Assembly (NCBI GenBank): GCA_030390025.1
Contig: JASTWF010000328.1
Coordinates: 496,001-539,888, forward strand
Source of the DNA: Squalus acanthias
Lineage: Eukaryota
DNA length: 43,888 bases
Direction: 5' to 3'
Every line of letters starts with the position of its first letter. Position 1 is the stretch's first letter. A program made the position numbers and the translations under genes. Below are positions 1-43,888 of the stretch, piece by piece. The notes beneath the pieces are model-generated. The model was not told where the DNA came from. It saw only the letters and a program-made list of their open reading frames with translations, and did no database searches.

Positions 1-283
1 GATATGGGGTAGGACATTTAGGACTGAGATGAGGAGAAATTTCTTCACTCAGAGGGTGGTGAACCTGTGGAATTCTCTACCACAGAAGGCTGTGGAGGCC
101 AAGTCGCTGAATATATTTAAGAAGGAGATAGATAGATTTCTAGACACAAAAGGCATCAAGGGGTATGGTGAGAGAGCGGCAATATGGTATTGAGATAGAG
201 GATCAGCCATGATCATATTGAATGGCGGAGCAGGCTCGAAGGACCGAATGGCCGACTCCTGCTCCTATTTTTCTATGTTTCTA
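1..283 (+). mobile_element. CR1 (HER1-like) LINE 3' end
   Basis: Encodes FRTEMRRNFFTQRVVNLWNSLP, followed by the typical 3' UTR (gatcagccatgat...gaatggccgactcctgctcc) and a tctatgtt tail. Confidence 0.85.
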
Positions 284-742
284 TTCGGCCCATTGTGCCT
301 GTGCCTGTGCAGGCTCTTTGAAAGAGCTCTCCATTTAGTCCCACTCCCCTACTCTTTCCCCATAGACTTGCAAATTTTTCCACTTCAAGTATTTATCCAA
401 TTCCCTTTTGAAAGTTATTATTGAATCTGCTTCCACCACCCTTTCAGATGGTGCATTCCACAACATAGTAACTCACTGCGGATTTTATTTTCCTCACGTC
501 GCCTCTGGTTCTTTTGACAAATCTGTGTCCTCTGGTTCCCAACGATTCTGCCATTGGAAATAGTTTCTCTTCAGGCACTCTATCAAAATCATTCATAACT
601 TTGAACACCTCGGTCAAATCTCCCCTTAACCTTCTCTGCTCGAAGGAGGACAACCCCAGCTTCTCCAGTCTCTCCACATCACTGAAGACTTTCATCCCTA
701 GTCCCATTCTAGTCAATCTCCTCTGCACCCTCTAAGGCCTTG
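284..742 (-). mobile_element. CR1 LINE 3' fragment
   Basis: ORF 444..728 contains RLEKLGLSSFEQRRLRGDLTEVFK, the CR1 ORF2 C-terminal motif. Confidence 0.85.
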
Positions 743-812
743 AAAACCTGACGGACCTTATAGGTTTGATAACCAGACGGGCTTGTGGTTATGGTCTGGT
801 CTGGCTGGAGTG

Positions 813-1125
813 TCTTGAATTAGGGGGCATAGTCTCAGGATAAAGGGGTCGGCCATTTCAGACTGAGATGAGGAGGAATTATTTCACTCGGAGGGTTGTG
901 AATCTTTGGAATTCTCTGCCCCAGAGGGATGTGAATGCTGAGTCTTTGAGTATACTCAAGGCTGAGATCGATTGATTTTTGGAGTCTGGGGGAATCAAGG
1001 GATTCGGAGATCGGGAGAGAAAGTGGAGTTGAGGTCGATGATCAGCCATGATTTGATTGAATGGCCGAGCAGGCTCGAGGGGCCGGATGGCCGACTCCTG
1101 CTCCTAATTCTTCTGTTCTTCTGTT
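813..1125 (+). mobile_element. CR1 LINE 3' end
   Basis: Homologous to 1-283; ends in a ttctgttc repeat tail. Confidence 0.8.
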
Positions 1126-1204
1126 CTGGAACTGAATCCCCTTTACTCACCTCTACAACAGGTGATGGAGATTCACAATCTGCACCGGGTGGGGAAGGAA
1201 CCTC

Positions 1205-1740
1205 GGAACAGGACCAGGCCATTCAGCCCCTCGAGCCTATTCCGCCATTCAATCAGATCACTGCTAATCTGTATCTCACTCCATCTACCCACCTTGGTTC
1301 CGTAATCCTCACCACCCATCCCCAACAACAGCCTATCAATCTCCGTTTTGATATTTTCAGTTGACCCCCGGCCTCAACAGCTTTTTGTGGGAGTGTGATC
1401 CAGATTTCCACTACCCTTTGTGTGATGAAGTGCTTCTTGACATCACTCCTGAACGGTCGAGCTCTAATTTGAAGGTTGTGCCCCCTTGTTCTGGATTCCC
1501 CACAGCTCCACCAGAGGAAATAGTTTCTCTCTCTCTACCCAATCAAATCCTTTAATCATCTTAAACACCCCAATTAGATCACCCCTTAACCTTCTATACT
1601 CGAGGGAATACCAGCCTAGTCTGAGCAACCTGTCCTCATCATTTAACGATTTCAGCTCCGGTATCATTCTGGTGAATCTGTGCTGCGCCCCCTCCAAGGC
1701 CATTATATCCTTCCTGAGGTGCGGTGCCCAGAACGGAACA
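1205..1740 (-). mobile_element. CR1 LINE 3' fragment
   Basis: ORF 1464..1790 contains FWAPHLRKDIMALEGAQHRFTRMIP...RRLRGDLI. Confidence 0.85.
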
Positions 1741-1970
1741 GGAGGGCAGACTGACTGCGGCCCGCTAGACTGTTCAAGGTCAAAGCTCACCCAATCTGGT
1801 GACAGTTGTGAAAGGTGAGACGTAACAAAGGCGGCTGTTGAACTATTGGAAAAACAAGGCTACATATTGTATTCTGCCCAGCAACAGACTCAGGGTAGAA
1901 AACATCCAGACTTACAGCGATTGCCAGGAGAACCTACAGCAACATTCCAGCAAGACGAACGAGAACATCC

Positions 1971-2706
1971 TTTTTTTTAATTCGTTCCTGGGATGTGGGC
2001 ATCGCTGGTAATGCCAGCATTTATTGCCCACCCCTAATTGCCCTTGAGAAGGTGGTGGTGAGCCGCCTTCTTGAACCGCTGCAGTCCTGTGTGGTGGAGG
2101 TACTCCCACAGTGCTGTTAGGGAGGGAGTTCCAGGATTTTGACCCAGTGACGATGAAGGAACGGCGATATATTTCCAAGTCAGGATGGTGTGTAATTTGG
2201 AGGGGAACTTGCAGGTGATGATGCTCCCATGTGCCTGCTGTCCTTGCCCTTCTAGGTGGTAGAGGTCGTGGGTTTGGGAGGTGCTGCCGAAGAAACCTTG
2301 GCGAGTTGCTGCAGTGCATCTTGTAGATGGTACACACTGCAGCCATGGTGCGCCGGTGGTGCAGCGAGTGAATATTTAAGGTGGTGGATGGGGTGCCAAT
2401 CAAGCGGGCTGCTTTGTCCTGGCTGGTGTCGAGCTTCTTGAGTGTTGTTGGAGCTGCACTCATCCAGGCAAGTGGAGAGTATTCCATCACACTCCTGACT
2501 TGTGCCTTGTAGATGGTGGAAAGACTTTGGGGAGTCAGGAGGCGAGACACTCGCTGCAGAATACCCAGCCTCTGACGCGCTCTTGTTGCCACAGTATTTA
2601 TGTGACTGGTCCAGTTAAGTTTCTGGTCAATGGTGACCCCCAGGATGTTGGGGGATTCGGCGATGCTAATGCCGTTGAATGTCAAGGGGAGGTGGTTAGA
2701 CTCTCC
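1971..2706 (-). mobile_element. Second CR1/L2-superfamily LINE family, 3' part
   Basis: ORF 1912..2685 contains ILGVTIDQKLNWTSHI...IYKAQVRSVMEYS (post-RT region); A-rich tail at 1971-1978; a second copy lies at 11820-12540. Confidence 0.8.
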
Positions 2707-2838
2707 CAGAACATGGTCCTAATCACTCTCAGTTCTGAGTGGAGCTGCCCAGAATAAGGTTGTATGGCTTTGTTATCGGGTGAAATAGTCATGTCTGAAT
2801 GTCAATAAAGATCATTTATAACAGTTCTAGAGTCTCGA

Positions 2839-3522
2839 GTTAGATACAGAGAAAAGCTCCCTCTACACTGTCCCATCAAACACTCCCAGGGCAGTTACAG
2901 CACGGGTTAGATACAGAGTAAAGCTCCCTCTACACTGTCCCATCAAATACTCCCAGGGCAGGTACAGCACGGGTTAGATACAGAGTAAAGCTCCCTCTAC
3001 ACTGTCCCATCAAACACTCACAGGGCAGTTACAGCACGGGTTAGATACAGAGTAAAGCTCCCTATACACTGTCCCATCAAACACTCCCAGGGCAGTTACA
3101 GCACGGGTTAGATACGGAGTAATGCTTCCTCCACATTGTCCCATCAAACACTCCCAGGGTAGGTACAGCACGGGTTAGATACAGAGTAAAGCTCCATCTA
3201 CATTGTCCCATCAAACACTCCCAGTGCAGGTACAGCACGGGTTAGATACAGAGTAAAGCTCCCTCTACACTGTCCCATCAAACACTCCCAGGGCAGGTAC
3301 AGCATGGGTTAGATACAGAGTAAAGCTCCCCCTACACTGTCCCATCAAACACTCCCAGGGCAGGTACAGCACGGGTTAGATACAGAGTAAAGCTCCCCCT
3401 ACACTGTCCCATCAAACACTCCCAGGGCAGGTACAGCACGGGTTAGATACAGAGTAAAGCTCCCTCTACACTGTCCCATCAAACACTCCCAGGGCAGGTA
3501 CAGCACGGGTTAGATACAGAGT
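2839..3522. repeat. 67-bp tandem repeat, about 10.2 copies
   Basis: Unit gttagatacagagtaaagctccctctacactgtcccatcaaacactcccagggcaggtacagcacgg starts at 2839, 2906, 2973 ... 3509. Confidence 0.97.
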
Positions 3523-3646
3523 GTTAGCCGTGGCTCAGGCGGTAGCACTCTCGCCTCTGAGTCAGAAGGTTGTGACTTGAATTCTCACTCCAGAGACTCG
3601 AGTCCAAAACTCTGGGCTGCCACTCCAGTGCAGTGCTGAGGGAGTA
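3523..3646 (+). mobile_element. tRNA-derived SINE head (SacSINE1/DeuSINE-like), 3'-truncated
   Basis: A-box-like tggctcaggcgg and a degenerate B box; matches the head of the minus-strand SINE at 22440-22550. Confidence 0.75.
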
Positions 3647-3715
3647 AAGCACAGTGCAGAGTAAAGTTCCCACTGCACTGCTCCACTAACATGCCTGAGC
3701 CCTAAACATAGAAGA

Positions 3716-3773
3716 GCGCCCTCTACTGCATTCCAAAGGGAGCCCGAAACTCAGAAGTGCGCCCTCTACTGCA
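3716..3773 (-). promoter_or_regulatory. Two tandem CTCF-like motifs
   Basis: gcgccctctactgca at 3716 and 3759; minus strand GCAGTAGAGGGCGC versus consensus CCASYAGRKGGCRS. Confidence 0.45.
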
Positions 3774-3799
3774 TTCCATGTCTCAGCAGCGGGAGAAGC

Positions 3800-4340
3800 A
3801 GGCGGCGGAAGTCCCGCCCCTCTGGCACCACGATTGATTGGAGGACCCGCCGCCACCTCTGCCCGCCAAGCTCCGCCCGCTCTCTCCCTATTGGTCAGAG
3901 CTCACGTCAGTCACCACCGTGTTGTTGATCACGTGCCCCAGTCCGGCTCCCTGCAGAAGACAACGGGCTGCAGCCGCTCAATCCGCTCCGCTCGGTGCCG
4001 GGAGGGCGCTGGGACGCTGTGGTTTGTATTTTCTTTTTATGTATCTCCCCGCCCGCGCTTCTCTCCGCTATAGATAAAAAACCCATAAAACTCACTTTCC
4101 GCCGGTGATCCGGACTCTCAGACGGGGTGTGTGCTGAGCATGCGCGGTGCGGGCCGATCGCCTGTGGAGCAGGAGAGGGCGGGGCCATGGCGCGCATGCG
4201 CGGTGTCAGCCACAACGCGACGACCGGAGCACTTTCTGGAGCGCGGGGGCTTGTGGGGATTGTAGCCACCATTACTGTTGATCCTTTCAACCAAGCTGTG
4301 CAGCAGCTGGGGCCTGAAAATTCGCTTCACTGCCCCTGGG
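3800..4340 (+). promoter_or_regulatory. CpG-island promoter of ZNF locus 1 (modules A and C)
   Basis: ETS-like ggaagt, GC boxes, two ATTGG, CRE half-site cacgtca, NRF1 gcgcatgcgc, ZNF143/SBS-like ggggattgtagcc; homologous to 21340-21445 and 22610-22820. Confidence 0.7.
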
Positions 4341-4403
4341 CTGGGAAAGGGCGACATGAGGCAACATTCTCCCTCTTACCCACTTTATCAACTCCTGTCA
4401 CAG

Positions 4404-5295
4404 GGTTTTAGAAGTAGAGCATTTACAGACAGGAAGCTTAGGCCAAACATCACCTCAAGATCTGACAGAGTCATTCGATTCATCAGGACCTGATTTAATC
4501 GGTTGTCCAATCTGCTGATACACCAGAGAGTTCACACTGATGAGAGACATTTTAAATGTTCTGAGCATGGGAAGAGCGCCAAAACCTACAAGTACCTAAA
4601 GAGACACCATCGGCTACACACTGGGGAGAGACCGTTCAGCTGTTCTGGAAGGGATTCACTCAGTCATCGCTCCGATGATACACCAGCAAATTCACACTAG
4701 GGAAAGACCTTTAACCTGCTCCGTGTGTGGGAAGCGATTAATTGCACCATCCATGCTACTGAGACACCAGTTTGTCCACACTGATGAGAGACCGTTTAAG
4801 TGTACTGACTGTGGCAAGAGCTTGAAAAGGTCCCAGGAGCTGAGGAGACACCAGCTGGAGGGAGCTGGAAAGAGACAGTTGAACTGCTCCGTGTTTTTGA
4901 AGCGATTCACTCATTCTTCCACCCTGCTGAGACAACAGCTTGTTCATAGTGATGAGAGACCGATTAAATGTTCTGATTGTGGGAAAAGATTTAAAAGGTC
5001 CCAGGATCTGAAGAGACACCAGCTGGAGAGAGCAGGAGAGATTCTGTTCACCTTCTCCGTGTGTGGGAAGAGATTCACTCGGTCCTCGAATCTGCTGGCA
5101 CACCAGCGAGTTCACACTGGGAAGAGGCCGGTGAAACATTCCGACTGTGGGAAAAACTTTAAAAGGTCCCAGGAGCTAAATGGACACCAGCTGGAGGGAG
5201 CAGGAGAGATTCTGTTCACCTGCTCCGTGTGTGGGAAGGGATTCACTCAGTCATCCCAACTACTGACACACCAGCGAGTTCACACTGTTCTGTAG
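4404..5295 (+). pseudogene. Degenerate C2H2 zinc-finger gene
   Basis: Acceptor cag|ggttttag at 4401-4403; frameshifts near 4500-4680; many fingers lack Cys/His (HQLEG, CSVF, FSVC, HSDC). Confidence 0.85.
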
Positions 5296-5424
5296 TGCAG
5301 GACCCTGCAGACAGCTGGGGCGACATGAACGTGGAATGGATGAATGTTTTATATATTCTTGTGCTGCTGTTTAATCTTTAAGACTGTGTGCTGATGATTC
5401 CCTTCGATTGACTGTTCATGGTGT

Positions 5425-5695
5425 TACATAGAATGTACAGCACAGAAACAGGCCATTCGGCCCAACTGGTCCTTGCCAGTGTTTATGCCCCACACCCACC
5501 CTACTTCAATTAACACCGATCAACATCTCCTCCCATTCCTTTCTCCCTCATGTGGCTTCCCCATAAATGCATCTGTGCTGTTCACCTCAACTACTCCTTG
5601 TGGTAGCGAGTTCCCCATTCTACCACTCTCTGGGTAAAGACATTTCTCCTGAATTCACTACTGGATTTATTAGTGAATATTATATTTATGGCCCC
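5425..5695 (-). mobile_element. CR1 3' end
   Basis: acatagaatgtacagcacagaaacaggccattcggccc tail and UTR, as at 7120 and 33165. Confidence 0.8.
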
Positions 5696-5787
5696 ATAAA
5701 TATGATGAGATTCTGTTAAGCTGACCAGTATGTTGTTGTACTTTGTCTTTTTCTGATGAATGAAACATTACTGAGCCCCTGTACCCG

Positions 5788-6445
5788 TGTTATGGGATGA
5801 AGTGCCAGACAAGTAAAGACACAACGTCTGGGTGTGAATCTGATAATAACCTCACGGACCGTATAGGTGTGAATCTGATAACCAGACGGGCTTGTGGTTA
5901 TAGTCTGGTCACAGATGGACTAAATTCCCTGAATTAGCAGGAGTTCAGGAGGCGGTCAACAGACGGGTCCAAACAATCCCATTTCCTGAGCGGTAAACAT
6001 AGAAACATAGAAACATAAATGTGTGGGTTAGGTTGATTTGGCTATGATAAATTGACCCTTAGTGTTAGGGGGGATTAAATATGTGGGGTTATGGGAATAG
6101 GATGGGATATGTTAGGGGGAATTAAGTATGTGGGGTTACGGGGGTAGGGTGGGATATGTGTACTGTGGGGATTAAAGCAGGGACAGGGTACTGGATTTGG
6201 ATGATCAGCCATGATCGTATTGAATGGCGGAGCAGGCTCGACGGGCCGAATGGCCTACTCCTGCTCCGAGATTCTATGTTTCTATGTAACAATCCCATTT
6301 CCTGAGCGGTAACCAAGCTTGTGTATAAGAACAGGCCACTTAAGCCGTTGTCAGTTGGAACAGACTCGAGAAGATCGCGCGTGAATCCACTGTACTTCTA
6401 TTCTCCAGATTGAGGGAATTATCACCCGATCTGTGTTATGCAGCA
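5788..6445 (+). mobile_element. Possible LTR remnant, interrupted by a SINE
   Basis: Begins tgtta, has internal short repeats (ggtgtgaatctgataa x2) and TATA-like gtataag; shares gataaccagacgggcttgtggttat with 768-792. Confidence 0.35.
5997..6287 (+). mobile_element. HE1-type V-SINE 3' part with CR1-derived tail and 25-bp target-site duplication
   Basis: V-domain-like gttaggttgatttggctatgataaattgacccttagtg; TSD aacaatcccatttcctgagcggtaa at 5972-5996 and 6288-6312. Confidence 0.75.
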
Positions 6446-7070
6446 CTCAATGAGTCAATGATTGTCTCTCCTGGTCACTGGGAGCCTGAAGCCCCGCCCA
6501 CTCTCTGTTCCTGTACCAAGATGGCCGCGCATGCGCCGCGTTGTAGGTGGAATCGGTCTGTCTGTCCTCCACCAAGATGGCGGCGCGCAACCCGGGTCTG
6601 TCACCGAGAAAAAGGCTCACCGCTGCCGTCCGGAAGAACACAGACCGGGCCGCGGGATCTCATTCGGGCCTGAGGCCGTTCTACAGCTTTATAAACCCTG
6701 CGGCGCGGCCTACCCGCAGTTTATTAATCTCCCGCTCCCGCCGACCTGCAGCTCGCCCCGGCGACTGCGCGGGGTTTCTTTGTAAAGTCGGTGAGGGTCT
6801 CGTGACCCGGGCTCACGGCCTGATTGACGGGAGCTTCCGACCAATAGGGAGCGGGCGGGGCGGGGCTGGAGGAGCGAGCCGCCGGCGGGTCCTCCAACCA
6901 ATCGGGGAGCCCGAGGGGCGGGACTAGCGCCGGCTGATTGTCTGATCCGCGGGGCAGCGAGTTTCTCCAGTCCCTTGTTCAGGGCCCGGGGCCAGCGGAG
7001 GCTGTGGGCCTTTATTCCCCTTATTGGACACAAGGCTCTTTGTCTCACAACACACTGGCTCAGGTTTTAA
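6446..7070 (-). promoter_or_regulatory. Orphan ZNF promoter/first-exon cassette (modules A and B) with no adjacent finger array
   Basis: 6446-6760 is an inverted copy of 39280-39600; 6800-7070 is an inverted copy of 21198-21465; YY1 caagatggc x2, NRF1, CCAAT and GC boxes. Confidence 0.75.
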
Positions 7071-7119
7071 ATATTGGTTTACAGGAAATAGTGAATTGAA
7101 AATTGTAAAATTGAGATTG

Positions 7120-7685
7120 TTAGAATTACATAGGATTACACAGGATATACGGCACAGAAACAGGCCATTCGGCCCAACCAGGCCATGCCGGCGTTGATGA
7201 TCCACTCGAGGTTCCTCCCGTCTTTCCTCATCTAAATCTATCAGCATAACCCTCTATTCCCTTCTCCCTCATATGCTTGTCCAGCCGCCCCGTAAATACA
7301 TCTATACTATTCGCTTCAACCACTCCCTGTGGTAGCAAGTTCCACATTCTCACCACTCTTTGGGTAAAGAAGTTTCTTCTGAATTCCCTATTGGATTTCT
7401 TGGTGACTATCTTATATTGATGGCCTCTAGTTATGCTCTTCCCCACAAGTGGAAACATTCTCTCTCTATCCACTCTTTCAACATTTTTCATAATTTTAAG
7501 GACCTCTATTAGGTCACCCCTCAGCCTTTTTTCAAGAGAAAAGAGACCCACAGCCTGTTCATCCTTTCCTGATATGTATACCCTCACATTTCTGGTATCA
7601 TCATTCTAAATCTTCTCTGAACTCTTTCCAGTGCCTCTATATCGTTTTCATAATATGGCAACCAGAACTGTATGCAGTACTCCAA
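7120..7685 (-). mobile_element. CR1 3' fragment
   Basis: ORF 7228..7587 contains [13 protein letters not shown]...RRNFFTQRVVRMWNLLP. Confidence 0.85.
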
Positions 7686-8094
7686 GGGCTGAATTTTGCC
7701 TGCGCTCAGAGTGCAGGTTTGGAGGCGGGTCTGCTGTCAAATCCACAAAGATTGACAGCGGGTCGGTATCCCACTCTGAACCGCCTCTTTGTGAGTTTCC
7801 TAAGTGTCGGGTCTGTCATCCCTGAACAGACCCGACACCAAGCGGCTGGTCAGCCAATTTAGATACTTTAAAGCTTGTTAAAAGGTAGTTAAGCACCATT
7901 TTCCCATGTAATTACCATTTTCCCAGGTTTATAACGAGGTTCCCGGAGAGCGGCTATCACGTCAGGTAAGTATGTCGGGTTCTCAATGACTGTGGATTGC
8001 TGTGAACAGGTGACAGCTGCAGAAGTGGTCTAAAACCTACCATTTCACAGCTGTTCACTTCCCAATCTTAGAAGCTGCAGCATTAATGATTTGG

Positions 8095-8530
8095 AACCCA
8101 CTTTTGAGCTTTATGCAAACACGATTTCCCTTTCATAAAACCATGTTGACTCTGCCTAATCATATAATCATTTTCTAAGTGCCCTGTTCCACTTCCTTAA
8201 TAATGGATTCCATTTCCCGAGGACTGATGACAGGCTAACTGGCCTGTAGATCCCTGTTTTCTCTCTCCCTCCTTTCTTGAATAGCGGGGTTACATTTGCT
8301 ACCTTCCATTCCACGAAGACCTTTCCAGAATCTAGGGAATTTTGGAACATCACTGTCAATGCATCCACTATCTTTGCAGCCACCTCTTTTAGAACCCTAG
8401 GATGTAGGCTGTCAGGTCCAGGGGATTTGTCGGCTTTTAGTCCCGTTAGTTTCTCAAGTACTTTTTCTCTACTGATATGAATTACTTTAAGTTCCTCACT
8501 CTCATTAGCCCCTTGGTTCCCCACTATTTC
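8095..8530 (-). mobile_element. CR1 ORF2 internal fragment
   Basis: KSPGPDSLHPRVLKE...WKVANVTPLFKKG...YRPVSLSS. Confidence 0.85.
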
Positions 8531-8614
8531 TGGTATCTCAACCTTCTCCAGTGTAGCTCACGCGGCTCCAGCTCGCGCAGCCTAAGCCCGGGCTGTCCGC
8601 AGTGTGGCCATAAC

Positions 8615-8749
8615 ATGCCCGTAGACTTGCACGAGTGGTCGGGACCTCTCGCCCAGACCAAGGTGGACGAGAAGCCTGTGCAGCCCCTCCATGTCAAGTA
8701 TGACAACGTGGACATAGATGTGCTGGGTAAAGTGCTGAGCCCGGCCCAG
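8615..8749 (+). pseudogene. PEBP1: Isolated first coding exon of phosphatidylethanolamine-binding protein 1 (RKIP)
   Basis: [45 protein letters not shown] aligns to the vertebrate PEBP1 N-terminus ([29 protein letters not shown]...LGKVLTPTQ); 45 codons, then GT at 8750; no further exons recognised. Confidence 0.8.
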
Positions 8750-8829
8750 GTACTGACTGCAGCTGAGAGCTGAACACACAGGAACCGCTCCAGTGCCTGG
8801 AGCCAGCAACAAGAGGCAACAAAAGCAAG

Positions 8830-9445
8830 GAAGGCACAGAGTCCAAAAGCAAAGAAGTTATGATGAACCTTCATAAAACACTGGCTCGGCCTCAACTGGA
8901 GTATTGTGTCCAATTCTGGGCACCGCACTTTAGGAAGGATGTGAAGGCCTTAGAGAGGGTGCAGAAAAGATTTACAAGAATGATTCCAGGGATGAGGGAC
9001 TTCAGTTACGTGGATAGACTGGAGAAGCTGGGGTTGTTCTCTTTGGAGCAGAGAAGGTTGGGAGGAGATCTGATAGAGGTGTTTATAATCATGAGGGGTC
9101 TGGACAGAGTAGATAGAGAGAAACTGTTCCCATTGGCAGAAGGATCGAGAACCAGAGGACACAGATTTAAGGTGATTGGCAAAAGAACCAAAGGCGACAT
9201 GAGGAAAAACTTTTTTACGCAGCGAGTGGTTATGATCTGGAATGCACTGCCTGAAAGGGTGGTGGAGGCAGATTCAATCACGGCTTTCAAAATGGAGTTG
9301 GATAAGTACCTGAAAGAAAAACATTTCCAGGGCTACGGGGAAAGTGCGGGGGAGTGGGACTAGCTGAAGTGATCTTGCAGAGAGCCGGCACGGGCTCGAC
9401 AGGTTGAATGGCCTCCTTCTGTGCTGTAACCATTCTATGATTCTA
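8830..9445 (+). mobile_element. Young CR1 3' fragment
   Basis: Intact ORF 8860..9363 (RPQLEYCVQFWAPHFRKD...), 3' UTR and attctatg tail. Confidence 0.9.
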
Positions 9446-9914
9446 AGCTTATATTGTGGTTAATAACAGACAAAACCTGTTCTTTCCCCTGATCTGATTA
9501 CAGATTCCAACCAGTCGATTCAGTGAATGGAATGTCTTATCAGTGTTGCCATGGCGACCTGTCTGCAGTGAAACACCTGTTTGAGTTTCTAACTCAGACT
9601 AAACTTCTCTTTCCCATAATACACATTATATCAGACATTTGATCTCAATGTATTTCAGCCATGTTTTGTTAATATCTCTATAATCTACAGGGAGATCAGA
9701 TACACAAATCTTTAAAAGTTGGAGGACAAGTTTATAAAGTGGTTTAAAAATGTTACCCGAGGTTTTTTATAAATGGGGCGTAGAAAACAAAACCATGGGT
9801 TCGGCTGCAGTTAGAATAAGTTTTGGGCATCTTACACTAGGAAGGATGTCGGGGCCACAGAGAGGCTGCAGAATAAATTCACTGAGGTTATACCACGGAT
9901 GAGAGGCTTTAGTT

Positions 9915-10095
9915 ATCAGAGAATCAGAGAACGATACAGCACAAAAGGTGGCCATTCGGCCCATCATGCTTGTGCCAGCTCTTTGGGAGAGCTATCCAAT
10001 TAGTCCCACTCCCTTGCTCTTTCCCCGTATCCCGGTAAATGTTTTCCCTTCAAATATTTATCCAATTCCCTTTTGAAAGTTACTATTGAATCTGC
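9915..10095 (-). mobile_element. CR1 3' tail
   Basis: Homologous to 284-430. Confidence 0.75.
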
Positions 10096-11345
10096 TTGAC
10101 TAATCTACTGGAATTTTTTGAGGATGTAACTGGTAGAATAGATAAGGGAGAACCAGTGGATGTGGTGTATTTGGACTTTCAGAAGGCTTTCGATAAGGTC
10201 CCGCATAAGAGATTAGCGTGCAAAGTTAAAGCACATGAGATTGGGGGTAAGGTAATGACTTGGATAGAAAACTGGTTGGCAGACAGGAAGCAACGAGTTG
10301 GAATAAACAGGTCTTTTTCCGAGTGGCAGGCAGTGACTAGTGGGGTACCGCAGGGATCGGTGCTAGGATCCCAGTTATTCACTATATACATTAATGATCT
10401 GGACGAGGGAACTAGATGTAATATCTCCAAGTTTGCAGATGACACAAAGCTGGGTGGGCGTGTGTGCTGTGAGGAGGATGCAGAGAAACTGCAGTATGAT
10501 TTGGACAGGTTGGGTGATTGGGCAGATGCATGGCCGATGCAGTATAATGTGGATAAATGCGAGGTTATCCACTTTGGTGGCAAAAATAGGAAGGCAGATT
10601 ATTATCTCAACGGCAATAGATTGGGAAAAGGGGAAGTGCAACGAGACCTGGGTGTCCTTGTGCACCAATCGCTGAAGGTAAGCATGCAGGTGCAGCAGGC
10701 GGTTAAGAAGGCAAATGGTATGTTGGCCTTCATAGCGAGAGGATTCGAGTACAGGAGCAAGGATGTCTTGCTGCAGTTGTACAGGCCTTGGTGAGACCAC
10801 ACCTTGAGTATTGTGTGCAGTTTTGGTCACCTTATCTGAGGAAGGATGTTCTTGCCATGGAGGGAGTGCAGCGAAGATTCACCAGACTGATACCTGGGAT
10901 GGCAGGAATGATGTATGAAGAGAGATTGGGTCGATTGGGCTTGTATTCGCTAGAGTTTAGAAGAATAAGAGGGGATCTCATTGAAACTTATAAAATTCTA
11001 ACAGGACTAGACAGACTAGATGCAGGAAGGATGTTCCCGATGGTGGGGGAGTCCAGAACCAGGGGTCACAGGCTAAGGATAAGGGGTAAGCCATTTAGGA
11101 CTGAGATGAGGATGAATTTCTTCACCCAGAGAGTGGTGAACCTGTGGAATTCTCTACCACAGTTCTTTAAATATATTCAAGAAGGAGTTAGATATATTTC
11201 ATAAGGCTAAGGGGATCAAGGGATATGGAGAGAAGGCAGGGACAGGGTACTGAATTTGGATGATCAGCCATGATCGCATTGAATGGCGGAGCAGGCTAGA
11301 GGGGCCAAATGGCCTACTCCTGCTCCTATCTTCTATGTTTTCTAT
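10096..11345 (+). mobile_element. CR1 LINE, RT core to 3' end (frameshifted)
   Basis: VYLDFQKAFDKVPH, GVPQGSVLG, FADDTKL in ORFs 10096..10794 and 10788..11204. Confidence 0.92.
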
Positions 11346-11549
11346 GCAGGGCGGCCGCGTTGCCAACAGTCATTGTGATGTCACCGGTGATGCAGGTCGG
11401 CCATGTTGTCAATCGTCATTGTGATGTCACTGGTGATACAGGTCGGCCATGTTGTCAATAGTCATTGTGATGTCACTGATGATGCAGGTCGGCCGTGTTG
11501 TCAATAGTCATTGTGATGTCACCGATGATGCAGGTCGGCCGTGTTGTCA
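11346..11549. repeat. 46-bp minisatellite, about 4.4 copies
   Basis: Unit gcaggtcggccatgttgtcaatagtcattgtgatgtcactggtgat starts at 11346, 11392, 11438, 11484, 11530. Confidence 0.95.
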
Positions 11550-11819
11550 TTATTCTGAACTGCAGGAAAAGGTCACCAGAGAAACCTTGAAAAGAGTCCG
11601 CAGGGAGTGACTTTATTTGAAGAGTAAAGGTTACAGAGTAAAGCACGCAGATTGCCATGGGAAGGAAGGGCTCCTCTTTTCCCCTCTTCTTGCAGTTTAC
11701 CTCCTCACTGTGGAGGCCCAGAGATAATGTTTACAAGGTATGTGCAGCAGAGAGTGTTGTGTGCTTGTGGTTTATCGCTAATAATCACTGAGGCAGCCAG
11801 TTGTGGTTGTAAACAGATC

Positions 11820-12540
11820 AGGTGGCAACAAGAGCAGGTCAGAGGCTGGGTATTCTGCAGCGAGTCTCTCACCTCCTGACTCCCCAAGGCCTTTCCACCA
11901 TCTACAAGGTACAAGTCAGGAGTGTGATGGAATACTCTCCACTTGTCTGGATGAGTGCAGCTCCAACAACACTCAAAAAGCTCGACACCATCCAGGACAA
12001 AGCAGCCCGCTTGATCGGCAGCACATCCACCACCAAGATGCACTGCAGCAACTCGCCAAGGTTTCTTCGGCAGCATAGGAACAGGAGAAGGCCATTGAGC
12101 CCCTCAAGCCTGTTCGGCCATTCAATGAGATCATGGCTGATCTGTGACCTAACTCCATATACCCACCTTTGACCCATATCCCTAAAAACCTTTGGTTAAC
12201 CTCCCAAACCCATGACCTCGCCAAAGCTTCTTCGGCAGCACCTCCCAAACCCATGACCTCTACCACCTGGAAGGACAAGGGCAGCAGGCGCATGGAAACA
12301 CCACCACCTCCAAGTTCCCCTCCAAGTCACACACCATCCTTATTTGGAAATATAATCGCCATTCCTTTATCGTCGCTGGGTCAAAATCCTGGAACTCCCT
12401 CCCTAACAGCACTGTGGGAGCACCTTCACCACACGGACTGCAGCGGTTCAAGAAGGTGGCTCACCACCACCTGCTCAAGGGCAATTAGGGAGGGGCAATA
12501 ATTGCAATAAATGCCAGCCTTGCCAGCGACGCCCACATCT
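11820..12540 (+). mobile_element. Second CR1/L2-superfamily LINE copy with a nested CR1 tail at about 12074-12200
   Basis: ATRAGQRLGILQRV...VMEYSPL, near-identical to 1971-2706. Confidence 0.8.
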
Positions 12541-13079
12541 CAGACAAAAAGGAGTACAGGTGCATTCCTGACCAGAATGGTAGGTGGCTCAGTCTCAGGC
12601 CCATTCTGACTCGTCCTTCTCATATTCAGCACATATTCCAGGGCGATATGATAGAAATGTTTAACATGATGAAAGGTGGGATGGGGTTGATAGAAGCAGG
12701 CTGTTTCCAGTGGTTGAGGGGTCAAGACAAGGAGCCAGAGATACAAGATTAAATGTAGGAGAGTTAGAACAATGATTGAGAGAACCTTCTTCACACAGAG
12801 AGTCGTTATTAACGATAGTCATTGTGATGTCACTGACGATGTTGTGGAATTCTCTTCCAGGGTCAGAGGTTGGGTAACAAGGTTCTGTGGTGACAAGTGG
12901 TCCTCATGTTTTTATCCAGGACAGGCCTCAGCCCAGTCACTAGCTCCAAATGTTGGTGCAATGGTTCAAGCTGAGAGGTGCCAGGGATCGGGAGCTGCAG
13001 CAGCTGTAAATAAAATCTAACTGTAAATAATCACTGATATGGTTTATCTTCATTTATTCCTATTTTTAATAACTTTTGC

Positions 13080-13150
13080 TGAATGTGGCCCACAACAAGT
13101 GCCAGGATATCGGATCAGACCCACCATAGAAAATGAGTTTGACACCCCTG
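13080..13150. mobile_element. hAT/Charlie-type DNA transposon terminus
   Basis: gagtttgacacccctg is the reverse complement of the Charlie-type TIR caggggtgtcaaactc; partner end not found. Confidence 0.5.
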
Positions 13151-13930
13151 AGGTCGACAATGTCAACCGGATTCCCCTCATCCACCAACCGAACAACCTC
13201 GTCACAAAACTCCAGCTAGTTTGTAGACATGACCTTGTTTTCTGAAGCCGTGTTGAGTCTCTCCAACGGCCCTTTCCCTTTCCCCAGTGATCATAAACAG
13301 CATCTCTCAGGATCCCTTCAAGCATCTTCCCTGTGATCGAGGTCACACTGATGGGCCTGTAGTTCCCCGGCTCTGATCTGTCCCCGATTTGGAAAATGGG
13401 AGCGAGGTGAGCTGCCTTCCAATCTCAGGGAACAATCCCTGACTCTATGGAGCTGTTGATGATACGGGCAAGGGGCTCACAGAGCACCGTCCCATCTCTT
13501 TAAACACCCGTGAGTGGATATCATCTGGACCTGGAGCTCCAGCTAATTTCAGATTTCAGATTTTATCCAAGATGACAATCCCTTTCTATTTTAATATTTA
13601 TGATGTTATTGTCGACAGCACATCCCACAGCTGGAATCTGAGCATCATCCACAGGAGTGTAGACAGATGTGAAATAGTCATTTAACAGCTCTGTCACAGC
13701 CTGGGTATCTGTTTCAATCTGTCCTGAACTGTCTTTCAGTGACCCTAAACCATCTGTAATGGTCTTCTGACTCCTGACGTAGCTGGAAAAGCTTTTGCAA
13801 TTATTACCACAATTGTGCAGCATCTTCTTTTCCAAAGATCTCTGAGCTTCTCTAATGGCTGCTTTTGTCTCCCTCAATTCTGGGTGATATTTGTCCGTAT
13901 TCTCGTGTAAACTAAATTCATCTTGTTCCA
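13151..13930 (-). mobile_element. Old CR1 ORF2 fragment
   Basis: TSITGKMLEGILRD and ELLNDYFTSVYT in ORFs 13050..13346 and 13563..13931. Confidence 0.75.
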
Positions 13931-14918
13931 AACTGGGTTCAATGTGAGTCAGTTCGGCGAGTCAAGACATCATTTACCCCGAGACCTACGCTGGCCGGTG
14001 AAACCCCAGACAGTTCCTTCATAAGGATACCTCTGGTTCTCGCCATATATTTGTCAGGATACCGAAGCCCAGCTTTCTTACCGTCCACTCCTGGAGGCCC
14101 CACTCCCTGAGCCTACAACCTTCAGCAGGGTCAGTGGTGGAGTTCAACAGCAGGAGTGATCCCAGAGTAACTGTCGGGATCGCACCCCGTGGATGTTCCA
14201 GGTTGTGTATTTTTAGTTATCCTGGTTTCTATAACACATACATCAATAAAACAGGGAATTCCTGGAAACACGCTGCAGGTCCTTCTTTATCTGGAGATCA
14301 AATGTCTGTTGTATAATTATACCAGCAGTTAACAGGCTCCTGTGAACTCCTCCCTCTGCTATTTTAATGCAGACTTTAACAAATTTATTTTAAACGGGTT
14401 TATTTTAAATGGGTTAATGCCTGCCTTAAAATGGTAGACTCAGGACTGTCACACAAACACGTTAAATGATTACCAGTCATCTTTAGACTGGAATCTTAAA
14501 CCTGCCGTTTCACTTTCAGTCAGGAACAGATCGCAGTTTTGCACCAATCTCTGATTTGACAGCACGTTTCCAGCATTCACCGTTGTTCTTCCCGACTCGA
14601 AACACAGTTGTAAAGGAGCCTTCTATTCCGTGCCTAGGAGCTCTGAACCATGGAAGAGAGTGGCTGGGACACATTTCTCACAGGCCTCAAGATTAACCCG
14701 CATGGGAACTTTGCTGTCAGTGAAGAGAGACGAGAAATCCACAACAAGGTGTTTAAAACAAAACTGATTTATTTTACAAATATCCAGAATATTAAACTCC
14801 AGCCCAGTTACAGGGGTTATTAACGTCAGCAGAAACAAACCCCAACTATCAGAGTGAACATGGTTCAGTCTTGGATGTGATTAACAGCAGCAATAACAGC
14901 AGAATCCAACCCCTGCAA

Positions 14919-16094
14919 TCACTTGTGAACTCGCTGGTGCCTCAGCAGATCATTTCTGCTTTTAAAGCTCTTCTCACAGTCAGAACATTGAAAAGGTCTC
15001 TTATTGGTGTGAACAAGTTGGTGTGAAGTGAGGTGGGATGACTGAGTGAATCCCTTCCCACACACGGAGCAGGTGAACGGCCTCTCTCCAGTGTGAGTGC
15101 GCTGGTGTACAGTGAGTTCAGATGATCGCCTGAACCCAGTCCCGCAGTGAGAGCACCTGAACGGTCTCTCATCAGTGTGAACACGTTGATGGCACATCAG
15201 TTCCCCGGAACTTTTATAGCACTTCCCGCAGTCTGGGCATTGATAAGGTCTCTCATCAGTGTGAACTCGCTGGTGTATCAGCAGGTTGGATGACTGAGTG
15301 AATCCCTTCCCACACACGGAGCAGGTGAACGGCTTCTCTCCAGTGTGAGTGCGCTGGTGTACAGTGAGTTCAGATGATCGCCTGAACCCAGTCCCACAGT
15401 GAGAGCACCTGAACGGTCTCTCCCCAGTGTGAACACGTTGATGGCATGTCAGTTCCCCGGAACTTTTATAGCACTTCCCACAGTCCGGGCATTGATAAGG
15501 TCTCTCATCAGTGTGAACTCGCTGATGTATCAGCAGGTGGGATGAATTAGTGAATCCCTTCCCACACACGGAGCAGGTGAACGGCCTCTCCCCAGTGTGA
15601 GTGCATTGGTGTCGCAGCAGACCATTTGCGCTTTTAAAGCTCAGTTCACACTTAGAACATTTAAAAGGTCTCTTATCAGAGTGAACAAGTTGATGTCTCC
15701 GCAGGGTGGTAGAATGAGTGAATCCCTTCCCACACACGGAGCAGGTGAACGGTCTCTCCCCAGTGTGAATACGCCGGTGTGTCAGAAGGTGGGATAATTT
15801 AGTGAATCCTTTCCCACACATGGAGCAGGTGAATGGCCTCTCCCCAGTGTGACTGCGTTGATGAGTTTCCAGCTCGGATGGGCACCTGAATCCCTTCCCA
15901 CAGTCCCCACATTTCCACGGTTTCTCCGTGGTGCAGGTGTCCTTGTGTCTCTCCAGGTTGGACGATCGGTTGAAGCCTCGTCCACACACAGAACACGTGT
16001 ACGGTTTCTCCCCGCTGTGAATGGTGCGATGTTTTTTCAGGCTGTGTAACTGGTTAAAGCTCTTTCCACAGTCAGTGCACTGGAACACTCTCAC
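14919..16094 (-). CDS. C2H2 zinc-finger protein, 14 finger units (12 from the ACG at 15929); start uncertain
   Basis: Uninterrupted CxxC..HxxxH arrays with TGE(R/K)P linkers; 3-finger internal duplication; ACG instead of ATG at the MEKPW position. Confidence 0.75.
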
Positions 16095-16162
16095 TCAGAT
16101 GTGTGTGTCTCGATGCTTTTCCAGTCACACTGATGTTTGAAATTCTTTTTGAAAATGGTGAG

Positions 16163-16478
16163 ACACCCGCTGTGTGCAGAGTGAGAATAAAATCAATGAG
16201 TCAATGATTGTCTCTCCTGGTCACTGGGACCCTGAAGCCCCGCCCACTCTCTACTCCTGCCCAAGATGGACGCGCATGCGCAGTGATACCGCCCTGTCCA
16301 AGATGGCGGCCAGTGACCCCGCTGACCCGGGCCGTCGGGCCTGTCACCGCGGGGCCTGTGGGCTCTTAGTCGGGACCTGAGGCCTACACCAGGTGTTTAT
16401 GAAGCTTCCCAGCCCACCCGCAGGTCCAATTCCTTCCAGAGCCCATAATCTCCTACCGCCTCCCGGAACCGTGTCTTC
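16163..16478 (-). promoter_or_regulatory. ZNF promoter/leader module B
   Basis: Near-identical to 34556-34880; caagatgg (YY1-like) x2, NRF1 gcgcatgcgc, GC box. Confidence 0.7.
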
Positions 16479-16554
16479 TGCTGTAGGGAAAGATTTGAAT
16501 ACATTTTTTCTGTGTGTATATTGTGAATTCTGGGAGATTCTCTCACAGCTACCC

Positions 16555-16590
16555 TACCTGAAGAAGGAGCGACAGCTCCGAAAGCTTGTA
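16555..16590 (+). ncRNA. Minimal hammerhead ribozyme motif in a Penelope-like element end
   Basis: CTGAAGA, stem ggagc/gctcc, GAAA, palindromic AAGCTT; tac/gta stem I; followed by ctgttggactataacctggtgttg, which continues at 20431-20495. Confidence 0.6.
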
Positions 16591-16627
16591 AAATTAAATA
16601 AATCTGTTGGACTATAACCTGGTGTTG

Positions 16628-19600
16628 CTCTTTTTGGTTTGACAAATCAAAATTTACTGTAAATCAATTAAAACTTTAAATGAAACTTAATAAATCAAAT
16701 CAAAATTTGGAAGTCCGGGGTGACGATGCACTCCAGCCCCCGCGGCGCCCACCGGTCGCGGAAAAACTCAAGCGTGCCGGCGGACACCGCGTGCTCCATC
16801 TCCAGGGCCACCCGGGCGCGAACATGGCCGCGGAAGAGAGGCAGGCAATCGGGCCGAACGACCCCCTCGACCGCCCGCTGCCTGGACCAATTAATGGCTT
16901 TCTTGGCCAGGCCCAGGAGCAGTCCTACGAGGAGGTCCTCCGACCTACCCGCTCCCCTCCGCACCGGGTGACCGTAGATCAGGAGCGTGGGGCTGAAGTG
17001 CAACCAGAAATTGAGGAGCAGCCCCTTCAAATAATGAAAGAGGGGCTGCAACCTCTCACACTCAATGTAAATGTGATAGACGGACTCCTCCAGGCCGCAG
17101 AAATGACAAGCAGCCTGGGAGTCCGTAAACCTACTTAAAATCCTATTGCACGGGACTGCTCCGTGCAACACCCTCCAGGCCAAGTCCCCAATAGAACAAG
17201 GGAAGACTCCCGCGTAGAGAGCCTTCCAATGGGGACCTTCGCCTCCGCCGGACGGCAGGATGGTACGCCAAGGCGTGTCCGGACGGCAGACGAAGATGGC
17301 AAAGTGGAGAGTGTGCAGGAGCAGCCCGTACAGGAAACGCCTCCGTGCGGATTGAAAGGGCACGGAGGGCATTTCTCCGAGAAGGCTCAAGTGGTGAGGC
17401 GGCGGCTCCCGAGGGAGGATTCGGGGCCGGGCGCCGATAAGGAATTCCGTCCGAACGGGGGTCAGTTCGGACGGGATTGCCCCACGTGCTTGAGCCTCCT
17501 CGACACACCTAGTGGAGACGGGGCCCAGTGCCACTTTTAGCGACTCGATGGCTTTGACCGCGAGCCGGACGTTGACCCAGGACATGCGCCTCGCCAACTC
17601 CTCCGGCGCCATCCAGCCCGCTCCTCCGCCATCGAGCAGGTCCCCGACTCTGGTCACCTTACCGGGCACAGCCCTGCCCTCCGCCAGCCAGCCGAACCCG
17701 CGGTCGTGGAGGTGCGGATTCCTGAACAGCGGCTCCCGAAGGACGGCCGCCGCTCCTGACGGGGGAGAACTGCGCTCGGAGGCGACGCTGTTCCAAACCC
17801 ATAGCAGTTCCTGGTAGAAGACAGGCAGCTCCCGCAGGCTGGCACGCGTGCCACCCACTCTCACAAACAGGAGCTGCGTGTCGTAATTGAGGCCGTGCAG
17901 CTGGCGGAAGAAATACGTCGCCAGCGCACGCCACCTAGGAGGATTCTCCACGTACAGGTATCTCTGCAGCGTCTGAAGATGGAAAGTCGCCGCCTGGGTG
18001 CGAAGGCACACCAGCGCCTGACCGCCCTCCCTAAGCGGGAGACTCAAAACCGCGGCAGAGACCCAGTGCTTCCTTTTGTCCCAGAAGAAGTTGACGAGCT
18101 TCTTCTGCATCTTGGCGACAAACGCAGGGGGAGGGATCAAAGTGACCAACCGGTACCACAACATGGCGGCCACCAGCTGGTTTATGACCAGCGCTCGACC
18201 CCTGTAGGACAACACTCGGAGCAGTCCTGTCCAGCGCCCTAGGCGAGCGGTGACTTTGGCCTCCAGCTCTTGCCAGTTCGCCGGCCAGGCGTCCTCGGCC
18301 GGGCTGAGGTAGACTCCCAGGTAGAGGAGGTGCGTGGTGCTCCAGGCGAAAGGCCCAAACTCCTCCGGCAGGGAGTCCACCCGCCATGGGCCCACCAGGA
18401 GTCCAGAACATTTCTCCCAGTTGATCTTGGTGGAGGATGCGTCCGAGTAAATCTGCTGGCATTCTCGCATCCTCCGCAAGTCGACGGGATCCGTGACCGC
18501 GAGGAGCACGTCATCGGCGTAAGCCGAGAGGACCACCTCCACGCCCGGCCCTTGCAGAGCCAGTCCCGTCAACCTCTTCCGCAAGAGGCGCAGGAAAGGC
18601 TCCACGCAAACGGCGTATAACTGACCGGACATGGGGCATCCCTGACGCACCCCCCTCCCGAAGCGAAGGGGCGCCGTCAAAGACCCGTTAACTTTAATCA
18701 GACACTCCGCGGCGGCGTACAGAAGTCGGATCCGGGCGACGAAATGCGTCCCGAACCCGAATGCGCGCAGAGTCCCGAAAAAATACTCGTGATCCACCCT
18801 GTCGAACGCCTTCTCCTGATCCACGGAAAGGAAGGCGACCGACAGACCAGCCCTCTGGGAATGGTGGACCAGGTCCCGGACCAGATGGATGTTATCGTGG
18901 ATACTCCGGCCCGGGACCATGTAGGACTGGTCGGGGTGGATCATGCGGGCCAGCACGGTGCCAAGGCGAGCAGACATAGCCCTGGCGAAAATTTTGTAGT
19001 CCGTGCTGAGGAGGGAGACCGGGCGCCAGTTCTTAAGTAGGCGGAGATCGCCCTTCTTGGGCAGCAGGACGATGACCGCCCTGCGCCAAGAGAGGGGCAT
19101 CTCCCCGGTCGCCAGACTTTCCCCCAGCACCCGCGCGTAGTCGTCCCCCAAGACGTCCCAGAACGCCCTGTGGAACTCCACGGTCAGCCCGTCCAGCCCC
19201 GGGGACTTGCCCCTCGAGAGCTGGCGCAGGGCGCCGGTCAGCTCCGCCAGGCTTAGCGGAGCTTCTAAATTCTCGGCGCCCTCCGGGCCGACCTTCGGCA
19301 GGTCCTCCCACAAAACTCTGCGCGCATCCTCGCTGGACGGATCCGAAGAGAACAGAGCCCCGTAATAGGCCCGGGCCTCCGCGCTGATGCCCTCCGGATC
19401 CGAGACCAGAGATCCGTCGTCGGCCAGCAGCCCCAAGAGCTGCTTACGGACCCCCCGTCTTTTTTCCAGCGAGTAGAAGAAGGGGGAGCCGCGGTCCAGG
19501 TCCCGCAGGAACTGGATCCGCGACCTCACGTACGCGCCTCGGGACCCGACCAGCTGCAGGTCCTTCAGCGCGCCCTTCTTCTCTTCGTACACCTTCCGCA

Positions 19601-20430
19601 GGGCCGGGTCCTCGACGACCTGACCGAGACGGGACTCCAGGTCGAGCACTTCTTTCTCCAATCGCCCGACCCGGGCCTCCCGCCTCTTGGTCGACCCCTT
19701 CGCGTACTCCTGACAGAAGACGCGGACGTGAGCCTTGCCCACATCCCACCATAGCCTCAAGGAGGGGAAGCCTCCCCGCTTCCTTCTCCAGTCGGCCCAG
19801 AACCGGCGAAACGAATCCCGGAACCGCGCGTCCTCCAGCAGCAGGTTGTTAAAATGCCAGTACGCGGACCCCCCCCGCGCGCGCAGCGGAGCGAGCTCCG
19901 CCCACACCAGGTGGTGGTCCGTGCACGGCACCGGCCGCATGGAAGCCGCCGGAACACAGGAGACGTACGCCCGGGAAATGTAAAGGCGGTCGATTCTGGA
20001 CCTTCCTCCTCCAGACCTCACGCTCGTGAAGGCGCTGGAGTCGGGATGGAGATTTCGCCAGACGTCCACCAAGTCGAAGGACCCGACCAGGTCCCGCAAC
20101 TTCTCCATCGCCGCTGGGCTTCGCGGGGGACCCGACCGGTCCCGCGCCTCGAGGGTACAATTGAAATCCCCCCCGAGGATGACGCACTCGCCCACGTCGA
20201 TGGAGCCCAGAAGAGCGGACACTTCTCCGAAGAAGCGCACTTGCTGCGCACCGGTCCGGGGGGCGTACACGTTCACTAAATGGAGCGGCACGCCTCCCAG
20301 GCGAACAGTGACCTGGAGCAAGCGGCCCGGCACGTGCTCCTTGACCCTCATGATCTCCGGCTGAAAATGCGGGGCCAGCAAGACAGCCACCCCGCAGGAA
20401 TTGTTAGAGAGGTGACTCATGCTGACCCCT
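16628..20430 (-). mobile_element. Tx1-clade (L1 group) non-LTR retrotransposon, 5'-truncated, ORF2 otherwise intact
   Basis: ORF 16695..20453 has APE endonuclease motifs (GGDFN, SRIDR, TDH), RT (DQEKAFD, RQGCP, YADD) and a C-terminal C-x2-C...H-x4-C; TSD cctggtgttg at 16618-16627 and 20431-20440. Confidence 0.93.
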
Positions 20431-20496
20431 CCTGGTGTTGTGCGACCTCTCAATTTTGTCCACCCCAGTCCAACAGCGGCATCTCTGCATCATGAC

Positions 20497-21122
20497 CTTT
20501 ATAAATAGAGGCATAGAGTACAAAAGCAAGGAAGTTATGATGAACCTTTATAAAACACTGGTTTGGCCTCAACTGGATTATTGTGTCAAATTCTGGGCAC
20601 TGCACTTTATGAAGGATGTGAAGGCCTCAGAGAGGGTGCAGAAAAGTTTTACAAGAATGGTTCCAGGGATGAGGGACTTTGGTTATGTGGATAGACTGGA
20701 GAAGCTGGGGTTGTCCTCCTGAGAGCAGAGAAGGTTGAGAGGAGATTTGATAGAGGTGTTCAAAATCACGAGGGTATGGACAGAGTAGATAGAGGGAAAC
20801 TGTTCCCATTGGCGGAAGGGTCGAGAACCAGAGGACACAGATTTAAGGTGATTGGCAGAAGAACCAAAGGCGACATGAGGAAAAACTTTTTTACGCAGCG
20901 AGTGGTTAGGATCTGGAATGCACTGCCTGAAAGGGTGGTGGAGGCAGATTCAATCACGGCTTTCAAAAGGGAATTGGATAAGTACCTGAAGTAAAGAAAT
21001 TTGCAGGGCTACGGGGAAAGGGCGGGGGAGTGGGACTAGCTGAAGTGATCTTGCAGAGAGCCGGCACGGGCTCGACGGGCTGAATGGCCTCCTTCTGTGC
21101 TGTAACCATTCTATGATTCTAT
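20497..21122 (+). mobile_element. Young CR1 3' fragment, near-identical to 8830-9445
   Basis: Direct sequence match including UTR and tail. Confidence 0.9.
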
Positions 21123-21197
21123 AAAATATTAGAAAGTTTGTGCCACAGAAGCACGAGGTTTATCTGCTTTTATTCATGAATTTAAAAAGTCTGTATT

Positions 21198-21870
21198 AAA
21201 ATCTGAGCCAGTGTGTTGTGAGACAAAGAGCCTTGTGTCCAATAAGGGGAATAAAGGCCCACAGCCTCCCCTGGCCCCGGGCCCTGAACAAGGGACTGGA
21301 GAAACTCGCTGCCCCGCGGATCAGACAATCAGCCGGCGCTAGTCCCGCCCCTCGGGCTCCCCGATTGGTTGGAGGACCCGCCGCCGGCTCGCTCCTCCAG
21401 CCCCGCCCCGCTCGCTCCCTATTGGTCGGAAGCTCACGTCAATCAGGCCGTGGGCCCGGGTCACGTGTCCCCAAGGAGATCACGTGCTCCGTCCAACTGA
21501 CTCCGCTCGGTCCGGGGCCTCGCGGACTCTCAGGTTTTTCTATTTCTCTTTATTCTCTCCCGATCCACCCCTCCCCCCCACCCCGCGCGATTCACCACCC
21601 AATCGGAGCGGAGAAAACTCACTTTGCGTCACCGATCGCGACTCTGTAACCGACACCAAGGCCTTTCCCCGGAATCCCCGCGCCGACTCCGTCCGACAGG
21701 ATCCGAGTGCGCATGCGCAGCTCCGAGTGGGGGAGGGGGTTGGTCCCATCTGGGCATGCGCAGTTATTGCCCTTGGTGACCGGGAGGGGTCGCTGTGCCG
21801 GACTCGGCACAAACCGCCGTCCCGCGTGCGCATGTGCGGACACTCGGCTGTCAATCAGCCAGAAGAGGTC
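21198..21870 (+). promoter_or_regulatory. CpG-island promoter (module A plus NRF1-rich segment)
   Basis: CCAAT/ATTGG, GC boxes, cacgtca, gcgcatgcgc and variants at about 21708, 21752 and 21827. Confidence 0.7.
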
Positions 21871-21887
21871 GCTGGTGAGACCAGTGA

Positions 21888-22550
21888 AGAAAGAAAGACT
21901 TGCATTTATATAGCGCCTTTCACCACCACCGGACGTCCCAAAGCGCTTTACAGCCAATGAAGTACTTTTGAAGTGTAGTCAATGTTGTAATCTGGAAACG
22001 CGGCAGTTAATTAGCGCACAGCAAGCTCCCACAAACAGCAATGTGATAATGACCAGATAATCTATCTTTTTGTTAACTCTGTTTCTCTCTCTACGGATGC
22101 TGCCTGGCCTGCTGAGTGTTTCCAGCATTTTCTGTTGTTATTTCAGATTTCCAGCATCCGCAGTATTTTGCTATTATCCTTTTGTTATGTTGATTGATGG
22201 GATAAACATTGGCTCGGACACCGGGGATAATCCCCTGCTCTTTCCCACATTACAGCAGTGACGACACCTCAAAAGTACTTCAATGGCTGTAAAGCACTTC
22301 AAGACGTCTGGTGGTTATGAAAGCACTGTATAAATGCAAGTCTTTCTTTCTCGAAATAGTGCCATGGGATCTTTAACATCCACCTGAGAGAGCAGACAGG
22401 GCCTCAGTTTAATGTCTCATCCGAAAGACGCCACCTCTGACAGTGCCTCAGTACTGCACTGGAGTGTCAGCCTGGATTTTTGTGTTCAAGTCTCTGGAGT
22501 GGGACTTGAACTGACAACCTATGCCTCAGAGGCGAGAGTGCTACCCACTG
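21888..22550 (-). mobile_element. Near full-length SacSINE1-like DeuSINE with two nested inserts
   Basis: tRNA-like head at 22500-22550; Deu-domain-like ggatgagacattaaac...aaagatcccatggcactatt; ctttc tail; nested opposite-strand SINE tail at about 22244-22350. Confidence 0.8.
22076..22175 (+). mobile_element. 100-bp Penelope-derived terminal fragment with an approximately 12-bp TSD
   Basis: actctgtttctctctctacggatgctgcctggcctgctgag... flanked by atc(t/c)ttttgtta at 22064-22075 and 22176-22187; a related piece lies at 39051-39110. Confidence 0.55.
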
Positions 22551-22574
22551 TCATCTTCCAAAATTCTATAGATG

Positions 22575-22820
22575 TTGCGGCTCCGCATGCGCACCCGATG
22601 TCCCAACCGCGGGGTTTTGTGCGCTGAGCATGCGCGTTGGGATGGGCGATTGTGGAGCAGGAGGGAGAGCGCGGGGGCCATGAGCACATGGGCGGGGCTC
22701 AGCGTCAATAGAGCGCTTTCTGGAGCGCCGGGGCTTGTGGGTATTACAGCCGCCATTACTGCTGATCCTTTCAACCAACCTGTGCAGCAGCTGGAGCCTG
22801 AAAATCAGCTTCACTGCCCC
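22575..22820 (+). promoter_or_regulatory. ZNF promoter module C
   Basis: Homologous to 4125-4340; NRF1-like gcatgcgc twice. Confidence 0.65.
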
Positions 22821-22995
22821 TAGGTTCGGAAAGGGGAAAATTAAACAACAGTTTGCCTCTGATCCTTTTCTGAACTTGATTTACAGGGTTATAGAAGTGG
22901 AGCAGTTACAGGCGGGAAGCTCAGACCAAACATCACGTCAAAATCTGACAGAGTCACTCGATTCATCCGGACCTGAATATCATCGGCCTTTGCAC

Positions 22996-23961
22996 ATGGA
23001 AGGAGAAAGCAGCGATCGCAGCGATGACAAACCGCACACGTGTTCGGTGTGTGGACGCGGATTCAGCCGATCGCCTGACCTGGTGAGACACGTGCACCGT
23101 CACACCGGGGAGAAACCGGGTAAAGGTGGGGACGGTGGGAAGGGATTCAGTTCCCCGTCTGCAATAGAAGTTCAACGGCGCAGTCACACCAGGGACAGTC
23201 CGTTCACCTGCTCCGTGTGTGGAAGGGGATTTGTTTGTTCATCCTACCTGCAAACACACCAGCGAGTTCACACTGACGAGAGACCGTTTCAATGTTCTGA
23301 CTGTGGGAAGAGCTTTAAAAGCTCCGGGGATCTGAAGGGACACCAGCGAGTTCACACTGATGAGCGACCCTTTAAATGTTCTGACTGTGGGAAAAGCTTT
23401 AAAAGCTCCCGGGATCTGAAGGGACACCAACACCTACACACTGGGGAGAGGCCGTTCACCTGCTCCGTGTGTGGGAAGGGATTCACTCAGTCATCCGCCC
23501 TCCTGTCACACCAGCTTGTTCACACTGGGGAGAGGCCGTTCACCTGCTCTGTGTGTGGAATGGGATTCACTCAGTCATCCACCCTCCTGACACACCAGCG
23601 AGTTCACACTGACGAGAGACCCTTTAAATGTTCTGACTGTGGGAAGAGCTTTAAAAGCTCCGGGGATCTGAAGAGACACCAACACCTACACACTGGGGAG
23701 AGGCCGTTCACCTGCTCTGTGTGTGGGAAGGGATTTGCTCGGTCCTCCAACCTGCTGGAACATCAGCGAGTTCACACTGGGGAGAGACCGTTCACCTGCT
23801 CTGTGTGTGGGAAGGGATTCGCTCGGTCCTCCAACCTGCTGGTACATCAGCGAGTTCACACTGACGAGAGACCCTTTAAATGTTCTGACTGTGGGAAGAG
23901 CTTTAAAAGCTCGAAGAACCTTAAGGGACACCAGTGTCTTCACACTGATCATAGAATCTAA
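22996..23961 (+). CDS. C2H2 zinc-finger protein, 10 intact plus 1 degenerate finger; stop supplied by a CR1 insertion
   Basis: Acceptor at 22884-22886; ATG at 22996 (cacATGG); last codons HRI* come from the CR1 tail. Confidence 0.8.
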
Positions 23962-24336
23962 CAGCACAGAAGGAGGTGATTCGGCCCATCGTGTCTGTGC
24001 CGGCTCTTTGAAAGAACTATCCAATTTAGTCTCAAACCCCAGCTTTATCCCCAGAACTCTGCAAACTAGTCCTCTTCAAGTACACGTCCAATCACCGTTT
24101 GAAAGTTCCTGTGGAACCTGATTCCAGCATCCTTTCAGATGGTGCGTTCCAGATCTTAACAACCCTCTGTGTGAAAACAATTCTCCTCATTCACCTCTAG
24201 TTCTTTTAGCAACTATTTTAAATCTGTGACCTTTGGTTACCGACCCACTTGCCAGAGTGAACAGTTTCTCCCTACTTGCTCGATCAAAACCCCTCATCAT
24301 TTTGAACCCCTCTATTAGGTCTCCTCTTAACCTTCT
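23949..24336 (-). mobile_element. CR1 3' fragment
   Basis: [19 protein letters not shown]...GHRFKI; catagaat tail. Confidence 0.85.
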
Positions 24337-26400
24337 GAGCTCACTGTACACCAGCGCACTCACACTGGGGAGAGGCCGTTCACTGAGCTCACTGTACACC
24401 AGCGCACTCACACTGGGGAGAGGCCGTTCACTGAGCTCACTGTACACCAGCGAGTTCACACTGGGGAGAGGCCGTTCACTGAGCTCACTGTACACCAGCG
24501 AGTTCACACTGGGGAGAGGCCGTTCACTGAGCTCACTGTACACCAGCGCACTCACACTGGGGAGAGGCCGTTCACTGAGCTCACTGTACACCAGCGCACT
24601 CACACTGGGGAGAGGCCGTTCACTGAGCTCACTGTACACCAGCGCACTCACACTGGGGAGAGGACCGTTCACTGAGCTCACTGTACACCAGCGAGTTCAC
24701 ACTGGGGAGAGGCCGTTCACTGAGCTCACTGTACACCAGCGAGTTCACACTGGGGAGAGACCGTTCACTGAGCTCACTGTACACCAGCGCACTCACACTG
24801 GGGAGAGACCGTTCACTGAGCTCACTGTACACCAGCGAGTTCACACTGGGGAGAGGCCGTTCACTGAGCTCACTGTACACCAGCGCACTCACACTGGGGA
24901 GAGGCCGTTCACTGAGCTCACTGTACACCAGCGAGTTCACACTGGGGAGAGGCCGTTCACTGAGCTCACTGTACACCAGCGCACTCACACTGGGGAGAGG
25001 CCGTTCACTGAGCTCACTGTACACCAGCGAGTTCACACTGGGGAGAGGCCGTTCACTGAGCTCACTGTACACCAGCGAGTTCACACTGGGGAGAGGCCGT
25101 TCACTGAGCTCACTGTACACCAGCGCATTGACACTGGGGAGAGGCCGTTCACTGAGCTCACTGTACACCAGCAAGTTCACACTGGGGAGAGGCCGTTCAC
25201 GGAGCTCACTGTACACCAGCGCACTCACACTGGGGAGAGGCCGTTCACTGAGCTCACTGTACACCAGCGCACTCACACTGGGGAGAGACCTTTCACTGAG
25301 CTCACTGTACACCAGCGAGTTCACACTGGGGAGTGGCCGTTCACTGAGCTCACTGTACACCAGCGAGTTCACACTGGGGAGAGGCCGTTCACTGAGCTCA
25401 CTGTACACCAGCGAGTTCACACTGGGGAGAGGCCATTCACTGAGCTCACTGTACACCAGCGAGTTCACACTGGGGAGAGACCGTTCACTGAGCTCACTGT
25501 ACACCAGTGAGTTCACACTGGCGAGAGGCCGTTCACTGAGCTCACTGTACACCAGCGCACTCAAACTGGGGAGAGACCGTTCACTGAGCTCACTGTACAC
25601 CAGCGAGTTCACACTGGGGAGAGACCGTTCACTGAGCTCACTGTAAACCAGCGCACTCACACTGGGGAGAGGCCGTTTACTGAGCTCACTGTACACCAGC
25701 GAGTTCACACTGGGGAGAGACCGTTCACTGAGCTCACTGTACACCAGCAAGTTCACACTGGGGAGAGACCGTTCACTGAGCTCACTGTACACCAGCGAGT
25801 TCACACTGGGGAGAGGCCGTTCACTGAGCTCACTGTACACCAGCGCACTCACACTGGGGAGAGGCCGTTCACTGAGCTCACTGTACACCAGCGAGTTCAC
25901 ACTGGGGAGAGGCTGTTCACTGAGCTCACTGTACACCAGTGCATTCACACTGGGGAGAGGCCGTTCACTGAGCTCACTGTACACCAGCGCACTCACACTG
26001 GGGAGAAGCCGTTCACTGAGCTCACTGTACACCAGCGCACTCACACTGGGGAGAGGCCGTTCACTGAGCTCACTGTACACCAGCGAGTTCACACTGGGGA
26101 GAGGCCGTTCACTGAGCTCACTGTACACCAGCGAGTTCACACTGGGGAGAGGCCGTTCACTAAGCTCACTGTACACCAGCGAGTTCACACTGGGGAGAGG
26201 CTGTTCACTGAGCTCACTGTACACCAGCGCACTCACACTGGGGAGAGACCGTTCACTGAGCTCACTGTACACCAGCGAGTTCACACTGGGGAGAGGCCGT
26301 TCACTGAGCTCACTGTACACCAGCGCACTCACACTGGGGAGAGGCCGTTCACTGAGCTCACTGTACACCAGCACACTCACACTGGGGAGAGGCCGTTCAC
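24337..26400 (+). repeat. 48-bp zinc-finger-derived minisatellite, 43 copies
   Basis: Unit gagctcactgtacaccagcg(agtt/cact)cacactggggagaggccgttcact = ELTVHQR(V/T)HTGERPFT; first unit 24337, last 26354 (42x48+1). Confidence 0.98.
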
Positions 26401-26974
26401 CTGCTCTGAGTGTGGGAAGGGATTGATTCAGTCATCTGGCCTTCTGACACACCTGCGAGTTCACACTGGGGAGAGGTCGTTCACCTGCTCTGAGTGTGGG
26501 AAGGGTTTCACTCGTTCATCCCACCTGCTGACACACCAGCGGGTTCACACTGATAAGAGACCTTTTAAATGTTCTGACTGTGAGAAGAGATTTAGAAGCA
26601 AAAAGGTTCTGCTGAGACACCAGCGAGTTCACACTGGGGAGAGGCCATTCACTTGCTCTGAGTGTGGGAAGGGATTCACTCAGTCATCCACCTTGCTGAA
26701 ACACCAGCGAGTTCACACTGATGAGAGACCATTTAAATGCCCGGACTGCGGGAAGTGCTATAAAAGTTCCGGGGAACTGACATTCCATCAACGTGTTCAC
26801 ACTGACGAGAGACCGTTCAGGTGCTCTCACTGCGGGACTGGGTTCAGGCAGTCATCTGAACTCACTGTACACCAGCGCACTCACGATGGGGAGAAGCCAT
26901 TCATCTGCTCCGTGTGTGGGAAGGGATTCACTCAGTCATCCAACATGCTGACACACCAACGAGTTCACAAGTGA
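26401..26974 (+). pseudogene. 3' part of a C2H2 ZNF gene (7 fingers), paralogous to 14919-16094
   Basis: Shares the [14 protein letters not shown] and [21 protein letters not shown] fingers and the 3' flank; no own start codon recognised. Confidence 0.75.
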
Positions 26975-28280
26975 CTGCAGGGGTTGGATTCTGCTGTTGT
27001 TGCTGTTGTTAATCACATCCAGGACTGAACCATGTTCATTCTGACAGTTGGGATTTGTTTCTGCTGATGTTAATAACTCCTGTAACTGGGCTGGAGTTGA
27101 TTTTCTGGATAGATGTCAAATAAATCAGCTTTGCTTTGAACAAATTGTTGTAGATTTTTTTCTTTCCCACCTGAGTGTTTAGCATCACCTGGCTGGAGCT
27201 CAGAAAGGACAATCTGGGGGAGGATCGTACGGCGGGAACAGAACTTCAGCCTGGACACAGTCCTTCAGGGCCACACTGAGAGGGGCAAACGGCACTTTGG
27301 TCTTTCTCGTCTCTCTTCACTGACAGCAAAGTCCCGTGTGGGTTAATCTCGAGGCCTGTAAGAAATGTGTCCCAGCCGCTCTCTTCCATGGTTCAGAGCT
27401 CCTAGGCACGGAACAGAAGGCTCCTTTACAACTGTGTTTAGAGTCAGGAAGAACAACGGTGAATGCTGGAAACGTGCTGTCAAATCAGAGATTGGTGTCA
27501 AACTGCGATCTGTTCCTGACTGAAAGTGAAACAGGTTTAAGTTTCCAGTCTAAATATGACTGATACTTATTCTACGAATATTTAACGTGTTTGTGTGACA
27601 GTCCTGAGTCTACCATTTTAAGGCAGGCGTTAACTCATTTAAAATAAACCCATTTAAAATAAATTGGTTAAATTCCGCATTAAAATAGCAGAGGGAGGAG
27701 TTCACAGGAGCCTGTTAACTGCTGGTACAATTATACAACAGACATTTGATCTCCAGATAAAGAAGGACCTGCAGCGTGTTTCCAGGAATTCCCTGTTTTA
27801 TTGATGTGTGTGTGTTAGACACCAGGATAACTAAAAATACACGACCCGGAACATCCACGGGGTGCGTTCCCGACAGTTACTCTGGGATCACTCCCACTGT
27901 GGAACTCCACCACTGACCCTGCTGAAGGTTGTAGGCTCGGGGAGTGGGGCCTCCAGGAGTGGACTGTAAGAAAGCTGGGTTCCGGTATCCTGACAAATAT
28001 ATGCTGAGGAACCAGAGGAATCCTTACTGAGGAACCGTGTGGGGTTTTACCTGCCTGCATAGGTCGAGGGGCGAATGATGCCTGACTCGCCGAAATTTGA
28101 ACCCAGTTTGTAACAAGATGAATTGAGTTTACAGAAGAATAGGGACAAATATCACCCACAATTGAGGGAGACAAAAGCAGCCATTAGAGAAGCTCAGAGG
28201 GATTTGGAAATGAAGATGCTGCACAATTGTGGTAATATTAGTAAAAATCTTTTCCAGCTGTGTCAGGAGTCAGAGGACAT
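26975..28280 (+). repeat. Inverted segmental duplication of about 13760-14918
   Basis: Colinear reverse-complement match over 3' UTR, spacer and old CR1 piece; about 145 bp extra at 27160-27300. Confidence 0.9.
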
Positions 28281-28284
28281 CGTT

Positions 28285-29405
28285 ACACAGAGTTACATCG
28301 AATTACAGAGTCTACAGCACAGGAACAGGCCATTCGGCCCCACTGGTCAATGCCGGTGTTTCTGCTCCACATGAGCCTCCTCCCACCCTCGTGTGGAGCG
28401 AAGGGCCAGGCAGCAGAATGGATAGAAAGATGGCGACAAAATCCGATTAGCATAACCTTCGATTCCTTTCTCCCTCATGCGCTTATCTAGCTTCCCCTTA
28501 AATGCAGCTGTGTTATTCCCCTCGACTACTCCTTGTGGTAGCACGTTCCACATTCTTACCTCTCTTCGGGTAAAGAGGTTTCCCCTGAATTCCCCATTGG
28601 ATTTATTAGTGACTTTCTTATAATTATGACTTCTAGTTTTGGACTCCCACACAAGTGGAAACATTTCCCCGACATCCACCCTATAGAAACATTTCATAAC
28701 CTTAAAGACCTCGATGAGGTCACCCATCAACCTTCTCTTTTTTAGACAAAAGAGCCCCAGCCTGTTCAGCCTCTCCTGATAAATATATCCTTTCAGTTCT
28801 AGGATCATCCTTGCAAATACAATTTGCACCTTCTCCAGTGCCTCTATAATATATAATATTTTATAATATGGAGACCAGAACTGTGCACAGTTCTCCAAGT
28901 GTGGTCTAACCAAGGTTCGATACAAGTTTAACATAACTTCTCTGCTTTTCAATTCTATCCCTCTAGAAATGAGCCCCAGTCCATTGTTTGCTCCTTTTGT
29001 GGCCTTATTAACCTGCGTCGCTACTTTTAGTGATTTGTGTATCTGGACCCCGAGATCCCTTTGCTTCTCTACCCCATTTAGACTCCAAGTAATTTCCCAG
29101 TAGTGTGTGGCCTCCTTATTCTTCCTACCAAAATGCACCACCTCACACTGATCTACATTGAAATTCATTTGCTAATTAAACACCCATTCTGCAAATTTAT
29201 TCATGCCTTCTTCCATTTTCTCGCAGTCTTCCTCATTGTTATCTACACATCTCAATTTGGTGTCATCGCCGAATTTTGAAATTGTACTTCCGATTCCCAG
29301 TGCAAATCGTTTAGATAAATGGTGAACAACAGTGGTCCCAGCACCGATCCCTGTGGAACACCACTTCCCACCTTTTGCCAGTCTGAGTAGCTACTCCCAA
29401 CCCCT
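28285..29405 (-). mobile_element. CR1 RT-to-3' fragment
   Basis: ORF 28347..29168 (RDLGVQIHKSLK...VRPHLENCAQFWSP); GVPQGSVLGP at about 29335-29365. Confidence 0.88.
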
Positions 29406-29422
29406 AAGTATGTAAAATCCAG

Positions 29423-29593
29423 AAGATGACCCAGGTCAGGCCGTGTGGAGTGAAGGGCCAGGCAGCAGAATGGATGGAAAGATGGCTACAAAACAGAAAT
29501 CAGAGGGTTGGAGTTAAGGGAAGTTTGTTGCGATCTTTCCATCCATTCTGCTGCCTGACCTTTGACTCCACACGGCCTGACCGTGGTCATCTT
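29423..29593. repeat. CR1-derived inverted repeat (about 70-bp arms, about 30-nt loop)
   Basis: ggtcaggccgtgtggagt...ggcagcagaatggatggaaagat versus atctttccatccattctgctgcc...actccacacggcctgacc. Confidence 0.9.
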
Positions 29594-30019
29594 GTAGACC
29601 GTACATACTGCAGACACAGTGCACCAGTGGTGGAGGGGGTGGATATTGAGTCCTGTGGCAGGGGCGCTGATGAAGTGGATTTCTCTGTCCGTGAGTTTTG
29701 AGGCATCGCTAGTGGCGTTTTTCACCACTTTCCACCTTTAAAATAAAATCTTATTGCCAGTTTATTAAAGCCTCTCGGGTAGGTCACACAAAAAAAATGA
29801 GGCCTCGTAAGTTTCCCTCAGAATGACAGGCCTGAACTCGAGTTAGAAAACATTTAGTAATTAAACCAGACTGGGCGGGGCCTGAGGTGTGAGTTAGTAA
29901 CGGAAAATTGGCGGCCAGCGTACTTCACACCAGGGCTGAGGACCCGGGGACTCGGGTTTCTGTATCATTTATTGATTAATTTAGTTTATTGCCCAATCTC
30001 AATCAGACTGGTGGGTCAT

Positions 30020-30580
30020 CTTGCCGTCTGGCGGAGGCGAGGTTCCCCAATGGAGGCTCTCTACGCGGGGGTCCTTCCCTGCACCATTGGGGATCTGGGG
30101 TGGAGACTGTTGCAAGGAGCTGTCGTGTGCAACAGTTTAAGCTCCTTTCCGGACTCCAAGGCCAGATGTGTTTTTTGCGGCCTAGAGGAGTCCACGGGCC
30201 GTGTATATATTCAGTGTGAGAGGTTGCAGCCCCTGTATAGTTACCTGAAGGGGCTGCTCCTCAACTCTTGGTTACACTTTAGCCCCACGCTCCTAATCTT
30301 TGCCGCCCGGTGCGGAGGGGGGTGGGTAAGTCGGAGGATCTTCTCCTAGACCTGCTCTTGGGCCTGGCGAAAACAGCAATTTGTAGGCCCAGGATGGGCG
30401 GGGCCCATGGGGGGGTCACTCTGGCTGCCTGCCTCTCTCCCGTGGTCTTGTCCCTGCCCGGGTGGCCCTGGAGAGGGAGCAGGCGGTGTCCACCGGTTCA
30501 CTTGATACCTTCCTCGACCGGTGGGCACGGAAGGTATCAAGAGGCGATAATCGATCCTCACAATCACATTGTGATTTAAT
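30020..30580 (+). mobile_element. Degenerate Tx1-clade 3' fragment
   Basis: ALYAGVLPCTIGDLGWRLLQGAV...CVFCGLEES...CERLQPL...LHFSPTLLI matches the C-terminus of the 16695..20453 ORF. Confidence 0.88.
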
Positions 30581-31229
30581 TATTAATTGTGTGTGTGTCA
30601 CAAATACATTTCTTCTATTTTGATACAAAAGCTCTACTAGACATGTTAAACTACTAGTTATTTAATCAGGGCTGCAGCTGCTGAAAGGTTGACTGTACTG
30701 AGGTTTGTGGCCAGAGCTGGCAGACGTGTTGTTCTGAAGTCTGATGTCTCACACCTGAAGAGTCTGTTTATGTCGTGTTGTAATGACCTTTTTCTGTTGC
30801 CTGGTGTCAGAAATAGAAATCAAAGGGAGATGATGCCCCACTCTGTTAATCAACTCTTTGACACATTTCCATGCATTTCCTTTCTTAATTTACAAAGATC
30901 ACAACTCCATTAGTGAACAATGGATTGCCAGTCTGCCACTTTTTAGTGAGGCTTGAAAGGATTCGCTGTGAAGCTACACCTGCCCATCTGTCTGTGTGTC
31001 ACTGTGTTTGGATTGTGTTAGACAACAGTCCGAATATCTCGCCTACATCCATTACAATTTTTGAAATGTTAGATTGTACTTGGAAGAAGTTGAGTTTGAA
31101 TCTGACAATTCTGAAATTGGGAGCTGTTAATGATTTCTGTTTTCACATAACTATATAGTGATGTGATCAGTCAAAGCAAATTAAAAGATGCTGCTATTTA
31201 CTGAACACAACTGAATAATTCTACAAGGA

Positions 31230-31420
31230 TGCTATCGCAGTCTTCCTCAGTATTAACTACACCCCCCAATTTTGTGTCATCAGCAAATTTTGAAATTGTA
31301 CCTCTGATTCCCAAGTCCAAATCATTCATGTAAATGGTGAACAACAGTGGTCCCAGCACCGATCCCCGTGGAACACCACTTCCCACCTTCCGCCCGTCTG
31401 AGTAAATACCTTTAACTCAT
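31230..31420 (-). mobile_element. CR1 RT fragment
   Basis: GVPRGSVLGPLLFTIYMNDLD...FADDTKL. Confidence 0.85.
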
Positions 31421-31948
31421 CCCGTTACTATAACTGGACTTGTCTCCATTCCCGTGCCGAGGGGATTGCTGTACCAGATGGGAGGGGCAACATTTGGGGA
31501 CTCTCGATTCTCCACCAATTCCCATTCCCCTTCTTTCTGGTGGATAATGGAGGTGCCACTGTGTGTAATGTGCAAGTCAGTAAGAATTGTCAGCGAGGAT
31601 TAATCAGCACTTTCTAATTGGAGATGTTAATCAGTGGAACATTTCAGACACTGAATTGTAGATTTTGTACCAAAGATCAATTTAGGATTGAAGTAAAAGT
31701 TCATAATTTTATTGTAAAATAATTCAGGGACTCTCATCAGAAATTAAGGGGAAAGATCAGACAGCGGTTCTTAAACGAACACTGCAGCCCCGACAAGTCA
31801 ATCAGCTATATATCCAGAATATTAAACTCCAGCCCAGTTATAGGGGTTATTAATATCAGCAGAAACAAACCCCAACTGTCAGAATGAACATGGTTCAGTC
31901 CTGGATGTGATTAACAGCAGCAATAACAGCAGAATCCAAGCCCTGCAG

Positions 31949-32791
31949 TCACTTGTGAACTCGCTGGTGTCTCAGCAGGTTGGATGACTGATTGAATCCC
32001 TTCCCACACACGGAGCAGGTGAACGGCCTCTCCCCAGTGTGAACTCGCTGGTGTGCCAACAGGTTGGATGACTGAGTGAATCCCTTCCCACACACGGAGC
32101 AGGTGAATGGCATCTCCCCAGTGTGAACTCGCTGGTGTGTCAGCAGGTTGGATGAATGAGTGAATCCCTTCCCACACACGGAGCAGGTGAATAGCATCTC
32201 CCCAGTGTGAACTCGCTGGTGTGTCAGCAGCTGGGATGACCGAATGAATCCTTTCCCACATACGGAGCAGTTGAACGGCCTCTCCCCAGTGTGAATGCAC
32301 TGGTGTATCAGCAGGTTGGATGAATGAGTGAATCCCTTCCCACACACAGGGCAGGTGAATGGCCTCTCCCCAGTGTGAATGCGCTGGTGTCTCAGAAGGT
32401 CGGAGGAATTAGTGAATCCCTTCTCACACATGGGGCAGGTGAACGGCCTCTCTGCAGTGTGAATGTGCTGGTGTATCAGCAGGGTGGATGAATTAGTGAA
32501 TCCCTTCCCACACACAGGGCAGGTGAACGGCCTCTCCCCAGTGTGATTGCGCTGGTGTGCAATGAGGTGAGATGACTGCCTGAATCTCTTCCCGCAGTGA
32601 GAGCAACTGAACGGTCTCTCCTCAGTGTGAACTCGCTGGTGTGTCAGAAGGTGGGATGACTGACTGAATCCCTTCCCACACTCGGAGCAGGTGAACGGCC
32701 TCTCCCCGGTGTGACTGCGTCGATGAATTTCCAGCCGGGACGGGGAGCTGAATCCCTTCCCACAGTCCCCACATTCCCACGGTTTCTCCAT
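31949..32791 (-). CDS. C2H2 zinc-finger protein, 10 fingers from caccATGG (frame open upstream to the TGA at 32987-32989)
   Basis: [14 protein letters not shown]...HQRVHK*; strong Kozak context; no internal stops. Confidence 0.85.
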
Positions 32792-33164
32792 GGTGCAGGT
32801 ATCCTTGTGTCTCTCCAGGTTGGACGATCGGTTGAAGCCTCGTCCACACACAGAACACGTGTACGGTTTCTCCCCGCTGTGAATGGTGTGATGTTTCTTC
32901 AGGCTGTGTAACTGGTTAAAGCTCTTTCCACAGTCAGTGCACTGGAACACTCTCACTCGGGTGTGTGTGTCTCGGTGCTTTTCCAGTCACACTGATGTTT
33001 GAAATCTTTTCCCACAGACAGAACAGACAAACATTTCTCCTTCCACATTCAAAGGCCGATGATATTCCCTGTAAAAGTAGTTTACAAAGGTCATCACTGT
33101 AAGTTCAGGATTAAAATGCAGAACAGATAATTCTAGTTTCTATGGAACATTCTCTCCTCTCTTA

Positions 33165-33410
33165 TTACATAGAATTACATAGATTGTACAGCACAGAAAC
33201 AGGCCAATCGGCCCAACTGGTCCATGCGGTGTTTATGCTCCACACGAGCCTCCTCCCATCTCTCTTCATCTCACCCTATCAGCATCTCCTTCTATTCCTT
33301 TCTCCCATGTGTTTATCCAGCTTCCTCTTAAATGCATCCCTGCTCTTCGCCTCAACTACTCCCTGTGGCAGCAAGTTCCACATTCTCAGCACTCTCTGGG
33401 TGAAGGAGTT
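33165..33410 (-). mobile_element. CR1 3' end inside the ZNF leader/intron
   Basis: Same tail family as 5425 and 7120. Confidence 0.75.
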
Positions 33411-33819
33411 TAATCTAAATAGGACTTTCCTGGGCAGCCAATGAGCACTGCTGCCTCTTTTGTGCATTTCCTGGCGAGGCGAAACAGTTGATATTTTCTG
33501 ATCAAAAAGAGCTGAGCTCGGCAGCATTAGTCCTGTTTTGCCTCCTTTGGAGACCAGGTGTACGAGCAGAGTGAGCGCAGCCTTCACAGCAACCGCAATA
33601 AAATTGTTACAGTTGTGAAGGAACTTTGTGTCAGTGCACTGGACCACAAACAAAGTATGTGTGTCGATTATTGTCTGACTGCTACTGTAAAGTGCCTTGA
33701 GATTTTTAAAGGTGCTATATAAAGGTAAGTTGTTGTTGGTGTATAGAGTACTCTGTTTAAATTTAGTGAAATGATCGATAACCAAGGAAGATCATTTCTT
33801 TGTTTGGTTCTGTTAGTTT

Positions 33820-34050
33820 TCATAGATTCATGGAAAAGTACAGCACCAAGGAGGCCATTCGGCCCATCGTGCCTGTGCTGGCTCTTAGAATGAGCAGTCG
33901 TGCTTAGTCCCACATCCCTGCTTGTTGTCCGTAACCCTGTAAATTCCTCATCCTCAAGTACCCGCCCAACTCCCTTTTAAAATCATTGATGGGATCAGCT
34001 CATGACCTTTTCAGGTAGAGCGTTCCAGATCCCAACAACTCTCTGAGTTT
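33820..34050 (-). mobile_element. CR1 3' end
   Basis: catagattcat tail and ggccattcggccc UTR. Confidence 0.7.
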
Positions 34051-34305
34051 TATTCAATTGTTACCACAGTTGCCTTCTGTGAAGGGTTAATAATAAATGC
34101 ATTTTGCTGTGAAAGCAATTAAAACATTTCCAGTATATAAATAGACAGATGCATCAAAATATTAAAATTGTGGGAGGGAGGGCAGTGCTCGCCCAGGGCC
34201 CAATAAACAACGGAATTCTTGTTTCCCAACCCAATGTTTAGAAGATGAAGTCCCAGAGCTGCCTCTGGCTCGGTTCCACCTGCCCTATTCTGACAAGCTG
34301 AGGTG

Positions 34306-34362
34306 TTGGTCAGTGCACTGTGATTGGTCAGTGCACTGTGATTGGTCAGTGCACTGTGATTG
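34306..34362. repeat. 18-bp tandem repeat, 3 copies
   Basis: ttggtcagtgcactgtga. Confidence 0.9.
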
Positions 34363-34414
34363 TCCTGTGGGCAGAAAATGGCAAATCTAGAAATATGACC
34401 AAAATAACACATTT

Positions 34415-34970
34415 TAACCCCAAAGCTGTAAATCCCCGTCCCACACACTCTCCCTCCTCCCTGTGCTGAAATCCAAACCCATCGCACCATCTCCAACATT
34501 TCTTTCCTCCACTCCCAGTTTTCTCCCTCCCTCTACTCTGGTTGGGTTCAGTTCCACACCCGCTGTGTGCAGAGTGAGAATAAAATCAATGAGTCAATGA
34601 TTGTCTCTCCTGGTCACTGGGACCCTGAAGCCCCGCCCACTCTTGTTCCTGGCCAAGATGGCCGCGCATGCGCCGTGATCCCGCCCTGTCCAAGATGGCG
34701 GCCAGTGACCCCGCTGACCCGGCCGGCCGGGCCTGTCACCGCGGGGCAAACACGGGGCCTGTGGGCTCTTATTCGGGGCCTGAGGCCTACACCGGGTGTT
34801 TATGAAGCTTTCCAGCCCAGCCGCTGGTCCAATTCCTCCCCGAGCCCACAATCTCCTACCGTCCTCCTGGAAGCGTGTCTTCCTCATCAGCCCAAAGTCT
34901 CCACTGGCACTGCGCATGCTCAGAGCACTGCCCTGTCTTGCGCCTGCGCACTGGGCTCCTGTAGTCATTG
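34415..34970 (-). promoter_or_regulatory. Promoter/leader of the 31949-32791 ZNF gene
   Basis: 34415-34700 is an inverted homolog of about 39460-39770; YY1, NRF1 and SBS-like gactacaggagcccag motifs. Confidence 0.72.
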
Positions 34971-35049
34971 ATAGGGCACATTCTCCTGCGCTGAGGATTC
35001 TGGGTAAACACCTCGCCATTGAAAATCCCAATTGTAAATATTTGTTTAC

Positions 35050-35700
35050 CATAAACTGGACTCAGAAATTGGAGGTATATTGTCGCAATTTGAAGATGAC
35101 TCCAAATTGGGTGATATATAGCTAATAATTTTGACTGCGCCAAAATACAGGAATACATAAACAGGCTTGCAGACTGTGCAGATAAATGGGAAATGAAATT
35201 CAATATAGTGAAATGTGAGGTGGTTCATTTTGGTGGGAGGATTAAGGAGGCCACCTATTCCTAAGAAGGTAAGAAACTAAATGGAGTAAAGGAGCAAAGA
35301 GATCTGGAAATACACACACATAAATTGCTAAAAGTAGTAACGCAAGTTGATAAGGCCATAAAGCGTGGAAAGAAAGTGCTGGGGTTCATTTCTAGAGGAA
35401 TATAATACAAATGCAGGGAGGTAATGTTACATTTATATAGAACCTTGGTTAGACCACACTTGAAGTACTGTGGGCAGTTCTGGTCTCCATATAACAAAGG
35501 ATATTGAAGCACTGAAGAAAGTGCAGAATAGATTTACAAAGGTGTCACCAGAGAGGATGCAACTAGCAAGCAAGATTGAGCAAGCTGGGGCTCTTTTCTC
35601 TGGTAAAGAGAAGTCTAAGAGGAGACCTGTTAGAGGTCTTTAAAATTATGTCAGGGTTCGAAACAGTGGAGAAGGAGAAACTTTCCATTTATCGGTGAGT
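35050..35700 (+). mobile_element. Degenerate CR1 fragment
   Basis: F(E)DDSKL, ttagaccacacttgaagtactgtgggcagttctggtctcc, LRGDLLEVFKIM. Confidence 0.8.
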
Positions 35701-35991
35701 CTGATAGTAGCTGCATTGTGGTCGTTTTCAGTATTTGAAGAAAGTCCTTTAAAACATGAAGATTTTGGCAAAAGTAAAAATAAACTCCATTGGAGGTAAA
35801 CACAATCAGCAGAATTTTTACCTGACCCTTCACCCTTTGATTAATTTGATATATACCCAGAATATTAAACTCCAGCCCAGTTATAGGGGTTATTAATATC
35901 AGCAGAAACATACCTCAACTGCCAGAATGAACATGGTTCAGTCCGAGATTTGATTAAGAGCAGCAATAACAGCAGCTTCCAACCCCTGCCG

Positions 35992-36231
35992 TCACATGTG
36001 AACTTGCTGGTGTGTCAGCAGGTTGGATGACCGAGTAATTTATTTCCCACACACGGAGCAGGTGAACGGGTCTCCCCTGTCTGAGTGCGTTGGTGTGTCT
36101 GCAGATTGTTTTTGCTTTTGAAGCTCTTCTCACAGTCCGGACATTTAAAAGGTCTATCACCAGTGTGAACCAGCTGGTCTATCAATGTGAAAACATTGGT
36201 GCATGACTGAGTGAATCGCTTCCCACACACT
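35992..36231 (-). pseudogene. Truncated, frameshifted ZNF 3' fragment with the family 3' tail (35850-35991)
   Basis: [24 protein letters not shown]; conserved downstream block. Confidence 0.8.
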
Positions 36232-36344
36232 GTCTCTTTAAAAAACGACCTCACTCCCACAGGCAAGCAGAGGCACTCTACCTTTACCACAAAAACACAC
36301 AATATAGAGAAGGGTTAATTCTCCACCCCACTATAACAGTGAAC

Positions 36345-36760
36345 TCTCTGTCCTCGGCCTCTTACACTGTTCCAATGAAGCTCAACGTAAGCTCGAGGAA
36401 CAGCACCTCATCTTTCTATTAGGAACTCTACAGCCTTCCGGACTCAACACTGAGTTCAACAATTTCAGATCATAACCTCTGCCCCCATTTTTTCGGATGG
36501 CAGTTGTTGCTGATGATTCTGATATTCCCATTTACACCTCCTCTAGACCCATCTTTTGTTTCTTCACTTGTCCCTTTACCATCTCCTTTTGGCTTGCACC
36601 AACATCCCTTTTGTCATTTAATCTCTCCTGTCTTCCATCCTATCTCAGACCTTCCATTTTGTTCTTTCCTCCCCTTTCCCTGCCTCTGTAATTTCATAAA
36701 ACCTGTTACATCTCTAACTTTTTCCAGTTCTGACGAATGTTCATTGACATGAAACGTTAA
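36345..36760 (+). mobile_element. Penelope-like element 3' end (GIY-YIG C-terminus plus terminal repeat)
   Basis: SVLGLLHCSNEAQRKLEEQHLIFLLGTLQPSGLNTEFNNFRS*, then a pyrimidine-rich UTR. Confidence 0.8.
36726..36760 (+). ncRNA. Minimal hammerhead ribozyme motif (stem I 3' strand cut by a CR1 insertion)
   Basis: CTGACGA, stem atgt/acat, GAAA, palindromic AACGTT. Confidence 0.65.
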
Positions 36761-37230
36761 TAGAATCATAGAAATTTACGGCACAGAAGGAGGCCATTCA
36801 GCCCATCGTGTCTGTGCCGGCTGAAAAAGAGCTACCCAGCCTAATCCCACTGTCCAGCTCTTGGTCCATAGCCTTGTAGGTTACAGCACTGCAAGTGCAT
36901 ATCGGGGTACTTTTTAAATGTGATGAGGGTTTCTGCCTCTACCACCCTTTCAGGCAGTGAATTCCAGACCCCCATCATCCTCTAATTTTATACACCTCAA
37001 TTAAATCTCCCCTCAGCCTCCTCTCTTCCAAAGAAAACAACCCCAGCCTATCCAATCTTTCCTCATAGCTAAAATTCTCCAGTCCTGGCAACATCCTCGT
37101 AAATCTCCTCTGTACCCTCTCTAGTGCAATTTCATCTTTCCTGTAATGTGGTGACCAGAACTGTACTCAGTATTCTAGCTGTGTCCTAACTAGTGTTTTA
37201 TACAGTTTTAGTATAACCTCGCTGCTCTTT
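36761..37230 (-). mobile_element. CR1 3' fragment
   Basis: tagaatcataga tail; ctccctcagcctcctctcttccaaagaaaacaaccccagcc. Confidence 0.8.
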
Positions 37231-37889
37231 TGGGACATACAATGACAGGAAGGGAACCTTCCTCCACAAAGCAATGCAGATAATTTAATCAGTGACGCTG
37301 CACCATATTTTGTGCATAAAGTCACACTTGCTTATTTAATGGGAACAGGTGCATAAAGCAGTTCAATGATCATGTTAACATCAAATATTAAATAAACTAA
37401 ATACAGCCCTTCATGTTCGCTGACACAACATAAACAGCCTTGTAAAGTGGCTGGAAACTAAACCCGAGGTTATGAGGATTTCAAACAGCAAGCTGTGAGA
37501 GTGACTGGCAATGATGTGACAACATGGGAATTTTGGCTACAGATATAGTGGCCCTGTGGGAGACTAATAACCAAATGTAATGTTGCTAGAAGGAGGAGTG
37601 AACACCCACAGGACCACTGACTACTGGCGACCGAACAAGGCAAATTCTATTTTTACTACATGGGATTCTGGGAATGTTACCAGAGTTTTCGAGGCTGAAT
37701 TCTGCAATTCATCCATTTTTTTCTGTGAAAACCATAAAATCGTTTGCTATAATGTTCTTATATTTAGACAGATGGTACACATTGGCTATTAGCAGCTTTA
37801 AGAAGATGCCTGACTTATTGGCATCTAAAGCAAACAATAGTTTATCTTTTACAATTCCTGGTGGAATATTCTAGATTTTGTTGGAAGAT

Positions 37890-39050
37890 CACAGGATAGG
37901 TTTGGATGAAGATGGCCCTTCAGCCCATTTAATCTCCTTCTAGAATACCAACCTTACCATCTTTCCATTACAGCATCTGTTTCTTCATTACTCCAGTGTC
38001 CTGGCATAAACCACCCTGCTGGCAACCCATTTCAGCTGTTGATCACCCTCTGAGTAAAGAAAGATTTCCTGCCGTCTATCCTAAATTTGCTCTCCACACC
38101 CATGAACCCTGTGCCCTCATGTCCTGCTGCCCAGATGTATCTGAAAGTATTGTTCCAGATTTACTTTCTCTATCCAGGTAAGTATTTATATACCTCTATT
38201 AATGTTGCTTCTAAGACATGTCTTCTTGAGGTTGAAGAAGAGGACTTGCTGATCAAGTTGTGCATCATAACTCTTCCCTCTAACACCATGGATCAGGGTT
38301 TGTTGCTTTCTTCTGGATTGCCAGTAAGACCTGGATGGCTCCCATAATATCACGGTGACCAGGACTATATGCAGCATACCAAGTGCAATGTGACCAGGGC
38401 AGCTTCGGCATTAGCTCTAGGTATTTGAACTGAACTGATTTGACAATATGATCCAGCATGCTATTTCCTTTGTTTATTGATGAGCCACACCTTTTAGGAA
38501 TGATGAGTGGTGACTCATCTAACACCCTAAGGTTTGTCTCAACTTCCCACTTGACAAGTTCTATCCCACCCATTTCTATTTTTCCCTAATAAACAGTATC
38601 TTGCCTTTTTCTATATTGAGTTTCATTTGCCAATGGTCATTCTTTGAAAGCTCCCTTTGTAAGATCCTAGTTGCCTTATCTGAATTCACATTCTTTCCTA
38701 GCTTGGTGTCATCTCCAAATTTAACTGTTTTATATTCTGATTCTGATTCCAGGTCACCTTTGTAGACCAAGACCAGGAGGGATTCCCAGCATGGACCCCT
38801 GGGGTAACCCACTCAGTATCCTCCCTTTGCAACCTAGCTTCACCTGGATAGTAATTAATCAATATGCATGTTTCACCTTGAAACCTACTGACCTCAGTTT
38901 GTAAAGAAGTCTCTCATGCAATACCTTATCAAAGGCCTTTTGGATGTCCAGGTACACTACATCATTTAATTTGGGATACGCCCCATTTAATTCGGGATGT
39001 CACCTCTTTCAAAAAAAGTCTAAGAAGTTGGTTAGGGAAGATCTATCTAT
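37890..39050 (-). mobile_element. Old, highly degenerate CR1
   Basis: KFGDDTKL, gggtaccccagggg-like PQG region, aaggcctttgataagg (KAFDK). Confidence 0.7.
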
Positions 39051-39239
39051 TAACTCTGATTCTCTCTCCACAGATGCTGCCTGGCCTGCTGAGTATTTTC
39101 TGTTTTTATTTATAATAGAGAAGGGTGAAGCTGTGTCTGTGCCTTTAACGGCAGCTGCCCAGACACAGGGTGCTGTCCCTTTAAGAATGAGTGACGGGGA
39201 CAATCCAGATTCCTCTTTCAGGTTTTCTGGGGAGGATGT

Positions 39240-39867
39240 CAGGAGCCCAGCGCGCAGGCGCGGGACAGGCTCTGCGCGGTCGCCGGCGGAGCTGCAGGTC
39301 GGCGGGAGCGGGGTCGGGAGATTAATAAACTGCGGGTAGGCCGCGCCGCAGGGTTTATAAAGTTGGAGAACGGCCTCTGGCTCGAATGAGATCCAGCGGC
39401 CCGGTCTGTGTTCACCGGACGGCAGCGGTGAGGCTTTTTCTCGGTGACAGGCCCGGGTTACGCGCCGCCATCTTGGTGGAGGAAAGACGGACCGGTTCCA
39501 CCTGCAGCAGGACGCATGCGCGGCCATCTTGGTACAGGAACAGTGAGTGGGCGGGGCTTCAGGGTCCCAGTGACCAGGAGAGACAATCATTGACTCATTG
39601 ATTTTATTCTCACTCTGCACACAGCGGGTGTGGAACTGAACCCAACCAGAGTAGAGGGAGGGAGAAAACTGGGAGTGGAGGAAAGAAATGTTGGAGATGG
39701 TGCGATGGGTTTGGATTTCAGCACAGGGAGGAGGGAGAGTGTGTGGGACGGGGATTTACAGCTTTGGGGAACAAGAGAGGAAAGAATGTTCCATAGAAAC
39801 TAGAATTGTCTGTTCTGAATTTCTATCCTGTACTTACAGTGATGACTTTTGTAAACTCCTTTTACAG
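39240..39867 (+). promoter_or_regulatory. ZNF promoter and 5' leader (module B, acceptors at about 39624 and 39867)
   Basis: tttataaa, gccatcttgg x2 (YY1), gcatgcgc, GC box; ttttattctcactctgcacacag and ccttttacag acceptors. Confidence 0.72.
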
Positions 39868-39988
39868 GGTTTTAGGAGGGGAAGATTTACAGACGGGAAA
39901 CTCAAACCAAACATCACCTCAACATCTGACAGAGTCACTCTGTTCATCAGGACCCGAATATCATCGGCCTTTGAATGTGGAAGGAGAA

Positions 39989-40780
39989 ATGTTTGTCTGT
40001 TCTGTCTGTGGGAAAAGATTTCAAACATCAGTGTGACTGGAAAAGCACCGAGACACACACACCCGAGTGAGAGTGTTCCAGTGCACTGACTGTGGAAAGA
40101 GCTTTAACCAGTTACACAGCCTGAAAAAACATCGCACCGTTCACAGCGGGGAGAAACCGTACACTTGTTCTGTGTGTGGACGAGGCTTCAACTGATCGTC
40201 CAACCTGGAGAGACACAAGGACACCCGCACCACGGAGAAACCCTGGAAATGTGAGGACTGTGGGAAGGGATTCAATTACCCATCCCAGCTGGAAACTCAT
40301 AGACGCAGTCACACCGGGGAGAGGCCGTTCACCTGCTCCGTGTGTGGGAAGGGATTCACTCACTCATCTGCCCTCCGATCACACCAGCGAGTTCACAGTG
40401 ATGAGAGACCTTTTAAATGCGCTGATTGTGGGAACTGCTTTAAAAGTTCTGAGGGACTAATTCAACATCAGCGAGTTCATACTGACGAGAGACCGTTCAG
40501 TTGCTCTCACTGTGGGAAGAGGTTCAGGCATTCATGCAACCTCATTGTACACCAGCGAGTTCACACTGGGGAGAGGCCGTTCACCTGCTCCGTGTGTGGG
40601 AAGGGATTCATTGGTTCTTCCCAACATCTGAGACACCAGCGAGTTCACACTGGGGAGAGGCCATTCACCTGCTCCATGTGTGGGAAGGGATTCACTCAGT
40701 CATCCAACCTGCTGACACACCAGCGAGTTCACGATCGACTGCAGGGGTTGGATGCTGCTGTTAATCACATCCAGGACTGA
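39989..40780 (+). pseudogene. C2H2 ZNF gene or pseudogene: leader fingers with TGA at 40034 and 40193, then 6 fingers from the ACG at 40232
   Basis: Same leader as the 16.0 and 32.9 kb genes; terminal TGA replaced by CGA at 40736. Confidence 0.7.
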
Positions 40781-41289
40781 ACCATGTTCATTCTGGCAGT
40801 TCAGGTTTGTTTCTGCTGATGTTAATAACCCCTATAACTGGGCTGGAGTTTAATATTTTGATATGTCAAATACATCAGCTTTGTTTCAAACACACAGTGT
40901 GTCGAGTCCTTGATTTCTCCAAGATAAGAGGAGACGAATTGATGTCCTGTTACCGACTGCTCCATTTTTGGGCCTTTTCTCCTTTCTAACTAAGATTATT
41001 TTACTTCTCATACCTTCAGTTACTCTCATGGACAAGTCCCAGCTCGCCATACATTCCAGAGTGCCTCTCCCAGCCTTGGTATCCAGGGAAGGTCTCGGTA
41101 ACACGCCCGGGATCACTAAACACAAAACCCAGTCTGTTAATCACTGCCAGCTACTGGGCTTAGCGTGTGACCCACAGCATCTCTCTCACCTTCGATGTGT
41201 GAATAGAGCATCACGCCTGCAAACCTGGTTTTAAATTTGAATCCACTCAGGAAATGTATTTCACAAGTAAACACATCACATCAAATCAT

Positions 41290-41475
41290 TGGCAAAAAGC
41301 CAGAGGGTAGATTAGACATTTTTGCTCCGCGGGTTGTGATCTGGAATGCACTGTCTGAAAGGGTGGTAGAAGCAAATTCAATAGTAATTTTCGAAAGCGA
41401 ATTGGATCTCTACTTAAAGGAAAAGGAAAATGGGGAAAGGGCCGGGGAGTGGGATTAATTGGCAACTCTTTCAAA
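41290..41475 (+). mobile_element. Degenerate CR1 3' end
   Basis: RVVIWNALSERVVEANSI. Confidence 0.7.
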
Positions 41476-41794
41476 GATGATCACGGCCCTATAAGGCAGC
41501 TCTATATTCACAGGAGAAAGGCTGATATCTAACTCCCCGAGAATAGAGAAAGATCCCAACTCTCTGAAACACCTTGAATTCTTTCTAAAAGCCTTTCAAA
41601 TGCTGACACATTCCTTCCTTCTTTTGAAATTCCACTGCCGTGCGCCGGGGGTGCAGGCAGTGCTGGGCACAGAGGGAGCAGCAAACCGGGTTCAGAGAGG
41701 GCACGCTGGCTTTGCCCTTGACCTGGGCTTTCCGTTGAGCATGTGCTGGGGCCCAGTGGGATTTCACTGCTCCGGGGTATTTCTGAGTGTGTCA

Positions 41795-42117
41795 CAGGAA
41801 CATTAGGAACAGGAGGAGGCCATTCAGCCCCTCGAGCCTGCTCCACCATTCAATTAGATCAGGGCTGATCCGTATCTGAACTCCATTTACCCGCCTTTAT
41901 TCCACATCCCTTGGAACAATTACCTCACAAAAATCGATCATCTCAGTCTTGAAAGCTCCAATCGACCCCCAGCATCCACAGCCTTTTGGGGGAGAGAGTT
42001 CCACATTTCTACGACCCTGTGTGTGAAAAAGTGCTGCCTGATTTCACTCCTGAATGGCCGAGCTCTAATTTTAAGATTATGGCCTCTTGTTCTTGATTCC
42101 AGCACCAGAGGAATCCT
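41795..42117 (-). mobile_element. CR1 3' end
   Basis: Homologous to 1205-1520. Confidence 0.8.
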
Positions 42118-42470
42118 CCATGGCCTCCCCTCTCCTTATCTCTGTAAACTCCTCCAGCCCTACAACCTCTGAGATCTCTGCACTCCTCCAATTCTGGCCT
42201 CTTGAGCATCCCCGATTTTAATCGCTCCACCATTGGCGGCCGTGCCTTCAGCTGTCGAGGCCCCGAGCTCTGGAATTCCCTCCCTAAACCTCTCCGCCTC
42301 TCGAACTCTCGTTCCTCCTTTAAGACGTTCCTTAGAACCTACCTCTTTCAACAAGCTTTTGGTCATCTGCCCAAATATCTCCTCATGTGGCTCAGAGTCA
42401 AATTTAGTTTGATAACGCTACAGTGAAGCACCTTGGGATGTTTTACTACGTTAAAGGAGCTATCGAAATA
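42118..42470 (+). mobile_element. L2-clade LINE 3' end
   Basis: GGRAFSCRGPELWNSLPKPLR...SFKTFLRTYLF; tail gtgaagcaccttgggatgttttactacgttaaagg. Confidence 0.8.
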
Positions 42471-43888
42471 CAACCCCCCTCACCCCAACTCCTCTTTCAC
42501 CCCAACTCTCCAACCCCCCTCACCCCAACTCCTCTTTCACCCCTACTCTCCAACCCCCCTCACCCCAACTCCTCTTTCACCCCTACTCTCCAACCCCCCT
42601 CACCCCAACTCCTCTTTCACCCCTACTCTCCAACCCCCCTCACCCCAACTCCTCTTTCACCCCTACTCTCCAACCCCCTCACCCCAACTCCTCTTTCACC
42701 CCTACTCTCCAACCCCCCTCACCCCAACTCCTCTTTCACCCCTACTCTCCAACCCCCTCACCCCAACTCCTCTTTCACCCCTACTCTCCAACCCCCTCAC
42801 CCCAACTCCTCTTTCACCCCTACTCTCCAACCCCCCTCACCCCAACTCCTCTTTCACCCCTACTCTCCAACCCCCCTCACCCCAACTCCTCTTTCACCCC
42901 TACTCTCCAACCCCCTCACCCCAACTCCTCTTTCACCCCTACTCTCCAACCCCCCTCACCCCAACTCCTCTTTCACCCCTACTCTCCAACCCCCCTCACC
43001 CCAACTCCTCTTTCACCCCTACTCTCCAACCCCCTCACCCCAACTCCTCTTTCACCCCTACTCTCCAACCCCCCTCACCCCAACTCCTCTTTCACCCCTA
43101 CTCTCCAACCCCCCTCACCCCAACTCCTCTTTCACCCCTACTCTCCAACCCCCCTCACCCCAACTCCTCTTTCACCCCTACTCTCCAACCCCCTCACCCC
43201 AACTCCTCTTTCACCCCTACTCTCCAACCCCCCTCACCCCAACTCCTCTTTCACCCCTACTCTCCAACCCCCCTCACCCCAACTCCTCTTTCACCCCTAC
43301 TCTCCAACCCCCCTCACCCCAACTCCTCTTTCACCCCTACTCTCCAACCCCCCTCACCCCAACTCCTCTTTCACCCCTACTCTCCAACCCCCCTCACCCC
43401 AACTCCTCTTTCACCCCTACTCTCCAACCCCCCTCACCCCAACTCCTCTTTCACCCCTACTCTCCAACCCCCCTCACCCCAACTCCTCTTTCACCCCTAC
43501 TCTCCAACCCCCTCACCCCAACTCCTCTTTCACCCCTACTCTCCAACCCCCTCACCCCAACTCCTCTTTCACCCCTACTCTCCAACCCCCCTCACCCCAA
43601 CTCCTCTTTCACCCCTACTCTCCAACCCCCCTCACCCCAACTCCTCTTTCACCCCTACTCTCCAACCCCCTCACCCCAACTCCTCTTTCACCCCTACTCT
43701 CCAACCCCCTCACCCCAACTCCTCTTTCACCCCTACTCTCCAACCCCCCTCACCCCAACTCCTCTTTCACCCCTACTCTCCAACCCCCCTCACCCCAACT
43801 CCTCTTTCACCCCTACTCTCCAACCCCCTCACCCCAACTCCTCTTTCACCCCTACTCTCCAACCCCCCTCACCCCAACTCCTCTTTCA
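42471..43888. repeat. 39/40-bp G-free tandem array, more than 35 copies, runs off the window
   Basis: Unit caacccccctcaccccaactcctctttcacccctactctc; variation almost only in C5/C6 run length. Confidence 0.98.

Follow-up and report, generated by a model that had tools for sequence, protein, structure and literature searches.

A minisatellite of half zinc fingers beside a truncated LINE in Squalus acanthias: anatomy and possible origin

How does a minisatellite begin, and how can one come to consist of half a zinc finger? The starts of minisatellites are poorly explained, and the accessible text of PMC3389668 credits the postulated birth mechanisms with only 6% of the human tandem repeats derived from transposable elements. 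The window analyzed here (the whole stretch of 43,888 bp) carries six or more C2H2 zinc-finger exons with 53 canonical fingers, lying amid LINE fragments. One of the exons is interrupted by a LINE and by an array of half fingers, and the locus offers a candidate for a further route, that is, seeding of an array from target DNA at the 5′ junction of a LINE.

The half-finger array and its neighbors

The features of the locus are as follows:
22996-23961, plus strand: upstream zinc-finger ORF from ATG to TAA, 321 aa, with 10 canonical fingers and one degenerate finger
23948-24336, minus strand: 3′ fragment of a 5′-truncated CR1-type LINE, with the last 49 ORF2 codons, the 3′ UTR and an octamer-type tail
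23948-23949, unstranded: LINE 3′ junction, a 2-bp overlap (AT) of the Asp codon and the tail
24334-24336, unstranded: LINE 5′ junction, a 3-bp microhomology (TCT), two mismatches and then four matching bases, at a unit seam
24335-26399, plus strand: minisatellite of half-finger units
24663/24664, plus strand: additional base (+1) in unit 7, where the G and A alleles of a variant site stand adjacent in the unit
25508-25510, plus strand: CGA>TGA stop in unit 25, a CpG transition
26400-26974, plus strand: seven intact C2H2 fingers with the usual stop of the family and no usable start codon upstream

Read unit by unit, the array consists of 43 head-to-tail units, 42 of them of 48 bp and one (unit 7) of 49 bp, with a total length of 2065 bp and a GC content of 57%. 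TRF returned a period of 48, 43.0 copies and 94% matches over 24335-26400, in agreement with the 43-copy half-finger array of the original prediction, and the unit lies within the 10-100 bp of head-to-tail minisatellite units. Each unit translates as ELTVHQR(T/V)HTGERPFT, that is, a C2H2 finger reduced to helix and linker, with no CxxC hairpin, and the only cysteine of the units comes from one R>C change in unit 34. C2H2 arrays combine the CxxC hairpin and the HxxxH helix at a period of 28 residues; here the period is 16 residues. The PF00096 profile scored 22.5 bits on the array against a cut-off of 25.2, with the best stretch at profile positions 15-23, and no stretch passes alone. The SacI site, suggested earlier for a digestion, is present in the sequence of 42 of the 43 units.

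The additional base that had been placed at about 24664 is the one in unit 7, which may be either an out-of-register hybrid or a consensus error. After it, the frame meets the single TGA at 25508 and enters the seven fingers, whose first Cys codon is at 26402, as had been read. This in-frame entry results from the copying of the 48-bp unit out of a coding frame.

The upstream ORF has its closest relatives, among the fetched proteins, in shark and ray models with 65-74% identity. The LINE cuts into its last finger at His-Thr-Asp, and the final 3 residues and the stop (23961) of the ORF are LINE-derived. The seven-finger block shows 86% ungapped identity over 570 bp to a paralogue at 15829-15260. 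Upstream of the interrupted exon, there are two GC-rich promoter-like stretches (21300-21850 and 22570-22740) with CCAAT-type and GCGCATGCGC-type motifs, which we take to be promoter motifs. Elsewhere in the cluster, the paralogues at 33025 (minus) and 39998 (plus) have a common in-frame TGA in their first finger, and the ORFs 34119-34971 and 39009-40089 have identical starts in opposite orientation, which indicates an inverted duplicated segment.

The array departs from its four main unit types by 20 substitutions in 2016 bases, 8 of which are CpG transitions (CpG odds ratio 9.2, P 4e-5, with two T/V-recombinant changes left out). It holds 648 distinct 31-mers, 40% of them seam-free and 51% seam-free or consensus. 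In the word comparison, 74 sampled words, taken as a random draw from the distinct 31-mers, were sought in read-derived contigs, and array words occurred in 20 listed runs from 9 studies. Run X1, which may be the source sample, had 0.73 of the 74 words and thus passed the 0.51 ceiling (P 5e-5), and run X2, from another sample and study, had 0.54 and passed the seam-free ceiling of 0.40 (P 0.008). The lower share of this second sample (0.50-0.54 vs 0.73) may reflect either an allele difference or coverage. In a third sample (X9), a 113-base contig bridges one seam with 43 and 38 bases on either side. The shares of 0.31-0.39 in organisms B-E are uninformative, since 0.40 is reachable without any seam word. 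The seam pattern gave no match in metagenome contigs; patterns of ordinary fingers likewise gave none in metagenome and viral contigs, so these blanks carry no meaning.

The CpG decay and the array-specific words in read-derived contigs argue against an assembly artefact, either of the whole array or of its copy number, and such an artefact is extremely improbable. In its favor, no listed contig spans the array, the copy number of 43 is that of the assembly, and the additional base of unit 7 could be a consensus error. Against it, apart from the word shares of X1 and X2, the variation is dominated by substitutions and enriched in CpG, unlike that of the 40-bp array at 42471, which varies in homopolymer length. 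The view of the array as a by-product rather than an artefact is thus supported.

The 40-bp satellite itself (42471-43888) has at least 35 copies, is strongly C-rich on the plus strand, and runs off the end of the window; it varies almost only in the length of one homopolymer, which has the look of errors or of extreme youth. Two more minisatellites, at 2839-3522 (67 bp, 10 copies) and 11344-11549 (46 bp, 4.5 copies), show scattered substitutions.

Parental types and order of the units

Two variant sites distinguish the units. The first is T/V at unit positions 23-25, with 20 T-type and 23 V-type units, which are the two interspersed variants already recognized in the original prediction. The second, not mentioned in the original prediction, is G/A at unit position 41. 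All four combinations of the two sites are present in about random proportion (VG 18, TG 16, VA 5 and TA 4 of 43), and the variants are interspersed along the array.

The T-type is 2-5 bases off the three SSELTV fingers of the window, and the proposed descent from the SSELTV finger is upheld. The V-type matches none of the three and has the majority sequence of ordinary fingers at this site; it therefore looks chimeric. In detail, three bases of the V block are changed to the ordinary-finger majority, and the A allele is common in ordinary fingers. Judging from these sequences, both would stem from a second finger rather than from point mutation. Two units are recombinant within the 3-base T/V block, and one has both G and A. 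Asp-type linkers are found in none of the 43 units compared with 12 of 40 paralogous fingers, so the donor pool was narrow, with only two parental linker types. For the same reason, general conversion from the finger pool of the family was rejected as the main source of variants. At this locus, paralogous linkers of a shark-type zinc-finger cluster have exchanged segments shorter than a finger.

Private changes of the units are mostly single, and the recurrent ones are located at CpG or inside the T/V block. Four of the eight testable ones match paralogue alleles, where 1.7-2.1 are expected, which is not significant (P 0.07-0.13).

The order of the units resembles that of shuffled arrays, with runs of 25 vs 22.4 and 13 vs 15.2, and a longest repeated block of 5 vs 5.4. 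In toy simulations, a longest block of at most 5 appeared in 0-4% of the runs of six duplication-only models and in 53% of independent draws; three of four models with frequent conversion gave probabilities of 0.11-0.24. Both order statistics were matched together in 0-1.5% of duplication-only runs, 0.07-5% of conversion runs and 11% of independent draws. Plain slippage is unlikely, since the duplication-only toy models rarely yield the observed order. As far as such toy models reach, either conversion would have shuffled the array thoroughly or the units would have been templated independently.

Two other modes of growth were set aside. Hairpin-driven expansion finds weak signals in the DNA folding of unit pairs (z = +0.63 and +0.44 for the plus strand, -1.95 and -1.47 for the minus strand). 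A rolling-circle origin from a multi-unit circle was rejected because the array is without higher-order repeat.

Coding potential of the array

On the plus strand there is no ATG between 24230 and 26400. The finger frame is shut by a TAA at 24328, directly before unit 1, and the upstream gene terminates at the stop inside the LINE. The 20 further substitutions of the array comprise 5 silent and 15 replacement changes (expected silent fraction 0.29); three zinc-ligand histidines are lost and one change is a stop. A His-rich protein, one of the suggestions of the original prediction, is unlikely because of the missing ATG, the frameshift, the stop and the neutral-looking substitutions, and the suggestion is not sustained. 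PRDM9-type arrays have whole-finger units and an open, started frame; the array has half-finger units, no ATG, a frameshift and a TGA.

Protein searches with three half-finger queries gave best identities of 43% (best 120 of 8000 scored candidates), 50% (best 150 of 1.84 billion representatives) and 53% (best 120 of 3810). The retrieved matches are ordinary finger arrays, which dominate the rankings, so that short half-finger arrays could be missed. No half-finger array was present in 489 fetched proteins with 6391 fingers, which are mostly non-shark and selected as coding. The hairpin-less pattern occurred once in this set, with a spacing of 21 residues, and a near-identical pattern was found at 12 steps in the frame of the window. 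Rfam gave no match in 21000-28500. None of the listed runs is recorded as RNA, and those that are RNA by guess contain 0.14-0.34 of the sampled words, a share that ordinary fingers could supply.

A functional array, be it a His-rich repeat protein or a linker-antisense RNA regulating many zinc-finger mRNAs, is highly unlikely. In its favor, the unit length is divisible by three, a frame open to 25510 follows a possible acceptor at 24317-24318, the minus strand has an open frame of 600 codons, and the 113-base seam-crossing contig belongs to a run guessed to be RNA (X9), which is not proof of transcription. Set against these points are the closed and decayed plus-strand frame with its neutral silent fraction, a minus-strand frame without Met, a LINE fragment without its promoter, and the lack of a similar protein or an Rfam family in the searches above. 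The array looks like a neutral, non-coding minisatellite. It is also probably unimportant as a functional element, because it lies within a truncated copy of a large gene family.

The minus-strand frame extends over 24629-26431. On the same strand, at 24187-24696, antisense units 1-7 are in frame with the CR1 ORF2 tail, probably by chance.

The LINE 5′ junction and the origin of the array

The original account of the locus had the anatomy of the array right but missed its left flank, where about 390 bp are LINE, and the 5′ junction of this LINE is the main clue to the origin. The fragment shows 71-73% identity over 372-399 bp to three further copies in the window. The C-terminus of its ORF2 is homologous to reverse transcriptase-bearing copies (45% over 49 aa, E 1e-12, against an ORF overlapping an RVT_1 ORF at the end of the latter). 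Its tail (23948-23957) is one octamer plus 2 bases, common to other copies, and the octamer motif is presumably of CR1 type. It also appears as a non-LTR tail in the accessible text of PMC5381603. The LINE is without a target-site duplication, as the fingers differ on its two sides.

Read contigs were compared for 23800-24420 in 4 of the 20 listed runs, among the contigs listed. Over 286 bases, the LINE differs by 1 base from contigs with depths of 288-345, which probably represent the subfamily consensus. The fragment would therefore be young, with an age compatible with the 0.5-1% decay of the array. The part at 24020-24305 is near-identical to very high-depth contigs of organisms A and B, which suggests a young and abundant subfamily common to both. 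One organism B contig that crosses the LINE 3′ junction was set aside, because it shows 8 differences over 86 bases and reaches only 18 bases into the LINE.

Unit 1 begins exactly where the LINE homology stops. Intact LINE copies part from the window sequence two bases past the 5′ microhomology, and at least 4 read contigs of other LINE copies, among those listed, cease matching at 24336. The junction falls on a unit seam, which about 3-4 of 48 phases would allow and homology does not force; in two longer LINE copies, annealing sites of 7 matches in 9 bases exist at 27-30 of the 48 phases. The phase coincidence thus has a chance probability of about 6-8%, for a single locus tested after the data had been seen.

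The coincidence of seam and LINE end, together with the flank-templated additions of zebrafish CR1/L2-type elements, leads us to favor a minisatellite seeded by flank-templated synthesis at the LINE 5′ junction and then expanded and shuffled, a reading to which we attach about an even chance. From the observed anatomy, junction, phase coincidence, closed frames and neutral-looking decay, we infer an order of events in which templated re-priming, the size of the deletion and later conversion are the conditional parts. Reverse transcription of a CR1-type LINE would have started in a zinc-finger exon, primed at its His-Thr-Asp codon. The truncated cDNA would then have paired, over 3 bp at its end, with the helix of an SSELTV finger further downstream. 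Target DNA would have been lost in the process, 48-53 bp of it if this finger was the next one. During joining, helix plus linker may have been copied and the new strand released, to be primed again at the same position, in part on a neighboring ordinary finger with a shared linker; the outcome would be two parental types of 48-bp unit in a few copies. The units would then have been multiplied to 43 and shuffled by slippage and a putative gene-conversion-type exchange, followed by decay. The smallest target loss of 48 bp, which applies if the SSELTV finger adjoined the interrupted one, equals the unit length, probably by coincidence.

Other observations bear on this seeding. LINE and array have compatible ages (1/286 vs 20/2016). 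The finger order "KSFKSS-type ending His-x-Asp, SHCG-type, ordinary" occurs at 40418-40670 and in protein P0115, matching the proposed arrangement before insertion. As in flank-templated additions, the added DNA resembles the flank, because the last unit continues seamlessly into the next finger and SSELTV fingers are within 2-5 bases; the length differs, with 2065 bp against "several extra nucleotides". No empty site was seen among the fetched proteins or listed read contigs. In the search for the ancestral gene, generic fingers swamped the matches to the upstream ORF, finger-order typing of the fetched proteins was uninformative and exact look-ups gave 0/3. Against the seeding, the best pairing of the seam (4 bases with one bulge) uses an intact finger, which a pre-insertion origin fits equally, toy models with heavy conversion match both order statistics in fewer runs than independent draws, and a high-depth junction contig (below) hints at copies elsewhere. 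The microhomology-driven amplification of the original prediction is placed correctly inside a zinc-finger exon, but microhomology is weak as its driver, as the parent finger offers 1 bp of exact match at period 48 and a 6-of-10 match at period 49.

An array older than the LINE is rather unlikely but deserves most weight among the alternatives. Loss of a CxxC hairpin, by a deletion of 36 bp with or without whole fingers in addition, would set two near-identical 34-bp linker segments 48 bp apart, and this or a 48-bp slippage duplication would have seeded the growth, the LINE removing the left edge later. A single event of this kind would explain why the V unit is chimeric and why the variants occur in all four combinations, the bulged seam pairing requires the intact finger that it supposes, and LINE pieces are dense here (one CR1 query has 16 matches in the 44 kb, its own site included). 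Birth from non-contiguous repeats is also an accepted model in the available text of PMC3389668. This reading requires two coincidences, a young LINE ending at the array edge and also on a seam, and a hairpin-less step that was met once in 6391 fingers of the mostly non-shark, coding-selected proteins. Less probable still is a single burst, in which most or all 43 units were written in one insertion by telomerase-like reiterative copying of the broken target end, through the LINE reverse transcriptase or a repair polymerase that picked one of two finger templates at random each time. The shuffle-like order suits it, and independent draws fit best (P of a block of at most 5 is 0.53 vs at most 0.04 in the six duplication-only models); the mostly unique private changes and the compatible ages of LINE and array agree with it as well. 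On the other side, the literature covered gave no precedent for such synthesis over 2 kb, three of the four conversion models, which are toys, also allow the short block, and paralogue-like private changes are not significantly in excess. Interspersed variants are, moreover, normal in conversion-mutating autosomal minisatellites (PMC2599865, accessible part). Were a single burst the true course and a general one, new tandem repeats would arise time and again where CR1 elements insert into periodic exons.

It is very improbable that LINE and array were copied together from elsewhere as one member of a family, through gene duplication or an SVA-like composite retrotransposed RNA. SVA-like composite VNTR retrotransposons have dispersed copies, a shared structure and target-site duplications. 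Here no target-site duplication is identifiable, and the word shares of other organisms stay inside the ceiling without seam words. The contig across the LINE 5′ junction in run X1 (2 differences) has a depth of 183, where 5 of the 7 other listed contigs of the run have 12-28, but it includes only 19 array-side bases, short of the 31-base bridging rule, and depth is no copy number. It is a hint that the junction exists at other loci and may not have formed here. The spread of array words over the listed runs also suits this reading.

The preferred seeding at the LINE junction has its nearest counterpart in zebrafish ZfL2-1/ZfL2-2, CR1/L2-type LINEs for which the available parts of PMC4245944 and PMC4760211 (citing Kajikawa 2012) describe microhomology, target truncation, at times long, and "several" extra 5′ nucleotides templated by the flank. 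The locus shares with them the 5′-truncated insert, short microhomology, target loss and added DNA identical to the flank; unlike those additions, the array is a 48-bp unit repeated 43 times. The supplements of PMC4245944, which list junction sequences, could hold repeated additions. Rare and single additions are described for R2 in the accessible text of PMC11331408, where "snap-back" and "extra template" 5′ junctions similarly involve a cDNA end extended on nearby DNA or another RNA before joining; snap-back yields reverse-complement fusions, whereas the array is direct.

As a minisatellite, the array resembles MS32, MS205 and CEB1, as far as the available part of PMC2599865 describes them, in its 10-100 bp unit, GC-richness, interspersed variants and recombinant units. 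What sets it apart from them is a unit derived from a coding motif of the host, with paralogue differences at both variant sites. Models of birth from non-contiguous or short direct repeats (Taylor and Breden 2000, Haber and Louis 1998, as cited in the accessible part of PMC3389668), like minisatellites derived from transposable elements, have a periodic parent sequence that provides the seed. Unlike the former, the locus has no direct repeat of 5-10 bp at period 48 (1 bp exact), and unlike the latter its unit comes from the target of the LINE and not from the LINE. The zinc-finger minisatellite of PRDM9, in the part of 10.64898/2026.09.10.750150 that is accessible, is likewise a zinc finger-derived tandem array of near-identical units. 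The array differs from the whole coding fingers of PRDM9, a unit of 84 bp, in its 48-bp unit, which is without both cysteines and not translatable.

Neither a half-finger array nor a minisatellite born at a LINE 5′ junction was found in the literature covered, with subscription papers mostly outside its scope. The seeding predicts that flank-derived arrays whose seam coincides with the end of a truncated CR1 should be detectable genome-wide.

Other LINE material of the window includes an uninterrupted ORF2 of 1264 aa at 16695-20489 (minus strand) with endonuclease, RVT_1 and zf-RVT domains, which we take to be Tx1-like. It stands head to head with a truncated CR1 fragment at 20490-21125 (plus strand).

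Follow-up and report, generated by a model that had tools for sequence, protein, structure and literature searches.

An inherited stop codon in the first finger of a shark C2H2 zinc-finger gene subfamily and possible non-AUG starts of its main open reading frame

Results

The analysed window, a stretch of 43,888 nt from Squalus acanthias (contig JASTWF010000328.1, positions 496,001 to 539,888 of the forward strand), contains at least seven genes or gene remnants of the C2H2 zinc-finger type, which are interspersed with LINE fragments. A comparison with protein databases placed the closest named proteins in sharks and one ray; a search of representative proteins, whose best 150 of 57,712 matches were long multi-finger proteins, served for mining only. 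With its clustered paralogs, tandem fingers and variable recognition helices, the window is a tandem birth-and-death cluster of C2H2 zinc-finger genes, and broken paralogs lie at 4.6 kb and 36 kb. Pattern scans of metagenome contigs and viral contigs returned no loci.

Three of the genes, named here after their approximate position, are treated in detail. The main open reading frame (ORF) of the 33 kb copy (31949-32791, minus strand) starts with an AUG in strong context, encodes 280 amino acids with 10 fingers and ends in AAG-TGA-CTG. The main ORF of the 40 kb copy (40232-40780, plus strand; 182 amino acids, 6 intact fingers) and that of the 16 kb copy (14919-15929, minus strand; 336 amino acids, 12 intact fingers) both begin with ACG. 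All three copies have a CpG-rich 5' module in common, the putative promoter, which lies at 34418-34882 (minus strand) in the 33 kb copy and is 99.2% identical over 243 nt between the 33 kb and 40 kb copies. A fourth promoter-like CpG-rich module is found at 6447-6770 (minus strand; 91% identity to 39274-39601), with no zinc-finger exon directly behind it.

A putative splice acceptor, for which splicing is predicted from the sequence, lies at 33069-33100 (minus strand) in the 33 kb copy and is followed there by an in-frame deletion of 87 nt corresponding to 39869-39955 of the 40 kb copy, in which the zinc-finger exon starts with 39868-39988 (plus strand). That this deletion at the exon start (33067-33069, minus strand) keeps the zinc-finger frame has a chance of one in three, or may hint at an upstream exon with coding sequence. 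The alignment of the 16 kb copy with the 40 kb copy stops near 39631 and restarts near 40017, a deletion which takes out the putative acceptor, both upstream AUGs described below and the first half of finger 1. At the other end of the 40 kb gene the usual terminal TGA is replaced by CGA (40736-40738, plus strand), which extends the C-terminus for a short distance into sequence that the paralogs have as 3' UTR.

All three copies carry the triplets GTG TGA CTG, with the TGA located at 32987-32989 (minus strand) in the 33 kb copy, at 40034-40036 (plus strand) in the 40 kb copy and at 16125-16127 (minus strand) in the 16 kb copy. A sequence check validated an earlier note on this DNA in that the stop is in frame in all three and sits at helix position +3 of finger 1, and in that it ends a 15-codon ORF in frame with the main ORF in the 33 kb and 40 kb copies; the absence of the first half of finger 1 from the 16 kb copy, also described there, is apparent from the alignment to the 40 kb copy. 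Since the copies are 96-100% identical around the stop and 95-100% across the leader, i.e. the stretch in front of the main ORF, the shared stop represents one inherited event and neither chance nor three separate events. The earlier note had offered as one reading an ancestral CGA to TGA change that was amplified. An amplified nonsense change is indeed supported by our data, but CGA as its origin is unproven, because none of the proteins compared has an in-frame Arg at this position and the sole in-frame alternative is a Trp in a single protein (P0010, Scyliorhinus), while the sister gene type lacks this finger. Three further proteins (P0011, P0016 and P0112) cross the position in a shifted frame and are equally compatible with TGA and CGA.

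This sister type is represented in the window by a gene at 23 kb (22996-23961, plus strand), which has no stop in its leader and lacks the stretch of fingers 1-2. It aligns to 39846-39989 of the 40 kb copy and then to 40134-40732, so that 39990-40133 are missing. Its Met (22996), at which P0235, P0244 and P0285 begin, among several such database proteins, corresponds to a GTG at 39977-39979 in the 40 kb copy. From this comparison it follows that the leader type differs from the sister type by the loss of an AUG at this site and by the presence of the stop-bearing stretch.

We compared the leader with the main ORFs for signs of protein constraint. Over 213 nt of leader the three copies differ at 10 sites, comprising four synonymous, four missense and two nonsense changes, which agree with neutrality in a model that includes CpG hypermutation (p = 0.26 and 0.28). 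In-frame CGA codons have become TGA at two of six copy-sites in the leader versus none of 19 in the main ORFs, which thus retain all of them (Fisher p = 0.05); with two more genes added, the latter count is none of 30 (p = 0.024). The density of variable sites also differs, with 10 of 213 in the leader versus 14 of 84 in finger 4 (p = 0.0015), and nine of the latter fall into the 36-nt helix slice. Variable helix residues number five in finger 4 versus zero, two and one in fingers 1-3, where the slice of finger 2 starts one codon late. A search with residues 1-56 gave eight matches, only one of which was a shark protein with the leader, and this one was frameshifted. However, the putative promoter (99.2%) and the 3' UTR (95.5%) are about as similar between copies as the leader is, with the intron end less so (90.8%), and 5' conversion or recent duplication could therefore explain the contrast with finger 4 without selection. 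In addition, the leader changes outside CpG sites are mostly synonymous (four of five to six), which is a count made by eye, post hoc and on tiny numbers, and the region of the upstream ORFs is identical over 81 nt in two copies, as a selected element would be as well. Taken together, the pattern of changes argues that the leader fingers are very likely free of protein constraint.

Sequencing runs extended the comparison beyond the window. The 431-nt leader was found in 24 runs from 10 organisms and 10 studies, at 0.52-0.70 of 44 sampled words. Four of these runs, each from a different organism, were aligned to 39470-40340 at 85% likeness: X1 and X5, which are RNA-like by guess, as are the labels of all 18 RNA-like runs, and X19 and X21, which are large runs of unstated kind and are referred to as DNA-like. 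Allele shares from these runs are contig shares weighted by depth; they are biased towards the common allele and do not represent copy counts. Of 112 substitutions 40 are listed, and their lowest top share is 28%, from which the others can be estimated to lie below about 28%, the ranking rule being unstated. Among those listed there is none at 40034-40036 or 40193-40195 in any of the four runs, whereas differences peculiar to the 40 kb copy appear at 94-99% (40165), and we conclude that both TGAs are the depth majority in all four. As for finger 4, helix codons vary in the runs (40275, 40278 and 40286), and the listed substitutions spare its Cys, His, Phe and Leu codons. At the putative acceptor the depth changes by a step of 119-fold and 60-fold in X1 and X5 versus 2.5-fold and 2.4-fold in X19 and X21, which is a weak hint of expression.

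The second of these TGAs, at 40193-40195 (plus strand) in finger 3 of the 40 kb copy, reads CGA in the other two copies; the 16 kb copy instead has a further TGA at 16095-16097 (minus strand). Both extra stops, noted earlier as private to their copies, are present as described, but the private status of the one at 40193 is rejected by the four runs and by three of the four informative shark proteins, which imply TGA. P0016 (Carcharodon) ends at this codon, and P0112 and P0163 (Heterodontus) imply a T there in a shifted frame, while P0067 (Heterodontus) has Arg; the count omits P0161, with a Trp at a probable model junction, and P0010 and P0011, in which the codon is not determinable. Hence, this stop is a common feature of the subfamily.

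We considered whether the shared UGA might be read through in a programmed manner, adding three N-terminal fingers to the protein. UGA followed by C is a leaky stop context, in the earlier note the leakiest of eukaryotes; the frame of the 33 kb copy stays open over 345 codons past the stop, and P0010 has its Trp precisely there. However, helix position +4 is a conserved Leu, whose codon starts with C in 53 of the 55 fingers of the window (CTG in 35), and any stop at +3 consequently reads UGA-C, so that the C is forced by the finger and not a signal. Three normal ORF ends in the window are likewise AAG-TGA, two of them followed by CTG. Moreover, the context in all three copies is UGA-CUG-G and not the high-readthrough motif UGA-CUA-G, for which a basal readthrough of 0.9% to a few percent is given in PMC12233894. 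A second stop closes the frame in two of three copies and in the depth majority of all four runs, the leader changes fit neutrality, and the 100 nt from the stop onwards show no stimulatory fold (z = -0.75), a feature of some readthrough cases only; across six 100-nt stretches, z ranged from -1.42 to +1.28. We therefore regard readthrough as very improbable and conclude with high confidence that the stop is inherited and not read through. A selenocysteine UGA was rejected as well, since the window gave no Rfam match and thus no listed SECIS element, and since helix +3 is never Cys in the 55 fingers.

Removal of the stop-bearing stretch by splicing is, to our assessment, extremely improbable. 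The RNA-like runs do contain joints recorded as skipping 40034 (39981-40103, 39992-40103, 39875-39998 and 39954-40134), but each joint skipping it reaches a depth of at most 562, whereas the leader in X1 has a depth of about 400,000. GT..AG ends are absent from all of the 15 joints listed out of 60, and two also occur in DNA-like runs and hence exist as genomic deletions.

Two short upstream ORFs (uORFs) occupy the start of the leader. uORF2 (32987-33034, minus strand, in the 33 kb copy and 39989-40036, plus strand, in the 40 kb copy) consists of 15 codons plus the shared TGA and is in frame with the main ORF; its AUG in the 33 kb copy has G at -3 and T at +4. uORF1, which was absent from the earlier note, has 31 codons, is out of frame and overlaps uORF2; it spans 32953-33048 (minus strand) in the 33 kb copy, where its AUG at 33048 lies in weak context (T at -3 and +4), and starts at 39975 in the 40 kb copy. 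AUG and stop of uORF2 are kept in two of the three copies, which are identical over these 48 nt, with no variant listed in four organisms. Behind the shared stop follows a spacer of 195 nt (32792-32986, minus strand, in the 33 kb copy), comprising the rest of finger 1, finger 2 and finger 3, which has no AUG in any of the three copies and is open in frame in the 33 kb copy, with CGA codons at 32957-32959 and 32828-32830. The stops of uORF2 and uORF1 are thus located 195 and 161 nt before the main ORF. This anatomy fits the proposal, made earlier, of a uORF with re-initiation at MEKPW, in so far as uORFs of 15 and 31 codons precede AUG-free stretches of 195 and 161 nt. It fits less well that an AUG is present at MEKPW in only one of three copies and that both upstream AUGs are lost from the 16 kb copy, whose main ORF is intact.

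The uORFs, the position of the stop, the AUG-free spacer and a weak ACG start could also be kept by selection, as a throttle that keeps the dose of every one of these very numerous zinc-finger proteins low, which may restrict collisions of ribosomes on tandem fingers. Between two copies there is no difference in the 81 nt around the uORF versus seven in the next 195 nt, but this excess has a p-value of 0.11. None of the 40 of 112 substitutions listed falls into 39977-40132 and no indel of at least 5% occurs in the zinc-finger exon in four runs from four organisms; however, 39990-40133 are missing from the sister type, and fewer divergent contigs are therefore to be expected there. The change that removes the AUG of uORF1 makes up 0.3% and 1.8% of the depth in the RNA-like runs versus 20.7% and 55.4% in the DNA-like ones, but these runs represent different organisms and the same gap is seen at other CpG sites. 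Translation of tandem C2H2 fingers is reported to cause collisions and decay in zebrafish (PMC11620358), and that low initiation is beneficial by avoiding such collisions is speculation on our part. The 16 kb copy lacks both upstream AUGs and yet keeps 12 intact fingers. We consider a selected throttle unlikely.

Where the main ORF starts differs between the copies. A restart at MEKPW applies to the 33 kb copy alone, with its ATG at 32789-32791 (minus strand), as its place is taken in the other two by an ACG, in the same strong context, at 40232-40234 (plus strand) and 15927-15929 (minus strand). A CUG that is in frame in all three copies (40205-40207, plus strand, in the 40 kb copy) lies 27 nt before this site and represents another candidate start. 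Both ACG and CUG have A at -3 and G at +4, with no in-frame AUG before conserved coding sequence. The first in-frame AUG of the 40 kb copy is codon 149, ahead of which lie five intact fingers and five of five CGA codons, and that of the 16 kb copy, in weak context, is codon 37, with all 12 fingers intact. That only one of three copies has an AUG at MEKPW, yet finger 4 is intact and diversifying, is a new observation of this work. Shark proteins starting at MEKPW do exist (P0021, P0057, P0201 and P0253).

In the runs, the AUG allele accounts for 7.5% (X1), 9.1% (X5), 34.7% (X19) and 45.4% (X21) of the depth, with ACG at most of the depth in X1 and X5. It is much commoner by contig count than by depth, with 22, 6, 56 and 53 contigs versus 55, 27, 75 and 67 at the nearly fixed position 40243. 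Two other CpG transitions show the same pattern across the runs in this order (3.3, 4.6, 13.5 and 32.0%; 9.0, 5.7, 24.1 and 49.8%), from which the AUG looks like a deamination product of an ancestral ACG and not like a favoured state. This parallel, expected from plain deamination, would also suit a mostly non-coding subfamily, in which only the minority of copies bearing an AUG makes the full protein, while ACG copies, although transcribed, yield no product or short ones started at later AUGs and make up a pool that is switched on by CpG decay. The broken paralogs of the window point in the same direction. However, five fingers and five CGA codons are preserved in the 40 kb ACG copy in front of its first AUG in frame, and all fingers of the 16 kb ACG copy are intact despite the 18-24% by which both ACG copies differ from their paralogs over the first 252 nt, which makes the non-coding alternative quite unlikely.

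Non-AUG initiation in the ACG copies is plausible, and its actual use is possible, although we would not presume it. A GCC-rich context, which the main-ORF ACG site matches only in part, allows ACG to initiate well (PMC13754004), and re-initiation at near-cognate codons is described as weaker (PMC10275272). Translation of the main ORF from finger 4 in the intact copies appears likely.

Discussion

The stops, their sharing, the neutral-looking changes of the leader and the intact and diversifying main ORFs are observed, and from them we infer each translation step of the explanation that we favour as somewhat probable. According to this explanation, a nonsense change would have arisen once, long ago, in finger 1 of a founder gene and would have been copied while the subfamily multiplied in sharks. 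Fingers 1-3 would no longer be protein, but would serve as 5' UTR within the zinc-finger exon, with the two short uORFs, and the second stop, a CpG-type change in finger 3, could have spread freely behind the first. Ribosomes would end at the UGA, and the main ORF, from finger 4 on, would be reached by leaky scanning past the two mediocre upstream AUGs or, alternatively, by re-initiation after the uORF of 15 or 31 codons. In copies whose T-T-E-K-P-W site has changed to M, the AUG would be the start; in the others the ACG or the nearby CUG would probably serve as a weak one.

A broader reading is more tentative, and we regard it as rather doubtful: the main zinc-finger subfamily of sharks may be built on a gene from which the AUG-led N-terminus has been lost, with three former fingers as a uORF-bearing leader and with most transcribed members starting at ACG or CUG in a modified linker, in which case the ACG to AUG transition at a CpG site would act as a family-wide dose switch, perhaps linked to what the translation of tandem fingers costs. 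If so, this single transition would raise any member to full output. If the non-AUG reading is true, a very large family of vertebrate transcription factors relies on near-cognate initiation, AUG-based counts of shark genes are wrong, and the family offers a natural series for the setting of zinc-finger protein dose by uORFs and start codons.

Like the tetrapod KRAB-ZFPs and the cyprinid FiNZ-ZNFs described in PMC10547256, the shark genes are clustered paralogs with a tandem-finger exon behind an intron, and they share with these expansions the diversifying recognition helices and the broken copies beside intact ones; in contrast to them, the amplified shark form has a stop in its first finger. 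Sharks are absent from the main text of that paper, and KRAB is reported as lost in cartilaginous fishes (PMC8455134). A Pfam scan of the zinc-finger exon frame of three proteins found no N-terminal effector or repressor domain in that frame.

The leader resembles re-initiation scenarios 1 and 3 of PMC10275272, in that the stop follows the AUG by no more than about 30 codons and an in-frame start lies downstream at a usable distance. The distance to the start that is cited there for preproinsulin is 79-140 nt versus 161-195 nt in the shark leader, and unlike the cases described, the leader is fixed in a large subfamily, with a downstream codon that is often ACG. With the readthrough genes MDH1, AQP4 and LDHB, which carry UGA-CUA-G (PMC12233894), the shark stop shares the CU behind UGA, but it differs in the third base and in its place close to the 5' end, and most shark copies close the frame a second time behind it. 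The ACG site resembles that of the ACG-initiated CLK2 (PMC13754004) in its purine at -3, G at +4 and non-G at +5. Unlike CLK2 as presented there, it has no full GCC-rich NAT1 motif, and the shark ACG would start the main product at a site where other paralogs have an AUG. A search of a literature collection with few subscription papers brought up no work on the stop-bearing leader.

For annotation, a stop that is present across paralogs can mimic recoding although it is inherited, and the models P0051, P0057, P0112 and P0161 are patched or chimeric at the leader. More generally, the public shark models P0051, P0057, P0097, P0112 and P0161 appear to chain neighbouring genes and to patch the leader with short exons or shifted frames.

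Several further features of the window were recorded. Directly upstream of the putative promoter of the 16 kb gene lies an unbroken ORF of 1264 codons (16695-20489, minus strand), which resembles the endonuclease-reverse transcriptase of a Tx1-type LINE, and a decayed relative is found near 29861-30526. The region 24331-26400 is an array of units of about 48 nt, each corresponding to a collapsed finger remnant of 16 codons, with long in-frame open stretches that continue into the zinc-finger ORF at 26 kb; either a true expansion or an artefact of the assembly may account for it. An inverted duplication of about 980 nt (13762-14737 versus 27303-28278, 90% identity) is located downstream of the genes at 16 kb and 26 kb. 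Tandem arrays occur at 2836-3522 (period of about 67 nt) and 42471-43888 (period of about 80 nt), the latter strongly C-skewed, and an imperfect palindrome of about 200 nt lies at 29407-29609 (77% reverse self-match).
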